Origin: Prochloraceae cyanobacterium
GTDB taxonomy: Bacteria > Cyanobacteriota > Cyanobacteriia > Cyanobacteriales > JASJDA01
Direction of reading: 5' to 3'
DNA length: 64,000 bases
NCBI GenBank assembly: GCA_030065755.1
Contig: JASJDA010000003.1
Location: 5,454-69,453, forward strand
Shown piece by piece: positions 1-64,000 of the stretch. Position numbers and translations under genes: made by a program. How positions within the stretch are numbered: the stretch's first letter is position 1; each line of letters starts with the position of its first letter. Below the pieces are notes generated by a model. That model did no database searches. It was not told the DNA's origin and worked only from the letters and a program-made list of their open reading frames with translations.

Positions 1-72
1 CTAGCGGCTAATCCTTCAAAATGCTGCCCTGTGTAGGTTTCAGCCGATTTCTAGCCAACGAATCGCACAACA

Positions 73-2556
73 TCAAATCAAATAAGCCACAGTCGCACCC
101 GAACCGCCTTCATTTTGAGGTGCTAATTCAAAACGATCGACTTGAGGATGTCTCTCTAAGAACTCGTGTACTCCTTCGCGCAAGCGTCCCGTACCTTTAC
201 CGTGTATAATCCACAATACTCGCGAACCAGCACCACTAGCTACGGCGATCGCTCTTTCTAAATCTGATTCTGCATTAACTACCCGACTTCCTCGCAGATC
301 CACTGTATTTTGAGAAGTCCTTACCGTGGGAATAGTTTTAGGTGTAGCAGGAGGTTTAGAAGTTTTAGTAGGTGTAGTTTTTTGTTTGGGAGGTGCTTCT
401 ACTTTCTTCCCGTCCAAAGACACCACATCTGTTATTTCTACGGTCATTTTCATCAAACCGAAGCGGACGGTTACTTGTGTTTCTTCTTCGTTAATACTCA
501 ATACTTCTCCTGTTTGACCGAGACTGGGAATCTTTACTTTTTCTCCTACTTGCGGTTTATAACCTGGTTTAGTAGTTTTAGATTTTTGCTGCTTGGGTAG
601 TTGACGATCGGCTATTTTATTTAAAGCTTCTGTAGCCTTTTGCGCATTTTGCGCTGTTTGTCCTGCTTGTTGTAATTGGCGTATAACTTGAGCAATTTCT
701 TCTTTAGCAAGACCGATCGCTTTTTGTATTTCTCTTTCTTGATTTAGCTTTAATTCTCTTTCTCTCTCTTTTAAACTCGATGCTTTATCAGATACTTCTG
801 TATAGAAACTTTCTGCTTCTCGTAACAATTTAGCTGCTTCTTTGGCTTTACTTTCTTGTTCTCTTCGCTGCGCTTCTAATTCAGAAATTACTAGGTTAAT
901 ATCTTCTGAAAGTTCTCCGATACCCTCTTGTGCGACTTCAATAATTTCTGGTTTTAAACCCAAACGTCCCGCAATAGCTAAAGCATTGGATCGACCTGGA
1001 ATTCCCCACAAAAGTCTATAGGTAGGTGAAAGAGTGCGATCGTCAAATTCAACTGAAGCATTTTCAAAACGCTGGTCTTGATATTTGAGTGCTTTTAATT
1101 CCCCGTAATGGGTAGTAGCAATAGTAAGTCGGTTCTGGTCTGCTAAATATTTGAGAAGAGCGATCGCTAAAGCACTACCTTCGGCTGGATCTGTTCCTGC
1201 TCCCACTTCGTCTAATACAACTAGAGATGAGGATAGGCTAGGACTAGGAATGTTTGCTGGATCTTCACTCAATTGGTTTTCTTCTTCTGTTGTTTCCCTT
1301 TCTTCTTCAGTTTTAGCTCCTAAAGCTTCAATAATCCGAGTAATACGACGTATGTGACCTGAAAAAGTAGACAAACTCTGCTCTAATGATTGCTCGTCGC
1401 CAATATCAGCTAATACTCTTTCAAACCAAGGTAATTCTACTGGTTCTTTAGCAGTGACAAATAAACCGACTTTTGCCATTAATGCGGCTATGGCGATCGT
1501 CTTTAAGGTAACAGTTTTACCCCCCGTGTTGGGACCAGTAATTGCTACTACTCTAATCTGGGGTTTAATTTGAACGTTAATGGGGACAACTTCTGTTCCT
1601 TGTTCGTGTTGTTGCTGCCAAACTAATAGAGGATGTCGCAACTGACGCAGGGTAATAGTTTCATCCCCATCTGTGTCAATAAATCTAGGAGGATTTGCTT
1701 CTAACCACAAGCTATAACGCGCTTTAGCGGTAGCCAAATCTACGATCGTAGCCACTGCTAATAAGTGTTCTATGTCGCTTTGAACTTCTGTTACTTGTTC
1801 GGTTAAACCTTGTAGAACAGCTTCTATTTCTCGTTTTTCTTGTCGGCTATATTGACGCAGTCTATTTCCTGGTTCGATAACTGCTTTGGGTTCTATATAT
1901 AAAGTTGCTCCGGTGCTAGAGGTGTCGTGAACTATTCCTGGAATTGCGTCTTTTTGGGGTGCTTTAACTGGAATAACAAAGCGATCGCCTCTTTGAGTAA
2001 CTACTTGTTCTTGAACTGCTCCGCTTTGCTTTTGTATAATTCTCTGGAGTATTTGATAGATTCGATCGCGCACTACTTTCATTTGGCGGCGAATTTCCCC
2101 TAGTTTGGGACTTGCTCGATCGGTTACTTTCCCCTGTTCGTCTATACAACGGTAAATTTCTTGCTCTAATTCTGGATAAGTTCGCACTTCTGCGAATAAT
2201 TCGGTTAAAACGGGTATTTCTTCTTGGCTTTCAATTACTCTTCGCAAGCGCCTGACCCCTGCTAGAGTTGTAGATATATCTAGCAGTTCCGACCCCGATA
2301 GCATTCCCCCCAATTTTGCTCTTTCGAGGGAGTCTCCTATATCTTTTATCCCCTCAAAAGATAAACCATTGTCTAGGCTTGCTTCTAGCTGGTAAATTTC
2401 TTTGGTTTGTGCTAATAAATTCAAACTTTCAGCTTTGGTTGCTGGAATTTTGAGATGACGAGCAGCCACAGCACCCAGTTTAGTGGCTGCGAAGGTTGAT
2501 AAGTGTTGGCACAGACGGTGCCATTCCAGTAATTCTAGTGTTTCTGATTCAATCAA
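73..2556 (-). CDS. mutS2: Endonuclease MutS2 (MutS ATPase + coiled coil + KOW + Smr)
   Basis: Walker A GPNTGGKT, DIGDEQSLEQSLSTFSGH, DEVGAGTDP; C-terminal Smr domain (VDLRG, IIHGKGTG, EGGSGAT). TTG start. Confidence 0.96.
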   Translation of the reverse strand: MIESETLELLEWHRLCQHLSTFAATKLGAVAARHLKIPATKAESLNLLAQTKEIYQLEASLDNGLSFEGIKDIGDSLERAKLGGMLSGSELLDISTTLAGVRRLRRVIESQEEIPVLTELFAEVRTYPELEQEIYRCIDEQGKVTDRASPKLGEIRRQMKVVRDRIYQILQRIIQKQSGAVQEQVVTQRGDRFVIPVKAPQKDAIPGIVHDTSSTGATLYIEPKAVIEPGNRLRQYSRQEKREIEAVLQGLTEQVTEVQSDIEHLLAVATIVDLATAKARYSLWLEANPPRFIDTDGDETITLRQLRHPLLVWQQQHEQGTEVVPINVQIKPQIRVVAITGPNTGGKTVTLKTIAIAALMAKVGLFVTAKEPVELPWFERVLADIGDEQSLEQSLSTFSGHIRRITRIIEALGAKTEEERETTEEENQLSEDPANIPSPSLSSSLVVLDEVGAGTDPAEGSALAIALLKYLADQNRLTIATTHYGELKALKYQDQRFENASVEFDDRTLSPTYRLLWGIPGRSNALAIAGRLGLKPEIIEVAQEGIGELSEDINLVISELEAQRREQESKAKEAAKLLREAESFYTEVSDKASSLKERERELKLNQEREIQKAIGLAKEEIAQVIRQLQQAGQTAQNAQKATEALNKIADRQLPKQQKSKTTKPGYKPQVGEKVKIPSLGQTGEVLSINEEETQVTVRFGLMKMTVEITDVVSLDGKKVEAPPKQKTTPTKTSKPPATPKTIPTVRTSQNTVDLRGSRVVNAESDLERAIAVASGAGSRVLWIIHGKGTGRLREGVHEFLERHPQVDRFELAPQNEGGSGATVAYLI

Positions 2557-2672
2557 GGCGCGAATTTCTATGCTGCTCTATCTATCATTATTGAGCAATT
2601 TTTTGTTGTTTGTCGTACTTCGGACTTCTTTTTTCTCACATCTACTTTATTTCTAGCTTACATTTCCTGCAA

Positions 2673-2725
2673 ATTGTAAACTAATGTTGCTAAATCTTTT
2701 TTTTTACGTTACATTTAATAACAAG
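2673..2725. promoter_or_regulatory. Possible HLR1 (RpaB) sites upstream of hli
   Basis: GTTACATT-TA-ATAACAAG at 2708-2725 (+) and GCAACATT-AG-TTTACAAT (minus strand, about 2673-2690) are imperfect matches to the (G/T)TTACA(T/A)(T/A)-N2 direct repeat known at hli promoters. Confidence 0.4.
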
Positions 2726-2772
2726 AGCTTGACTTGTGTGTAGTTTTAAAATATTTAGAACAGGTTATTACC

Positions 2773-2916
2773 ATGGAAAACAAAGGAACCAAATTCGGAT
2801 TCACTAACTTCGCTGAAACTTGGAATGGTCGTCTAGCAATGCTTGGTTTTCTCATCGGTCTGTTGACTGAACTTCTGACTGGTCAAGGTATCCTGAGCCA
2901 GTTAGGTCTTGTCTAA
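2773..2916 (+). CDS. hli: High-light-inducible protein (HLIP/SCP, one-helix CAB-like), 47 aa
   Basis: FGFTNFAETWNGRLAMLGF carries the ExxNGRxAM chlorophyll-binding motif. ATG at 2773 preferred over the upstream TTG. Confidence 0.95.
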   Translation: MENKGTKFGFTNFAETWNGRLAMLGFLIGLLTELLTGQGILSQLGLV

Positions 2917-2923
2917 TGTTTTT

Positions 2924-2953
2924 CCCGCCCTAGATATTTAGGGCGGGGATTTT
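2924..2953 (+). terminator. Rho-independent terminator of hli
   Basis: CCCGCCCTA-GATATT-TAGGGCGGG hairpin followed by T residues, just after the stop codon. Confidence 0.75.
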
Positions 2954-3076
2954 CAATTATTTAAATTTCTTAACTTACCGAAACTATTCGGTAATGTCTT
3001 TATATTTATATACTTGAATTAATTATCAATAAAATAAAAGTGCAATACTACTGGAGGAGAAAGATAAAAAATAACA

Positions 3077-4207
3077 ATGGCGATCGAACGAGTTGGGATA
3101 ATCGGTGGCGGACAGCTAGCAAAGATGACGGGAGAATCTGCTAAAAAGTTGGGAATAGAATTAGTAGTGCAAACCCCTAAATCGAACGACCCTGCGGTTA
3201 GCGTAGCAAAGGAAGTAATTTTAGCCCCCGTAGACGACAGTGTTGCCACCGATCGCCTAGCCACTCATTGCGATGTAATTACCTTTGAAAACGAATTTAT
3301 TAATCTAGAAAAACTTCAACCCTTAGCAGAAAAAGGAGTTTGTTTTCGTCCCCGTTTAGAAGCATTAGCGCCTATATTAGACAAGTATCAGCAGCGTTGT
3401 TACTTAAAAGAGATAGGTTTACCCGTACCCAAATTTATAGCTGTAGAGTCGCAAAAGGCGATCGAGTCTCCCTTTGGCTATCCTGTAGTTCTCAAAGCGC
3501 GTCGTCACGGATACGACGGAAGAGGTACTTTTATAATTAAAGACCGACAAGAGCTAAAAGACACCTGGGAGCGTCTAGAACGACCTTCTATGATGTTAGA
3601 AGAGTTCGTACCTTTCGATCGAGAATTAGCGGTTATTGCTGCTCGCAGCCTTGCTGGAGATATAGTAGTATATCCGGTAGTAGAAACTAAGCAAAAAGAA
3701 CAAGTTTGCCGTTGGGTAATTGCTCCGGCTGTTGTTTCTTCGACAGTCATCTCGCAAGTAGAATCAATAAGTCGCACTCTGTTAGAAAAATTAGACGTAG
3801 TCGGACTATTTGGGATTGAACTATTTCTTACCTCTGACGACAAAGTATTAGTCAATGAAATAGCACCACGCACTCACAATTCGGGTCATTATAGTTTAGA
3901 TGCTTGTCAAACTTCCCAATTTGAGATGCATTTGCGCGCAGTGGCTGGTTTGTCTTTAGCTTCCCCTCAATTAAACTGCGATCGAGCCCTAATGGTCAAT
4001 TTATTGGGATACGAACACTCTCAAGACGACTATCAACAAAAACGCAGCCAGCTAGCCCAAATTCCTCAAGCTAGCGTCCACTGGTATGGTAAAACCGAAT
4101 CTCGTCCTGGACGGAAATTAGGTCACGTTACGGTTTTATTTGACCGCGAAAACCTAAAACTATGGGAAAAAACAGCTCGACAAATAGAATCGATTTGGTA
4201 CGGTTAA
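3077..4207 (+). CDS. purK: N5-carboxyaminoimidazole ribonucleotide synthase
   Basis: GIIGGGQLA, DVITFENE, GYDGRG, NEIAPRTHNSGH, GRKLGHVT. Confidence 0.97.
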   Translation: MAIERVGIIGGGQLAKMTGESAKKLGIELVVQTPKSNDPAVSVAKEVILAPVDDSVATDRLATHCDVITFENEFINLEKLQPLAEKGVCFRPRLEALAPILDKYQQRCYLKEIGLPVPKFIAVESQKAIESPFGYPVVLKARRHGYDGRGTFIIKDRQELKDTWERLERPSMMLEEFVPFDRELAVIAARSLAGDIVVYPVVETKQKEQVCRWVIAPAVVSSTVISQVESISRTLLEKLDVVGLFGIELFLTSDDKVLVNEIAPRTHNSGHYSLDACQTSQFEMHLRAVAGLSLASPQLNCDRALMVNLLGYEHSQDDYQQKRSQLAQIPQASVHWYGKTESRPGRKLGHVTVLFDRENLKLWEKTARQIESIWYG

Positions 4208-4216
4208 ACACCCTTG

Positions 4217-4244
4217 TTGCCGATCGTGTAAAAAATAGTAGTAT
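4217..4244 (+). promoter_or_regulatory. Putative sigma70-type promoter of 6S RNA
   Basis: TTGCCG (4217-4222), 16-nt spacer, TAGTAT (4239-4244), about 8 nt before the RNA stem. Confidence 0.45.
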
Positions 4245-4252
4245 AGATATAG

Positions 4253-4433
4253 TTTGACTGCGACGTTGGTGACTGCCAATATAGTTTGTTGATCTATGCT
4301 TGATTTATAAGGGAATCGACTACTTTCGCAGCCGTAGACCGAGCTTAGTACTCGGAAACGATAAGCGAACAGCGTGGGTGCCCACCTGGAGTATCCAGGT
4401 CATAAGCTGAGGTAAAACGGCGCTGCGGTCAAA
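4253..4433 (+). ncRNA. ssrS: 6S RNA
   Basis: About 180 nt with closing stem TTTGACTGCG/TGCGGTCAAA, internal CCTGGA-GTA-TCCAGG hairpin and the GGTAAAACGGC segment. Lies directly downstream of purK, the usual cyanobacterial position. Confidence 0.88.
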
Positions 4434-4471
4434 TTATTAATTTGAGAGAGATTGTTTTTTTAGTTGTCAAT

Positions 4472-5548
4472 CTATTGGGTTAAAAAAGGGCTAACTTTGA
4501 CCAATATTTTTCGGAAATTTCGGTAAGGCACTAAACCTTTATATTGAAGACGACCGATAATTATAGCTGGATGTCTTTTTTGAGTTTGAGCGAAAGAGTT
4601 AATCTTTTGTCCCGAAAACTTAGGTTGGGTTTGAGCAATAAAAGATTCTAGTTCCCTTGAAGGAATTAGCCATTCACAAGCTAGTTTATTAGCTTCTTCT
4701 TCTCGAGCGTTTTGGTCTAGTTTATCGAGATTGTCTAAATACAAATCTTGATGCCCCGCAAATATGTGACCCAGTTCGTGCATTAAAGTAAACCAAAACC
4801 AATCAATGCGATCGTATCTTAATGTAAGAGCAATAACAGGACGATCGTTAAAATAAAACATACCACCGTCAATGTAAGTTTTGTCCAGGTTAGGAACTAT
4901 AATGAAATGAATCCCTAAGCGATGAAGCAAAGAAGGGATTTGAGCAACATCATCTTCCTTTTGAGAATAGGTAAGAATCTCAGGGATAGCTTGTTTCAAT
5001 TTTTCTAGTTGAAAAACTGGTAAGCTTTGTTGTTTAACTAAAAATTCTACTCGTTTGAGCCAAGCAATTTCTGATTTAATTTCTGTTTGTTTTGCTTGAC
5101 TTTGACGATAATTAACGTGAAGTTGTGGTGTTTCTTTTGGAGAACTAATTCCTAAAAAATCACAGACGAGTTTTTCTAATTCCTCAATAGGTGTAGAATC
5201 TGTTGCTGTAATCCAGTTACGCTTCCTTATTTCAGAAATTGGTGCTAATTCATACAAGCGACTGCGACGAGTTATTTCTTCTTCTTTGCTCTTTTTTTTT
5301 GCTAAGTGAAGGCGATAATTGTCTTCTAAGTCAAGCCAAAATTTTTCGGAAATACCTAAAGCTGCTGATAGTTCTCTTGCTGTTTCTGGAGTAATTTTCT
5401 TGTGACCTTGTATTATTTCGCTAATAACTTGGGGCGGACGTTTTATTATTTCTGCTAATTCTTTTTGTGTCAGATCTCGCGCATCCAATTCTCTTTTTAA
5501 TATAGTTCCAGGTTTAATTATTCTCGCAGGTGTTAAATTACTGGTCAT
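4472..5548 (-). CDS. higA: HigA-family antitoxin (XRE HTH) fused to an ImmA/IrrE-type Zn metallopeptidase
   Basis: N-terminal PGxILKRELDARDLTQKELA...FWLDLEDNY HTH; C-terminal FWFTLMHELGH (HExxH) and EEEAN. Confidence 0.88.
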   Translation of the reverse strand: MTSNLTPARIIKPGTILKRELDARDLTQKELAEIIKRPPQVISEIIQGHKKITPETARELSAALGISEKFWLDLEDNYRLHLAKKKSKEEEITRRSRLYELAPISEIRKRNWITATDSTPIEELEKLVCDFLGISSPKETPQLHVNYRQSQAKQTEIKSEIAWLKRVEFLVKQQSLPVFQLEKLKQAIPEILTYSQKEDDVAQIPSLLHRLGIHFIIVPNLDKTYIDGGMFYFNDRPVIALTLRYDRIDWFWFTLMHELGHIFAGHQDLYLDNLDKLDQNAREEEANKLACEWLIPSRELESFIAQTQPKFSGQKINSFAQTQKRHPAIIIGRLQYKGLVPYRNFRKILVKVSPFLTQ

Positions 5549-5560
5549 GTTACCATCCCC

Positions 5561-5863
5561 CTAATGATAATCTTCGATATCTACAATTAGTAAATATTTT
5601 CCTTCTTCATCTATTTCTAAAATAATAATCAAACGATATTGGTCGTTCAAACGTAAAGATCTTTCTCCACGATTACCTCGTTTTCCTGAAAGTTTTTCAA
5701 ATCTTAATCCTTTAAAAGTATACAAATCTTGTTCGCTTTCAATTGATTCAATAATCGCTATGATTTCAAAGAAATTATCTACAACATTTTTTGGATATTT
5801 GTGTGCATCTTTTTCCTCTGTGTACAGCTTCTCTATTTTCTTTTTTTTAAAAGAAAATCTCAC
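5561..5863 (-). CDS. higB: HigB/RelE-family toxin (plasmid-maintenance-killer type)
   Basis: FEKLSG, SLRLNDQYRLI, C-terminal IEDYH; toxin upstream of antitoxin; GTG start with GAGG upstream. Confidence 0.9.
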   Translation of the reverse strand: MRFSFKKKKIEKLYTEEKDAHKYPKNVVDNFFEIIAIIESIESEQDLYTFKGLRFEKLSGKRGNRGERSLRLNDQYRLIIILEIDEEGKYLLIVDIEDYH

Positions 5864-5913
5864 GGTTCACCTCCTCAGTTGTATTTATCATCTATTAATT
5901 ATAGTTTGATAGA

Positions 5914-5950
5914 ATTCAACCATTGGGTGAATCGCTAATTCTAGATTAGC
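5914..5950. promoter_or_regulatory. Inverted repeats, candidate HigA operator
   Basis: ATTCAACC-ATT-GGGTGAAT (5914-5932, one mismatched pair) and GCTAAT-TCTAG-ATTAGC (5934-5950), upstream of a minus-strand TATAAT at about 5898-5903. Confidence 0.45.
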
Positions 5951-6277
5951 ATTTTTTTGCTAAATTTGCTTGTTATTTTATTCTTTGATATTATTAAAGT
6001 TTATGCAAATAAAACTATACGCTATAGGTAGCGTATTAAAGACTTTTTTAATTGTATACATATGTACTATAACACTAAATCTGGATGGTTTAAATTTTTA
6101 TTAAGCTGAGATCGTAGTGTTCCGAGGTTCTGTTGCCAAAACTATTCGATGGAGAATGTTGACAAAATACAATAATTATGTGTCGGTGTTTTACCGACTA
6201 CTCAATAGTGGGAACGTAGTTACAATAGGCAAAGTCTATTAAAAACTAAACCACTAATAACTGAAGACTAGCAAAAT

Positions 6278-7543
6278 ATGCAAACCAAAACAGACAAACA
6301 AGAGCATCAGAATATCGATCGCCTTGTTTTGGATAATGGAATTACTTTAATCTCGGTAGAAAATCAAACCGCAGATATTATTGCTAGTCAAATTTTTCTC
6401 AAAAATGCGGGTGCGAGATGGGACTTAACCCAAACTGAAGCTGGACTTTCTCATTTAGTAGCTGCTGTAATTACTAAAGGCACTCAAAATCTATCTTCTG
6501 TTGAGATTGCCGAACGGGTAGAATCTATTGGAGCTAGTTTTGGTGCAAGCGCTGCAGCAGATTATTTTTTAATGAGCATTAAGACTATTTCTGCCGATTT
6601 TGCCGAGCTCTTGAAATTAGGTGCAGAAATATTGCGATCGCCTAGTTTCCCAGAAGCTGAGGTAGAACTAGAAAAACAATTAGCCCTACAAAATATTCGC
6701 TCTCAGCTAGAAATCCCCTTTAATATTGCTTTTAAGCAATTAAGACAAGCAATATATCAAGACCATCCTTATGGAGTATCTATTCTGGGTACTCCAGAAA
6801 CCGTTCCTTCTTTAAATCGCGATCGCCTGACTCAATATCATCAAACTTACTTTCGTCCAGATAATCTGGTAATTAGTATCTGTGGTCGCATAACTCATCA
6901 AGATGCCGCTAGTCTAGTAAACGAAGTATTTGGGGATTGGCAAGTTCCCGAAACTCCTATTCCTACTCTGAAATTGCCTCAATTGAACTCTCAGCCGCGA
7001 GATGTGAGAACTCATCAAGAAACCGAACAGTCAATAGTCATGCTTGGTTATCTCGCGCCAGAGGTGACGAGTAGGGATTATTTGGTGCTAAAGTTATTGA
7101 GTACCTATCTCGGTAACGGTCTCTCTAGTCGTTTATTTGTCGAACTGCGAGAGAAACGGGGATTGGCATATGAAATTTCTGCTTTTTATCCTACTCGCTT
7201 AGATTCTTCTTGCTTTGTCACTTATATGGGGACAGCACCAGAAAATACGGCGATCGCTCTTGAAGGACTTCGCACTGAGGTAGAACGTCTTTGTCTCGTC
7301 GAGTTAACACCAGAAGAACTGCTTACTGCTAAAAATAAATTATTGGGGCAATATGCTTTAGGTAAGCAAACTAATGCGGATTTGGCTCAGGTTTTTGGTT
7401 GGTATGAGAGTTTGGGACTGGGAATAAAATTTGATTCTCAATTTCAGGAAAGTATCGCCGAGATTACTTTAGATATGGTACAAACAGTTGCTAGTAAATA
7501 TTTCCTCGAACCTTATATATCTATAGTTGGAACTAGAGTTTAG
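6278..7543 (+). CDS. M16B (pitrilysin/insulinase family) peptidase, probably the non-catalytic subunit
   Basis: AGLSHL...TKGT, SSRLFVELREKRGLAY. The HxxEH site is degenerate (HLVAA). Confidence 0.88.
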   Translation: MQTKTDKQEHQNIDRLVLDNGITLISVENQTADIIASQIFLKNAGARWDLTQTEAGLSHLVAAVITKGTQNLSSVEIAERVESIGASFGASAAADYFLMSIKTISADFAELLKLGAEILRSPSFPEAEVELEKQLALQNIRSQLEIPFNIAFKQLRQAIYQDHPYGVSILGTPETVPSLNRDRLTQYHQTYFRPDNLVISICGRITHQDAASLVNEVFGDWQVPETPIPTLKLPQLNSQPRDVRTHQETEQSIVMLGYLAPEVTSRDYLVLKLLSTYLGNGLSSRLFVELREKRGLAYEISAFYPTRLDSSCFVTYMGTAPENTAIALEGLRTEVERLCLVELTPEELLTAKNKLLGQYALGKQTNADLAQVFGWYESLGLGIKFDSQFQESIAEITLDMVQTVASKYFLEPYISIVGTRV

Positions 7544-7560
7544 AGGGGCGATCTTTTAAA

Positions 7561-7600
7561 GGGAACAGGGAACAGGGAATAGGGAACAGGTAATAGGGAC
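7561..7600 (+). repeat. STRR heptamer tract (GGGAACA)
   Basis: GGGAACA GGGAACA GGGAATA GGGAACA GGTAATA GGG. Confidence 0.85.
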
Positions 7601-7677
7601 GATAACCTTGAGGATATAGTGCGCTTACAGGCAATAGTTTTGTTATTCTATTGTCTGTATGCCTGTAAATTCCGCTA

Positions 7678-8628
7678 ATGAGTCAGATTTCGTCTGCTAA
7701 TCCCAAAAATCCTTTTACTGAACCTATTTCCTGGCTTTATAGCTTTTGGAAGTTTGCTCGTCCCCACACGATCGTCGGTACTAGTCTAAGTGTCATTGCA
7801 TTGTACGCGATCGCTATTGCAACTACTAGTAACAGCATCACTACTGAAAATTTCGTGCAATTTTTAGGGGTTTGGATTGCTTGTTTGTGCGGTAACGTCT
7901 ATATTGTCGGCTTAAACCAGGTTGAAGACGTAGAAATTGACAAGATTAATAAACCTCATTTACCGATCGCTGCTGGGGAGTTTTCTATCCAGACAGGAAG
8001 GTGGATTGTAGCAATTACAGGCATACTAGCCCTAATTTTATCAGGATGGCTGGGAATCTGGTTACTAGCAGTAGTAGGGTTGAGTTTAGCAATTGGAAGT
8101 GCTTATTCTTTTCCACCAATTAGATTGAAAAGATTTCCTTTTTTAGCGGCTTCGTGTATTTTTATAGTGCGAGGCGTAGTGGTTAATCTGGGAATATTTT
8201 TGCACTTCGGACAAAAGTTACAAGGAAGGGAATTTTTACCTCTTGTCGTTTGGGTGCTAACAGCTTTTATCGTAGTTTTTACTGTGGCGATCGCTATCTT
8301 TAAAGACGTACCAGATCTCGAAGGAGATAAAAAATTCAATATCTCTACTTTTAGCATCATTATAGGCAAGCAAGCGGTATTTAATTTGGCTCGCTGGCTA
8401 ATTACTATTTGTTATTTAGGCACAGTTTTAGTTGGTATTTTCGGACTTGATGGGGTTAATTCTTTATTTTTAGTTGTTTCTCATTTAAGTTTATTGGGAT
8501 TGTTTTGGTGGCGATCGTTCAGGGTGAATCTAGAAGAGAAAAAGTCGATCGCTCAATTTTATCAATTTATCTGGAAACTCTTTTTCTTAGAATATTTAAT
8601 GTTTCCTATTGCTTGTTTGTTAGTTTAA
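7678..8628 (+). CDS. hpt: Homogentisate phytyltransferase (UbiA family, tocopherol synthesis)
   Basis: FARPHTIVGT, NQVEDVEIDKINKPHLP, KDVPDLEGD, FYQFIWKLFFLEY. Confidence 0.93.
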   Translation: MSQISSANPKNPFTEPISWLYSFWKFARPHTIVGTSLSVIALYAIAIATTSNSITTENFVQFLGVWIACLCGNVYIVGLNQVEDVEIDKINKPHLPIAAGEFSIQTGRWIVAITGILALILSGWLGIWLLAVVGLSLAIGSAYSFPPIRLKRFPFLAASCIFIVRGVVVNLGIFLHFGQKLQGREFLPLVVWVLTAFIVVFTVAIAIFKDVPDLEGDKKFNISTFSIIIGKQAVFNLARWLITICYLGTVLVGIFGLDGVNSLFLVVSHLSLLGLFWWRSFRVNLEEKKSIAQFYQFIWKLFFLEYLMFPIACLLV

Positions 8629-8762
8629 TTTGGTTAGTTATTAATGAGTGAAATTCAATAAACTTCTTGCAGAAGTTTAGAGTAACGAGTATAGATATTA
8701 CGTTTTTTTACAAGACCCATTTCCAGAGCTAATCTCTTGCCGATTCTTTCTTCCTTATCATC

Positions 8763-11700
8763 TTAGTAGACTTCTAGCATAGCAATTGTTTCTCGTGCTC
8801 GATCGTGAATTTCTTGTCCCACCTGTTCATTTTGCAACAAACCATTTAATTGCTGTCTTATTTGTATTGTAATCTCGTCTTTGTTATTTTTAGAAACCCA
8901 GCTTCTATCTAATACACATTTAGCAGCCAAGAAAAGACTAGAATAATTATTTTTTTCATTTTTTTCTTCGATCAGATAATCCATGAGTTTAACAAAAAAA
9001 CGTCTGTCGAGCATACTAGCAGTAAAACTAAGTGTTTCGTACCAAGAATCATCGTCCAATCGCTGGCTAAAAAGATTAGTTTTTAGATATTCAAATTCTA
9101 TTTCTCGTTTTTTCTCAAATTTATCAATCCAAGACCAAGCACAGAAAAATTCTAAAAAACTACGATGAACAAAACCATACTTATCATCACCATAAAAACA
9201 AAGTATAAAGCTGCGAGTAGTTAGTCTTTCTCGCAACCTTCTGGCAAGCAATATTGTATTTTCTAAATATAAGTATTTGAGATATTCAATGATAATATTG
9301 TCTAAATGTTGTTGGTTAATATATAAATTTTTCTGGTGATTGTTCGGAATGCTATCGGCTTTATTTTGAATTTCGTACGCTACTTGACGCAATATTTCTT
9401 GTTTATCTTTGTCGTCCAGTTGGTCTATAGTTGAATCTGAACCTCGATAGTCTTGGGGTAAATTTTTGTCATTTTCCCAACGATGTAACAGTACCTTAGA
9501 TGCTTCTTGATAAAATCTTACTTTATCTATAGCAAGTACGTCGGATCGACTTAAAATTGCCATCATTGTTAATAGCAAAGGATTTCCAGCAAGTTCTCTT
9601 AAAGCAGGAGAATTGTCAATATAATTTTGTAGGCGATCGCGTTTTAATTCTGCTTCAGTTTTATCTTCAAAAGAAGAATCATGCCATTTTTCAAGAAACT
9701 CTTCAATTTGTTCTTTGTTTAAATCTTGTAACTTAAAATGGCGAAAATTAGCATTTTGTAATCGCTGTCGCTGTTTTTGATAACCAATTATTCGCGATGT
9801 AATTATACTTCTTGCTTTGGGATATTCAACAGTAAAATTAATAATATCAATAACGACATTTTCTCTTTCTCGCTCGCTCAACACTTCATCTAAACCGTCA
9901 AAAATCACTAAAGACTGGCGATTTTTAAGCCATTGATGTAGTCCTTTTTGATTTAAATTACCCCCAATTACTCCTGTTCCTTTCTCTAAATATTCTAGAA
10001 AATTTTGGGATAATTTTTTTTGTTTATTTTGGATATATTTGCGCAATTGAATTAACAAAGGCAATTCTGATTTTGGCAAAGTACTTAGTGATTGTCGCGC
10101 CCATTCCAAAATTTTATACTGAATCAAAGTAGACTTGCCAGAACCAGTATCCCCTAAAATTACTACATATTTATAATTATTATCTGGATTAAATAAATCC
10201 AAAATTGAACAAATATTATTCGATCGTTGGCTATTTTCCTCACGGACATTTTGAGGAATAAAAATTTTCCATAACTTTAAATTATAGTTGGAGCCATCAG
10301 TAGCCAAACTATCTAGCCGAAGTCTACTATAAGCTTTTTGGATACCTTGCTGATAACGAAGTAGATCGAAATCAGGTGAAATAGGAGTAAGTCGATCGGG
10401 AATTTTGGTAATTGTCTTAAAGAGTTCTCTTAATTCATCAGACTCTTGCAGAATAGGTTTTACTTTTCTAACATAGCGCTTTGCTAACCTTTCCCAGTTA
10501 AAATCAGTTGGTAAAGACTTTAAATTAAGGTCATTCCAAGTTGTTTTTAGTAAGACAGTATCGAGAGGTATAGTTTCATCTGAAGAATTCCCCAGAGCTT
10601 GACTTATAGGTTTACCTAAAGCTTGTAATATTGATTTATCACGTATGAATTTATTTAGTGAATCGCTATAATATTTGACTTCATCATCATTGAGATCTGC
10701 ATCTTCTAATTCTTGCTGCACTAATTCTAAGAAAAGCTTTTGCGCTTGACCAAAAGCCTTTTGCAGAGGTTTTTCTTGAGCTAGAGAACCCAGACCTTCA
10801 ATGCTGTCCTTAAAAAAATCTTTAACAAGATCTTTCAAAGCATCCTTTGTTATTTTGCCAAGAACCTCTTTAAAAGCAAACCCAGCAGGAAATTGAATTC
10901 CCCACGCGACCAACAACCAATTTAAATTAGCTATAGTCTCGTTGCTAGTGTCTTTCAACTTTTCAGCCAACTTAGCGTAATCTCCCCCCAATCCCTCTAA
11001 TACTTCTAGAGATATTCGAGCATAGGCTTGTTGAACTACCTCCTTTTTTCCCTCTTCTTCATCTTCTGATGAGGTTTTTAATAAACAGACGCACTCTTTC
11101 AAAGATTTTCTTAAATGGCTTTCAATATATTTTGATATTGTATTAAAAATAAAGACAGAATCACTCAAAGGAGCATCATTTAATAAAATCCTCCTGATGT
11201 CTTTGTGCATTACATCAAATAGAACTAGATCGGGATTAGTATCTGTACTAATCTCCGTTAATGGTTTCAACAATCCTCCTAAAAATACTTCTGCTACATG
11301 AACTGATTGAGACTGAGGTAACAAAGTTTTTTGAATTAAGCGAACCACAGGTAAAGTTATAACAGGTGCAGCCATTAATAACCCTGCTAATTTCCTTCCT
11401 AAAGGAGAAGATATTCTCCGAAAACGCTCTATTAGTTGTTCTGCGCTTAATTGACTAACTCGATTTTGAGGTAACTGGGATGGTGGAGTAAAATCGGATG
11501 CTGAAGGAAAAACAAAACCAGCCATTATTTTGTCGTGTTTTCCTACTAAGAACTCACTCCAACGACTGGCAAATTCTTGTTCTAAGGTTAAAACAGGAAT
11601 TTTTGACCCTTGTTTTAAGTCAAAATCTTTCCATAGAAGCAGTTCGTGAATATGTAAATTTCGATTGGCAACTCCGCGATCGGCAACTACTGGTATTAAA

Positions 11701-12674
11701 TTAGCTAATTGCACTGCAGCACCTATTCGTAATCCGCTTCTCAACCACACGGTATTGGGTAAGATTTGCACAATAGCAACAGGCTGATGTTTTGTCCAAT
11801 TTGTAAAAGTTGACAGAAGCTTTCCATCAAACCACATTTGAGCCACACAATCACTAACAATTAAAATTAAACGACGACCTGTGAGATCTATTAATTCTTG
11901 AGGATTTTTAAACTGTACTTGTTTGCTAAATTTAGTCCTAATAGTAATTTTTCCCTGATTATTAGTGGTTAATCCCCAAGTGCGAACTTGCCGAAAAATG
12001 CCGTAATGTTCTAAGAGTTCCTTTAATTCATTAATAAGATGTTTCCAAAGCACCATTGATGAATTGTCATCCACTACTAAAGCGAGATCCAACCAGGGTT
12101 CAGTTTCACTTTTGAGAATAGGAATACAGATACTTTCTTCGACCGTGCGTTTTACTGTTTCTACTTCATCAAGGATGGTTTTTCTTCCAGACTCCACTCG
12201 ACGCATCAAAGGACGTAAAGCTTTGACCAATTCTAAGGGGTCTCTCAAGGAAGGGGGATCTGTATATTTTAGGGGTAAAGTTTTTCCATCTGGAGTTGGT
12301 GTTGTATTGGCATAAAGTGGAGTTGAGGGTTCCTTATCTTGAGTTGAGCGTTTGTCTTTATCACCCTCTTTATTAGTACCTGTGGGAGGAGGAATCGTGT
12401 CCGATTTATCTGTGGGAGGAGAAATCGTGTCCGATGTACCTGTGGGAGGAGGAATCGTGTCCGATTCAAAATCTAAATCTAGGTTATCAGATATGGATTT
12501 TCGTTTGTCCCCTTCTTGTAGTTTTAAAGCTAACCAGAGAACATCCGCAATCTCTTTTCCCGTCAAATCAAAATTGACATTTAAACGACAAATTAATTCT
12601 TTTAGTTTCTTATTTGCTAATTTTTCTTGAGCCATTTTTATTGTTTCAGTCGCTCTGATTTTAATGAGGTACAA
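8763..12674 (-). CDS. vWA-like (SAV_2336 N-terminal type) protein fused to a helical domain and a NACHT NTPase; effector of a vWA-MoxR-VMAP system
   Basis: EIADVLWLA, ALRPLMRRV, LALVVDDNSSM, LIVSDCVAQMW, HVAEVFLGGLL; then Walker A GDTGSGKST, Walker B IFDGLDEV, NPLLLTM, FVHRSFLEFFCA. True start may be the ATG at 12635. Confidence 0.85.
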   Translation of the reverse strand: MYLIKIRATETIKMAQEKLANKKLKELICRLNVNFDLTGKEIADVLWLALKLQEGDKRKSISDNLDLDFESDTIPPPTGTSDTISPPTDKSDTIPPPTGTNKEGDKDKRSTQDKEPSTPLYANTTPTPDGKTLPLKYTDPPSLRDPLELVKALRPLMRRVESGRKTILDEVETVKRTVEESICIPILKSETEPWLDLALVVDDNSSMVLWKHLINELKELLEHYGIFRQVRTWGLTTNNQGKITIRTKFSKQVQFKNPQELIDLTGRRLILIVSDCVAQMWFDGKLLSTFTNWTKHQPVAIVQILPNTVWLRSGLRIGAAVQLANLIPVVADRGVANRNLHIHELLLWKDFDLKQGSKIPVLTLEQEFASRWSEFLVGKHDKIMAGFVFPSASDFTPPSQLPQNRVSQLSAEQLIERFRRISSPLGRKLAGLLMAAPVITLPVVRLIQKTLLPQSQSVHVAEVFLGGLLKPLTEISTDTNPDLVLFDVMHKDIRRILLNDAPLSDSVFIFNTISKYIESHLRKSLKECVCLLKTSSEDEEEGKKEVVQQAYARISLEVLEGLGGDYAKLAEKLKDTSNETIANLNWLLVAWGIQFPAGFAFKEVLGKITKDALKDLVKDFFKDSIEGLGSLAQEKPLQKAFGQAQKLFLELVQQELEDADLNDDEVKYYSDSLNKFIRDKSILQALGKPISQALGNSSDETIPLDTVLLKTTWNDLNLKSLPTDFNWERLAKRYVRKVKPILQESDELRELFKTITKIPDRLTPISPDFDLLRYQQGIQKAYSRLRLDSLATDGSNYNLKLWKIFIPQNVREENSQRSNNICSILDLFNPDNNYKYVVILGDTGSGKSTLIQYKILEWARQSLSTLPKSELPLLIQLRKYIQNKQKKLSQNFLEYLEKGTGVIGGNLNQKGLHQWLKNRQSLVIFDGLDEVLSERERENVVIDIINFTVEYPKARSIITSRIIGYQKQRQRLQNANFRHFKLQDLNKEQIEEFLEKWHDSSFEDKTEAELKRDRLQNYIDNSPALRELAGNPLLLTMMAILSRSDVLAIDKVRFYQEASKVLLHRWENDKNLPQDYRGSDSTIDQLDDKDKQEILRQVAYEIQNKADSIPNNHQKNLYINQQHLDNIIIEYLKYLYLENTILLARRLRERLTTRSFILCFYGDDKYGFVHRSFLEFFCAWSWIDKFEKKREIEFEYLKTNLFSQRLDDDSWYETLSFTASMLDRRFFVKLMDYLIEEKNEKNNYSSLFLAAKCVLDRSWVSKNNKDEITIQIRQQLNGLLQNEQVGQEIHDRARETIAMLEVY
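12376..12465. repeat. 3 x 30-bp coding tandem repeat (SDTIPPPTGT-like) in the vWA linker
   Basis: TGTGGGAGGAG(G/A)AATCGTGTCCGAT recurs at 12381, 12411 and 12441. Confidence 0.9.
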
Positions 12675-12919
12675 ATTTCAACTTTTTAAATAACTTCTTG
12701 AATCAACAAAATAATTTTTTTATGTGCTAGATAAATATGACAATTATTATAGAGACCTTTGGGTTTTAACACCTTCACTTCCGTCAGTGCAAACTTTATG
12801 AATTTTAACTTCTGCTCTCGCAGTAAGCTGCTATTTATTTAAATTGCACTTTACTTTTTTAGTGCTGTACCCCTTACGGTCAAACAATAAAACTAGAAAA
12901 TTAAATGCATAACAGCGTA

Positions 12920-14122
12920 TTACCAATCACTTTCAGTAAGTGGTTTCATTAACAAATCTCGAAGTCTATCTTTTTGGTCTCGATCTTGAGGACTATTTTC
13001 ATGGGTAATTATATAAATCGCATTTAATAGTTGATCCGTTGCTTTATCCATTGTCTCTCCTTGCTCCGGAACAAAGTGCTCAATTAATTGATTGATTTCG
13101 TCAGTTTTTTCGTTAAATAAATCTTCTGTAAAATGAGCTTTGACAATATTTTCTAGTTCCGGAACTGTAGGATCTGGCATTTTCACTCGTAAACATCGCC
13201 TTTTAAAGGCTTTTGGAAAATCTCTCTCTCCATTACTGGTCATAACAATAATAGGAAAAGCATAACATTTTACTCGTCCTCCTTTAATCGTGACATCAAT
13301 ATCTTCATCGCTCGTTTGCACTGTAAATAAATTATCTTTTTGTTTATTTTTAGATCGTCTAACTAATTCAGCAATTTCAAATTGTCCTTCTTCAAATAAA
13401 TTTAATAAATCGTTGGGTAAATTAATATCGCTTTTATCAATTTCGTCAATTAAGAGTACCCTAGGTAAAAAAGACGGTAAAAATGCTGTTCCTAATGCTC
13501 CTAATTTAATATATTGTCCAATGGGTTGTTCTTCACTATGAGAACCATCAGGATTAGGAGAATTATTAGGAATATGATTATTATTAGCATCTTGGAGTCG
13601 AGCTATTGCATCATAGCGATATAATCCTTCTTGTAAAGTAGAACGAGCAGTAATTGACCAAGACAATACTGAACCTAAATTTAATTCATAAGCGATCGCA
13701 TAAGCTAAAGATGTTTTTCCAGAACCAGGTCTTCCTGTTACCAATAAAGGTCTTCTCAAATAAATAGCTGCATTAACAGCATCTCTAACTTCGGTTGCAT
13801 CCTTAGAATCAGAAAGTCTAAAATTTTTACCTTTTTTTATCTCTCTTTCTTTCTTATTTGCTCTTTCAATTAATTGCTCGAAGCGGTTTCTGTCTATATC
13901 TTCAGGAGTTTGTTTTTTTTCTTTTTCCTTGTCTGTCTCAGACTCACTAATAACAAAATCTTCTGTTTTTCCAAACTGTCTCCAGGGCGGAGATTCTATC
14001 TTTTTAATATTGTCTCGTAGTTTGTGAATGTCCTCTTCAGTTAATTCTTTTTCTCTTCCTTTTCCTTGGAATAGATACCATTCAGCCATAATGAAATCTC
14101 CTTGTCTGTATTTATCTATCAA
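12920..14122 (-). CDS. MoxR-family AAA+ ATPase (VMAP-system type)
   Basis: PPWRQF, VNAAIYLRRPLLVTGRPGSGKTS, GLYRYDAIARL, LLIDEIDKSDINLPNDLL, TSNGERDFPKAFKRRC. Confidence 0.92.
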   Translation of the reverse strand: MIDKYRQGDFIMAEWYLFQGKGREKELTEEDIHKLRDNIKKIESPPWRQFGKTEDFVISESETDKEKEKKQTPEDIDRNRFEQLIERANKKEREIKKGKNFRLSDSKDATEVRDAVNAAIYLRRPLLVTGRPGSGKTSLAYAIAYELNLGSVLSWSITARSTLQEGLYRYDAIARLQDANNNHIPNNSPNPDGSHSEEQPIGQYIKLGALGTAFLPSFLPRVLLIDEIDKSDINLPNDLLNLFEEGQFEIAELVRRSKNKQKDNLFTVQTSDEDIDVTIKGGRVKCYAFPIIVMTSNGERDFPKAFKRRCLRVKMPDPTVPELENIVKAHFTEDLFNEKTDEINQLIEHFVPEQGETMDKATDQLLNAIYIITHENSPQDRDQKDRLRDLLMKPLTESDW

Positions 14123-16299
14123 AATCCAGTAAATATATCATCTCCTGGATTAGTAAATTTATCATCTCCTAAATTTTTATCAAATTTAGAATGTAATCGA
14201 TGAGGATCGTCAAATAAAAAACCAAGATGATATCCTAAATATTCATTTTGTTTTTCTTCTGGTTCTACATAAGCATTTTCCCTAATAATCCTAATTGATT
14301 CAAATAGGTTTTCAGGCTTTTTAATATTATCAACGGTTAAAACATCTTCAAATTCATAATTGTCTATCTTTTCTTCCTCTCTAAGCTTTAAATTTTCCAA
14401 GAAATTTCCTCTTAGCCAAAATGCAAAAGGAATACCATGACGAAAAATACTAGTTAAAAATTCTTCAATATGACAAGTATAACTTTCTTCTAGTAAAGGA
14501 CAATTAATATTAATGTTAATGAATTTAGTTAGTTGTTTTCCTAATTTTTTCCAGTTGTAGTTTTTTTCTAGTTTCTTCAGACAGATTACTCTCTTTTTAA
14601 TAGTTTCTGGGGTCAATGAGTCTTGTAAATCACTCAATTTCTTCCATTTACTTAATAAACTATGATGATAACTATAACTACCACTATAGCGATCGTAAGA
14701 ACGGAGAACGAATTTGTATCTAGAACCAAACCACTCAGGATCGGATTCATTAATAGGAATTTTTTGAATTTCAGGGGCAAAAACAACCAAATATTTTTTA
14801 GGCAAAAATAATTCTATTGTCAATTCATTTACATTTTCATAAAAAACTAACTTTTTATTACTTTCTTCAATAAATTGATAAACCTTTGAGCAAATATATT
14901 CAATATCTTCTGAGTTTACATCAATAGATTTATCTTCTATTAAAGTAACTGTTTTTCTTTTGACTTCTTGGGAGTCAGACATTTCTTCAAAAATCAATTC
15001 GGCTTTAAATTCCAATTTAGACTGGTGATGAATATTTGGCTCAACTAAAATAAGTAAGTAAGGTAACCCAATCTTACAAATAGTTTCTTCTTGCCTGTCA
15101 TGTTTAACCTTTGATAACTGATTTAAAGTATTGCTATCTATTCCCAGTTCTTGACTTGTTTGATTAATCCATTGATTTAGCTCATTTTTAATGGCTAATA
15201 GATCGGATTGCTGAGATTCAAAAAGAAATTGAGCAAATTCTACGACTAACGGTAGATTAGATTCATGATTCCGATCTAGTTTAATTTCTAATAAAATCTC
15301 TTTGAGATAATCGAAATTGTTTTCTTCGGATAAATGAAGATAGTTTCCTTCAGGATCCTTACTATATCTATATAAAAATTGATAACAATAACGAGATATA
15401 TTGTGCCATTTAAGAACATTTATGATTTTAACAAATTCTTGCCATTGCGAATCTAAAATATCAAATTGTTTTGCAGATTTAGTCAAAGCAATTCTTGACG
15501 GTCTATTACCATATTGATCTTCGTAAGATAAATAAATAGGACCTGGATCATTTTCATGATCTGTTTTAAAAATATCTTGTACATTTTCTATGATTTTATT
15601 TATAGATTCAGTAGATAATAAGTTATCTTGTTTATTTAGCTCTTTTAGTAATATTTTTGAAAATAATCCTGTTTTTTCCTTATCAAGATTTATACTCGGA
15701 TATCCTTTTTCGGTTGCTAGTAAAACAACTTGTTTACGTTTTTTATCTTGTTCTCCGGAAGGAAAATCATAATTTGGTAATGATACCAATTCCTCAGAAG
15801 AATAATTAGCATAAGAATAATATTTAGCACAAGCATCAAAGATCAATATTTGCTGATATAAAATACCAAATAACTCTGAGTTTAAATATTCTAATAAAGA
15901 GTTTAAATTGAGATTTTCATTTCCATCATCATAGTAAAATCTACGGTCATTACGGCCAATCATAACACCGTGTCCACCCCAAAATATATATAGTAAATCT
16001 CCTTTATCTTTATTCTTTGGAATAACTTTAGTAATTGCTGTGCGAATATTGTCAAAGGTAGCTTTTTGTTTTTTATCCCATAGTGATTGTAAAGATTTTT
16101 TATCCTTTACTATGTCTGGTTTAGATAATTCAGAAATATACAGTTCAATATTGTTAATAGGAACTTTTCTTGTCAACAGCCAATCTGCAAATTTCAAGGC
16201 ATCTGATGCGGGTCCATCTAAGTCCCAGTCCTGACCCCGATCGTATTTTTCTATACCAACAATCAGTGCGTAAGTTTTTTGAGGCTCGGGTACATTCAT
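14119..16299 (-). CDS. Caspase-like (C14) peptidase fused to VMAP middle/C-terminal domains
   Basis: YALIVGIEKY, LDGPASDA, catalytic His (WGGHG) and Cys (FDAC); C-terminus IELFLP, FVLRSYDR, GIPFAFWLR, LFDDPHR matches the VMAP-C pattern. Overlaps both neighbours by 4 bp. Confidence 0.82.
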   Translation of the reverse strand: MNVPEPQKTYALIVGIEKYDRGQDWDLDGPASDALKFADWLLTRKVPINNIELYISELSKPDIVKDKKSLQSLWDKKQKATFDNIRTAITKVIPKNKDKGDLLYIFWGGHGVMIGRNDRRFYYDDGNENLNLNSLLEYLNSELFGILYQQILIFDACAKYYSYANYSSEELVSLPNYDFPSGEQDKKRKQVVLLATEKGYPSINLDKEKTGLFSKILLKELNKQDNLLSTESINKIIENVQDIFKTDHENDPGPIYLSYEDQYGNRPSRIALTKSAKQFDILDSQWQEFVKIINVLKWHNISRYCYQFLYRYSKDPEGNYLHLSEENNFDYLKEILLEIKLDRNHESNLPLVVEFAQFLFESQQSDLLAIKNELNQWINQTSQELGIDSNTLNQLSKVKHDRQEETICKIGLPYLLILVEPNIHHQSKLEFKAELIFEEMSDSQEVKRKTVTLIEDKSIDVNSEDIEYICSKVYQFIEESNKKLVFYENVNELTIELFLPKKYLVVFAPEIQKIPINESDPEWFGSRYKFVLRSYDRYSGSYSYHHSLLSKWKKLSDLQDSLTPETIKKRVICLKKLEKNYNWKKLGKQLTKFINININCPLLEESYTCHIEEFLTSIFRHGIPFAFWLRGNFLENLKLREEEKIDNYEFEDVLTVDNIKKPENLFESIRIIRENAYVEPEEKQNEYLGYHLGFLFDDPHRLHSKFDKNLGDDKFTNPGDDIFTGF

Positions 16300-17507
16300 A
16301 ATTTTCTAATCCTATTTGCAATTGCTTCCCATGTAGCATCATTTTCCCAATAACCACCATGAGAGTGGGGAAAAGGAAGCTTATTATCAACAGGAATATC
16401 TTGCACTCTGTTCGGAAAAACATTTCCGCCAATAAAACTAAGAAAGTCATAGCGATCGTAGATATTTAACCATTCAGGAAAAGCATTAGAATCAGGTAAT
16501 GGGGTACCAAATTTTAAACTTTGCAGTGCATTAATTTCATAAAAATAAGGAACTTGAGAGCCAACTGTTACTAAGAGCTTAACTTTAGGAATTTTATTTT
16601 TAATTAATAAATCAACACTAGCAATTCCTCCTAAACTATGCGCAAGTAAAACTACCGGAGGTTGAGCATCTTTAATATAGTTCTCAAGCAAATCCCTAAT
16701 TGTTTGACCATGCCCTTGATAGAGTAAAATATCTCCAATCATTGGGGTCGTAATATCTGAAATTAGCCCTCTTTTTCCTGCTAATCCATAGGTGGGTAAT
16801 TTTAAGATTTGTTTTATAAACCAATTTCCAGGACCACGTTCTGAAGGCATAATTTCACTACTAATACTTTTAATAATTTTCTCTCTCTCAGTTGGGTTTT
16901 CCTCAATACTAGGGGGAGATTTTTTTTGTATTTTGTAAATAGAAATTGACTCAGCAATAATAGCTCTCGATATTATATCTCGATATTCAATTAAAGTATC
17001 ATCTGAAACTTGTTTGAGTGCTTCTCTATAAGAATTAGAGCTAACAACATTTTGATGAGCTTGACCAAAGACATCTGCAATTTCACTTTCTTTTAATTGA
17101 TTTTCAAATGATGTATTATTTGAAGGATTTAATTGTCTTACCTTCTCATCTATTATGTCACTGGGTTCTTTCTCACCTGGCCTAGATCTCTGTTGCTTCT
17201 TTGCTATTATCGAGAATAAACGTAATTCATAAAAAGAATCTAGAGATAGCTCCATCCAACGAACAGTATCTTCATTTACTGTAAAATCATTTCTAGTTGA
17301 ATCATAGAAAGGGATAGAAGCCCCATTAGCATTCAATTTAGCCCCTAGATAATTTCCCCACGAACAAGGAACCACTTCAATCTCTGGTAGTCTTTTTTGA
17401 AGTTCTAACTTAACTTTTGGAAATATTGTTTTTGATAATGATGTTTTTGTTTTTGATAATGATGTTTCTCTTACCGATATTCCATGTACAAATATTACTG
17501 TTGCCAT
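16296..17507 (-). CDS. Alpha/beta hydrolase (lipase/esterase-like)
   Basis: VIFVHGI oxyanion region, GDILLY, nucleophile AHSLGG, WLNIYDRYD, HGGYW (Ser-Asp-His triad). Confidence 0.85.
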   Translation of the reverse strand: MATVIFVHGISVRETSLSKTKTSLSKTIFPKVKLELQKRLPEIEVVPCSWGNYLGAKLNANGASIPFYDSTRNDFTVNEDTVRWMELSLDSFYELRLFSIIAKKQQRSRPGEKEPSDIIDEKVRQLNPSNNTSFENQLKESEIADVFGQAHQNVVSSNSYREALKQVSDDTLIEYRDIISRAIIAESISIYKIQKKSPPSIEENPTEREKIIKSISSEIMPSERGPGNWFIKQILKLPTYGLAGKRGLISDITTPMIGDILLYQGHGQTIRDLLENYIKDAQPPVVLLAHSLGGIASVDLLIKNKIPKVKLLVTVGSQVPYFYEINALQSLKFGTPLPDSNAFPEWLNIYDRYDFLSFIGGNVFPNRVQDIPVDNKLPFPHSHGGYWENDATWEAIANRIRKL

Positions 17508-17850
17508 AATTATTCTTTACTATATGCAAGGTAGACAAAACTGTTATCAGTATACATAATACTTGTGCAAGAACAAAAGTCTCGATCGAGATATATTTCA
17601 ACTCGATCTCTCTTTCATTGACCAGAACGCCAAAGCCTTGCCGAAAGGTCAATTAGTTCCAAAAAGAGCGATCGGTGTGGAGTAAATCTATATCAACAAA
17701 ATTTAACAATATCTTTTATATTTTTTTAATGGCAATTTTTTTCTTAACACCTTTTTCCTAACTAAGAGTATTAACTTTTCTAAAGGGAAAATAACAAAAG
17801 AGAGAATTTTACAGGTGTTATATAGACTTAGGGATACAGATAAAAAAATA

Positions 17851-17870
17851 AGCACCAAGATCTTGGTGCT
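17851..17870. promoter_or_regulatory. Perfect 20-bp palindrome upstream of the hisD paralogue
   Basis: AGCACCAAGATCTTGGTGCT, about 16 nt before the GGAGG RBS. Function unknown. Confidence 0.4.
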
Positions 17871-17896
17871 ATTTCTAGTGTTCCCAGGAGGAAGGC

Positions 17897-19216
17897 ATGA
17901 CAAGAATTCTGCGACTGGCAGAAATGACACCAGAAGACCTGGCTTCGTTAAAAAGACGAGCAGAATTGGACATCGAAAATGCTCTTTCAATTGCTAAAGA
18001 GGCGATCGATAAAATTAAACTACAGGGCGACTCAGCAGTTATAGAATATGTCAGGAAATTTGACTATCCTGGGGCAGAAGTAGGTAACATCAAAGTTACA
18101 GAAGAAGAATTCGATCGCGCGCAACAAGAGATCGAACCAGAAATAAGAGAAGCGATCGCCCATGCTTACTCTAATATTAAGGAAGTTCACCAACGCCAAA
18201 TGCCTGAAGAAATGAGCATGGCGGAAATAGACAAGGGTGTCTTTGCAGGAGAAAAAGTAACTCCAGTCCCCAACGCAGGGTTATACGTCCCCAGAGGTAA
18301 AGGCGCTTTTCCTTCAGTAATGCTAATGCTTAGCGTCCCTGCTGTGGTTGCTGGGGTTCCTAGAGTCATGGTATGTACTCCCCCCGATAAAAATGGGAAT
18401 GTGGAACCAGCATCTTTAGTTGCAGCAGCGATGGCTGGTGTCAAAGAAGTATATAAACTGGGAGGAATTCAGGCGATCGCTGCAATGGCTTTGGGAACCC
18501 AAACTATTCCTAAAGTTGATAAAATTACTGGACCTTGCAATGTTTACGGTTCTGCCGCCAAACGCTTACTATACGGTACAGTAGACGTAGGATTACCTGC
18601 AGGACCTAGCGAATCTATTATACTCACCGACGAGACTACTGACCCCCAATTAGCCGCTCTAGATCTATTAATTGAAGCAGAACACGGACCGGACTCAGCA
18701 GCACTTTTAGTGACTCACAGCGAATCTTTGGCTACAAAAGCGATCGAATACCTCTCCGAGTATCTCAAACGACTTCCAGAATGGCGCAGGAAATTTTGCG
18801 AGAAAGGACTCTCCTCCTACGGTGGTATCTTGCTAACTTCCAGTTTGGAAGAGTCGATCGCTTTTCTCAACGACTACGCACCCGAACACTTAGAAGTTTT
18901 GGTTAAAGATCCTTTTAGCATTTTAGGAGAAATCAAAAACGCAGGAGAAATCTTACTAGGAAATTACACTCCTATTCCTACTGCTAATTACTGTTTGGGG
19001 GTAAATGCTATTCTTCCCACAGGAAGTTTTGCTCGTTCCTATTCTGCTGTGTCGGTCTTTGATTTTCTCAAGCGATCGGGTATTGGCTATCTAACCCAAG
19101 AAGGATTTGAGAAATTGAAAAAAACAGCCTCTACTTTAGCAGAGTACGAAGGTTTTCCCGCTCACGCAATGGCAATTCGGGAACGAGATGTTTTGTTAAA
19201 ACCCGATCGTTCCTGA
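17897..19216 (+). CDS. hisD: Histidinol dehydrogenase-family protein (divergent paralogue)
   Basis: GLYVPRGKG, LGGIQAIAA, PAGPSE, DLLIEAEHG, APEHL, LPTG. Confidence 0.9.
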   Translation: MTRILRLAEMTPEDLASLKRRAELDIENALSIAKEAIDKIKLQGDSAVIEYVRKFDYPGAEVGNIKVTEEEFDRAQQEIEPEIREAIAHAYSNIKEVHQRQMPEEMSMAEIDKGVFAGEKVTPVPNAGLYVPRGKGAFPSVMLMLSVPAVVAGVPRVMVCTPPDKNGNVEPASLVAAAMAGVKEVYKLGGIQAIAAMALGTQTIPKVDKITGPCNVYGSAAKRLLYGTVDVGLPAGPSESIILTDETTDPQLAALDLLIEAEHGPDSAALLVTHSESLATKAIEYLSEYLKRLPEWRRKFCEKGLSSYGGILLTSSLEESIAFLNDYAPEHLEVLVKDPFSILGEIKNAGEILLGNYTPIPTANYCLGVNAILPTGSFARSYSAVSVFDFLKRSGIGYLTQEGFEKLKKTASTLAEYEGFPAHAMAIRERDVLLKPDRS

Positions 19217-19220
19217 GAGA

Positions 19221-19373
19221 TGGGGAGAGTGGGGGAGTGGGGGAGTGGGAGAGTGGGGGAGGTCAGAGGTCAGAGGTCAGCCAACAGCAAATAGCAAATA
19301 GCAAATAGCAAATAGCCAACAGCTAACAGCAAATAGCCAACAGCCAACAGCAAATAGCAAACAGCAAAGAACA
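19221..19373 (+). repeat. Compound STRR tract (GGGGAGT / GGTCAGA / AATAGCA-CAGCCAA heptamers)
   Basis: Three different heptamer families directly in tandem between hisD and the kinase gene. Confidence 0.9.
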
Positions 19374-19387
19374 AAAAGGAGCAAAAT

Positions 19388-20614
19388 TTGTCAGATATAG
19401 AGTTACAGCAAATCCAGGCTATTCAATTTAGCGATCGAGCCACTGCAAATCGATTGCTTAAAGATTTTTTCAATGCTAATTTACCTTTTGGGGTGAAAGA
19501 AGTTACCGTGCGTCCTTTAGCTGTTTCTCTGAATTCTATTAATGGATTTATCTTTACAGAAGAGGGAGAAAAGCTATTTTTTAAAACCCACGTGGAACCT
19601 CAAAGTATTATTGACGAATACTATAATTCTGGCATTTTAGCGGAAGCGGGTTATCCAGTAATTCAACCAATTTTTAGTTCTACGGAATGGGGAAAGCAAC
19701 TACTAATTTATAAGTTTTTTGACTCCCCTTCTTTGTTTAATGTCATCCGCGATTTGGAAACTAATAAGAGAACAGATGCAGAAAAAATAGTTGACATTCA
19801 ACAGGAAGCAGACGAACAATTGTGGGATATATATCTCAAAACACTGCAATCTTTAACAGCAGCAGAACACGCTAAAGTTCCCGTTCACCAGTTATTTTAT
19901 CATCGCTTAACTGGAGGACGTTTTACTAGCTTTTATCAAAATAAAGAGATCATTTTACCAGGAGAGAAGATCGACTTCGATCGCTTGGCCCAATTGAAAT
20001 GGGTTATTAATGGAATTGAATTTAAACACACTTTGGACGAATTAGTAGAATTAGCAATTCAATATTTAAATCCATCTAGTCAAGATACGTCGTCAGTAGT
20101 CGGTCACGGAGATGCTCACAACGGTAACGTATTTATTGACGAACAAAATAAAAGTTTAGTGTATTTCGATCCCGCTTTTGCAGGTCGTCACTCGCCTTTT
20201 TTGGATTTGACAAAACCTCTATTTCACAACGTTTTTGCTATCTGGATGTATTTTCCTCAAGAAGTTGCTAGCGAATTATCTATTCAAAGCAAAATACAAG
20301 AAAATACTATTGTTGTAGAGCATAATTTTGTGCCAGCAAAAGTGAGGATTGATATATTGCGATCGAAACTGGAAAGAGTCCTCAAACCTCTCTTGAAAGA
20401 ACTCAAAGCGAGGAATTTACTCGACGATCGCTGGAGAGAATATTTAAAATTAGCACTGTTTTGCTGTCCTTTTTTGACTATGAACCTGAGTGACTCGAAT
20501 AAATTTCCTCCTGAAATTTCTCTGTTAGGTTTTGCCATGTCAGTAGAAATGGGAAGTACAAACACGGGAGAAAAAAGAAGTTTACTCGATTCTGAATTGG
20601 ATAAAGTTATATAG
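19388..20614 (+). CDS. APH/choline-kinase-like small-molecule phosphotransferase of unknown substrate
   Basis: FFKTH (VAIK-like Lys), catalytic loop HGDAHNGN, metal-binding YFDP. TTG start preceded by AAGGAG. Confidence 0.7.
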   Translation: MSDIELQQIQAIQFSDRATANRLLKDFFNANLPFGVKEVTVRPLAVSLNSINGFIFTEEGEKLFFKTHVEPQSIIDEYYNSGILAEAGYPVIQPIFSSTEWGKQLLIYKFFDSPSLFNVIRDLETNKRTDAEKIVDIQQEADEQLWDIYLKTLQSLTAAEHAKVPVHQLFYHRLTGGRFTSFYQNKEIILPGEKIDFDRLAQLKWVINGIEFKHTLDELVELAIQYLNPSSQDTSSVVGHGDAHNGNVFIDEQNKSLVYFDPAFAGRHSPFLDLTKPLFHNVFAIWMYFPQEVASELSIQSKIQENTIVVEHNFVPAKVRIDILRSKLERVLKPLLKELKARNLLDDRWREYLKLALFCCPFLTMNLSDSNKFPPEISLLGFAMSVEMGSTNTGEKRSLLDSELDKVI

Positions 20615-20619
20615 AGAAA

Positions 20620-21180
20620 ATGACTAATGGTTTCGCTCCATCTGTAACACTAGAAGAGTTTTTGAGACTACTAGAAACTAAACCTGCATCTGAATTTGTT
20701 CGCGGAGAAATTATTAAAAAACCAATGCCTCAAGGGGAACATAGTAGATTACAATCTAAATTGTGTGCTGCTATTAACGAAGTTGCTGAATCGCAGAAAA
20801 TAGCTTATGCTTTCCCAGAGTTACGCTGTAGTTTTGGCGGATATTCGATCGTTCCCGATATTTCTGTGTTTCTTTGGGAGAGGATTCCTTTGAGTTTTTT
20901 GGGTAGAATTGCTAATCGTTTTGAGATTCATCCAGATTGGGTAATTGAAATTCTTTCTCCCGATCGAAAACAGACAAAAGTGTTAGAAAATTTGCTTCAT
21001 TGTTCTCAGCATGGGACAAAATTAGGTTGGTTAATTGACCTAGAAGAAGAAAGCATTCTAGTTGTGTTTCCCGAACAAAGGGTAAAATTATTTAGAAAAA
21101 AAACTCGATTACCAATTCTCCGACCGATCGAATTGGTGTTGACAGTAGAAAATGTTTTTAATTGGTTGAAAATGAAATAA
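20620..21180 (+). CDS. Uma2/DUF820 family endonuclease-fold protein
   Basis: ETKPASEF, KPMPQGEHSRLQ, FPELRC, VPDI, PDWVIEILSP, LGWLID. Confidence 0.92.
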   Translation: MTNGFAPSVTLEEFLRLLETKPASEFVRGEIIKKPMPQGEHSRLQSKLCAAINEVAESQKIAYAFPELRCSFGGYSIVPDISVFLWERIPLSFLGRIANRFEIHPDWVIEILSPDRKQTKVLENLLHCSQHGTKLGWLIDLEEESILVVFPEQRVKLFRKKTRLPILRPIELVLTVENVFNWLKMK

Positions 21181-21205
21181 TAAAAAGTCAAAAATAGCGA
21201 TCGCA

Positions 21206-22381
21206 ATGGAAAAACTTAATTTAGAACGACTCAATACACTGATTTTTGACTTAGATGGGGTCATTACTAGCGAAAAAAAATATTGGAATACTGCCAAACT
21301 CACTGTTTGGGAGTTAATTTGTAGCGAAAATTACTTGGGAATTAGTCAATATTTTGGCAACAGTCCCGACGTTTCGACGAGATTGGTTGACGTGGGAGAC
21401 AGAGTTATACCCAATAGCTTTATTTACCAACTCAAAAGTCGCGCAATTAACTCTAACTGGGATTTAACTTTTTTTGTTATTTGCTTACATTTAGTAGCTA
21501 TTCTCGGCGAATTTAAACGAGTAAAAGGAAATAGTTGGAATAATATTCTCGATAGCAACCATCTCTCGATCGCCGATAAATTAAAACAGTTAGGACGACA
21601 CCTACAAGATATCGAATATAGCGCACCGCGTAGCGGATCTCTTCGAAATCGTATTAGTAATAGTGTCATAGAAGAGTTTTGGCAAGAAACAATCGAGCTA
21701 ACTGGTACTGCAGTACTGGATTATGTGAATTATTTCAGTAACAAAAAATTAGGTGAGACTCTCCCCTCTTTAGATCCGAAAGGAGAATTGTGGCGATTGT
21801 GCTATGAAAATTTCCAAGCATGGTATGAAGGTAAAAAGGGATACGATCTACCAGATGACGAAACAGTATTAGATTTAGAGAAGATAAAAGCTACATTACA
21901 CACCTTAGGGAACGAGGGTCATTATACCTTAGCGATCGCCACGGGAAGACCGAGGAATGAAGTTATTGAACCTCTGAGTGTTTTAGGACTGCTGCAATAT
22001 TTTGACCCCAAACGAATTGTTACTTATGACGAAGTTTTAGAGGCTGAGTCGAGTTTATCCCACTCGCAGACCCAAATAAAACTAGGTAAACCCCATCCCT
22101 TTGTTTTGTATAAAGCAATTTATCCCGATAAAAGCGCAGACCAATTATCTAGCGATCGATTTCAACTCGCAAATGGTCAGCAAATAGCTTATATAGGAGA
22201 TGCTGGTAGCGATGTCGTCGCTGCTAAAAAAGCAGGATGTATGTCGATCGGAGTTTTGACGGGTTTTGCAGAAGGGAAAGCTAGGGAAAACAAAAAAAAG
22301 ATGTTAGCAGATCTCGGTTGTGATGTTATTTTAGACAGCGTAGTTGAGTTACCGCAATTACTGGGAGTAAAAATCAATTGA
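21206..22381 (+). CDS. HAD-superfamily hydrolase with a large cap (phosphatase)
   Basis: Motif I DLDGVIT, motif II ATGRP, motif III KPHPF, motif IV IGDAGSD. Confidence 0.88.
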   Translation: MEKLNLERLNTLIFDLDGVITSEKKYWNTAKLTVWELICSENYLGISQYFGNSPDVSTRLVDVGDRVIPNSFIYQLKSRAINSNWDLTFFVICLHLVAILGEFKRVKGNSWNNILDSNHLSIADKLKQLGRHLQDIEYSAPRSGSLRNRISNSVIEEFWQETIELTGTAVLDYVNYFSNKKLGETLPSLDPKGELWRLCYENFQAWYEGKKGYDLPDDETVLDLEKIKATLHTLGNEGHYTLAIATGRPRNEVIEPLSVLGLLQYFDPKRIVTYDEVLEAESSLSHSQTQIKLGKPHPFVLYKAIYPDKSADQLSSDRFQLANGQQIAYIGDAGSDVVAAKKAGCMSIGVLTGFAEGKARENKKKMLADLGCDVILDSVVELPQLLGVKIN

Positions 22382-23451
22382 AAGAGAAAATAGATAGTTT
22401 AATTAACGAAAATATCAAAGCTTTAAACCCCAAGCAAGCATTACCTAAAGCAGAAAATGCTATTTACTTGAATAAAGGGGAATTACCCTATCCTCCCTCT
22501 CCTGAAGTAGTAAAGGCGATCGTCGATGCTGCTACCACTGTCAACAGATATCCAGATGTATTAGGAGGTAATTTAAGAAAAGCATTAGCTGAATATACTG
22601 GCAAAAAAGTCGAACAAATTATTATCGGTAATGGTTCGGACGATTTGATTGAATTAATCATTAAAGTGTTTGTCAAACCAGGAGAAGAAGTATTACTTCC
22701 AATTCCCACTTTTTTCGTGTACGGTTTGGCAACTCAAATTATTGGAGGGGTACCAGTTTTTGTCAACAGAAACGAAAATTTCGATCTAGATATTGAAGCA
22801 ATTATAGAGAAAGTTACACCTAAAACTAAGATTTTATTTATTGCCAATCCTAACAATCCTACTGCTAAAATTACTGCTAAAGATACTATTGTAGAAATAC
22901 TCGATCGAGTCAATTGTTTGGTAGTTGTCGATGAATGTTACTATGAATTTTCTCGAAAAACTGTAGCAGATTTACTAGAAAAATATCCAAATTTGATTAT
23001 TTTAAGAAGCTTGTCTAAGAATTTTGGATTAGCAGGACTTAGAGTCGGCTATGGAATAGCAAGTGAAACTATTATTGACTATTGTTATCGAGCAGCTCAA
23101 CTATTTCCAGTTAATAAATTAGCATTAATTGCTGGAGAAATAGCTTTACAAAATCTAGAATATGTTCGAGAAAAAATTGCAGAAATCGATCGGGAAAAAA
23201 GCAATTTAACTAAAGAACTAGAAAAACTCGGCTTTATTGTCTGTCCGTCTGCTGCTAACTTTCTATTTGTCAGAACCAAACCTTTAGGAATAACTTCTAA
23301 AGATTTAGTAGAAGTATTGGCAAATAAAAATATCTTTGTAGCTGATTTTGGCTTAAAACAAGGATTAGATGCCTATTATTTTAGAACAAGCGTAGGCACC
23401 CCACAAGAAAATCAAGCCTTACTGAAAGCTTTGAACCGGAGTTTAGACTAG
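22378..23451 (+). CDS. hisC: Histidinol-phosphate aminotransferase-family PLP enzyme
   Basis: NRYPD, GNGSDDLI, NPNNPT, DECYYEF, RSLSKNFGLAGLRVGY (PLP Lys). TTG start overlaps the HAD stop. Confidence 0.88.
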   Translation: MKEKIDSLINENIKALNPKQALPKAENAIYLNKGELPYPPSPEVVKAIVDAATTVNRYPDVLGGNLRKALAEYTGKKVEQIIIGNGSDDLIELIIKVFVKPGEEVLLPIPTFFVYGLATQIIGGVPVFVNRNENFDLDIEAIIEKVTPKTKILFIANPNNPTAKITAKDTIVEILDRVNCLVVVDECYYEFSRKTVADLLEKYPNLIILRSLSKNFGLAGLRVGYGIASETIIDYCYRAAQLFPVNKLALIAGEIALQNLEYVREKIAEIDREKSNLTKELEKLGFIVCPSAANFLFVRTKPLGITSKDLVEVLANKNIFVADFGLKQGLDAYYFRTSVGTPQENQALLKALNRSLD

Positions 23452-23507
23452 TACTCGGTGCAAAACTCAAACCTTTCCCACATAAGCTTTAGGTTGCACT
23501 AGTCCAA

Positions 23508-24509
23508 TCATAGCAGCATCATGGAAATAAAATTTTCTTGAAAAAATTTATTGTTATCCTCAAACCATTTCCTAGCAGCAGTAGACTTTTTATTTTTTTC
23601 TTGTTGAGTATCTTCAATAACTTGAAAAACCTTTTTCTTTAGATCTAAAGGATCGAAATAAAACGTATCATGCAAATTTCGCTCTTTTCGCTGAATTTTA
23701 GAACACTCTACTAAATATCCTCTATCCGATTGAACTAGCTCATTCATAGGTTTACCGTTAGTTGTTACGATCGATGCACCGCAACTTAAACCTTCTACAA
23801 TAAAGTGACCAAAACCTTCAGCTTCGGATAAACAAAGATGTACTCCACATCTATTCTGTAAATCTAGAACCACTTCATCGGTTACGTATTCATCTAGTAT
23901 CTCAATATTGTGACAATTTTTATAATCGCTCTTATTGACTTGACGTGCTATTACAGTAAGTTTTGGAAATTCAAAATTATTTTTCCATAAATCTAATATC
24001 TGATTAGTTCCTCTTCGATAAGAACTCTTTCCAGCAAGATGAAGAAAATGATTATAATTTTTTCTTATTTTAGTATTTAAATTATCTTTTGATGAAAAAC
24101 TTATAAACTTAGAATTACAGCCAAGATTACTAAATATTTTCTGAGCGTATTTGGTCTTGCATAAAACACAATCAATAAACTCAAGTAAATGAACATTGTT
24201 AGTTGAAAACATCTCATGATTTGGAATTAAAATATTTTTTTCTGCATACCCTAAAAATTCGGGTCTAATTTTTTCTAGAAATATATTGATTCCAAATTTA
24301 CTGCCTCTAGTTTTTAGATATGTTTTGATTTTAGATGTTAGGCTTTGAGGTATACCTAATTTCTTAAAAATACGGCGTTCCGTTATTTTATAATGATTGA
24401 CTTTATAAGCAGATGATTGTAACAATTGCTGTATAATTTCAGCATCTTGTTCTAAACCAGTGGTTCTATTCAGAGCAGCTTTGTAAATCAGATTAACTGT
24501 TTTTTTCAT
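23508..24509 (-). CDS. GT4-like glycosyltransferase
   Basis: HLAGKSSYRRGT, SEAEGFGHFIVEGLSCG (E-x7-E), PMNELV. ATG at 24509 preferred; the longer ORF runs into a repeat. Confidence 0.8.
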   Translation of the reverse strand: MKKTVNLIYKAALNRTTGLEQDAEIIQQLLQSSAYKVNHYKITERRIFKKLGIPQSLTSKIKTYLKTRGSKFGINIFLEKIRPEFLGYAEKNILIPNHEMFSTNNVHLLEFIDCVLCKTKYAQKIFSNLGCNSKFISFSSKDNLNTKIRKNYNHFLHLAGKSSYRRGTNQILDLWKNNFEFPKLTVIARQVNKSDYKNCHNIEILDEYVTDEVVLDLQNRCGVHLCLSEAEGFGHFIVEGLSCGASIVTTNGKPMNELVQSDRGYLVECSKIQRKERNLHDTFYFDPLDLKKKVFQVIEDTQQEKNKKSTAARKWFEDNNKFFQENFISMMLL

Positions 24510-24636
24510 ATTAGGTTGAACAATTTGTTTATTTTCTTTATTATATAGATTAAACGATCGAGCAAAAACAGCAAAAAAAAGTTGGATAATACTTTGGTTT
24601 AGATTAGTACTCGGTGCGAAATCCAAAACCTTTACA

Positions 24637-24742
24637 GTCAGCACCCCGCACTAAAGTGACGGGGTTTCATGCCTCAAAACTTTAATTAGGTGAGACACCT
24701 TACTGCAAATGATTTGAAGAGGTTATGGGGTGTTGTGACCTC
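24637..24742. mobile_element. Orphan IS200/IS605-type end (hairpin remnant, no transposase)
   Basis: GTCAGCA-CCCCGCACTAAAGTGACGGGG-TTTC is the bulged CCCC..GGGG subterminal hairpin typical of IS200/IS605 ends. No tnpA, tnpB or iscB adjacent. Confidence 0.55.
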
Positions 24743-25797
24743 TAACGATCCCAATTTTCGAGATAGTTCATAGCTAATTCAGCAGGTGTATCATTTTTGA
24801 GTGTAATCTTTTTATTAAAAGTCGCATAAAGATTATTTAATATCGATACATCTTCAAAAATGAACCGATCGCGGAATTTGTTTGCCTTTTCGGGAATGTT
24901 GAGAAGTTTTTGCCACCAGGCAAATTCAAAATCCAAATAACTATTTAGAGAAACATTAGTTTTTTCTGGCGATTCTGGATACATAGAAACAACTCCTACA
25001 ACAAGTTGTCCTTTGAAATCTAAAGTAGCAACTGTCAAACTTGGTAAAAATGAATTTAAACATTGAACCATTACGTCTTCAAGTAATAGATTATTTTGAT
25101 TTCTTTTGGCATCTCGATCGTTCCTTTTATACTGAGTAAGTTGCCAAGAAATTTTATTCTCATTCTGAACTAGATTATCAATTTTGATTTCTTTTGTAAG
25201 AAAGGTATCTCGATGAGTCCCAGCAAAATGTTCCCCATCGTGTAGATTCCATATAGGTTGGAGAATATTACAGTTAACTGATTCAGAATGAAAATAAATA
25301 TGGTTGAGTTTGTTCAGATGCAATTGGGAATGAGATTGAGTTAAAAAAGGAACATTACTATAATCTGGAATAGGTAGTAATGGTTCAATTGGTTCGGAAA
25401 CTAATTTTCCTTCACTTTCTTTCCAATGAAGGCCATAAGTCCAAACTAAACCGTCAATAACTTGTAAAGGTAAAACTTGTTGTATTGCTTGACTGGAAAG
25501 ATTTCCTTCTACAATTACTTTCCCATCGCCTAAAAATTGGACTTTATTACCGTGATAAGGACAAGCCAAACAACTTTTTCCTTTAAACTCTAAAATGTAA
25601 CCGCCTTCAGCTAGATTGGCTCCAGCATGAGGACAGATATTATCTAAAGCATTTAAATTACCTTCTTCATCTTTCCAAATTACATAATCGTGACCCAGAA
25701 GAGTAATTAATTTGGGTTTATTAATTTCAAAACTGTCATATCTACCCAAACACCAAGGCGCGCCTTCATACATTTGTGTTTTAGTTTCAACTTTCAT
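24742..25797 (-). CDS. Rieske [2Fe-2S] non-heme iron oxygenase, alpha subunit
   Basis: CPH...CPYH Rieske ligands; NLHDGEHFAGTH mononuclear-Fe motif; distal ED. Confidence 0.85.
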   Translation of the reverse strand: MKVETKTQMYEGAPWCLGRYDSFEINKPKLITLLGHDYVIWKDEEGNLNALDNICPHAGANLAEGGYILEFKGKSCLACPYHGNKVQFLGDGKVIVEGNLSSQAIQQVLPLQVIDGLVWTYGLHWKESEGKLVSEPIEPLLPIPDYSNVPFLTQSHSQLHLNKLNHIYFHSESVNCNILQPIWNLHDGEHFAGTHRDTFLTKEIKIDNLVQNENKISWQLTQYKRNDRDAKRNQNNLLLEDVMVQCLNSFLPSLTVATLDFKGQLVVGVVSMYPESPEKTNVSLNSYLDFEFAWWQKLLNIPEKANKFRDRFIFEDVSILNNLYATFNKKITLKNDTPAELAMNYLENWDR

Positions 25798-25860
25798 TGT
25801 GGCTGTTACTCTCTTTGTATTTTTCTAATGACCAGTATGAAAAGTTTGCCGAGTAACTAG

Positions 25861-25897
25861 CTTGTACATTTTTGCTATTTTTGGATATTCTTGCTAT
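25861..25897 (-). promoter_or_regulatory. Candidate AraC-type direct-repeat site upstream of the Rieske gene
   Basis: Minus strand TAGCAAGAATATCCAAAAA / TAGCAAAAATGTACAAG; TAGCAA repeated at 19-nt spacing, starting at the araC stop. Confidence 0.4.
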
Positions 25898-26826
25898 TTA
25901 TTAAACTGTTTTGAAAAAGTTTTAGGCGTAATACCCACTAGACGCTTGAAATAACGATGAAGATGACTTCGATCTACAAAACCCACTTCCATTGCTATAT
26001 CATCTATGGATAATTTTCCCTGTTTTAATAAATCCTTAGCTCGATCGATACGACAGCGAATCACATATTGATGGGGGGTAATACCTGTAGTTTCCTTAAA
26101 AAGCCGAGAAAAATAATGGGGGCTCATTTGCACGACATTAGCTAATTCCTTTAAGCTTAAGTCGCGATCGAGATGAACGTAAATATAATCTATTACATGT
26201 CGTAATTTATATTGAGGCAGTTTTCCTGCTACACATTCAGAGGAATTGCCAGGAACAGAATAATGTTCTATTAAATGGACGATGAGTGTATTAACTAAAG
26301 TCTCTGCATAAAGACGACTGGTAGAACCACCTTTCGATAAAGCAGATTTAAGTGCGACTCCGATTTGGTAAACGAGTGGATCGGGAGTCGCAAACTGCGG
26401 TAAAAGTTCAATGCGATCGGGATCGACTACTTCGTGAATAGTTTGAGCAAAAGATGTAGGTTCGATCGCGATCGTGACTGCGCTACCTTCGCGATCCCAT
26501 ACTGCTTGATGAGTTGTGTTAGCAGGGACAATAATAATATCTCCTCGAACATTTTGTTCTTGCACCAAACGTCCGTCGATTTTTCTTTCTGTTTGCGCGA
26601 GTGATGAAGGTATATCGGTCAAAATTGCTATGCAATGTTGTTTTGCCGAAGTCTTAGGCATTTCAAATGGAGGCTGTCGATCGTAAGCAATACCGAGATC
26701 TTCCCAGCCAACAGATATGCTAGAAACAAGAGGAGATCGCCTATAAATACGTTTATAACCTTCTTCTTTCTCTTTAGTAAAATCTATTTGTTTTAAAGTT
26801 TTTAATTCTTCCATTACTGTTTTCAC
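25894..26826 (-). CDS. AraC-family transcriptional regulator
   Basis: C-terminal LSLKELA...SPHYFSRLFK...IAMEVGF...HLHRYFKRLVGITP double HTH. Confidence 0.93.
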   Translation of the reverse strand: MKTVMEELKTLKQIDFTKEKEEGYKRIYRRSPLVSSISVGWEDLGIAYDRQPPFEMPKTSAKQHCIAILTDIPSSLAQTERKIDGRLVQEQNVRGDIIIVPANTTHQAVWDREGSAVTIAIEPTSFAQTIHEVVDPDRIELLPQFATPDPLVYQIGVALKSALSKGGSTSRLYAETLVNTLIVHLIEHYSVPGNSSECVAGKLPQYKLRHVIDYIYVHLDRDLSLKELANVVQMSPHYFSRLFKETTGITPHQYVIRCRIDRAKDLLKQGKLSIDDIAMEVGFVDRSHLHRYFKRLVGITPKTFSKQFNK

Positions 26827-26834
26827 AAATAATA

Positions 26835-26941
26835 AAGGATGACAAATGAAGGATGAATTTTTTGGGTTTAAGCTCCTTGCTAATGTTTTAGATATTAACG
26901 AGGTCTAAATCCTTATCCGTCATCCTTTTACTTTCATCCTT
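26835..26941. repeat. MITE-like element with inverted AAGGATG(A)/CATCCTT STRR arms
   Basis: Left arm AAGGATGACAAATGAAGGATGAA, right arm CCTTATCCGTCATCCTTTTACTTTCATCCTT; related copy at about 43725-43850. Confidence 0.55.
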
Positions 26942-26975
26942 ACCTTTTTTTAAAGCTAGCTAACTTTCTCCAGTT

Positions 26976-28046
26976 CTATTGTGGTTTGGCGATATCTCCC
27001 ACTTGGAATGTAGAATTTGAAGATACGATCGTGCCTTCGCTAGATTTGCTGTCTACGTCGGTCAACTTAATCTCGCCAATTTTTTCAGTTACTTCCCTAA
27101 TTACTTCACCTGTCTCGGGATCTTTTACTTGGCGAACAACTCTCTCAATTGATACTTTCATTCCGACTCGGAAACCATCTGAGGAGCCTTTATTGATAAT
27201 AACTTGAGTGCCAGCAATGTCTGCAACTAATGCTTTGACGTTACTCGATATTGTGCGAGGACTATTTCTTAAACCTCTAGGGGAAGCAGCAGTATTTTGA
27301 TAGCGAGAGTTTAGCTGAGTCACGACCTGGTCGATCGCTTTTTCGGTTGCTGTAGCAAGTAATTTATCCGCATCGATACTGTCAGAACTTCCACTAAATC
27401 CGTAAACGCTTATGCTACCTCGATCCGAGTCTTTAGCTTCTCCTTTTCCTTCAGCCACCATCAGAATCTCTCCAGTGGTTGTATCAACTACCCTGACGTT
27501 TAATCTAACGTTAGCTTGCGTGCTGTTAGACGAACCTCCATATCCCCAAACGCTAAATCCTTCTCGTTTGGTATCGGCATCAAATTCAGTAACAGAGCCG
27601 ATTATTATCATTTTTACACCCAACAGCTTGCCAATCTGAGCTGCTGTACTCGCATCGACTCTTCCAGAAGCGCCTAAATTTTGCTCAGTGAGAACGGCTT
27701 CAATTTTACTGCGTTCAATTACTCTATACAGACCGCTTTGCACTAACTTGTTGGTGAGGATATCGCTGACTCCCCTCGATCCTCGCCTAATTGAGCCAGG
27801 ACTGCTAATACTGCTAAAGTCAAAGTCTAATACAGCAATTCTCGGTCTTCCTTGTTTGCTTTGAATTTTGCTATTGTCTGGCGAATTCTTGTGCAAAGCA
27901 CCAGCTAAATTAAGATCGGAATCTAGCTCTTTGGCTTTGACTGGTTCGTTATAGGCGATCGGTAAGGTAAATAGTACAGCTGTAGCGCTAAAACAAATTC
28001 TATATAGCAGTGACGAGTTTTTATTTCGATCGCTTCTATAGTTCAT
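26976..28046 (-). CDS. CsgG/HfaB-family protein with FlgT-like C-terminal domain
   Basis: RIAVLDFDF, VIERSKIEAVLTEQNL, AAQIGKLLG, VRVVDTTTGEI, IINKGSSDG, KDPETGEVI; N-terminal signal-like segment. Confidence 0.85.
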   Translation of the reverse strand: MNYRSDRNKNSSLLYRICFSATAVLFTLPIAYNEPVKAKELDSDLNLAGALHKNSPDNSKIQSKQGRPRIAVLDFDFSSISSPGSIRRGSRGVSDILTNKLVQSGLYRVIERSKIEAVLTEQNLGASGRVDASTAAQIGKLLGVKMIIIGSVTEFDADTKREGFSVWGYGGSSNSTQANVRLNVRVVDTTTGEILMVAEGKGEAKDSDRGSISVYGFSGSSDSIDADKLLATATEKAIDQVVTQLNSRYQNTAASPRGLRNSPRTISSNVKALVADIAGTQVIINKGSSDGFRVGMKVSIERVVRQVKDPETGEVIREVTEKIGEIKLTDVDSKSSEGTIVSSNSTFQVGDIAKPQ

Positions 28047-28173
28047 TATTTCTAGTATCTCCTCTGCGAATCTTCGATTTATAATTACAAAAGTACTACT
28101 AAGATTTTACTTTTTTTTAACATATCTAATAATTTTACTAATTTTTTTCAGGGAAAAGTCAAGTTTTATTTTA

Positions 28174-29673
28174 TTATTTTGATTTTAAAGTTAAATAATT
28201 ATTAGAAACCGAAGAAGAGGTCAGGGGAAAAGTCACGGTGAAAGTGCTTCCAACTCCCTGCTGAGAACGTAGAGAAATACTGCCCCCCATTCCTTCAACT
28301 AGGGTTTTAACAATTGAAAGACCCAAACCAGTACCCCCAGTAGCGCGAGAGCGATCGTCGTCAACGCGATAAAAACGCTCGAAAATACGAGCTTGTTGTG
28401 CTAAGGGAATGCCAATACCGCGATCGCTAACTTGAATGGCAACTTTTGCTCCTTGCCGAGCTAATTTGACCGTAACTGGCTCTCGATCGTCGGAGTATTT
28501 AACAGCATTGTCAATTAAATTGAGCAGTACTTGTTTGAGGCGATTTATATCTGCTTTGACAATCATCGTCTTAGAACTAGATTTCACGTTGACAGTACGA
28601 TTGCAATATTCTCTCGCCATCCCTACTATTTCTTCGATGAAATCGTTGAGTACGATAGCCTCTATCTGAAAGTGCATCCTACCACTATCTACTCTTGCTA
28701 AATCTAATAAATCTTGCATTAATTGGATAGTGCGATTGGCTTCTGAAGATGCTATTTCCAGTGCTTCCCGTTGAGGTTGTGTCAAGTTATGACCTCGGCG
28801 CAAAGTACTTTGTAAATAGCCAGAAACAATAGTTAGGGGAGTGCGTAATTCGTGGGAAACATTGCTGAGTAATTGCTGTTGGTGTTCCCAAGCATCCGAG
28901 AGACGAACTAACATTTTCTCGAAGGTTTGTGCCAATTCCTTAACCTCGCTAGGAGGATTTTCTAAGTCTATGTGCGCTTCTTTGAGATCTTCAGCGGAAA
29001 TTTTTTCTGTTAGTTTAGAAATCCTCTGCAAAGGTTGAAGAGATCTCCCCACGTAAATGGCGAGCGCCACTGTTATTCCTGCAATTGACAGCAAGCTGGC
29101 TATACTCAAATTGCGTATCAGGCGCAAAAACATGGTTTGATCGCCAGTGATATCCTGAGCGATATAAAATTTCCCCAGCCTATTTCCTTTGACCTCTAGA
29201 GGAGTAGCGCAGAGCAACCAGTAGCGTCCTTCAACTTGCTTTATTTCGGGAATTGGGGGGACTTGTGTCAGGCTTAATAGATCCCTACCTTTAATCCCCA
29301 TTTCAATGGGATCCGATTGAGCGAGAACAATACCATCTTGATTTTTTATCCACAGTAAAATGTTAGCGGTAGTCCGGCGATCGATGGCTTTTTGCATCGC
29401 ATTTGGAAGCAAAACCATATCGCTGTAGATTTCTACATCGTGGGGGAAGCGATCGGCAATGTATTGAATATTTTGCTTGTGAGTAACAACTAGAATATTT
29501 TGCATCCTCAAACTCGTCCAGATGGCAACACCTCCTAGTCCGAGTGCTGAAAGGGTAACAACACCAACCGTTAACCTCATTCGTAAAGAAGACGGATCGA
29601 TCTGCTTTTTAAATTCACTTATTTTTTTACGCAGATGCGTGAAGAATTTCATAATATTTTTGTTAGATGCCAT
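28174..29673 (-). CDS. Membrane sensor histidine kinase (2 TM + HAMP), ManS/Hik27-like
   Basis: H-box NVSHELRTPLT, NLIDNAVKYS, DRGIGI, GGTGLGL. The ManS-like call is recalled similarity of the N-terminal region and is unverified. Confidence 0.9.
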   Translation of the reverse strand: MASNKNIMKFFTHLRKKISEFKKQIDPSSLRMRLTVGVVTLSALGLGGVAIWTSLRMQNILVVTHKQNIQYIADRFPHDVEIYSDMVLLPNAMQKAIDRRTTANILLWIKNQDGIVLAQSDPIEMGIKGRDLLSLTQVPPIPEIKQVEGRYWLLCATPLEVKGNRLGKFYIAQDITGDQTMFLRLIRNLSIASLLSIAGITVALAIYVGRSLQPLQRISKLTEKISAEDLKEAHIDLENPPSEVKELAQTFEKMLVRLSDAWEHQQQLLSNVSHELRTPLTIVSGYLQSTLRRGHNLTQPQREALEIASSEANRTIQLMQDLLDLARVDSGRMHFQIEAIVLNDFIEEIVGMAREYCNRTVNVKSSSKTMIVKADINRLKQVLLNLIDNAVKYSDDREPVTVKLARQGAKVAIQVSDRGIGIPLAQQARIFERFYRVDDDRSRATGGTGLGLSIVKTLVEGMGGSISLRSQQGVGSTFTVTFPLTSSSVSNNYLTLKSK

Positions 29674-30285
29674 TTAAAAATTTTTGGCGCTATGATTTTG
29701 TATATCGAATTCAAATCGTTGTTGGTAATTTGTTTCGCCGTAAAGATTAAAACTAATAGTCGGTTCTTCTGATATTGCTTCTACACTGTGAATAGCATCG
29801 GCAGTAAAGCTAATAATATCTCCTGGCAGGAGAATTTTTTCTCCAACTTTTTCAATGCGATCTCGATTTTCACGATCGCCACTGCGCTGCCAAAAAGTAT
29901 TTTTTTCTTCGCCACTAATTAATGCTACTACTCCCCAGGTAGCGTGATTGTGTATGGGAGAGACTTTTTTTGGTTCCCAGACTACAGTTTGTACGGTTAA
30001 AGGAAAATCGATCTCGTCATATAGCATTAAAACCGACCAACCTGTTTCGGGATTGGGTTCTCGATATTCACCTTGCAGCCAGTAGGAACTGGTAAGTAAG
30101 CGACGCACTAGGGGACGAATTGCTTCGAGACGCTGGCGATCGTCTTCAACTGTCTCGATAATATCTTCTAAGTCAGTGAGGAAGCGATAGAGTCGATATG
30201 GTTTTTCTGACCATTCCCAGTTATTTGGTATCTCACAAGCAATACAGCTACCGTCATCTTGCACTAACCAATCCGTATTCTCCAT
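29674..30285 (-). CDS. Cysteine dioxygenase-like cupin
   Basis: SPIHNHATWG and DAIHSVE give a 3-His metal site; TISFNLYG. Stop codon directly abuts the kinase start. Confidence 0.82.
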   Translation of the reverse strand: MENTDWLVQDDGSCIACEIPNNWEWSEKPYRLYRFLTDLEDIIETVEDDRQRLEAIRPLVRRLLTSSYWLQGEYREPNPETGWSVLMLYDEIDFPLTVQTVVWEPKKVSPIHNHATWGVVALISGEEKNTFWQRSGDRENRDRIEKVGEKILLPGDIISFTADAIHSVEAISEEPTISFNLYGETNYQQRFEFDIQNHSAKNF

Positions 30286-30446
30286 TATCGATCGCCCCTA
30301 GCTCAATTTTTGTTGCCTCAATCTTAATTTAGTAGAAAAACATCTGTTTGAGATGATTTTTACCCTAGCTGCACCTAAATTTTTCCTGAGAAAATAAAGT
30401 TTTTAGCCGCGATCGCCTTTTTTAGTCTTAAATATTTTTTAGTCGG

Positions 30447-30479
30447 TTCTCAGTGAAAACTCAGTTTAATCTCGTTAAA
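30447..30479. promoter_or_regulatory. Three 11-bp-phased direct repeats, candidate OmpR-family (ManR-like) site
   Basis: TTCTCAG (30447), AACTCAG (30458), ATCTCGT (30469) in the divergent promoter region. Confidence 0.5.
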
Positions 30480-30517
30480 TTAAATATTAGATATCAATTT
30501 CTATTTGAGAGATAAAT

Positions 30518-30739
30518 ATGAAAATCAAATCTGTTACTATGCTCGCGATCGCTCCTATTTTATCTTTGGCACTTGTAACTGCGTGTACTAACCCCTGTGC
30601 TGCTAAAGAAAAACCTGCTGGCGATCGGACAGAAAACCCCTGCGCTGCTAAAGAAAACCCCTGCGCTGCTAAAGAAAATCCTTGCGCTGCTAAAGAAAAC
30701 CCTTGCGCTGCTAAAGAAAACCCCTGCGCTGCTAAGTAG
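30518..30739 (+). CDS. Small lipoprotein composed of NPCAAK(E) repeats
   Basis: Signal peptide with lipobox LVTA-C, then six NPCAAK motifs. Synonymous variation (CCC/CCT, AAC/AAT) among the 21-bp units supports this reading frame. Confidence 0.85.
   Translation: MKIKSVTMLAIAPILSLALVTACTNPCAAKEKPAGDRTENPCAAKENPCAAKENPCAAKENPCAAKENPCAAK
30632..30736 (+). repeat. 5 x 21-bp coding tandem repeat
   Basis: GAAAA(C/T)CC(C/T)TGCGCTGCTAA(A/G) x5, plus an upstream copy at about 30590. Confidence 0.95.
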
Positions 30740-30983
30740 TGGTTTAGGTATTGGTAAAAATCTGATTTCTTCTAGTTTGAACTTTGTCTGGGTGCGCGAT
30801 CGAAGTCTTGTCACAACAGACAAAGTTTACTGTTTTAATATCTTAAGTTTACTGTGTTATTTGTGAATTGACTGCGATCGCCTCAACTTTGCTTGCATAA
30901 TCTATTTCTTTATATCTACTCCATATATACTTTGAGAGAAAGTAATAAAATATTAATTACTCAGTAAGACAAAAGTAGAAAAT

Positions 30984-31328
30984 ATGAACTTTGAGGAGCT
31001 GAAATTAGAACAATGCAACTTTATTCCTAAAACTAAAACTAATGTAATGGAATTACTTGTTGCACAAGAAATAAAAAAGCAAATAGAGCACTATCCCGCA
31101 CAAATTAAAGAGTATATCAACGAAGTAGAAGTAGCAGCTTATGCTTTGAATCGTTTACCTCCTCTGTACGCTTCTAGTGAAGAAGGTGTTTACAGACAAA
31201 AACAAATCGCACTAAGAGAGTACAGACATCAAATTAGTAATGTCGTACGTCAATCTTTGGAAACTGTACAAGCACAACCCCTTAGATTTTCCACGCCTTT
31301 AGAAGAAACACGCGAATCAATTGAATAA
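30984..31328 (+). CDS. ComFB-family protein
   Basis: NVMELLVAQEI, EVAAYALNRLPPLYASS, PLRFSTPL. Confidence 0.85.
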   Translation: MNFEELKLEQCNFIPKTKTNVMELLVAQEIKKQIEHYPAQIKEYINEVEVAAYALNRLPPLYASSEEGVYRQKQIALREYRHQISNVVRQSLETVQAQPLRFSTPLEETRESIE

Positions 31329-31413
31329 CCCTGGATTAGATGAAGATTTTTGGATTTTCCTAGTAGTTTTTGCGATTAATTATCAATTAACTTAATTTGT
31401 TGCAGATAAACAG

Positions 31414-31437
31414 TAATGAGAATTATGATTGTCAATA
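31414..31437. promoter_or_regulatory. Fur-box-like sequence upstream of furA
   Basis: TAATGAGAATTATGATTGTCAATA resembles the GATAATGATAATCATTATC family of sites; consistent with autoregulation. Confidence 0.4.
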
Positions 31438-31464
31438 GATTTAGTTTACTGACAGTAGGATAAT

Positions 31465-31998
31465 ATGTCGCCCTTGTCTTCTTATACAGCCGCTTCACTC
31501 AAAGCAGAGTTGAACGCACGGGGCTGGCGCATGACACCCCAAAGAGAAAAAATTCTGCACGTTTTTCAAAATCTTCCTAAAGGTAATCACCTGAGTGCAG
31601 AGGAACTCCACAATCTCCTAGAACGCCGAGGAGAATCGATTAGCTTGTCTACTATTTACCGAAGCGTTAAATTAATGGCGCGCATGGGTATTTTGCGAGA
31701 ATTGGAGTTAGCCGAAGGACACAAGCATTATGAAGTCAATCAACCCTATCCCCACCATCACCATCATTTAGTCTGCATTCAGTGCAACAAGACCCTCGAA
31801 TTCAACAACGACTCTATATTGAAACACAGTCTCAAACAGTGCGAAAAAGAAGGATTTCAGCTTATTGACTGCCAACTTACCGTTATGGCTATTTGTCCGG
31901 AAGCTTTGCGCATGGGATGGCCTTCTGGTCTCCCCAGTAATTGGTCTTGCAGTCGTTCTATTTCACAAAGCGAACCTTTAGAACAAGAAGAAGAATAA
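31465..31998 (+). CDS. furA: Ferric uptake regulator
   Basis: YTAASLKAELNARGWRMTPQR, HLSAEEL, STIYR, HHHHHLVCIQC. Confidence 0.93.
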   Translation: MSPLSSYTAASLKAELNARGWRMTPQREKILHVFQNLPKGNHLSAEELHNLLERRGESISLSTIYRSVKLMARMGILRELELAEGHKHYEVNQPYPHHHHHLVCIQCNKTLEFNNDSILKHSLKQCEKEGFQLIDCQLTVMAICPEALRMGWPSGLPSNWSCSRSISQSEPLEQEEE

Positions 31999-32101
31999 AT
32001 TTTATTTGCAATCTGCTTGTCTTACGGTCTGTCAAAATTCTTCAAAATTCTAAAGATTTCTCTTTAATTTACAAAAGTCAATAACAAAGAAATAAAGGAT
32101 T

Positions 32102-32542
32102 TCAAGAAGAAGTAGCAATTTTAAAACCTAGTGCTTTTTTCTTCATAGTTTGAAAAATATTGTAAAATCCATTAGCACGGGAAGGTGTGAGACTTACCTT
32201 AAGACCAGTTTCTTCAATAAAATCGGGGGTTACTTGCAAGATTTCTTCTGGGGTTAAACCATTAAGTCCTTCTATTAATAAAGCGACTAAACCTTTAACC
32301 AACTGAGCGTCGGAGTCTCCTTTGTACAATATTTTTCCATCTTCGAGATCGGCAGTAATATAAACCTGAGAAACGCAGCCATTAACTTTATTTTCTGGTG
32401 TTTTGAATTCTTGCGGCATTTCTTGAAGTTTTTTGGCATACCACAGTAGTTGTTCGTAACGTTGCTTGGGATTTGAGCGACGTTTGAAACGTTGGACAAT
32501 GCGATCGAGGTTTGGAGGTAGAGGTGTTGCAGCAGATGACAT
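32102..32542 (-). CDS. sufE: Fe-S cluster sulfur acceptor SufE
   Basis: KVNGCVSQV, GDSDAQLVKGL, LTPSRANGF. Confidence 0.95.
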   Translation of the reverse strand: MSSAATPLPPNLDRIVQRFKRRSNPKQRYEQLLWYAKKLQEMPQEFKTPENKVNGCVSQVYITADLEDGKILYKGDSDAQLVKGLVALLIEGLNGLTPEEILQVTPDFIEETGLKVSLTPSRANGFYNIFQTMKKKALGFKIATSS

Positions 32543-32762
32543 AATCTAGGTTTAATCTGGAAAATGTTTGTCAGTAATTGCTTTTCTTAATAGTGAAAAA
32601 CCTGGGAACAATGTTCTGGTATTTTCAACGGCGAGGGTTGTTCGCAAACTAAAATTCTGACATACATATATTACCATAAAAAACTGCTATTTTAGTAGTC
32701 CAGTGGCTTATTTTTCTTGTCTTATAAATTTCGAGCATAAAGCAAATAGAAAAATTTAAAAA

Positions 32763-33224
32763 TCAAATTAGTTTAAATTCTTTAAGGGCTGGTAAAAAAT
32801 TAAGATTTTCATGTTTAGAGCGACTGAGTTTAATTAAAGCAAAACGCTGAAGGTCATTCAACTTAAACCATTGTTCTGATGTAATTTGACAATTAAATTC
32901 AAGAGCTTTTTCTCGTACTTCGTTAGGAATAATTAGATGGTTTTTCCAAGGTGGTAAAGGGTTGATTTCAATATTTTTAGCTATTTCTCCGGTATATTTT
33001 TGGACTAAGTTTTGCAGTAATTCGCGATAATTATTTATTTCTAAATTACTTTGACAAGGTTGTTTGACAAGAATAAGGCGTTCTTGTTGGCTAAATTTAT
33101 TCCAGTGCGTTAATTTTAATTTAATCCCACAAGTATCTAATTTTAAACGAACAATCATAGGAATACAATGTAGAGAATCGACAAAATCAGACTCGAATTT
33201 AAAAAAATCGCTATTTTGATTCAT
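32763..33224 (-). CDS. narM: Nitrate reductase-associated protein
   Basis: FFKFESDFVDSLHCIPMIVRLKLDTCGIKLKL, LQRFALIKLSR..HEN.NF.PAL.EF. Confidence 0.9.
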   Translation of the reverse strand: MNQNSDFFKFESDFVDSLHCIPMIVRLKLDTCGIKLKLTHWNKFSQQERLILVKQPCQSNLEINNYRELLQNLVQKYTGEIAKNIEINPLPPWKNHLIIPNEVREKALEFNCQITSEQWFKLNDLQRFALIKLSRSKHENLNFLPALKEFKLI

Positions 33225-33249
33225 AATCTTAAAATTGACAACTTAAAAT

Positions 33250-33858
33250 TTAATCTATTGTTTCTTGCTTTAAGTCAGAAGAAGTATTACAATTCCACAG
33301 CATTAAATTTTCTTCAGAAGACATAAATATTGGTTTGACGGATACAGATGACAACCAAACTTGAAAAGAATTACCCCCTCGATCGATAAATTTTTCTAAG
33401 TCGGATAAAATTTTTGGGCGGTAAAAAGCGCATAAAGGTTCCCATTGACGATCTTTATTTTGAGGTACTAAAGCCACGATATTAGCTGGAAGCCCGTCTA
33501 AGTATTGTATCCAACTTTGCAGAATTTCTACTTGCAATTTAGGTAAATCGCAAGCAAGAAGTAAAATCCAATCGAAATAGGAAACGCGATTTATTTGAGA
33601 TAGTCCCTCAGCAAAAGCGATTATTGGTCCTCGACCCTGGCTAGACTCTTCGAGAAAAAAATAATCCTGTTTTAAGATAGTTTGATATTGAGTAACTCTA
33701 GGAGTAATAATATAAACGCGATCGCAACAAATATTCGCGGTAGAACAAACGCGATCGAGCATGGGAATACCTTTCCAGGGAATTAAGGCTTTATCTCGAC
33801 CCATGCGCGAACTTTTCCCTCCGGCTAAAACCAGTGCTGCTATTTTTGTTTCCATCAT
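33250..33858 (-). CDS. mobA: Molybdenum cofactor guanylyltransferase
   Basis: LAGGKSSRMGRDKA, LACDLP, EPLCAFY, NCNT. Confidence 0.93.
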   Translation of the reverse strand: MMETKIAALVLAGGKSSRMGRDKALIPWKGIPMLDRVCSTANICCDRVYIITPRVTQYQTILKQDYFFLEESSQGRGPIIAFAEGLSQINRVSYFDWILLLACDLPKLQVEILQSWIQYLDGLPANIVALVPQNKDRQWEPLCAFYRPKILSDLEKFIDRGGNSFQVWLSSVSVKPIFMSSEENLMLWNCNTSSDLKQETID

Positions 33859-33940
33859 TGCTTTTTATGGAACAAAGAAGAAGCCGAGCGGATTGACTGA
33901 GAAAAGTCCACTGTGCTGGAATTAAAAAAGATCGCCAAAG

Positions 33941-34261
33941 TCACCAAATATCGCCAAAGTCAGCGAATGGTAACGAATCACCAAAATCGCCAAATCCAGG
34001 ACCGATTAGATCGCCAAAGTCACTAAATGGTAACGAATCGCCAAAATCTCCCCAAAATGCTAGTAAATATTCTTCTAACTCTGCTTGAGAATTAAGTGAT
34101 GCTTGTTGGTGTTTTTCGCGAAGTTTTTCATGAATGGTTACCAGACGCTCTGAAATAGTTTTCTTCGGCGATGAAATTTTAGCCTCAGCAACAGCAGGAT
34201 TAACTGTTGCTAGAGCCATTAATATTCCTAAATAGCCAAGCTTGGTGTTGACTTTTATCAT
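33941..34261 (-). CDS. grrA: GrrA/OscA-type triceptide (cyclophane) RiPP precursor
   Basis: Signal-like N-terminus MIKVNTKLGYLGILMALA, leader ISERLVTIHEKLRE, core with eight aromatic-x-Asp motifs; lies downstream of the rSAM gene. Confidence 0.85.
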   Translation of the reverse strand: MIKVNTKLGYLGILMALATVNPAVAEAKISSPKKTISERLVTIHEKLREKHQQASLNSQAELEEYLLAFWGDFGDSLPFSDFGDLIGPGFGDFGDSLPFADFGDIW

Positions 34262-34292
34262 TAAATATCCTCAACTAAGACAAATTGGTTAA

Positions 34293-34324
34293 AACAGTTA
34301 TCAGTTATCAGTTATCAGTTATCA
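34293..34324. repeat. STRR (CAGTTAT)x4, with an inverted partner at 34441-34471
   Basis: AACAGTTATCAGTTATCAG... versus ...CTGATAACTGTT overlapping the rSAM 3' end. Confidence 0.8.
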
Positions 34325-34449
34325 GGTCTCCGTAACCCATTGTTTGGGAGAGAAAACGGAACAGCCTTACTTACTTGTTATTTTCCCCAAAAAACCTACT
34401 CTTGCCTGTTCCCTGTTGCCTTTTCCCTCTCCCTTCGGGAGATAACTGT

Positions 34450-35646
34450 TCAATGTTCGCTGATAACTGTTAATCCTAAGCGGCTTTCTAAGTTTTGTAA
34501 AATTATATCAGCAATTATCTGTTTGTTATATTGACAAGCCATTGTTTGCGAACAGCTAAAAGTGTTATTTTCCCAATATTTATTACTGGGCGCACCTCCA
34601 CCACAGAGACAGAAATACTCGCAGGTTTCCTGACATTCCCTTACTCCCTTATTAATATCATGATAGAGTCTTTGAAATTTATGACTTTGACAAACTGACT
34701 CTAAAGAATCTACTCTAAGGTTGCCCAGCACAAAATCACCATATTGTTCGCTTTTCATTGCCAGTAATTCTGGGGAAAATGTCGAAAAATTACCTTGGCT
34801 GTCGATACTAACAATAGAGAAAGGATGACACAACTCATTTTTTATTCTTTGTTTACCCGAGAGAATCAAAGAACTGATTTGCTCGAACTCTCGAACTTGA
34901 AATTCACCTTTAGTTGCTACTGTTAACTCCCAAAACCTCTGAAAAAATGCTCTAATCCGCTCTGCTTGATGAGATGAATTTAAGGAAGAATTACGATGAA
35001 TTCCTTCAATTTCTTCGATATTAAATGCTACTTTATTAATGCCATTATCTCGGAAAAAATTAAAAATTTCATCGGGATAATCGAGAGAATTTGCCGTCAA
35101 GACAGCAATGATTTGAAAATCTACTTCATTTTTTTTCAGTAACTCAATTCCTCTCATCGTTCCGGCATGAGTTCCTAACCCCGTTCGAGTCTTGCGATGG
35201 GCATCATGAATAAAATCAGGTCCATCTAAGCTAACCCCAACTTTAAAAGGATATTGTTGGAAAAAATCACACCACGCTTGGTTAATTAATAGTCCATTAG
35301 TTTGCACAGAATAAACTATTTTAGTATTGTCAGAACAGATTTGAAGCTGTAAGTTATCAATAATCTGTAAAGCTTTTTGGTAAAAGCTCAGAGGAACAGT
35401 AAGAGGCTCGCCAGCGTGCCAACAAACGGTAAATTTTTTCCTCATCCAAGAACTAGTTAGTATTCTTTGGAAAATTGGACTAATTAGCTCCAAAGATAGT
35501 TGGTGTTTTGATTGGCGGTCTGGTAAATAACAGTAATCGCAATCTAAGTTACAGTAAGATGATGCCTGAATAATGACCAAGCGAATCGAGCCAAATGACG
35601 AGATTTCTTTCTCATTTAATAACTCTTCAGTAGACTGTACGCTCAT
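34450..35646 (-). CDS. grrM: Cyclophane-forming radical SAM/SPASM peptide maturase (GrrM/OscB family)
   Basis: CNLDCDYC (CxxxCxxC), WHAGEPL, FNIEEIEG, FSTFSPELL, CQETCEYFCLCGGGAPSNKYWEN. Confidence 0.92.
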   Translation of the reverse strand: MSVQSTEELLNEKEISSFGSIRLVIIQASSYCNLDCDYCYLPDRQSKHQLSLELISPIFQRILTSSWMRKKFTVCWHAGEPLTVPLSFYQKALQIIDNLQLQICSDNTKIVYSVQTNGLLINQAWCDFFQQYPFKVGVSLDGPDFIHDAHRKTRTGLGTHAGTMRGIELLKKNEVDFQIIAVLTANSLDYPDEIFNFFRDNGINKVAFNIEEIEGIHRNSSLNSSHQAERIRAFFQRFWELTVATKGEFQVREFEQISSLILSGKQRIKNELCHPFSIVSIDSQGNFSTFSPELLAMKSEQYGDFVLGNLRVDSLESVCQSHKFQRLYHDINKGVRECQETCEYFCLCGGGAPSNKYWENNTFSCSQTMACQYNKQIIADIILQNLESRLGLTVISEH

Positions 35647-35648
35647 TA

Positions 35649-36719
35649 TTAAAATGCTGTCTTAGGTATTCTTTCCACTGAATCAACAATGCCTTGGAAA
35701 TGATTGGTAAGGACTTCTTGAGAATAAGGAACAACGCCAGATTCTCCAAACCATCCATCAAACATTTGCTTAAATTCAGGGTCTTCAATAAGATATCCTT
35801 GAATCGCCCTTAAAATACTATAATTAACAAAATCTCGCCAGTTAGAATCATTTTCTCGTAGCAAGCAGGCGTAGGATTCGCGACTAATTAGATCGTCTGG
35901 CGGGACAATTTCCCAAGTATCTGGTTTAGTGGCTCTTTGTTTGAGTGCCTCCAGAAGAATTCCATCACCAGCATAGACATCAATTTTTCCCTGTTGTAGT
36001 TGAGAGAAACCATCCTTACCATTTGCCACAGTAACCAAATTTAGTCGAGTGTCAAGAACTTTGAGAACATTTTCAGTGGTTGTATTTCGCTCAACCCCAA
36101 TGCGCAGAGAACGCAAATCTTTTAGAGAATCCAACTTGGTTCCTTTTTTTACCAATAATTGAGTTCCAGTGACAAAATAACTGAGGGAAAAATCCACATA
36201 TTTTTCTCGATTCCAAGTAAAGGTAGTCGGACCGCAGGAAATATCAACTTTGCCATCCATAACCAAATCAAAACGATTTTGCGTATTGACTTCTATTAAT
36301 TCCAGCTTGAGGGGCTTTTTTAAGGCTTTTTCTAGTTGGCTTTTTACAACTGTCATCATGTCAATTCCGTAGCCTACCCATTTCCCCTTTTCATTGACAT
36401 AACCAAAGGGTTCGGCATCCTTCCAAGCACCTGCTCTTATAACTCCCGTGCGCTTAATACGCTCTATAGTAGTTTCTGCGAGACTGGAGGATTGTAGAAA
36501 AATACTGAAGACAAATGCTAAAAAGCCAATATAGAAAAATTTGTGGTTAAAGATTCTGTTCAATATTTTAACTCCTGAAACACTATTATTTTTCGTTTTT
36601 GACAGAGTATCTATTTCTCTAGAAATCCTTCTAGCTGTAAGATAACGATTGCGAAACAGAAGGGCATTAATTGTTTTTGAAGCTAGTAAAAAATTTCCTT
36701 TGCTTGACATAAAATGCAA
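35649..36719 (-). CDS. grrP: Periplasmic substrate-binding-like orphan protein of the Grr system
   Basis: SBP family 3 motifs (DAEPFGY, GYGID, TFTWNREKYVDFS, DGILLE) immediately upstream of grrM. True start is probably downstream, nearer the signal peptide FFYIGFLAFVFSIFL. Confidence 0.8.
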   Translation of the reverse strand: MHFMSSKGNFLLASKTINALLFRNRYLTARRISREIDTLSKTKNNSVSGVKILNRIFNHKFFYIGFLAFVFSIFLQSSSLAETTIERIKRTGVIRAGAWKDAEPFGYVNEKGKWVGYGIDMMTVVKSQLEKALKKPLKLELIEVNTQNRFDLVMDGKVDISCGPTTFTWNREKYVDFSLSYFVTGTQLLVKKGTKLDSLKDLRSLRIGVERNTTTENVLKVLDTRLNLVTVANGKDGFSQLQQGKIDVYAGDGILLEALKQRATKPDTWEIVPPDDLISRESYACLLRENDSNWRDFVNYSILRAIQGYLIEDPEFKQMFDGWFGESGVVPYSQEVLTNHFQGIVDSVERIPKTAF

Positions 36720-36872
36720 TTAACAACCCTTACTCCATCCGCGCTCCAAACTATTATCAGAAGGGAAATGAATATTCATCTTCATTACTATACCATCCGT
36801 CTTCATCTTTCTCCCTCTAATTATGTTGTTATGCCAATTCTCGAAAATAATGAGAGACTTAGGAGAAGGTTA

Positions 36873-37131
36873 GGGAACAGGGAACAGGGAAGACAGGAAT
36901 TTGAGCAGACAAGATGCGATCGAGTGTAATTTAAGTTTATAGTTTTATAATTCAATTTATGGATCGAGCGATAAAAATAGAACAAGAAATTAAAGAATTT
37001 CGATTATGAATTTATTTCGTATCTGTTATTTTACATCCTATTCTCAAAAGTAACTGGAAAAATAAGAAATACTTTTTATTAATAAAAAAAGCTCAAATCC
37101 CTCTGTTCCCTATTCCCTGTTCCCTGTTCCC
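36873..37131. repeat. MITE-like element with GGGAACA-based terminal inverted repeats
   Basis: Left GGGAACAGGGAACAGGGAA...ATTTGAGC (36873-36906) pairs with right GCTCAAAT...TTCCCTGTTCCCTGTTCCC (37091-37131) around an AT-rich core. Confidence 0.6.
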
Positions 37132-37182
37132 TTTCTGAAAAACCACTTTTAACTCACTTTACTCAGACTATATGTTTTAGTT

Positions 37183-39975
37183 CTATTGTTTCTTCTGTGT
37201 TTGTTGATTCAATTGTTTTAATATGTTTTCTAGTTGGAGCTGATATTGACCGTAGCTGACCCAGTCTCCTCTACGCAGCGCCTCAATTCCTTTTTGGTAG
37301 GTCAAGAGCGCTTCTTTGCCGAGCCGGAGTACTTCAGACGGTACGGCTGTGTCTCCTAGCTGTACTTCAGGCATTTGCTGTTGTTGGCTGCCAAAAATGG
37401 CCGCAATAGCCTCATCGAGAGATTTTTCCATCACTATCTGATTCTGATAAGCGACGATAACTCGTTTCAACTCAGGCAACTCGCTTTGTTCGGCTCGCAG
37501 GTAAACTGGCTCGACATAGAGCAAAGAATTGAGTATGGGAATCACTAACAAATCGCCGCGAATCACCCTAGAACCTTGCTGACTCCACAAAGTCAACTGT
37601 TGGGAAATTTTGGGATTTTGATCGATGCGAGCTTCAATTTGCCTCGGACCATAAACTAATTCTTGTTTGGGAAACTGGTAGAGCAGCAACTTACCATAAT
37701 TCTCACCATCCGATCGCGCCGTCATCCAGGCGATCGTGTTGTCTTTATTAGCGGGAGTGAAGGGCAAAATCAGCAGAAATTCTGCTGTTTTTTCTCGCGG
37801 CAAGCGCATAATCGCATAGTAGGGCTGCATCAGTTGGGAGTTCCCTTCATAAATCTGTTTGGGGAAGCGCCACAAGTCCTCTCGATTGTAAAATACTTCG
37901 GGATTGCTCATGTGGTAAGTTAGATACATTTGACCCTGGATTTTAAATAAATCGCGAGGGTAGCGAAAATGAACTTTCACTGCCGTGGGAATTGACTGGC
38001 TCGATTCAAATAGGTTCGGGAAGATTTTGCGATAAGTAGCTAGAACAGGATCCTTTTCGTCAACGACAAAAAACTTCATGCTGCCGTCATAGGCATCCAG
38101 CACAACTTTAACCGAGTTGCGAATGTAGTTAACTCCACCCTCGATAATTTGCTGAGCATTTGACTCTCGTAAAATAGATTGAGCATCATTAGTGCGCCCA
38201 ACTGGCTCGGAATAGGGATAGCGATCGCTCACCGTATAAGCATCAATCAACCACTGCAGTCGCCCGTCAATCAGAGCCACATAAGGATCGTTGTCAAATC
38301 GTAGAAACGGCGCTACTTTTTGCACTCTTTCTTCAATCTGCCGGTAATAATGGATGCGGGACTGGTTAGTAAAGTAGTTGGAAATTAAAATCTTGATACT
38401 GCCAAAATCGAGAGCATAAGCCAGGCGATGCCACACAGAGGACAGGGGAACTCCACCAGTACCGTCGTATTGGGTGAATACGTTTTCACTTCCTTGAGGA
38501 TAGTCGAATTCGTCAGTTGTAGTGCCAGTAAAGATATAGGATTTTGTTTTTTCCCCGTAGTAAATTGCTGATGACTTAATTGTCAGGTTGACATTGGATA
38601 CGGGCGGTATATCTTTAATATAGAGTTTGGGTAAACCATCAGGAGTGACTGTGTTGACAGGACTCATGACTAATCCATAGCCGTGAGTATACTTAAGTCG
38701 CTGATTGACCCACGTTCGCGCCTTTTGTGGTAATTGTTCGTAGTCCAGTTCCCGCGCCGCCAGCATCACTTGTCGGTAATTATCGCCGTTTAAGTTGTAG
38801 CGATCTACATCTACGTCTTTAAATCGGTAGTAGAGACGAATTTCCTGAAGCTGGCGATAGGTATTCAGTAAAGGTCTGTAGTCCCACAACCGAATATTAT
38901 CAATTGTTGGCTGGTTTTCTAATAATACCTGGCGATTTAATTGGTCTTTAACCTGATAGTTAAACTGTGCTACCTCAGAGAGCCCGTAGGCTTTCTGGGT
39001 CAATTCAATATTATGAGCTATGTATGGCAATTCTTTTTCTAATTGGTTGGGAGCAACGATAAATTGTTCGACAAACCAGGGGTAAATGCCCCAAAGCAGC
39101 ACCCACGCACAAGCGCTCAAACCAATTCCGATTGCTGGGGTGGTTAAATTGCCGCCAAGGGCCGAGAAGACAAATAGCGCTGCTACTACTAGGGCTGCTA
39201 TGCTCAAAACGTAATAAGCTAAAATCCTAGCTTTAACGTCAGTGTAGCCTGCTCCGAAAACGACTCCTTGAGGAGAATAAAGTAACTGGTAGCGTTGTAA
39301 CCAGAAGCCACAGGCGGCTAAGAAAGCGATCGCTGAGCTAAGCCAGTTCAGATGAGCCCTCGCTTTCTGACCGTAGATAATCCTACTCCAGCCATTGACA
39401 AAAGAAATTTTTCCTTTCAATCCGTAAACCGATACCGACAGCAGCAATCCCCAAACCACCAACACTAAGAGCCAATTGAGAATTCCTTCGTAAAAGGGTA
39501 ATTGAAAAAGGTAAAAGCCAATATCGCGAGCGTAGATGGGATCGCGATCGTTAAAATAACTGGAATTGAGATACTTTAAGACTATTTCCCAGGCTGAGCT
39601 GCTCACTGTTGCTGTGCTGCTAGCGATCAGAAAAATCAGACCCAAAGCGATATAGTTAATGGTTTTTTTGACTACATTTTCTAAACCGTTCTCGGAGAGA
39701 AACTTCAGGGTGCGATTTGGTTTGAGTAAACGCACTGGCTCACTCGAGCTTATTATCAGAGCCAGTTGATAGTTTCCCCAAAGAAAAAGAAAGTAGAAAA
39801 TGAAGCTAACCAGCCAAAGTCCAATTTGCCAGCCCACTCTGAGCCAGAAAACTTCAGAAAAACCGACTCCTTCAAACCACCAGGCTTCGGTAAGCAGGTG
39901 TATGAGAGTTTTAGATATAAAGATACCTACAAATAGGAGGAGAACGATCGGAATGCTCGCGGTGCGCCAGTTCAT
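37183..39975 (-). CDS. UPF0182-family integral membrane protein
   Basis: DIGFYLFQLPF, GAGYTDV, NIRLWD, YTHGYG, NYIRNSVK, GPRQIEARIDQ, LLYVEPVYL. Confidence 0.93.
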   Translation of the reverse strand: MNWRTASIPIVLLLFVGIFISKTLIHLLTEAWWFEGVGFSEVFWLRVGWQIGLWLVSFIFYFLFLWGNYQLALIISSSEPVRLLKPNRTLKFLSENGLENVVKKTINYIALGLIFLIASSTATVSSSAWEIVLKYLNSSYFNDRDPIYARDIGFYLFQLPFYEGILNWLLVLVVWGLLLSVSVYGLKGKISFVNGWSRIIYGQKARAHLNWLSSAIAFLAACGFWLQRYQLLYSPQGVVFGAGYTDVKARILAYYVLSIAALVVAALFVFSALGGNLTTPAIGIGLSACAWVLLWGIYPWFVEQFIVAPNQLEKELPYIAHNIELTQKAYGLSEVAQFNYQVKDQLNRQVLLENQPTIDNIRLWDYRPLLNTYRQLQEIRLYYRFKDVDVDRYNLNGDNYRQVMLAARELDYEQLPQKARTWVNQRLKYTHGYGLVMSPVNTVTPDGLPKLYIKDIPPVSNVNLTIKSSAIYYGEKTKSYIFTGTTTDEFDYPQGSENVFTQYDGTGGVPLSSVWHRLAYALDFGSIKILISNYFTNQSRIHYYRQIEERVQKVAPFLRFDNDPYVALIDGRLQWLIDAYTVSDRYPYSEPVGRTNDAQSILRESNAQQIIEGGVNYIRNSVKVVLDAYDGSMKFFVVDEKDPVLATYRKIFPNLFESSQSIPTAVKVHFRYPRDLFKIQGQMYLTYHMSNPEVFYNREDLWRFPKQIYEGNSQLMQPYYAIMRLPREKTAEFLLILPFTPANKDNTIAWMTARSDGENYGKLLLYQFPKQELVYGPRQIEARIDQNPKISQQLTLWSQQGSRVIRGDLLVIPILNSLLYVEPVYLRAEQSELPELKRVIVAYQNQIVMEKSLDEAIAAIFGSQQQQMPEVQLGDTAVPSEVLRLGKEALLTYQKGIEALRRGDWVSYGQYQLQLENILKQLNQQTQKKQ

Positions 39976-40039
39976 GTTTAGGGATCGATAGCTGTCATTC
40001 TTTTAATTTACTAGTAAATTCGATCTCATTAACATCAAG

Positions 40040-40402
40040 TTATTTTTCTTGTAAAAGGGCTTGACAATAACCGATAAGTTTCTGCGTGCGATCGCTCACT
40101 GTTTTCAATCTGGCTTCGGTAGTTGCAGCTTGACGGGAGGAGCGCAAAAACAAAATATCAGTACCCAGAAGCCTTATAGCTCGGTAAATCTCGGTTTGAA
40201 TAGATTGCCATCGAGATGCGATCGCGGGATCTACCTCATCACTCGTCAAAATTGCAACTTGCTTTTGGAAAATTTGCTGTACATTTTGAAAATTTTGTTG
40301 TAACGAAGCTGCATCGGTGTTGGAAGCAGTAGAAAGATTTTGTAAATCTAGGAGCGTTCTTAAAAATTCCTGATAAGCTTGACGGTGTGATTTAGGTAAC
40401 AT
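40040..40402 (-). CDS. patD: PatD-family protein
   Basis: WQSIQTEIYRAIRLLGTDILFLRSSRQAAT...LIGYC; divergent from rsh as in other cyanobacteria. Confidence 0.82.
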   Translation of the reverse strand: MLPKSHRQAYQEFLRTLLDLQNLSTASNTDAASLQQNFQNVQQIFQKQVAILTSDEVDPAIASRWQSIQTEIYRAIRLLGTDILFLRSSRQAATTEARLKTVSDRTQKLIGYCQALLQEK

Positions 40403-40683
40403 CTATAACCAGAATAAGTTAGAATTTTGGTAAATAATACTATCTTTAATGCACAAATTGAGCTAGGGAAGATCCTCTCCCAAGTCTAGACGTTTAAAAA
40501 TAATTATCTTAAAACAAATAATAAGACCCTGCCCTAGTACTTAACTCTGCTGGTAGAGAACGACATAGATCCCGAAACACCAGAGTAAGTTACTACTTTC
40601 AGTATTATCCAAGCAATTTTTAAAAACCCAGATTTACAAGCTATTTTCCTCACTCCTACTTCTATTTCCTCAAACATCTTAGT

Positions 40684-42930
40684 ATGAACTCAACCACATT
40701 GACCGCTCCTGAGCAATTTCAATTTCAGGTTCCCCACTGGCTTCAAGAATGCTTGCTAGCTGAGGAAAAAGGCAATAATGAAGACAATCATCTAGTTTGT
40801 AGTGCTTTTCAATTTGCCTATCAATTGCACGAAGGACAGTATCGTAAATCTGGGGAACCCTATATAGGTCACCCAGTGGCTGTTGCTGGTTTACTTCGGG
40901 ATCTCGGCGGTGACAGTGCTATGATAGCTGCTGGTTTCCTACACGACGTAGTCGAAGATACCGAAACGACGATCGAAGAAATTGAAGAACGCTTTGGTGC
41001 TGAGGTAAGACAGTTAGTAGAGGGTGTCACTAAACTATCTAAATTTAACTTCTCCAGTAAAACCGAACGTCAAGCAGAGAACTTTCGCCGCATGTTCCTG
41101 GCGATGGCGAAAGACATTAGAGTGATTGTAGTTAAATTAGCCGATCGCCTCCATAATATGCGCACGCTCCAACCTCTGAGACCGGAGAAACAGAAGCGCA
41201 TTGCACTAGAAACGCGAGAAATCTTTGCTCCTTTAGCTAATCGCTTGGGGATTGGATGTTTTAAGTGGGAATTAGAAGATTTATCTTTTAAATACTTAGA
41301 ACCAGAAGCTTATCGGAAAATACAAGGATTGGTAGCCGAAAAGCGGGTCGATCGCGAAGCCAGACTGGAAAAAGTTATTGAACTTCTACGGGAACGTTTG
41401 AGGAAAATCGGCATCAATGTCTTTGAAGTCAAAGGTCGTCCCAAGCACCTTTACGGCATTTACCATAAAATGTATAGGCTGCAAAAAGAATTTACGGAAA
41501 TTTACGATCTCGCTGGGGTGCGTATCATCGTCAATACAAATGAAGAATGTTATCGTACCTTAGCGGTGGCTCACGACGCTTTTAAACCAATTCCAGGTCG
41601 TTTTAAAGATTATATCGGCTTGCCTAAACCTAACCGCTACCAATCCCTTCACACTACAGTAGTGGGTTTACACGGTCGTCCTTTGGAAATACAGATCCGC
41701 ACCCTGGAAATGCATCAAGTTGCTGAATACGGGATCGCTGCTCACTGGAAATATAAAGAAACTGGCGGATCTAACTTCACCAAGTCAACCTCAGAAGACG
41801 AAAAATTTACTTGGTTGCGACAACTGCTAGAGTGGCAAAAGGAATTAAAAGACTCTCAGGAGTATATAGATAGTCTCAAAGATAATTTATTTGAGGACGA
41901 CGTATACGTATTTACTCCTAAGGGGGACGTAATCGCGCTGGCTCAAGGAGCCACAGCAGTAGATTTTGCCTATCGAATTCACACAGAAGTAGGCAATCAC
42001 ATGAAAGGAGCTAGAATTAACGGACGGTGGTCGGTTTTGGATACTCCACTGAAAAATGGGGATATTGTGGAAATTGTTACCAGTAAAAACAGCCATCCCA
42101 GTTTAGATTGGCTTAACTTTGCTGTTACACCCAGTGCGAGGAATCGCATCAGACAGTGGTATAAGCGATCGCACCGAGACGAAAATGTGGCTCGCGCTCA
42201 AAAATTGCTAGAAAAAGAATTGGGTAAAAGTAGTTTAGAAGCACTGCTCAAATCCGATCCCATGCAAACTGTAGCTGGTAGGTGCAATTATCAAAATGTT
42301 GAAGACTTACTAGCTGCTCTCGGTTACGGAGAAATAACTTTAAACCAAGTAGTTAACAAACTGCGAGAAGAGATTAAAGCGCAACAACCCCCAGAAGAAG
42401 AAACAGAATTTCAACCAGAATTACCTCCTCAAACCCAAGCAAAGGATATCAAAAGCGATCGAGGAGATCGATCTCCTATTATTGGTATAGAAGGAATGGT
42501 CTATTATGTTGCTGGCTGTTGCAACCCCGTTCCTGGGGAACCGATTATCGGTATTGTTACTCGCTCTGCTAAAGGAATTTCCATTCATCGCCAAGGATGT
42601 CCTAATGTAGAAGGGGTCCCAGGGGAGCGCCTAATTCCAGTGAGTTGGAACCGAAGCAATGCTAACGGAAGACCTCAGACTTATCCAGTTGACATTCAAA
42701 TTGAAGCGATCGATCGCGTTGGGGTACTCAGGGATATTTTGGCGCGCTTGAGTGATGAAAATATTAACGTGCGTAATGCTGGTGTGAAAACTAGTTTTGG
42801 CAAACCTGCTTTGATTTTCTTGAGCGTTGACGTGACCGATCGTCAACAATTAGAGTGCAGCATCAAAAAAATCAGAAATATGTGCGATATCCTCAATATT
42901 CGTCGGATAACTGAGGCTGATAACCTGTAG
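40684..42930 (+). CDS. spoT: Bifunctional (p)ppGpp synthetase/hydrolase (long RSH)
   Basis: HD domain (RKSGEPY, LHDVVEDT, KLADRLHNMRT), synthetase (YQSLHT, EIQIRT), TGS, ZFD (CCNP...HRQGC) and ACT domains. Confidence 0.96.
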   Translation: MNSTTLTAPEQFQFQVPHWLQECLLAEEKGNNEDNHLVCSAFQFAYQLHEGQYRKSGEPYIGHPVAVAGLLRDLGGDSAMIAAGFLHDVVEDTETTIEEIEERFGAEVRQLVEGVTKLSKFNFSSKTERQAENFRRMFLAMAKDIRVIVVKLADRLHNMRTLQPLRPEKQKRIALETREIFAPLANRLGIGCFKWELEDLSFKYLEPEAYRKIQGLVAEKRVDREARLEKVIELLRERLRKIGINVFEVKGRPKHLYGIYHKMYRLQKEFTEIYDLAGVRIIVNTNEECYRTLAVAHDAFKPIPGRFKDYIGLPKPNRYQSLHTTVVGLHGRPLEIQIRTLEMHQVAEYGIAAHWKYKETGGSNFTKSTSEDEKFTWLRQLLEWQKELKDSQEYIDSLKDNLFEDDVYVFTPKGDVIALAQGATAVDFAYRIHTEVGNHMKGARINGRWSVLDTPLKNGDIVEIVTSKNSHPSLDWLNFAVTPSARNRIRQWYKRSHRDENVARAQKLLEKELGKSSLEALLKSDPMQTVAGRCNYQNVEDLLAALGYGEITLNQVVNKLREEIKAQQPPEEETEFQPELPPQTQAKDIKSDRGDRSPIIGIEGMVYYVAGCCNPVPGEPIIGIVTRSAKGISIHRQGCPNVEGVPGERLIPVSWNRSNANGRPQTYPVDIQIEAIDRVGVLRDILARLSDENINVRNAGVKTSFGKPALIFLSVDVTDRQQLECSIKKIRNMCDILNIRRITEADNL

Positions 42931-42954
42931 AGACGTTTCATGAAACGTCTCTAC
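42927..42954. repeat. Perfect 28-bp GTAG-type REP-like palindrome; probable bidirectional terminator
   Basis: GTAGAGACGTTTCATGAAACGTCTCTAC between convergent rsh and rpmA; includes the rsh stop. Confidence 0.8.
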
Positions 42955-42972
42955 TACAGAATGGCGATCGCT

Positions 42973-43245
42973 CTAAACCGCTGTTTCTACTGGTACGGGA
43001 TAAACGCTTACTTTCTTGCGTTTTCTATCTCTATGTTCGAAGGTAACAACTCCATCAATTAGAGCAAACAAAGTATCGTCATTTCCACGACCTACGTTAT
43101 TTCCAGGATAGACTTTAGTGCCGCGCTGACGAACTAAAATATTCCCAGCTCTAACTACTTGACCTCCATAGCGCTTAACTCCTAAGCGCTTGGAATTAGA
43201 GTCACGACCGTTACGAGTACTACCAGTTCCTTTCTTATGTGCCAT
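42973..43245 (-). CDS. rpmA: 50S ribosomal protein L27
   Basis: [24 protein letters not shown]. Confidence 0.99.
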
Positions 43246-43272
43246 AATTTTCTCCTATATCGCTCTTTTATT

Positions 43273-43680
43273 CTATTCTGAAGCAGTTTCAGCAGGTGTT
43301 TCAGTTTCAGCAGGTGCTTCAGTAGTTTTTTCCATCTCTACGGTTGCAGAAGCTAGTACCGAACCATTCATACTGATAGAATTAATCATCAGTCGGGTTA
43401 TCTCTTGACGGTGACCCCGTTTTTTACGGGTTTTCTTTTTCGGTTGCATCTTGTAGACGATTATTTTACGTCCCCGTCGATGTTCCATTACCGTCCCTTC
43501 TACGGTCGCACCTTCTACGTAAGGTTGACCGACACTGATTTCGTTTTCTTGACGTACCAACAAGACTTTATCAATGGTGTAGTTCTCGTTTGCTTCTACG
43601 TGAAGTAATTCTATATCGTAAAATCTACCAGGTTCGACGCGCAGTTGTTTGCCGCCAGTTTCAATTATTGCGTAAGTCAC
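43273..43680 (-). CDS. rplU: 50S ribosomal protein L21
   Basis: [21 protein letters not shown]; GTG start with AAGGAG. Confidence 0.98.
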
Positions 43681-43890
43681 GATCGACTCTCCTTAAATTG
43701 CCGTACAGGTAGCCGTGAATTAATAAGGATGAATTATGAAGGATGAATTATGAATTGTTGGATTTAAGTCCCCTACTAAAAATTTAGTAGTCTTCATATA
43801 GGTTAGGGTAAGAAGCCTTATCCTTTATCTTTCATCCTTTATCCTTTCCTTAACTTCGGCTTTTGCTATGTCTCAACCCGATCCGAGCAT
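43681..43890 (-). promoter_or_regulatory. Structured rplU 5' leader (L21-leader-like) with an inserted repeat hairpin
   Basis: Minus strand GCTCGGATCGGGTTGAGAC...AGCCG [insert] CGGCTACCTGTACGGCAA before the RBS; AGCCG/CGGCT close a stem around an STRR-armed insert. Confidence 0.5.
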
Positions 43891-44007
43891 TAATTAGACA
43901 CACAATCTATAATTATACCTCGATTATTTAAAGTAAGGTTGACAGATATTTGTTTGGTGCTAAAAATCTATCGTCTATACTATTCAAGAGCAATATGCCA
44001 ATAACCC

Positions 44008-44754
44008 ATGAGTGAAAATCAATCATTGAACTCAAACGATCGAGCCTTTGAAAAACTTAACAATGTTAGTGTTTCTGATGGGGAAGCAACTTTTAAAGTA
44101 ATTGAAGAAGCAGTACTCAGACTTTGGGAAGTAGTCAACGGTTTAACAACCATCAGACCGCCAAAACGAGAAAATTATCGCGTTACCATATTTGGTTCGG
44201 CAAGAATTGGTAAAGACACTCCCATTTATAACGACGTCAAACTGTTAGCGACCGAACTTACTGCGATGGGATGCGATATAGTTACTGGAGGCGGGCCAGG
44301 ATTAATGGAAGCTGCAAATGAAGGTAGCGTCATAGCTGACCCTGAAGATAAACTTAAATCCATTGGCATCCGCGTGGCCCTAGAATTTGAACAAAATCCC
44401 AATCCTTTCGTAGAGCAAATATATCAGCATCGAACATTCTTTTCTCGCTTACATCACTTCATTCTCGTCTCCGATGCCTTTGTCGTAGTACCAGGAGGAA
44501 TTGGGACTACTTTAGAAGCATTAATGATTTGGCAATTGCTACAAGTTCGTCAACTCAATCATACACCTTTAATCATGTTGGGCGAGATGTGGTCCGATTT
44601 GCGGAATTGGGCTACTAAGTACATGGTTAATAGCGAACCGAAATTAGCCAAAGAAAATGACATGAATATTCCTCAATGCGTGGATACGGTTGAAGAAGCG
44701 ATCGCAATTTTGCGTCAATCTCAGGGACAATGGAAGAGTAAAACTGACGTATAA
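44008..44754 (+). CDS. LOG-family protein (nucleotide phosphoribohydrolase-like)
   Basis: VTIFGSAR, TGGGPGLMEAAN, PGGIGTTLE. Confidence 0.9.
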   Translation: MSENQSLNSNDRAFEKLNNVSVSDGEATFKVIEEAVLRLWEVVNGLTTIRPPKRENYRVTIFGSARIGKDTPIYNDVKLLATELTAMGCDIVTGGGPGLMEAANEGSVIADPEDKLKSIGIRVALEFEQNPNPFVEQIYQHRTFFSRLHHFILVSDAFVVVPGGIGTTLEALMIWQLLQVRQLNHTPLIMLGEMWSDLRNWATKYMVNSEPKLAKENDMNIPQCVDTVEEAIAILRQSQGQWKSKTDV

Positions 44755-44810
44755 TTTAGAGAGTTATACTACATATTTAAAACTCGACATAAATAAATTC
44801 CTATAAATTT

Positions 44811-45170
44811 ATGCCAAAGTTAGTCAGAAGCTTGCCATTTATTGCTCTAGGAAAAAATAAAATTCAAGGACTCATAAGGGTTGATGAATTAGATTTTATA
44901 TTTGAGTTTGAGGTTGGTTTTTTCAAAAAAAAGGTAAAAGAAATTAGAGTTTTAATAGATGATATTGAGTGCGTAGAGTTTAAGAAAAATATCTTTAAAA
45001 AACTCTTAATTATTACAACTCATAGTTTAAAAATATTGAGAGATATTCCAGGTAATAATTGTGGAAAAATAGAAGTTTATATACTCAAAGAAAATGTCAA
45101 AATTGCTGAAGATTTAGTTAGATTTTGGCAATTAAAATCCTCAGAAAATAGCCTAGACGAAATCCTATAA
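44811..45170 (+). CDS. Hypothetical protein (AT-rich, possibly PH-like fold)
   Basis: 119-aa ORF filling the gap between LOG and recF; no family recognised with confidence. Confidence 0.6.
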   Translation: MPKLVRSLPFIALGKNKIQGLIRVDELDFIFEFEVGFFKKKVKEIRVLIDDIECVEFKKNIFKKLLIITTHSLKILRDIPGNNCGKIEVYILKENVKIAEDLVRFWQLKSSENSLDEIL

Positions 45171-45211
45171 TTTGATGTCTATAAGAAAGCTAGAAATAGA
45201 TTGCGAGCGGG

Positions 45212-46405
45212 CTAAAAACTACTAATATTTCCTGCTTCCACAGAGAGAATTTGAGAATTTTGCAGCCATTGAGCGTCGAAAGAACCTATATGTGTAGTAG
45301 TAATTAAGGTCTGAAAGTGGTCTTGAATGGCATCGAGAAGCTGATTTTGACGATTGAGATCTAATTCGGCTAAAACATCGTCTAGAAGTAACAGTGGTGG
45401 TTCTCCTATAACTTCTTCAATTAGTTTTAACTCTGCTAATTTTAGTGCTAAAACAAGAGTGCGTTGCTGTCCTTGAGAACCATAAGACTTGGCCGGTGTA
45501 TTGTTAATAGATAACTCTATTTCGTCTCGATGGGGGCCGACAACAGTAGTACCTAAATTTTTTTCGGCTATACGGCGCTGTTCTATTTTCTCTAAAAAGG
45601 CTTGCTGTACTTTTTCTGGCTCGTCTTCTAACCAATTTACATTGGGAGCATATTTTACTTCTAATACCTCAGTTTTACTGCTAATACTGGCGTGCCACGA
45701 TCGAGCTATTGGTGCAAGTCTTTCTATGACTCTAGCTCTTCTGCGGGTTACTCTAGAACCTGTTTCGGCTAATTTTTCGTCCCAGAGTTTGAGTTGTAAT
45801 ATCTGAGGAGAAATTGTTTCTATCTTTGAGGAATAAGAATGTTCAGAAGTTAAATTATAATTGCGATTGCCCTCTGCACAGCGTTTTTCTAAACCGTCGC
45901 GCATTGTTTTTAACAAAGCATTACGCTGTCGCAAAACTTGGTAATACTGATGCAAAATATGAGCATAAATCGGCTCTAACTGAACCAAAAGAGCATCTAC
46001 CCAACTGCGACGACACTCAGGGGCACCTCTAACTAATTCTAAATCTAAGCTAGAAAATTGTACTGAATTGAGAATACCTAAAAAATCCAGATGACGGCGG
46101 AGATTTTCTTTATTGAGGCTGACAGTGCGTCTTCCTTGGCTGCGTAAAGTGACGGCTAATTCTGCTTCGCCATAAATACGTTTTATGTTAGCTTCTATTT
46201 GAGCCGCAGTTTGTCCTTCTTTAACCAAATCGCGATCGCGTCTGGCACGGTGAGTTTTGAGTGTAGACAGCAATTCTACTGCTTCGAGTAGATTGGACTT
46301 ACCTTGAGCGTTGTTTCCTACTAATATGGTCTTTTGAGCGTCAAACTCCACCTGCTGATTCATGTAGTTACGGAACGATCGCAGGTGAAGAGTTTTTAAG
46401 TACAT
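45212..46405 (-). CDS. recF: DNA replication/repair protein RecF
   Basis: FRNY, GNNAQGKSNLLEA, GPHRDE, GSQGQQR, LLLLDDVLAELD. Confidence 0.97.
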   Translation of the reverse strand: MYLKTLHLRSFRNYMNQQVEFDAQKTILVGNNAQGKSNLLEAVELLSTLKTHRARRDRDLVKEGQTAAQIEANIKRIYGEAELAVTLRSQGRRTVSLNKENLRRHLDFLGILNSVQFSSLDLELVRGAPECRRSWVDALLVQLEPIYAHILHQYYQVLRQRNALLKTMRDGLEKRCAEGNRNYNLTSEHSYSSKIETISPQILQLKLWDEKLAETGSRVTRRRARVIERLAPIARSWHASISSKTEVLEVKYAPNVNWLEDEPEKVQQAFLEKIEQRRIAEKNLGTTVVGPHRDEIELSINNTPAKSYGSQGQQRTLVLALKLAELKLIEEVIGEPPLLLLDDVLAELDLNRQNQLLDAIQDHFQTLITTTHIGSFDAQWLQNSQILSVEAGNISSF

Positions 46406-46450
46406 ATATTATCCGGTTTCTATTCCATTGGTAATTTTATCTCTCGCAGA

Positions 46451-46525
46451 GGGGGAGAGGGGGAGAGGGGGGAGAGGGGGAAGCAAGGGGAGAAATTAAT
46501 AACTAACAGCCAACAGCTAACAGCT
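46451..46525 (+). repeat. Compound STRR tract (GGGGAGA then AACAGC(C/T) heptamers)
   Basis: GGGGGAGAGGGGGAGAG... followed by AACAGCCAACAGCTAACAGCT. Confidence 0.8.
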
Positions 46526-47614
46526 TTAACTTAGGCGCTGGCGCAACCATAAGGCCAATAGGGGTAAAGCAATTTTGTAACCTAGTTCTGCACCGTAAAT
46601 TAAGCCTTTGTTTTGCAACCCCGCGATCGCTCCTTGGAGGCTTCCTCCTCTGGAAAGATGGTGTCTGTTGATATATTCTTTACTTTGAGGTTTTTCTGTG
46701 GGATCTATTGCCAAGCATTCTAATAAATGGGCTTGATTGGCAGGAAGTAGGGTCAATAAAGATTCAAAGGTGGTCGAAAGGCTGGATAATATTTCTTGTC
46801 TGGTTTGCTCTACGTCTTCAGAGTTAATTAAGCCTTTTTCTACCCGCAAAGTGGTTAATCGCTTTAATAAACTGGAAGCGTCTCCTATATGCCCCTGTAC
46901 CGCATCTAAGAAGAGTTTTAAAGAGTTCGATCGTGGGTTAAAGGTTAATCCTTCTTTTCTCAAAATGTCCTGCGCCCAAGCTGCAACTACTTCATCTGCT
47001 AAGGGGGTTAATTGCACTGTTTCTAAGTAAAAGTCTTCCTGGTTGCTAATTTCCCCTATAGTTGCCACTAGCACGTAACTCACTGCTGTATGATGCTTTA
47101 TCTCTTTGCGTAAGAATCCCTCCCAAGTTCCCTGGCGATCCCAGTTACGGATGTGAGGAAAGCCGTGCAGAATAATTACCATCTGTCTGCCAATAGTCTT
47201 TGCTACGAGTTGGGGCAGTTGGAGCAATAGCTTGTATGTCAGCCATCGTTGTTCCTGAAGGGCTGCGAGTTTTGGTTTGAATTTACCTTTTTCTATCCTC
47301 TCAAATAACTCTGCCCCCTCTTCAGATAGCCATTGCTCTACTACTTCGTGGGAGGCTGCACTTTTAAAGGTTTTGTTCATTCCCTCGCACAAAAGTTGCA
47401 AAAAGCGCTGGTTATTGGTTGCTCGGACGCAGTCTATATCTAGGGTTTTTGCCCCGACTTCTTTGGCTGCACGGCGTACTAATGTTCGCCGTCCGCTTCC
47501 AGGTACCCCAGCAATAAGTAAGTCTCCATCGCGAGCAAGTGCTTGGGTAATTTGCTGAAATTGAGCTTGTCGCCCAAAGATTTCCAAGGAACTAGAAGTT
47601 TCTAAAACATTCAT
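46526..47614 (-). CDS. P-loop ATP-binding protein with C-terminal wHTH (degenerate Walker motifs)
   Basis: IAGVPGSGRRTL, IILHGF in place of Walker B; C-terminal LSRGGSLQGAIAGLQNKGLI. Confidence 0.75.
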   Translation of the reverse strand: MNVLETSSSLEIFGRQAQFQQITQALARDGDLLIAGVPGSGRRTLVRRAAKEVGAKTLDIDCVRATNNQRFLQLLCEGMNKTFKSAASHEVVEQWLSEEGAELFERIEKGKFKPKLAALQEQRWLTYKLLLQLPQLVAKTIGRQMVIILHGFPHIRNWDRQGTWEGFLRKEIKHHTAVSYVLVATIGEISNQEDFYLETVQLTPLADEVVAAWAQDILRKEGLTFNPRSNSLKLFLDAVQGHIGDASSLLKRLTTLRVEKGLINSEDVEQTRQEILSSLSTTFESLLTLLPANQAHLLECLAIDPTEKPQSKEYINRHHLSRGGSLQGAIAGLQNKGLIYGAELGYKIALPLLALWLRQRLS

Positions 47615-47737
47615 GCAATATCTCTAGAGTTATTTATTACCCTTGGATATAACTTACACCTATAGTTCTCCCATATTGAGTATATTTCTTTACAGATTTA
47701 TTAGTATTTTCTTTTTTAAAAAACTATTTTTCTTCAA

Positions 47738-47992
47738 TTAAGGATGAAGCTCGATCGTGCAATAGATCTTTGTTGGCTTTGATATATTTCCAAGATAAGG
47801 GGAAAATCTTCTGCCAGCGATTATTTTTTTGCCAGTTGATAAAAGTAAAATTAATCTCTGTAAGTAGGTTATCTGAGGATTGCTTTTAGGAGAAACAGGA
47901 GTTTTTATTTCTTTATTGTTACTATTTGAAATGCTGAAAATAATAGCTGTTGACAAAGCGGCTGATACCAACATTTTATAAAAAACTTTCAC
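47738..47992 (-). CDS. Putative small secreted protein
   Basis: GTG start 8 nt after AAGGAG; signal-peptide-like N-terminus; no family recognised. Confidence 0.4.
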   Translation of the reverse strand: MKVFYKMLVSAALSTAIIFSISNSNNKEIKTPVSPKSNPQITYLQRLILLLSTGKKIIAGRRFSPYLGNISKPTKIYCTIELHP

Positions 47993-48078
47993 AAAAAAAA
48001 CTCCTTTGGAACTAAACTTTAATGGATCGATTCGTCACTAAAGTCATGTTCACTTCTAGGAACATTGTCAAAGGAATC

Positions 48079-48116
48079 GACTACCGCGAGTTCTACCTCG
48101 GTAACTCGCGGTAGTT
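48079..48116. other. Strong hairpin (14-bp stem)
   Basis: GACTACCGCGAGTT-CTACCTCGGT-AACTCGCGGTAGTT, downstream of the DUF1611 gene. Confidence 0.6.
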
Positions 48117-48175
48117 CGTGAGGTTTTTAGTTGATTTTTTGCTTGTTAGATTAGCATCTCGTAGGAGAATTAGGA

Positions 48176-48206
48176 GCGATCTCGAAGAGTCCGCGCAGCG
48201 GTGCGC
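48176..48206. repeat. SDR5-like short repeat inserted in a HIP1 site
   Basis: GCGATC|TCGAAGAGTCCGCGCAGCGGT|GC; related inverted copy at 21621-21652. Confidence 0.55.
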
Positions 48207-48219
48207 GGGGCTAAATTTT

Positions 48220-49260
48220 CTAGACGATCGCTATGGCTTCAGAGAGCAACTCTTCAGCGCCAAAACGCACTACGTCAGTGCAAGGTAAACCTGTCTCTTG
48301 CTTGACTTTATCAATTTCTTTTTGGGCGTTTTCTGCATTCAAATGGGCAGTATTAAGGGCGATCGCCTTAACTTTCACGTCTCCAAAAATCCCTCCACCA
48401 GATGCTAGATTTTCGTATAATTTTATTACCTCTGTTAGCGGTGGAATAGCTATCTGTGGTAAATCTAAAAGGTGTTTTTGTCCGGCGCGATGCACCAAGA
48501 CTAGATCGGTTGGTTGAGAGCCGCGAATAAGTGGGAGAGTAGCCGAGGAACCTGGATGAAGTATAGATCCTTGTCCTTCAATTATTAGTAAAAAGTATTC
48601 GTCAGCAAAATCGAGTACCATCTTTTCTACCGCACCAGCAGCAAAATCTACTCGCACCGCATCAAGAGGTACCCCATCACCAGCGATCGCCAATCCCCCT
48701 TGTCCAGTTGCTAGAAACTTAGATTCTATTCCTTTCTTTTGCGCTGCTCTATATAACTCTACAGCTGTGGACATCTTACCTATTCCCATATCCGTACCCA
48801 CAGTAACGAGACGTTTTCCTGGGAGCGATCGCGCCTTACCCGTTCCAATGCTTAAATTTTTCGGTTCTTGGCGAATATCCCAAATCCACTGTCCTGGTTG
48901 CAAATTCCCAAATATTAATGCCATGGGGACGTGCAACCCATTCACTACCGACAACCCCATTTCTACTGCTTGTTTTATTTCTAGCCACCAACTTTCGGGT
49001 AATGACCCCCCTGAAGGAGCAATACCTATTAGGAGAACGTTTGGATTGTGTTGCAACGCTTCTGATACGCTAGCTACGATCGGTACTTTTTTCTCTATCC
49101 CTGTTAATCTTGACAAAGATTCCCCAGCACATTGTTCGTCAATTAAGGCAACTACTGAGGCTTGGCCATAGCGCAGATATGATAGCCCTGTTTTTCCTTG
49201 GTGGCTGCGAATTCCTTCGTGTAGTAAAATAGCAACCCGATGTTCAGCTAAAAGACGCAC
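48220..49260 (-). CDS. DUF1611 protein (D-glutamate N-acetyltransferase DgcN-like)
   Basis: GKTG, NGLH, VGTDMGIGKMST, ATGQGG, DFAAGAVE, IEGQGSILHP; coupled to the epimerase. Confidence 0.85.
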   Translation of the reverse strand: MRLLAEHRVAILLHEGIRSHQGKTGLSYLRYGQASVVALIDEQCAGESLSRLTGIEKKVPIVASVSEALQHNPNVLLIGIAPSGGSLPESWWLEIKQAVEMGLSVVNGLHVPMALIFGNLQPGQWIWDIRQEPKNLSIGTGKARSLPGKRLVTVGTDMGIGKMSTAVELYRAAQKKGIESKFLATGQGGLAIAGDGVPLDAVRVDFAAGAVEKMVLDFADEYFLLIIEGQGSILHPGSSATLPLIRGSQPTDLVLVHRAGQKHLLDLPQIAIPPLTEVIKLYENLASGGGIFGDVKVKAIALNTAHLNAENAQKEIDKVKQETGLPCTDVVRFGAEELLSEAIAIV

Positions 49261-50299
49261 GGTATTCTACCCCTATTCCTGGTAAGTTATTTGGCAGCAA
49301 ACGTCCTTGTTGTAAGATTGCTCCCGTAAATGGATCGTCCCTCAAATTTAGATGGCTGTCTAGATCCAAATAATCAGCCAGAGGTGCGAGGTGAGACATA
49401 GCCGTGTTTGCTAAAGTACTGTCAGAATAGCAACCAAACATTACTTTCAAACCGCAAGCTTTGGCAATTTGGATCGATCTCATCACCTCGGTTAACCCTC
49501 CAGCTTTCATTATTTTGATATTAACGCCACAGACGCAGTTAGCTAACTTAGGAATATCTCTGCTGCTAAAACAACTCTCGTCTGCAAAAATTGGCAGTGG
49601 GGATTTTTGATGCAACGCGAACAAGTTTTTCTCCTCTCCCACTGCTAGGGGTTGTTCGACAAATTCTACATTTCCCAATTCTGCCAGCCAATTACACATC
49701 GAGTAAGCTTCATCTAAATTCCATCCTCCATTGGCATCTATGCTTAAGGTAGCATTTGGCGCTTCTTCTTTAACTGCTAACAACATTTGGCGATCGGCTT
49801 CAATTCCTTGAGGATTGCCCAATTTCACTTTTAATATTTTGACATCCATCAATTGCTGCCAGTCGCGCACTCTTTGTTTTACCGCCTCTTGGGAGTTTAT
49901 CCCTACTGTTACTGAGGTTGGTACGATGCGATCGCGATCTAACCCCCACAAACGCCACAGAGGTAAACCTACTCGTTTTCCCAGCCAATCGTGTAATGCC
50001 ATGTCGATGGCGCTTCGCACTGATGATGACACTTGTAATTCTTTCAATATCTCTTCAATTGACTGTCTTTGGTAGGGGCTGAATTTTTCTAGTTTAGGGA
50101 TAATTTGTTGCAATTCGGTGACAAGTCGATCGCTACTGTATTTTTCACCAACTATAGAAAATGCCGAAGCCTCTCCCCAGCCTTCAATTCCTTCCTCTTT
50201 TACCCGCACCCAGATATTCGTTGTTTGGGAGGTGGTGCCGCGACTAATAGTTAAAGGAAATCGCTTGGAAATAGTGAAAGTCTCAACTGCAAAATCCAT
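49244..50299 (-). CDS. Enolase-superfamily dipeptide epimerase (L-Ala-D/L-Glu epimerase / DgcA-like)
   Basis: GWGEA, KVKLG, DANGGW, EQP, ADESC, NIKIMKAGG, DLD. Confidence 0.9.
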   Translation of the reverse strand: MDFAVETFTISKRFPLTISRGTTSQTTNIWVRVKEEGIEGWGEASAFSIVGEKYSSDRLVTELQQIIPKLEKFSPYQRQSIEEILKELQVSSSVRSAIDMALHDWLGKRVGLPLWRLWGLDRDRIVPTSVTVGINSQEAVKQRVRDWQQLMDVKILKVKLGNPQGIEADRQMLLAVKEEAPNATLSIDANGGWNLDEAYSMCNWLAELGNVEFVEQPLAVGEEKNLFALHQKSPLPIFADESCFSSRDIPKLANCVCGVNIKIMKAGGLTEVMRSIQIAKACGLKVMFGCYSDSTLANTAMSHLAPLADYLDLDSHLNLRDDPFTGAILQQGRLLPNNLPGIGVEYRASFS

Positions 50300-50385
50300 T
50301 TTTTCAACTTAATTTTAAACTATAGTTTTTGTTAAATTAGGTAATGGTGCTTTACGAGCAAGTCATCTACAAAGTTCTTAATTTT

Positions 50386-50955
50386 ATGACTACTTTAAAC
50401 AAATGGAAAACCCTTAATTCTCAATTGGTTTTGAACAATAAATGGTGTCGAGTCAAGCAAGATACTGTCAAATTATCTAATGGGACAATAATTGACGATT
50501 ATTTTATTAATATTAGACCTGACATTGCTTTAGTTTTCCCAGTAACTAAAAACAAAGAAGTTATTTTTGTGCGTCAATATCGTCACGGGGTAGAAGAGAT
50601 ATTATTAGAACTTCCTGCTGGCAGTTTTGATGCCGATCGAGAGGATAGCCTGAGCGCAGCACGTCGAGAATTAGAGGAGGAAACGGGATATATTAGTGAA
50701 AAATTGATTCAATTACCGGCATTATACGACAATCCTGTTAAAGACACCAACAAAATTTATCTTTTCCTTGCCCTAGATGCCACTCCGATTGGAAAACAAA
50801 ATTTTGATATAACCGAAGATATTGAAATAGAATTAATTCCGCTAATAGAAATAAAAGAAAGGATATTTACCGGAGAAATTTGCGTTTCTGGTAGTGTTTC
50901 TGCCCTTTTTTTGGGACTAGATTATCTTTCTCAATTAGATTATAACCAAAAGTAA
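50386..50955 (+). CDS. NUDIX hydrolase (ADP-ribose pyrophosphatase-like)
   Basis: RQYRHG, ELPAG, Nudix box AARRELEEETGY. ATG at 50386 preferred. Confidence 0.92.
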   Translation: MTTLNKWKTLNSQLVLNNKWCRVKQDTVKLSNGTIIDDYFINIRPDIALVFPVTKNKEVIFVRQYRHGVEEILLELPAGSFDADREDSLSAARRELEEETGYISEKLIQLPALYDNPVKDTNKIYLFLALDATPIGKQNFDITEDIEIELIPLIEIKERIFTGEICVSGSVSALFLGLDYLSQLDYNQK

Positions 50956-50984
50956 TAAGCTTTAAGAAATAACCCAAAAATCAC

Positions 50985-51299
50985 CTAATGTTTTGATTCG
51001 TAATGAGGACAATCATCACAAGGGCCAGAGGGATTAACAGCACAGCGAATATAAGGAGAGCGAGCATTATAGCGACAACTCAGGTTGCCAATAAAATAAC
51101 TGTGGACTTCTTCTACTTGCTCCCATTCATCATCATCAGGCGGGCACGTGCTTCCCCTTCTTCGTCTCTCAAAAGTCATAGGGCGAATATATCTGGGTCT
51201 TCTCGGCCATCGCCGCTTAAATTTGGGCAGTAACACCAAATAAAGTAGTGAAGGAATGAGACTAATGAGCAAAATAATGAGGATAATCTCGATCGCCAT
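50985..51299 (-). CDS. DUF6464-family protein (TM + Cys-rich C-terminus)
   Basis: IGNLSCRYNARSPYIRCAVNPSGPCDDCPHYE. Confidence 0.8.
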   Translation of the reverse strand: MAIEIILIILLISLIPSLLYLVLLPKFKRRWPRRPRYIRPMTFERRRRGSTCPPDDDEWEQVEEVHSYFIGNLSCRYNARSPYIRCAVNPSGPCDDCPHYESKH

Positions 51300-51546
51300 A
51301 CTTTCCGATTTAGGTATTTTAAGTTAGTTACTACAGCCTGGACTTAATAAATAGTGGGCTAAGGGTTTTGTATTTTATACGCTGTAGCCTTTTTGATATG
51401 CTGCTAGCGCGACATTTATAATCTCATTATCTCAAAAGCTCAAAGACCTAAATCTAAAGAGTTTTCAAATTTTTTACCCCGTATCTGAAGATACGGGGCT
51501 ATCAATTGCAATTGTTTAGTTTATACTATTATTTTCTTGTTGCTCG

Positions 51547-51933
51547 TTAATAAACGTAAGTTTTCATCTTTTCTGGGTGATTTGCTTGTAAGGAAAATCC
51601 CCGATCGATTTCTTTGACAGTAATTTTTTTAGCTTGAAGTGCTGTTGTAAGAAAGTCTACTGCTTCTTCCGGCTTCCCTTGACCGCAAAAAAATAGATCG
51701 GCTGCAAAATAGCCGTATTCTGGCCAAGTGTGAATGGCAATGTGAGATTCTGCTAAAGTTGCTGTTGCGGTTACTCCATGGGGACTAAACTGGTGTACGC
51801 ATAAATCAATCAGAGTTGCTTCTCCGGCACAAACAGCGTCTGTAATAGCGCTGCGAATGCGATCGGGGTCGTTTAGCAGGTCTGTTGGTGCTTCCCATGC
51901 ATCTACTACCAAGTGAGTTCCCACTTTTACCAT
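51547..51933 (-). CDS. speD: S-adenosylmethionine decarboxylase-family proenzyme
   Basis: GTHLVVD, HQFSPHGVT, LAE-SHIAIHTWPE pyruvoyl cleavage site, DLFFCG. ATG at 51933. Confidence 0.9.
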   Translation of the reverse strand: MVKVGTHLVVDAWEAPTDLLNDPDRIRSAITDAVCAGEATLIDLCVHQFSPHGVTATATLAESHIAIHTWPEYGYFAADLFFCGQGKPEEAVDFLTTALQAKKITVKEIDRGFSLQANHPEKMKTYVY

Positions 51934-52041
51934 TCTTTTCAATCTACTCCATCGTAAAAATCCCAAGCTATTTAGGTATAACACATGATTATCTATTCCT
52001 CAATAGAACTACCTTAGAGGTTTGGGAGGTCTGAGAGAATA

Positions 52042-53037
52042 TTATATTGCTATTTGCGTACCATTAGGCATAATTGTTTTTTCTAAAGATGCAGCTAGAA
52101 AATTAGTTTTGCTGAGGTTGGCTCCAATAAGATTAGCTTCATTGAGGTTAGTTCCACTCAAATTAGCACCCTTTAAATCGCTCAGTAATAAACCAGCTTG
52201 GAATAAGTTGGCTCCAGAGAGATTAGCATTACATAGTTTAGCATTAAGCAAGCTACTTCCTGTTAGGTTAGCTTGAGTTAATTGAGTTTGTTTGAGGTTG
52301 GCTGACTTGAGTTTTGCTTCTTGTAGATTCGCTTTATTTAAGTTAGCACCAGTTAAATTAGCTCCTTCTAGATTAGTTCCTTCTAGATTAGCTCCTTCTA
52401 GATTAGCTCCTTTTAAATTAGCTCCCCGCAGATCGGCTAAACTTAGATCGGCTTGCTTTAAATTTGCTTTTTGCAGATTGGCTCGATTTAATGAAGCTCT
52501 AATTAATATTGTTTGGGTGAGATTGGCTCTACTTAAATTAGCTTCTGAGAGTATCGCTTTTGTGAAAATGGCACGCTCTAAATTAGCATCACAAAGAATT
52601 GCTCTGGTTAGAGTAGCTGCGGTGAGATTGGCCGATCTTAGTTGAGTTTCGCTCAGTTGGGCTTGAATTAAACTACTGCTAACTAAACAGGCATTGCTGA
52701 GATCCGCTTTGTAGATATTAGCATGACAAAGAATTGCACCACTTAAGTCTGCTTCTACTAAAATCGCTTCCGTTAGTATTGCATTAGATAAGGTAGTCTC
52801 AACTAGTTTGGCTTTAGATAAGTTTCCTTGACTCAAATCTATACTATTTAAGTTAGAAGCAATTAATTTAACTTCACTTAAATTTGCTCCTCTCAGCTTT
52901 GCTTGGCGAAGATTGATACGATTGAGATTAGCTTTAACTAACTTTGCTTTAATCAATTTGATTCCAGTAAAATTACGCTCTCCTTTTCTATATCTTGTCA
53001 AAATTACATTGCCACTGTCTAGATTGCTGGTATTCAT
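52042..53037 (-). CDS. Pentapeptide repeat protein
   Basis: YRKGERNFTG then a long run of A(N/D)LxX repeats ending IMPNG. ATG at 53037 preferred. Confidence 0.93.
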   Translation of the reverse strand: MNTSNLDSGNVILTRYRKGERNFTGIKLIKAKLVKANLNRINLRQAKLRGANLSEVKLIASNLNSIDLSQGNLSKAKLVETTLSNAILTEAILVEADLSGAILCHANIYKADLSNACLVSSSLIQAQLSETQLRSANLTAATLTRAILCDANLERAIFTKAILSEANLSRANLTQTILIRASLNRANLQKANLKQADLSLADLRGANLKGANLEGANLEGTNLEGANLTGANLNKANLQEAKLKSANLKQTQLTQANLTGSSLLNAKLCNANLSGANLFQAGLLLSDLKGANLSGTNLNEANLIGANLSKTNFLAASLEKTIMPNGTQIAI

Positions 53038-53914
53038 AAAAAAGGTAAAAACAGTATGTTTTTTACTGATAAAGTTCTGTATTTTTCTCTGATATCTCAA
53101 AAATAGAGCCAATATCTTCTACTATTTGGATAGAAACTAATAGATCGATAGCTCAGTTTTTTAGTAGTAATAAAAAGTAGATTTTGAAACTATTTAGATA
53201 TTAGATTTCGTTCCCTCTATTGGAATTTTCTACCTCATTACCTAAAAATTTTATTCGTAGAGTTATTTATGATGAGGGCTGGTTGCGAATAGTTTTAATG
53301 TTATTTTTTAGTAGAACACTCTACTCCCTTTGAAGACATCGAACCAAAAGTACTATCGCTATAGATAGTCTGTCCCCAGACCTATACATTCTCTCCAACC
53401 AGGTCTGGGCATTAAACTAGAAAAGTCTTTTGACTTAGTTATTCTACTCGAATCTGTTTTTTCTTCTAAATCTCTGCTCAGTATCATAAAGTTATGAGCA
53501 TGTCTATTTTAAGCTTATACTAGCTAAGTTTTAGTTTTTGTAATTGCACACTTTAGACTTGACACCTAGATCTTTATAGGCATAAATATCTATCGATGCC
53601 AACATTTACTCCAAGGCTAAATTTCCTAGAATTGGTGCATTATAAATTACACCTCAAGGATAGTAGATTAAATGAGTATTTTACAAGATAACTCTAACAA
53701 ATATTCATTATAGCCCAACAACAAAAATGGTAAGATTGTTTTTTACGCGCACGGTCTGGGATAAAACCCTAGCAGGCGCCATCTTGAGGGGATTGCGATC
53801 GCAATCTCGAAGAGGTTCGATCCAAAAACAAACAACAAATAACGAATAGCCAATAACCAATAACAATCCAGATATTATAGTTAAGCTCTTTTTACAAACA
53901 ACAACTAACTAACC

Positions 53915-55003
53915 ATGACCGGACAATACCGCATTACCCTTCTACCTGGCGATGGCATTGGCCCTGAAATTATGTCGGTAACGGTAGAATTACTGAAAGT
54001 TATTGGCGAGAAATTTAATATCCAGTTTGATTTTACTGAAGCAGTTATTGGGGGTGCGGCGATCGACGCTACAGGAGAACCCCTACCCGCCAAAACTCTA
54101 GAAATTTGTCGCAATAGCGATGCGGTGTTACTAGCGGCTATTGGCGGTTATAAATGGGATAATTTACCTCGTCACCAACGCCCAGAAACGGGATTGTTAG
54201 GATTGAGGGCAGGATTGGGTTTATTTGCTAATTTGCGACCAGCTACTATTTTCCCTCAATTGGTCGATGCTTCTACCCTCAAACGGGAAGTCGTTGAAGG
54301 GGTAGATGTTATGGTGGTGCGAGAACTAACTGGCGGTATTTATTTCGGTCAACCTAAAGGTATTTTTGCCACGGAGACGGGGCAAAAACGGGGGGTAAAT
54401 ACCATGGGTTATACCGAAGCTGAAATCGATCGCATTGCTAAAGTGGGGTTTGAAACGGCACAAAAACGCTCTGGCAAACTTTGCTCGGTGGATAAGGCAA
54501 ATGTCTTGGACGTGTCTCAATTGTGGCGCGATCGCGTTACTAACATGGCTCAGGAATATCCGGATGTGGAACTATCTCACCTCTACGTAGATAATGCTGC
54601 CATGCAGCTAGTTCGCGCCCCCAAACAATTCGATACTATTGTTACGGGCAATCTCTTTGGGGATATCCTCTCCGATATTTCTGCTATGCTTACTGGCAGT
54701 ATAGGGATGTTACCCTCTGCTAGTTTAGGTGCTGACGGCCCTGGCCTGTTTGAACCCGTCCACGGTTCTGCTCCCGATATAGCAGGTCAAAATAAAGCTA
54801 ATCCTTTGGCTATGGTTTTGAGTGCGGCTATGATGCTGCGCTACGAACTAAATCAACCTCAGGCAGCTAACAGCATAGAAAAGGCAGTAAGTCAAGTCTT
54901 AGAAAGAGGCGATCGAACGGGAGATATTATGTCAGAAGGAATGAATCTCTTGGGCTGTACTGCTATGGGAGAAGCTTTAATAGAAGTTATAAAAATACAA
55001 TAA
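53915..55003 (+). CDS. leuB: 3-isopropylmalate dehydrogenase
   Basis: [48 protein letters not shown]. Confidence 0.98.
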
Positions 55004-55068
55004 AATTTATCTTTACCTCTTGCCAACAAAAACAAGGTATTATATTTGGCTAGATCCTACTGGGATCG

Positions 55069-55347
55069 ATGAGACAGAGACAGGTGACTAAAATAATGTC
55101 GAGAACCTCAGAGATGGAAATGGATCGAGCTAAAATTCCCATATCCCTAGATCCAATATTACTAAGAGCAGCGCGAAAAACCTATCAAACTTACTCTCAG
55201 TTACACTCTAAATTACCTAAAATTCCTCTAGGCGTAGTCATAAATCGGTATAATTACCGAGGTCATTTGATTTTTCGCAAAAAACCCATTCTATTGCCAG
55301 GGGAATCTTTCATACCCTTAAATCAGCTAGAAGAGCAATTTTATTAA
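55069..55347 (+). CDS. Conserved cyanobacterial-type hypothetical protein
   Basis: DPILLRAARKTY...PLGV...GHLIF..KPILLPGE. Start uncertain (55069, 55096 or 55120). Confidence 0.7.
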   Translation: MRQRQVTKIMSRTSEMEMDRAKIPISLDPILLRAARKTYQTYSQLHSKLPKIPLGVVINRYNYRGHLIFRKKPILLPGESFIPLNQLEEQFY

Positions 55348-55462
55348 TCCCGATCGACAGTCCGATAGATTGGGGTATAATCACTAGATTAACTTTAAAA
55401 CCGATAGAGATACCACTGTAAATTTACTGAACTTGTAAGAGATTCTCAATCTCGACAATGAA

Positions 55463-56943
55463 TTGACTGCTCCCCTGCTTAAAAGAGAGGGGATTCTAAT
55501 AAGGAGGTTTGAGAACGGGTTAAAACCGCATTCTCAAACGCTGTTTTCTTATTAGCTGACCAAAGTTTAATTCTCTGGGGACGAGTCAAAGCGCCCCTAG
55601 ACACTCGCTCAAGGCTTACATTGCTAAGAATGCTTGAGGTTGTGCTTACTTGTGTTAGTTTGCAAATGATATTTGCTGCTCCATTACAGTCAGCATTGAT
55701 ATACCAGTTGTTAGCGGTTCGATACAAACCGCGCTTAGTTCTTGTACCTGATGGTTTCCAATCTTTGGGTTTTTCACCTATGGTTGGCAGATAGTCACCA
55801 TCTAAAAAACTAGCAATACTTGTATAAGATTCTTCAGTTTCAACGAACTGAATTCCGTATTGAGAACATAGTTGTTCAATTCTTTCTTTGAGTCTGGCTG
55901 TAGGAATAGGGACAAACTCAGAGTTATTCTTTTTGCCGATATTGATACTGTCTTTGTTTCGTTTGTTCCAACCAAAAATAACAGTACCTATATTGTTTTT
56001 TAGGCAATGATTAATTACTATTCTTGCTGCTTTATTGATTCCATCTTTGACTTGTCTATTGCGTTTTTCGGTTATGGCAGCTAACTTATTATTCCAAAAA
56101 TCTTGAGACTTATTCTCTTTAATAGTTGAGACTTTCTTGTTATACCAGCGATTCATTGATTTCAGATGCTTACCATCAACAATAAAGCTGGTGTCAACGT
56201 TAGACACACAGGTTAACCAGTTATCAACTCCTGGGTCTATTCCTAGTACATTATCTGGGTTAACCTGAAATGTTTCTATTTGTTTTTCATAGACAAACTC
56301 AAAGTAGAAACATTTATTTCTAGGAAGTATTCTCAACTCTTTAATGTCAGCAAAGTTAAGGTTAGCAGGTATTGAAATCAAAAAACTATCTATTGCAAAC
56401 CATCTTTTACAGGTCGTGCCTAGTGGTACTCTAATCTGACCCTCTTTTAGCTTTAATGCCTGCTTGGGGTAACTTACTGTGGCTAATCCACCTTTTTTTC
56501 TATAATTAGGGATTTGTGGTCTTTCAGTTATTTTGCCCTTTTTATATGCCTTGATTAGTCCATAATAAGACTTGAAAGATTCCGCGACAGTTCTCAATAT
56601 TTGTTGTGCCGCTTGAGAGTATAAAACCTTGTAGTGGTTGTTGCTTTTGTAGACTTTCTCTAAGTCATATTTACCTATACCTTTTTGAGCTTTAAAGTAT
56701 AGTTGTCTGGCATAATAAATCCCCATGTTAGTGAGTTTATGAGACTCTTCACATAAGAATGTTAGTATGTTGAGTAGGTCTGGGTTTTGACTTACTAAAA
56801 CTTGCTGACAACCGTACATATTTTGGGATTTACACTAATAAAATTGTACCATGTTTCGAGACACTTAAAAGTGTCTGACCTAAACGGTTCGCTCGTTTTC
56901 ATCCCCTACTTGAAAGACAGGGGCTTTCAACATCGCTATTCCG
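55463..56943 (-). mobile_element. IS200/IS605-family element carrying only tnpB (no tnpA)
   Basis: Left end on minus strand TTAC|CGGAATAGCGATGTTG-AAAG-CCCCTGTCTTTCAAGTAGGGG; right end GAAT-CCCCTCTCTTTTAAGCAGGGG-AGCAG-TCAA|. Same guide/cleavage tetramers as IS608. Confidence 0.85.
55479..56819 (-). CDS. tnpB: RNA-guided endonuclease TnpB
   Basis: RuvC-I LGIDPG, EESYTS, RuvC-III INADCNGAANI; N-terminal MYGCQQVL, SQAAQQ. Confidence 0.92.
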   Translation of the reverse strand: MYGCQQVLVSQNPDLLNILTFLCEESHKLTNMGIYYARQLYFKAQKGIGKYDLEKVYKSNNHYKVLYSQAAQQILRTVAESFKSYYGLIKAYKKGKITERPQIPNYRKKGGLATVSYPKQALKLKEGQIRVPLGTTCKRWFAIDSFLISIPANLNFADIKELRILPRNKCFYFEFVYEKQIETFQVNPDNVLGIDPGVDNWLTCVSNVDTSFIVDGKHLKSMNRWYNKKVSTIKENKSQDFWNNKLAAITEKRNRQVKDGINKAARIVINHCLKNNIGTVIFGWNKRNKDSINIGKKNNSEFVPIPTARLKERIEQLCSQYGIQFVETEESYTSIASFLDGDYLPTIGEKPKDWKPSGTRTKRGLYRTANNWYINADCNGAANIICKLTQVSTTSSILSNVSLERVSRGALTRPQRIKLWSANKKTAFENAVLTRSQTSLLESPLF

Positions 56944-56956
56944 GTAAAAACACTCC

Positions 56957-59900
56957 TTACCATATATGGCGCCCCGTAGCCGGTTCCTGCGGGACAGATG
57001 CTTTTGCAAGAGGTCTGTGACAAAGTTGGCGATCGTCTTGCGATCGACCCTTAGTAACGCTCTTTTCCGTCGAAAGATTGTTCTGCAAGTAATCTCGTAC
57101 CCAATTGCAAGCTTTTTGTGTCAGCGCCTCCAAACTCCGATCGATATCTAAATTCCAAATAATTACCTTTCCTAAAGAATCTGAAGAGGCAAGTATTTTA
57201 CCGTCAGGAGAAAAACTAACACTTCTAACAGCCCCATTATGACCCTGCAAAATTTGAATTTGCTTTCCTTTGGGGTTCCACAGGTTAATAGTGCCCTTAT
57301 AGGAACCAGAGGCGATCGTCTTTCCGTCAGGAGAGAAACTAGCACTCCCAATAGAGTCTTGAGGGCTTTTGAGGGTAAGATACTCTTTTCCCTCTAGAGT
57401 CCATATTTTAATGGTTCCATCTCTTCCTGCCGAAGCGATCGTCTTTCCGTCAGGACTAAAACTAACCTCGATCGCCCAATCTTTATGACCTTTGAAGGTA
57501 CGAATTAATGTACCGTCTAGGTGCCACAATTTTATTGTTTTGTCCTCACTCCCAGAAACGATCGTTTTTCCGTCGGGACTAAAATCGATACTAAAAACAG
57601 CACCTTCATGACCGATCGAAGTTCCGATCTCTGTTCCCTCTGCGTCCCACAATTTTATTGTTTTGTCCTCGCTAGCAGAAGCAACAATTTGGCTGTCTGG
57701 GCTAAATTTTACACTCCAAACGGCTCCAGTATGACCCTTGAGAATTTTATTGAGTTGAAATTTACCTTCTGGGTTTTGGTGCCAAAGGGCGATGGTTTGT
57801 CCCCAACTGGCGATCGCCATACTACTACTGTCGGGACTAAATGCAACATCCCTAACTGCGGAGTGAAAACCTTCTAATGTTTGCAATAGTTGTCCTGACA
57901 GACTCCATAGTTTGACATTAAAATCCAGCCCCGCAGTAGCAAGAATATTACCGTCAGGACTAAAAGTAACGTCTCTAACTGCTGCGTTATCTGCTTGAAT
58001 AATTTTGAGGGTATTGTTGTTGAGCTGCCATAGTTTAATGGTTCTGTCTTCGCTAGCGCTAGCAATGGTTTGACCGTCGGGAGAAAAACTAACACCCCAA
58101 ACAGAATCTTGATGTCTTTTAAGGGTTTCTAATTCTTTTCCGTGTAAACTCCAGAGTTTAACTGTAGTATCCCAACTAGCACTAGCAAGGGTTTGACCGT
58201 CAGGAGAGAAATTGATGCGAAATACGGCTGCATTGTGAGCGGGAAAAGATACCCTTTCCTTCCCGTCTTTGCTCCACAGTTTAATTGTTCCGTCTCGACT
58301 GCTGCTAGCAAGGGTTTGACCGTAGGGACTAAATTTGACACTAAAGACCCAGTCAGTATGTCCCTCAATAGTTTTTAATTTTTTGCCCTTTTTACTCCAC
58401 AGTTCGATCGAACCGTCTGCAGCTGCAGAGGCAAACATTTGTTCGTCAGGACTCACGTCGAGATCGAATATTCCACCTCGATCGCTCTGAAAACTGTGGA
58501 TCTCTTTTCCTTGTAAATTCCAAACTTTAATTTTCCCATCCCAACTAGCGCTTACAATGACGCGATTTTTGGGACAAAAAATCGCACTTACTACCCAACT
58601 TTTATGACCTCGCAAAGTTTGCTGAAGTTGAAATTTTCCACTTCGATCTCGCTGCCAAATTTTAATTGTTTTATCTTCGCTACCAGTCACTAAAGTTTTG
58701 CTATCGGGACTGAAATTAAGGCTCCAAACGGCATCTTCATGAGCTTGCCAACTTTGCAATTCTTTTCCTTGAGGATTCCAGATTTTTATTTTTCCCTCTC
58801 GATCGCTACTGACTATTAACTGACCGTCAGGACTAAAAGTTACATTCATCACTGAATCTCTATGTCCTTGAAGTCTGTTGCGCTCTTTAATCCAGTACAT
58901 AACTTCTTGCAGAGAGCTTTCTAGTTTATTTTGTACTTCTGGATCTTTTTTCATTACAGACTGTAGCTTTTTAGCGGCTCTGAGACTTTCTAACAGTGCG
59001 TCAAATTCTTCTTTATTTGCCAATAAAGCTTTTGAAGAAGTTATTAGAGCTTGAATTTCACTGAGGGTAGCTTGTTGTTTTTGTTTAGCAGCTTGCATCG
59101 ATAGGTTTGCTGCTAATCCTAACAAGAAAATAGCCAAAACAGAAATACTAGACAGTCCAATTAATCCCAAGCGAATAGTTCGCTTAGCTTTTTGTTGAGC
59201 TTCTGATAAGATTCGATTGGCTATTTCAGCGGCTTCTAAGGCAGTTTGTACTTCTTTTTTATCTAATTCTTGACTGGCAGCCAGAAAATGATAATCCCAA
59301 TCGCTCAAACTTTTATCTACCGACCAAGCTTGTGCATCTTCTAATGCTTTCCCCCGCAAAAGTCGAGATTCGTCGGTACATTCAGAAATAATCCACGCTC
59401 GTAAATTTTCCGAATAAGGTCGCCTTTTTGACAGTTCTTTTTCTACCCATTCTCGATTGAAAACTGCTTCGTAAATGCGGTTATAAACTTTTAATTCCCC
59501 TTGTTTCTTGACGACTAATCCCGATAAAAGTAGATCTATTTGTTCTGCACTATTGTCGGTAATAATGTGTCCTTGCTGCAGAATTTTTTGATATATTCCT
59601 AGTAAACGTCCAGTACGCTGTTCGTTTTTGAGCAGGCGATCGCGTATAGTTCTTAAATGTTCTGGTTCGTCTTGAAATTCCCAGTTATTAATAATCTGGG
59701 ATTCTACTATATAGGCTATCTTAGCTTGCCTCATAATCTGGGCAATTGACTTATTATTATCTTCAGAATCTAAATTAGGAAAAGAGGGAGTATATTTGGG
59801 CTGAGTTACTTTTTTTAGATCGCCAACTTGGAGATTATCCCACTGTCGATCGCTTCCATATTCCCACACTAACTGACACAATTTTTGGGTGAGAAATGGC

Positions 59901-60628
59901 TGTCCTCCTGTCCAAAATAAAATTTCTTTAAGTACTGCTTGCGGATTGCCAACTTTTCCTGCTAATCCTTTGGCTAGAGGTTTAACTTCTTCTAATTGAA
60001 ATCCTTGTAATTGAATTGCTTTACCAATATTAAAAGGAGTGCGATCGCGATCTTGTATTAAATCTGAGGGGGTCGCTACTCCAAAAATAGCAAAAGTCAG
60101 GCGATTATATTCTGAATTTTCTGCTCTTTTGTTGTAGCAAAAACGAATAAAAGCAAAAAAATCGTCGCTGGAAAAATTCAAACTGAGAATACTATCTATT
60201 TCATCAATAAAAATAAAAATTTTTTCGCTGCTTATTTCAGTTAATAAAACATCTTCAATAAATCTCTGTAAAATTTTAACCGGAGACAATCCTTCTTGTT
60301 CTTTCCACCAAGATTTTAAATTAATTTTCCCAGAGTAATTTAACCCCCGCCACAACTCATATATTAATCCTTTATACCACTGTTGTGGAGTAATATTTTG
60401 ACTGCCAATACTAGTAAGATCTACTGAAACACAGCTATATCCTTCTTGTTTCAATCGATGTTTAATGCGTACTCGCAAACTAGATTTACCCATTTGTCGG
60501 GAATTAAGTATGTAACAAAATTCCCCTTTTCTCAAAGCTTCATATAATTCTCTATCTGCTTGTCGATCGACATAACTGGGTGAATTGAATTTCAGACTTC
60601 CACCAACTTGATATTGATAATTTGTCAT
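56957..60628 (-). CDS. AAA_35 NTPase + TM + WD40 repeat protein
   Basis: YQVGGSL, YVDRQAD, SRQMGKSSL, FIDEID, TPFNIG, WTGGQPFLTQ; hydrophobic segment; about 14 GH...FSPDG...W repeats. Confidence 0.92.
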   Translation of the reverse strand: MTNYQYQVGGSLKFNSPSYVDRQADRELYEALRKGEFCYILNSRQMGKSSLRVRIKHRLKQEGYSCVSVDLTSIGSQNITPQQWYKGLIYELWRGLNYSGKINLKSWWKEQEGLSPVKILQRFIEDVLLTEISSEKIFIFIDEIDSILSLNFSSDDFFAFIRFCYNKRAENSEYNRLTFAIFGVATPSDLIQDRDRTPFNIGKAIQLQGFQLEEVKPLAKGLAGKVGNPQAVLKEILFWTGGQPFLTQKLCQLVWEYGSDRQWDNLQVGDLKKVTQPKYTPSFPNLDSEDNNKSIAQIMRQAKIAYIVESQIINNWEFQDEPEHLRTIRDRLLKNEQRTGRLLGIYQKILQQGHIITDNSAEQIDLLLSGLVVKKQGELKVYNRIYEAVFNREWVEKELSKRRPYSENLRAWIISECTDESRLLRGKALEDAQAWSVDKSLSDWDYHFLAASQELDKKEVQTALEAAEIANRILSEAQQKAKRTIRLGLIGLSSISVLAIFLLGLAANLSMQAAKQKQQATLSEIQALITSSKALLANKEEFDALLESLRAAKKLQSVMKKDPEVQNKLESSLQEVMYWIKERNRLQGHRDSVMNVTFSPDGQLIVSSDREGKIKIWNPQGKELQSWQAHEDAVWSLNFSPDSKTLVTGSEDKTIKIWQRDRSGKFQLQQTLRGHKSWVVSAIFCPKNRVIVSASWDGKIKVWNLQGKEIHSFQSDRGGIFDLDVSPDEQMFASAAADGSIELWSKKGKKLKTIEGHTDWVFSVKFSPYGQTLASSSRDGTIKLWSKDGKERVSFPAHNAAVFRINFSPDGQTLASASWDTTVKLWSLHGKELETLKRHQDSVWGVSFSPDGQTIASASEDRTIKLWQLNNNTLKIIQADNAAVRDVTFSPDGNILATAGLDFNVKLWSLSGQLLQTLEGFHSAVRDVAFSPDSSSMAIASWGQTIALWHQNPEGKFQLNKILKGHTGAVWSVKFSPDSQIVASASEDKTIKLWDAEGTEIGTSIGHEGAVFSIDFSPDGKTIVSGSEDKTIKLWHLDGTLIRTFKGHKDWAIEVSFSPDGKTIASAGRDGTIKIWTLEGKEYLTLKSPQDSIGSASFSPDGKTIASGSYKGTINLWNPKGKQIQILQGHNGAVRSVSFSPDGKILASSDSLGKVIIWNLDIDRSLEALTQKACNWVRDYLQNNLSTEKSVTKGRSQDDRQLCHRPLAKASVPQEPATGRHIW

Positions 60629-60712
60629 TTGCTATTTGCTGTTAGCTGTTGGTTGTTTGTATATAATTTTCTCCCCCATCTCCCCCTCTCCCCCTCTCCC
60701 CCTCTCCCTCTC
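60626..60712 (-). repeat. Compound STRR tract (reverse-complement arrangement of the 19221 and 46451 tracts)
   Basis: TTTGCTATTTGCTGTTAGCTGTTGG then CTCCCCC runs. Confidence 0.75.
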
Positions 60713-60719
60713 TTTTTCT

Positions 60720-62081
60720 TTAAACTAATTCAGAGCGAAAATAAAGAGCATATAACTGACAGCTTGGAGTTACTTTATTTTGATGTAATTTAACTAATCC
60801 CATACTATCTAACTTATAGGCTATTATTGATTCTAATTCGACGATCGTGTCTGCCATTACTACTTTTTTCATCCCTGCTGCTAATTCTGGATTAGTTTCA
60901 ATATTGGCTAAATGTCTCCTTAAATGGTGATTATAAATACCCGAACGAGTAGGTGCTTCTTGCAGGAGTTTTTCTAAAGTAATATTTTGAGATGCTAAAT
61001 GATAGAAAGCTAATTGCAAAAGATAAGGATGTCCGCCGATAGAAGCCAATAAAGAATTAGCTTTTTTTATTCCTACTTCATCTGTCCAATCCGAGTCATA
61101 AAGTTTTGCTAATTGCTGTACTTGTTTAATAGTTAATTCAGGTAATTTAATCGGCAAACCAACATTAAAAGGGGATTGATTTATATTAAGAGGAATATAA
61201 ACTTCCGTAGAGTGAACGACAATTAACCTCAGTTTTTGCCAAACTTCTATATTGTTAGCTTCTTCGTGCCAAAAACGCAATAGAGGGAGAAATTCAGCCG
61301 CAGTTTCTGGAAACTCAAAAATGCGATCGAGTTCGTCTAATGCTAAAACTAAGGGACAATTTAAATGTTGTAGCAAATAACCTTGTACGTAAGCAGTACA
61401 GCTAACTTTACTACCTAGATCTTCATCCCAATAGTCGTTTATTTTTGATTCGAGCATTAATTGGCGACTGACATTGGCACAAAACCAACGCAAAAACTTA
61501 TCTAGATTCCCTAAAATTGGTAGCTCTGCTTGGCTGAGATTGAGACGCGCTGTGTGATAGCCTAAAGAGGCAGCACGAGCCATAATTCTGAGAGTCAGGG
61601 AGGTTTTTCCCATCTGTTTGGGTGCTTTGATTCTGATTAATGCGCCAGTAGATGCGATCGCAGCGTAACACTGTTCTTCAATAGGAGGGCGATCGATATA
61701 CAAAGGAGAGTCTATACTAACTGGACCTTCAGGAAAAGAAGGATTTATCTTTTTTGCAAGAGGTTGAGATATTAGGAGATCGTCTCCCTCTCCTGTAGAA
61801 TTCAAGTGTTGTAAATATTGGCTGAGGATTGAATGGATATTACTTTTAGTAACTTTTTCTCCTAAAACTTTTGACAGTAATTTCCATAATTTGTAACCAA
61901 CATCGCGAATATGTTGGATGCTGTAACCAGAAGATTCAGCTATTTCTTCATAGGTTTGTCCTAAGTATGAGTGACGCAAAACTAAATCTTGTACGTCGTT
62001 TAGACGCTTGGGTTGAATTAGCTTATTGATTATTTGTACTGCTTGTTCGACGGAAATTGTTGTTACTAGTTGTCTCGACAT
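60720..62081 (-). CDS. N-terminal HTH + AAA_35 NTPase protein
   Basis: LNDVQDLVL..SYLGQTYEEIA...GYKLWKLLS..LGEKVTKSN HTH; YIDRPPIE, APKQMGKTSL, LALDELD, QSPFNVG, GGHPYL. Confidence 0.9.
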   Translation of the reverse strand: MSRQLVTTISVEQAVQIINKLIQPKRLNDVQDLVLRHSYLGQTYEEIAESSGYSIQHIRDVGYKLWKLLSKVLGEKVTKSNIHSILSQYLQHLNSTGEGDDLLISQPLAKKINPSFPEGPVSIDSPLYIDRPPIEEQCYAAIASTGALIRIKAPKQMGKTSLTLRIMARAASLGYHTARLNLSQAELPILGNLDKFLRWFCANVSRQLMLESKINDYWDEDLGSKVSCTAYVQGYLLQHLNCPLVLALDELDRIFEFPETAAEFLPLLRFWHEEANNIEVWQKLRLIVVHSTEVYIPLNINQSPFNVGLPIKLPELTIKQVQQLAKLYDSDWTDEVGIKKANSLLASIGGHPYLLQLAFYHLASQNITLEKLLQEAPTRSGIYNHHLRRHLANIETNPELAAGMKKVVMADTIVELESIIAYKLDSMGLVKLHQNKVTPSCQLYALYFRSELV

Positions 62082-62298
62082 TCATTTATAGTTGCCACTA
62101 GATAATAGATAATCCTACCAATACATAGATTATCTAGATTTGTCAGCTATTTTGCATCTGACAGGTCCCTCGATGCTGCAAATTTTTTTTATGACTATTG
62201 TCTTGCAAAAGGAATGTATCCTACTAAAATAGAAAGCTCTGTGTCTCCTCCCCCTTGTCACTGGGAACAAAAATGATTATAATTATAGGTAGACACAT

Positions 62299-62684
62299 GG
62301 GGCCGCAACGGTTTCGACAGGTTGGCGAAAACTATCCCGTGATGCAGGTCGAGAGTGAGTCTCCTCTCGTAAATCAAAGACTCAAACAATCTGTAAATGC
62401 GAACAACATTGTAAGATTCGAGCGTAAGGCAGTAGCTATTGCCTAGGTCATAACTCTTAAGACTTGCTCACTTTTAGCTTGACTCCGTTAAGGGCTAAAA
62501 GTTAACCCCCAACGGATGCTCTAGTTAGGTTCCTCTGGTGAGCTAACTAGTTAAGAATTTACCAGAGCATCCCACCGTCAGGGATAATCGACGGTTCCCG
62601 CCTGAGGATTAGAAAGGCTAAGCCTGTGAAAGATCGGAAAGTCAATACCCAATTTGGACAGCAGTTCGACTCTGCTCGGCTCCA
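62299..62684 (+). ncRNA. ssrA: tmRNA; tag peptide ANNIVRFERKAVAIA
   Basis: 5' GGGGCCGCAACGGTTTCGACAGG; 3' T-arm GCAGTTCGACTCTGC and CGGCTCCA acceptor; resume codon GCG at 62399, stop at 62444-62446. Confidence 0.97.
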
Positions 62685-62786
62685 TTTTTCACTTCTTCCA
62701 ACTGCCTAAACCTCTAGGGATATTTTGACTTGGGGAATTCCTCCTTCTTCACAGGTTTCCCCAATTTGTTTAAAATTCCAAAGCAA

Positions 62787-62817
62787 AATAGTTCGCGGGG
62801 ACTGGTCGCGAACTATT
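62787..62817. terminator. Hairpin between convergent ssrA and the COP23 gene
   Basis: AATAGTTCGCG-N9-CGCGAACTATT, with a T-run following on the minus strand. Confidence 0.65.
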
Positions 62818-62873
62818 AAAAAGACTATTCTATACTAAGCAACTATTGTTTCAGGTGCGGAAAGTTGAAAAAC

Positions 62874-63590
62874 CTACTCTTGGATAGGTAATTCTACGCT
62901 AGGATCTGCTTCGCCACCAGCAGCTACTGATACGCCAGCTTTGAAACTAGAGAGAACTTCATCCCACTGTCTCGCATTTGCAGGAGAAAGAGTAAAGATA
63001 ACGGTTTGATCCGCATCAGTAGGTTCTTCCACTACAGTGTGCATAGTGCGTAGAGGAATGTAAGCACCAGTGATATTTTGGTCAGAAGCGAGAATTACTC
63101 TTTCACTGATGTATTCGCCAAAAAGGTTTCTGCCGTAAACACCTGTAGCTCGGCTGATGTCGGATACTTCTTCCAGAGCGCTGATGAAGCTTTCTCCCAT
63201 TCTCATCGAAGGATTCATGTTGCGTTTAGCAGCTGCAACACCACTAACTAAATCGGTCAAACGCTCGCTAACAGTATAGCAACGTGACTCAGGAACAAAA
63301 CGACCATTATCTAAAGATTTTGTCCAGCTAATTAATGGTTCGTCGGATTGAAAGCGGATATCTTCAGTTACTACTGTGTTGGGATATCTTACATATGTTA
63401 CTTGCTCTACATATTGAGGTACTGTAACCCAATTACCAGAAACATCTTGTGAACACTTAAAAACTATTTTTTCTTCGCTAATTGTTTCCATCGTGCTCAA
63501 CATAATCTGTGCGTTAGCTTTTGGAGCTAATCCGAATAGACTTGTAGCCAGTAAAGTAGCAGTTCCTAGTACACCAAAGTATTTTTGCAT
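62874..63590 (-). CDS. Secreted COP23-domain-like protein
   Basis: Signal peptide ending ANA; FKC..., LISW, PESRCYTVSERL, VIFTL pattern of COP23. Confidence 0.72.
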   Translation of the reverse strand: MQKYFGVLGTATLLATSLFGLAPKANAQIMLSTMETISEEKIVFKCSQDVSGNWVTVPQYVEQVTYVRYPNTVVTEDIRFQSDEPLISWTKSLDNGRFVPESRCYTVSERLTDLVSGVAAAKRNMNPSMRMGESFISALEEVSDISRATGVYGRNLFGEYISERVILASDQNITGAYIPLRTMHTVVEEPTDADQTVIFTLSPANARQWDEVLSSFKAGVSVAAGGEADPSVELPIQE

Positions 63591-64000
63591 TTTGGCAATC
63601 CTTCTTTATAAATTTTCGATGAACTTAATGTTCTTACATCTCCAAGTTAGCTCCTTGTTTCGCAGAGTGTAAATCAGAAATAATAACTAACAAAATTTAA
63701 AATTAATGTAAAGATTGCTTGCTTATAAGTAAAAACACTGAAGTGTTTTTACTTATGGTAACTTAAAGTAAACAAAGCTAGAGAAAATCACTGCCGCGAC
63801 AGGAGATTATACTCAAGGGGATCGGAGCTTGTGAAGTCAAGCAAACAAGTAAATACTCGGAGAAAAATTAAGTCAATTTAAAAACACGTGAATACCCTGA
63901 GAAATAATTTAAGTGAAAACACGGATTTATCCTGAAAGATAAATAACTACAAATCGAGTTATTTTGTAAAAGCAAATAATAATGTTTTAAGAAATGCAAA

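Follow-up and report, generated by a model that had tools for sequence, protein, structure and literature searches.

Known triceptide systems

Triceptides are described in PMC11499958 as carrying three-residue cyclophanes, installed on aromatic1-X2-X3 motifs by a 3-CyFE radical SAM enzyme. Those of the GRRM/OscB type go back to Nguyen et al. (Nat Chem 2020, via the review PMC11002830). According to that review, OscB joins Trp through C7 to the C-beta of either Asn or Asp, and Phe through C4 to that of Asn; the Phe motifs of XncB, MscB and OscB are described as giving paracyclophanes (PMC11499958). OscA/OscB are equivalent to GrrA/GrrM and are covered by the profile models TIGR04260, TIGR04261 and TIGR04262, by which the locus described below shares their enzyme family. 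GRRM/OscB clusters have been catalogued and their chemistry established; the literature searched names neither a native function for them nor a reason for their conserved orphan GrrP.

Links from an aromatic ring to the C-beta of Asp, of the kind proposed here, occur with YxdB, which is described as linking Tyr C3 to Asp (PMC11002830). ChlB, whose native motif is YDR, accepts Phe in a non-native FDR motif and then forms a metacyclophane (PMC11499958). Both belong to other enzyme families rather than to cyanobacterial GRRM systems, use a different ring residue or X3, and act on a single or few motifs. We found no Phe–Asp link in the GrrM/OscB family, and no GrrA/OscA core of Phe-x-Asp motifs, in the literature searched; the substrate lists of the primary OscB papers, which lay outside the reach of the search, may contain some.

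A GRRM-type locus with three intact genes

The window is the whole 64,000-nucleotide stretch of DNA analysed here, from a Prochloraceae cyanobacterium. It holds the same three gene types as the GRRM system, lying on the minus strand in the order grrP-grrM-grrA, as the initial annotation had it and as ORF calls and profile searches agree. All three ORFs are intact.

35649..36563 (probable start), minus strand: grrP, orphan periplasmic substrate-binding-like protein (TIGR04262, Pfam)
34450..35646, minus strand: grrM, radical SAM/SPASM cyclophane-forming maturase, 398 aa (TIGR04261)
34295..34325, unstranded: heptamer tandem repeat CAGTTAT, 4.4 copies, inside the 188-nt grrM–grrA spacer
33941..34261, minus strand: grrA-like precursor gene, 106 aa plus stop (ORF; TIGR04260 match)
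34181..34261, minus strand: hydrophobic N-terminal stretch ending AEA, codons 1–27 (n/h/c layout and A-x-A, by eye)
34058..34180, minus strand: leader, codons 28–68, net charge +1 (region matched by TIGR04260)
33944..34057, minus strand: core, codons 69–106, 38 residues, C-terminal Trp (sequence and 13-row alignment)
34010..34051, unstranded: 42-nt intragenic direct repeat, copy 2, N-terminal core half
33950..33991, unstranded: 42-nt intragenic direct repeat, copy 1, C-terminal core half (reference copy)

GrrM scored 592.2 bits against TIGR04261 (cut-off 310), spanning profile positions 1–362 of 363, and a six-frame search of the genome gave an identical score. Pfam Radical_SAM matched with 45.9 bits and SPASM with 17.6, below its gathering score of 21.5; against other NCBIfam maturase models the enzyme stayed far below the cut-offs. 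C32, C36 and C39 (CNLDCDYC) make up the radical SAM CxxxCxxC motif and, like C319, C338, C342, C348 and C371 of the SPASM region, are invariant among four paralogues. Two solved relatives stand nearest: anSME (PDB 4K36-4K39; E 5e-30) and ChlB, a triceptide synthase (E 1e-17). anSME, the closest by sequence, also combines radical SAM and SPASM domains and abstracts hydrogen at the C-beta of a peptide substrate, but it converts Cys or Ser to formylglycine and, unlike the GrrM/OscB family, makes no C–C link. On these profile matches we assign GrrM as a clear TIGR04261 (GrrM/OscB) member.

The grrP gene is flanked by a UPF0182 gene and grrM, with 2 nt between its stop and the grrM ATG. The annotated locus stands, but the end given for it, 36719, marks where the longest ORF begins; the probable start is a TTG at 36563, because an AGGAG lies ~8 nt before it and the resulting 304 aa match the 303 aa of an orthologue (L011). 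GrrP scored 184.9–185.7 bits against TIGR04262, just below the cut-off of 190, and 77.6 bits against Pfam SBP_bac_3 (PF00497); four other GrrP copies in the genome reach 211–280 bits on TIGR04262. Among the ORFs scanned at 24–46 kb (13 of the 15 of at least 150 aa), GrrP has no ABC permease or ATPase partner and no transporter gene was found, nor did a profile scan of the neighbouring ORFs reveal an accessory tailoring gene.

The precursor gene follows grrM in the same orientation, beyond the 188-nt spacer, and its ATG is preceded at ~8 nt by GAGGA. The RNA fold of the spacer is unremarkable (z −1.1). Between 33700 and 37200, promoter-like sites show no excess (8, shuffle mean 9.0), and the one terminator-like site (shuffle mean 2.5) sits within the precursor gene. 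The precursor scored 27.4–28.6 bits against TIGR04260, just below the cut-off of 31 (E 1.7e-6, profile search), with residues 4–91 aligned to profile positions 3–90 of 118, while the four other GrrA genes of this genome score 54–113 bits. Twelve of 13 subfamily precursors match the model at E ≤ 0.01 (best 6e-10). Precursor and GrrP both differ from the GRRM families in lying below the curated cut-offs.

The precursor has the plan of GRRM precursors: a signal-like N-terminus, a helical leader and a repeat core. Residues 1–27 are predicted, by eye, to be a Sec-type signal peptide; this stretch aligns and is partly conserved in all 13 rows, with little or no variation at G12, L17, A18 and A27. 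The leader carries the x-R-L-x-x-I helix motif conserved in the GrrA family (TISERLVTIHEKL), and its R39 and L47 are invariant in 13/13 subfamily members; judged by the TIGR04260 match, the signal-like region and the leader are homologous to those of GrrA/OscA1. Because GrrM matches its model over its full length with an intact CxxxCxxC motif, and because the leader matches TIGR04260, we read the locus, which pairs aromatic-x-X3 motifs with an enzyme of the 3-CyFE family, as a probable triceptide cluster. The profile matches in this way uphold the proposal of a GrrM/OscB-type triceptide cluster, and it is probable that the three genes form a GRRM-type cluster of a distinct acidic GrrM/OscB sub-branch with a stapled, exported product.

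An acidic core of paired aromatic-x-Asp motifs

The C-terminal sequence of the precursor is FWGDFGDSLPFSDFGDLIGPGFGDFGDSLPFADFGDIW. The core contains eight aromatic-x-Asp motifs, WGD, FGD, FSD, FGD, FGD, FGD, FAD and FGD, starting at residues 70, 73, 79, 82, 90, 93, 99 and 102. Seven are Phe-led and one Trp-led; they form four back-to-back pairs with a 60-nt period, and all eight core Asp residues lie at +2 from an aromatic residue. Asn, Arg, Lys, His and Glu are absent, giving a net charge of −8, and 8 of the 38 residues are Gly. The precursor sequence therefore agrees with the earlier description of eight paired, all-Asp motifs free of Asn, Arg and Lys. The pattern is beyond chance, since none of 200,000 composition-preserving shuffles gave eight motifs (mean 2.0, sd 1.1, maximum 7).

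The DNA repeat underlying the core had also been described correctly: its copies are 88% identical over 42 nt, with 60-nt spacing. A recent duplication in the host genome was ruled out, as the two-half layout is common to all relatives. The two core halves within one gene are alike at 35–41 of 45 nt, and the same half compared between the window and L010 at 32 of 45. On these findings the layout is old and perhaps homogenised.

D72, D75, D92, D95, D101, D104 and W106 are invariant in 13/13 subfamily precursors; D81 and D84, of the middle pair, give way to a basic block in two Crocosphaera-type rows. Throughout the 13-row alignment the aromatic and Asp positions are constant, and motif position 2 and the spacers vary. 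Compared with L096, the core has a dN of 0.069 and a dS of 0.643, and the signal plus leader a dN of 0.133 and a dS of 0.272, so that purifying selection is stronger on the core than on the leader.

Against 88 canonical precursors (707 motifs, 619 spacings), this core is atypical, as had been claimed. The aromatic-x-X3 register is common to both, but canonical cores are basic and Gly-rich, with a K+R median of 7 (minimum 3) and a median of 34% Gly. Phe-x-Asp stands where canonical cores have Phe-x-Asn: the survey contains one Phe-x-Asp, 332 Phe-x-Asn and 121 Trp-x-Asp motifs, counts that are non-independent because the loci are related and a single conserved motif at the C-terminus supplies many of the Trp-x-Asp. 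The comparison with the GrrA/OscA family that the initial annotation called for thus found Phe-x-Asp to be far from common. Its view of Asp at motif position 3 as unusual holds for Phe-x-Asp but not for Trp-x-Asp, described as a known OscB substrate (PMC11002830). Back-to-back motifs, the rule in this core, account for 10 of the 619 canonical spacings. The single precursor lies downstream of grrM, whereas upstream placement is the rule, at 91 of 96 precursors surveyed.

A rare branch of GrrM enzymes

In an unrooted tree, a branch with UFBoot 98 and SH-aLRT 86 sets apart ten GrrM rows tied to all-Asp cores; of 430 relatives, the best 80 were covered. Within this subclade, which includes the window locus with a bootstrap of 98–100, all precursors seen are all-Asp in their cores, and most of the motifs stand back to back (51 of 68 spacings over the all-Asp types). 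On the window's own branch the precursor is found downstream of grrM rather than upstream: directly so, beside a GrrM of the same clade, at 5/5 genome loci with a precursor seen and at 14 of 16 metagenome loci that could be interpreted; the remaining two lack upstream sequence. Three loci (L107, L110 and L113) have no readable precursor. A 556-aa match (P0009) was dismissed as a repeat protein aligned over just 44 residues.

Two Trp-led types accompany the Phe-led form, with 7 to 14 aromatic-x-Asp motifs. The Crocosphaera-type GrrA (L069, L072, L076 and P0010) belongs to a sister enzyme clade, joined to the Phe type with support of 100/99. It shares the grrP-grrM-grrA order, a homologous precursor, all-Asp motifs and the terminal Trp, but it has Trp at motif position 1, where the window has mostly Phe, and in place of the middle motif pair it carries a basic block of RRRGG type, which keeps its core from being purely anionic. 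No printed report of this type was found in the literature searched. The sister locus of Crocosphaera watsonii WH 8501 has decayed, with an in-frame stop in grrM and a grrP truncated to 232 aa beside a 541-aa opposite-strand ORF, which we read by eye as a transposase. The poly Trp-x-Asp arrays (L037, L042 and L052) also have all-Asp, back-to-back motifs, and their enzymes lie on the window's side of the branch (98/86) and share a Ser at GrrM residue 291; unlike the window, they have 12–14 Trp-led motifs and a precursor upstream of grrM. No GrrP was found within the flanks examined at these three loci. The product of the window locus looks uncharacterised, as first proposed, but all-Asp cores are not unique to it.

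The Phe-led form is rare. No close form was present among 400 other sampled cyanobacterial genomes, and 1.84 billion representative proteins yielded 8 clusters; otherwise it occurs only in a few metagenome contigs and in two genomes labelled Xenococcaceae. GrrP shares 62–74% identity with its counterparts at sister loci and no more than 47% with others, and by this measure it is co-diverged with the acidic GrrM clade; it has gained three Arg residues, at GrrP positions 43, 243 and 298, that are conserved in 5/5 clade members. These comparisons show an acidic branch that is separate and rare, and in which enzyme, peptide and GrrP have changed together.

Charge complementarity between GrrP and an acidic peptide was looked for and not seen: mature GrrP carries a net charge of −2, −16, −16, −12 and −12 in the acidic clade, and in 26 others the values run from −16 to +2 about a median of −8.5.

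Predicted maturation and its alternatives

We infer the chemical steps, the Phe ring positions, the number of rings, export and the role of GrrP as follows. The precursor would be made with its N-terminal export signal, helical leader and 38-residue core, and GrrM would recognise the leader in the cytoplasm. If family chemistry applies, a 5'-deoxyadenosyl radical would remove a hydrogen from the C-beta of the position-3 Asp, and the resulting carbon radical would add to the ring of the position-1 Phe or Trp, which would then re-aromatise. Each motif would become a three-residue cyclophane with a loss of 2 Da per ring, at most 16 Da for eight. The stapled peptide would be exported, probably by Sec, and cleaved after AEA, giving a rigid peptide with eight carboxylates still free, on which GrrP may act outside the cytoplasm.

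The single Phe-x-Asp beside 332 Phe-x-Asn in canonical cores suggests that canonical enzymes may disfavour a Phe–Asp pairing, in which case the family reaction may not carry over. The rarity of back-to-back motifs in canonical substrates likewise means that full octa-cyclisation may be hindered. Stapling could instead be partial, at one motif per pair or at the Trp site alone, with four rings or fewer and the leftover Phe-x-Asp triplets serving structure or recognition. Both canonical counts favour this outcome, and hierarchical, order-dependent cyclisation is described for other triceptide enzymes (PMC12912966). We nevertheless regard it as unlikely: all 13 relatives keep Asp at six of the eight motif columns, and the long, largely back-to-back arrays of the sister types would be hard to explain if neighbouring sites could not both react.

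The enzyme itself bears on what reaction takes place. Compared with 74 other rows, the ten GrrM rows of the all-Asp clade, a clade separate from the canonical GRRM enzymes, carry ~14 fixed substitutions, clustered at residues 258–291, where at least 85% of those rows agree. Residue 291 is Ser in 10/10 all-Asp rows and Asp in 73 of the 74 others. It adjoins the stretch aligned with the active-site Cys-Asp of anSME and lies two residues before the position aligned with Asp277, which we take to be the catalytic base of anSME. Such substitutions could reflect altered chemistry, not only altered specificity. GrrM might then perform a different radical reaction on Asp-rich cores, at another ring carbon or with another topology, or forming a link and then removing or oxidising the carboxylate, and the product would not be a standard OscB-type cyclophane array. 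There are precedents for side reactions in this class: one cyclophane-forming radical SAM enzyme is cited as giving some aminomalonate, a minor product derived from Ser (PMC12186529), and another is the ChlB metacyclophane. We think this very improbable, given the full-length match to the GrrM/OscB model, the lack of a tailoring gene nearby and a motif register that is exactly that of triceptides. The only other Ser291 row, L046, has a short core of WGD and then three Trp-x-Lys triplets, so Ser291 does not track all-Asp cores alone.

That the small ORF is no GrrM substrate at all, being an unrelated acidic secreted repeat peptide or part of a decaying locus, is scarcely credible: the sub-threshold TIGR04260 score, the NCBI label 'hypothetical protein' on one relative and the decayed WH 8501 locus are outweighed by three intact ORFs, a GrrA-homologous leader, a conserved position beside a same-clade GrrM, a dN/dS of 0.27–0.35 relative to close relatives and a conserved motif register.

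Implications

Under the triceptide reading, the predicted linkage is Phe to Asp C-beta in adjacent pairs. The peptide may be an octa-cyclophane that is secreted and binds cations, as the initial annotation suggested. A fuller version, in which the Phe-led acidic branch makes paired Phe-to-Asp cyclophanes as a rigid eight-carboxylate scaffold, exported as a binder of cations such as calcium or metals and served by its own GrrP, is quite a long shot.

With three basic and one acidic GrrM system, the host genome offers a natural specificity contrast, and a few GrrM positions, for example the Asp-to-Ser change at 291, follow the switch to acidic cores. Peptide chemists could obtain from the locus a polyanionic scaffold with multiple staples, and for the biology of cyanobacteria it provides a handle on the role of exported GRRM peptides. 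If the cation-binding reading is true, it would give GRRM systems, the orphan GrrP included, their first testable function.

The acidic precursor and its probable maturase

The cluster lies on the minus strand and comprises a putative binding-protein gene (grrP), a radical SAM maturase gene (grrM) and a precursor gene (grrA). This three-gene order, proposed in the initial annotation, is confirmed by the ORFs and their NCBIfam matches to TIGR04262, TIGR04261 and TIGR04260.

35649–36719, minus strand: grrP, longest ORF
35649–36563, minus strand: grrP, likely extent (304 aa), TTG start at 36563 with AGGAG upstream
34450–35646, minus strand: grrM (398 aa), ORF beginning 2 nt past the grrP stop
33941–34261, minus strand: grrA-like precursor (106 aa), ORF with GAGGA about 8 nt ahead of its ATG

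The annotated end of grrP, 36719, stands as the end of the longest ORF but not as the likely start: because the orthologue at locus L011 has 303 residues and the TTG preceded by AGGAG gives a matching length, the shorter extent is the most likely one. The 188-nt spacer between grrM and the precursor gene contains heptamer tandem repeats, CAGTTAT (4.4 copies, 100% matches) and CCTGTTC (3.4 copies), at 34295–34325 and 34402–34428, which we take to resemble cyanobacterial short tandem heptamer repeats.

The middle gene is firmly assigned by profile matching to TIGR04261, the GrrM/OscB cyclophane-forming radical SAM/SPASM maturases (592.2 bits, cut-off 310, full model covered); the second-best NCBIfam model, AmcB, scores 296 bits, below its cut-off. 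GrrP falls slightly short of the TIGR04262 cut-off (184.9 bits against 190) and is assigned by Pfam to SBP family 3. The precursor has no Pfam match and scores 28.6 bits against TIGR04260 (GrrA/OscA1), below the cut-off of 31 (E = 1.7e-6), with the match limited to the N-terminus and leader.

The core, FWGDFGDSLPFSDFGDLIGPGFGDFGDSLPFADFGDIW, holds eight aromatic-x-Asp motifs, one led by Trp and seven by Phe, at spacings of 3, 6, 3, 8, 3, 6 and 3. All core Asp residues sit at +2 from an aromatic residue; Asn, Arg, Lys, His and Glu are absent and the net charge is −8. Shuffled cores averaged 2.0 motifs and none of 200,000 reached eight, so the earlier description of a Phe-dominated core whose eight motifs all end in Asp holds (8/8). 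The intragenic 60-nt duplication it had noted is likewise borne out by a 42-nt direct repeat (33950–33991 and 34010–34051; 88% identical, spacing 60 nt).

Conservation and rarity

Close relatives of the precursor (78–94% identity) keep all eight motifs, and dN/dS against three of them is 0.27–0.35. Against locus L096, the core (dN 0.069, dS 0.643) is the more constrained part compared with the signal and leader (dN 0.133, dS 0.272). When 1.84 billion representative proteins were searched exhaustively with phmmer, nine matched at E ≤ 0.001: eight peptides of the same design, 106–150 aa long, and one unrelated repeat protein. A 13-member alignment shows no variation in six motif Asp columns, the C-terminal Trp, or R39 and L47 of the leader; motif position 2 and the three-residue spacers vary. 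One peptide of this kind is labelled only 'hypothetical protein' by NCBI.

Among 400 other cyanobacterial genomes, evenly drawn, 40 encode GrrM above cut-off and none encodes a close relative of the precursor; two give weak matches (29–30% identity, E ~2e-4) that end before the last core motifs. GrrM-bearing genomes in this sample mostly have one GrrM match, and two genomes show two. The window's own 8.46-Mb genome has four GrrM systems (contigs C386, C94 and C327; L001–L003, L005–L008). The three further systems have ordinary basic, Gly-rich precursors upstream of grrM. Five GrrA and five GrrP-like genes are present in this genome, two of them on contigs with no GrrM match (C164 and C172).

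No protease, exporter or tailoring gene was found among the scanned ORFs of at least 150 aa within ~8 kb of the cluster, where the scanned neighbors are Fur, NarM, MobA, UPF0182, RelA/SpoT and, 7 kb off, a CsgG-like gene. A 146-aa ORF at 32102–32542 is SufE-like by eye only. At 26976–28046 and 28174–29673, both on the minus strand, a CsgG-family gene (PF03783, 155 bits) adjoins a HAMP histidine kinase, the pair lying ~7 kb from the cluster.

Canonical and all-Asp cores

Of 430 loci encoding GrrM in species-representative genomes, the 80 best were surveyed. Same-strand small ORFs near grrM were screened for a leader-like R-L/I motif and at least three aromatic-x-Asn/Asp motifs, a design that passes over other core types, and 96 precursors were recovered at 65 of the 80 loci. 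Canonical precursors account for 88, at 57 loci; their cores are 34% Gly with a median of 7 Lys plus Arg (minimum 3). Their motifs are Phe-x-Asn (332), Trp-x-Asn (249), Trp-x-Asp (121) and Phe-x-Asp (1), and back-to-back motifs make up 10 of 619 spacings. The association between Phe/Trp and Asn/Asp is strong (Fisher p ~2e-37), although the p-value exaggerates it, since the loci are related to one another and many of the Trp-x-Asp motifs stem from a single conserved C-terminal motif. Across L012–L089, Asp at position 3 of canonical cores occurs nearly always with Trp, and Asn with Phe and Trp alike. Canonical GrrM may follow a substrate rule that restricts Asp to Trp-led motifs, the counts being inflated by kinship.

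The remaining eight precursors from these 80 loci are all-Asp, with 51 of 68 spacings back-to-back, and form three types.

Phe-led, the window's type: L010, L011 (labelled Xenococcaceae or Xenococcus)
Trp-led with a basic block: L069, L072, L076 (Crocosphaera)
Long Trp-x-Asp arrays of 12–14 motifs: L037, L042, L052

The long arrays run back-to-back without Asn, upstream of a grrM encoding Ser291. Two metagenome precursors (L103, 1803–2153; L104, 692–1039) have mixed Trp/Phe-x-Asp pairs with a hydrophobic or Gly block mid-core, an intermediate form that suggests a graded series between the Phe-led and Crocosphaera types.

A distinct enzyme clade

An unrooted GrrM tree (IQ-TREE, LG+G4, 1000 ultrafast bootstraps) was built from 84 rows, the 80 loci and four copies from the window's genome. 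A branch supported at 98/86 separates the ten rows linked to all-Asp cores from the rest; one of the ten, L081, is labelled by enzyme and GrrP only, its contig stopping ahead of the precursor. The Phe-type rows join those of the Crocosphaera type in a clade (100/99), within which the three Phe-type rows cluster (97/82). FastTree and a quick search concur with this grouping. The precursor gene lies downstream of grrM at 5/5 genome loci of the window's clade and upstream at 91/91 elsewhere. Metagenome contigs scanned with a subfamily alignment added 19 loci: 8 Phe-type, 2 intermediate, 6 Crocosphaera-type and 3 uninterpretable. A same-clade GrrM stands directly upstream of the precursor at 14 of the 16 interpretable loci; the other two have no upstream sequence.

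In the Crocosphaera watsonii WH 8501 chromosome (L072, 114–5016), grrM has an in-frame stop, the precursor is intact, grrP is shortened to 232 aa, and a 541-aa opposite-strand ORF, read by eye as a transposase, lies between grrP and grrM. These features suggest decay of the locus in this model strain. L108 has a similarly split grrM.

GrrP co-diverges with the acidic GrrM clade: identity is 62–74% inside the window's clade and no higher than 47% to the 52 sequences outside it, and GrrP of the clade has gained three conserved Arg residues. The overall charge of GrrP does not mirror that of the peptide. The three long-array loci (L037, L042, L052) yielded no GrrP in the flanking sequence examined.

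Fourteen GrrM columns reach at least 85% conservation across the 74 remaining rows (60 with a canonical precursor, 14 without one by the screen) and are changed in 7/7 rows of the clade that includes the window, with a cluster at window positions 258–291. The clearest difference is position 291, which is Asp in 73 of the 74; each of the ten all-Asp rows has Ser there, as does L046, the sole non-acidic row of the 84 to do so. L046 (Tumidithrix elongata), among the 14 rows without a screened precursor, has a 98-aa precursor (3104–3400) upstream of a long-branch GrrM; its short core consists of WGD and then three Trp-x-Lys triplets. In a phmmer alignment, S291-P292-E293 lies opposite the Pro-Cys-Asp stretch of anSME, the nearest solved relative, whose Asp we take to be the base; position 291 is therefore plausibly near the substrate.

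Predicted chemistry

PMC11499958 defines triceptides, counts ~3900 putative pathways and ten characterized maturases, and describes paracyclophanes from Phe motifs of XncB, MscB and OscB. For OscB, the review PMC11002830 gives a bond from Trp C7 to Cβ of Asn or Asp and one from Phe C4 to Cβ of Asn; for YxdB, it gives a bond from Tyr C3 to Asp Cβ. No Phe-x-Asp GrrA core was reported in the literature searched, the primary OscB papers lying outside its reach. In the mechanism proposed as most likely, GrrM would bind the precursor leader in the cytoplasm and hydrogen would be taken from Asp Cβ. The radical would add to Phe, probably at C4, or to Trp at C7, and the ring would re-aromatize, each ring costing 2 Da, for at most eight rings. 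Sec export and cleavage after AEA, with the signal judged by eye, would yield a 79-residue product of net charge −7 with an anionic stapled tail.

The cluster is real and conserved and represents a rare, acidic branch within an already known RiPP family; it carries a specific chemical prediction. With three basic systems and one acidic system, this genome offers a natural set for leader/enzyme orthogonality.
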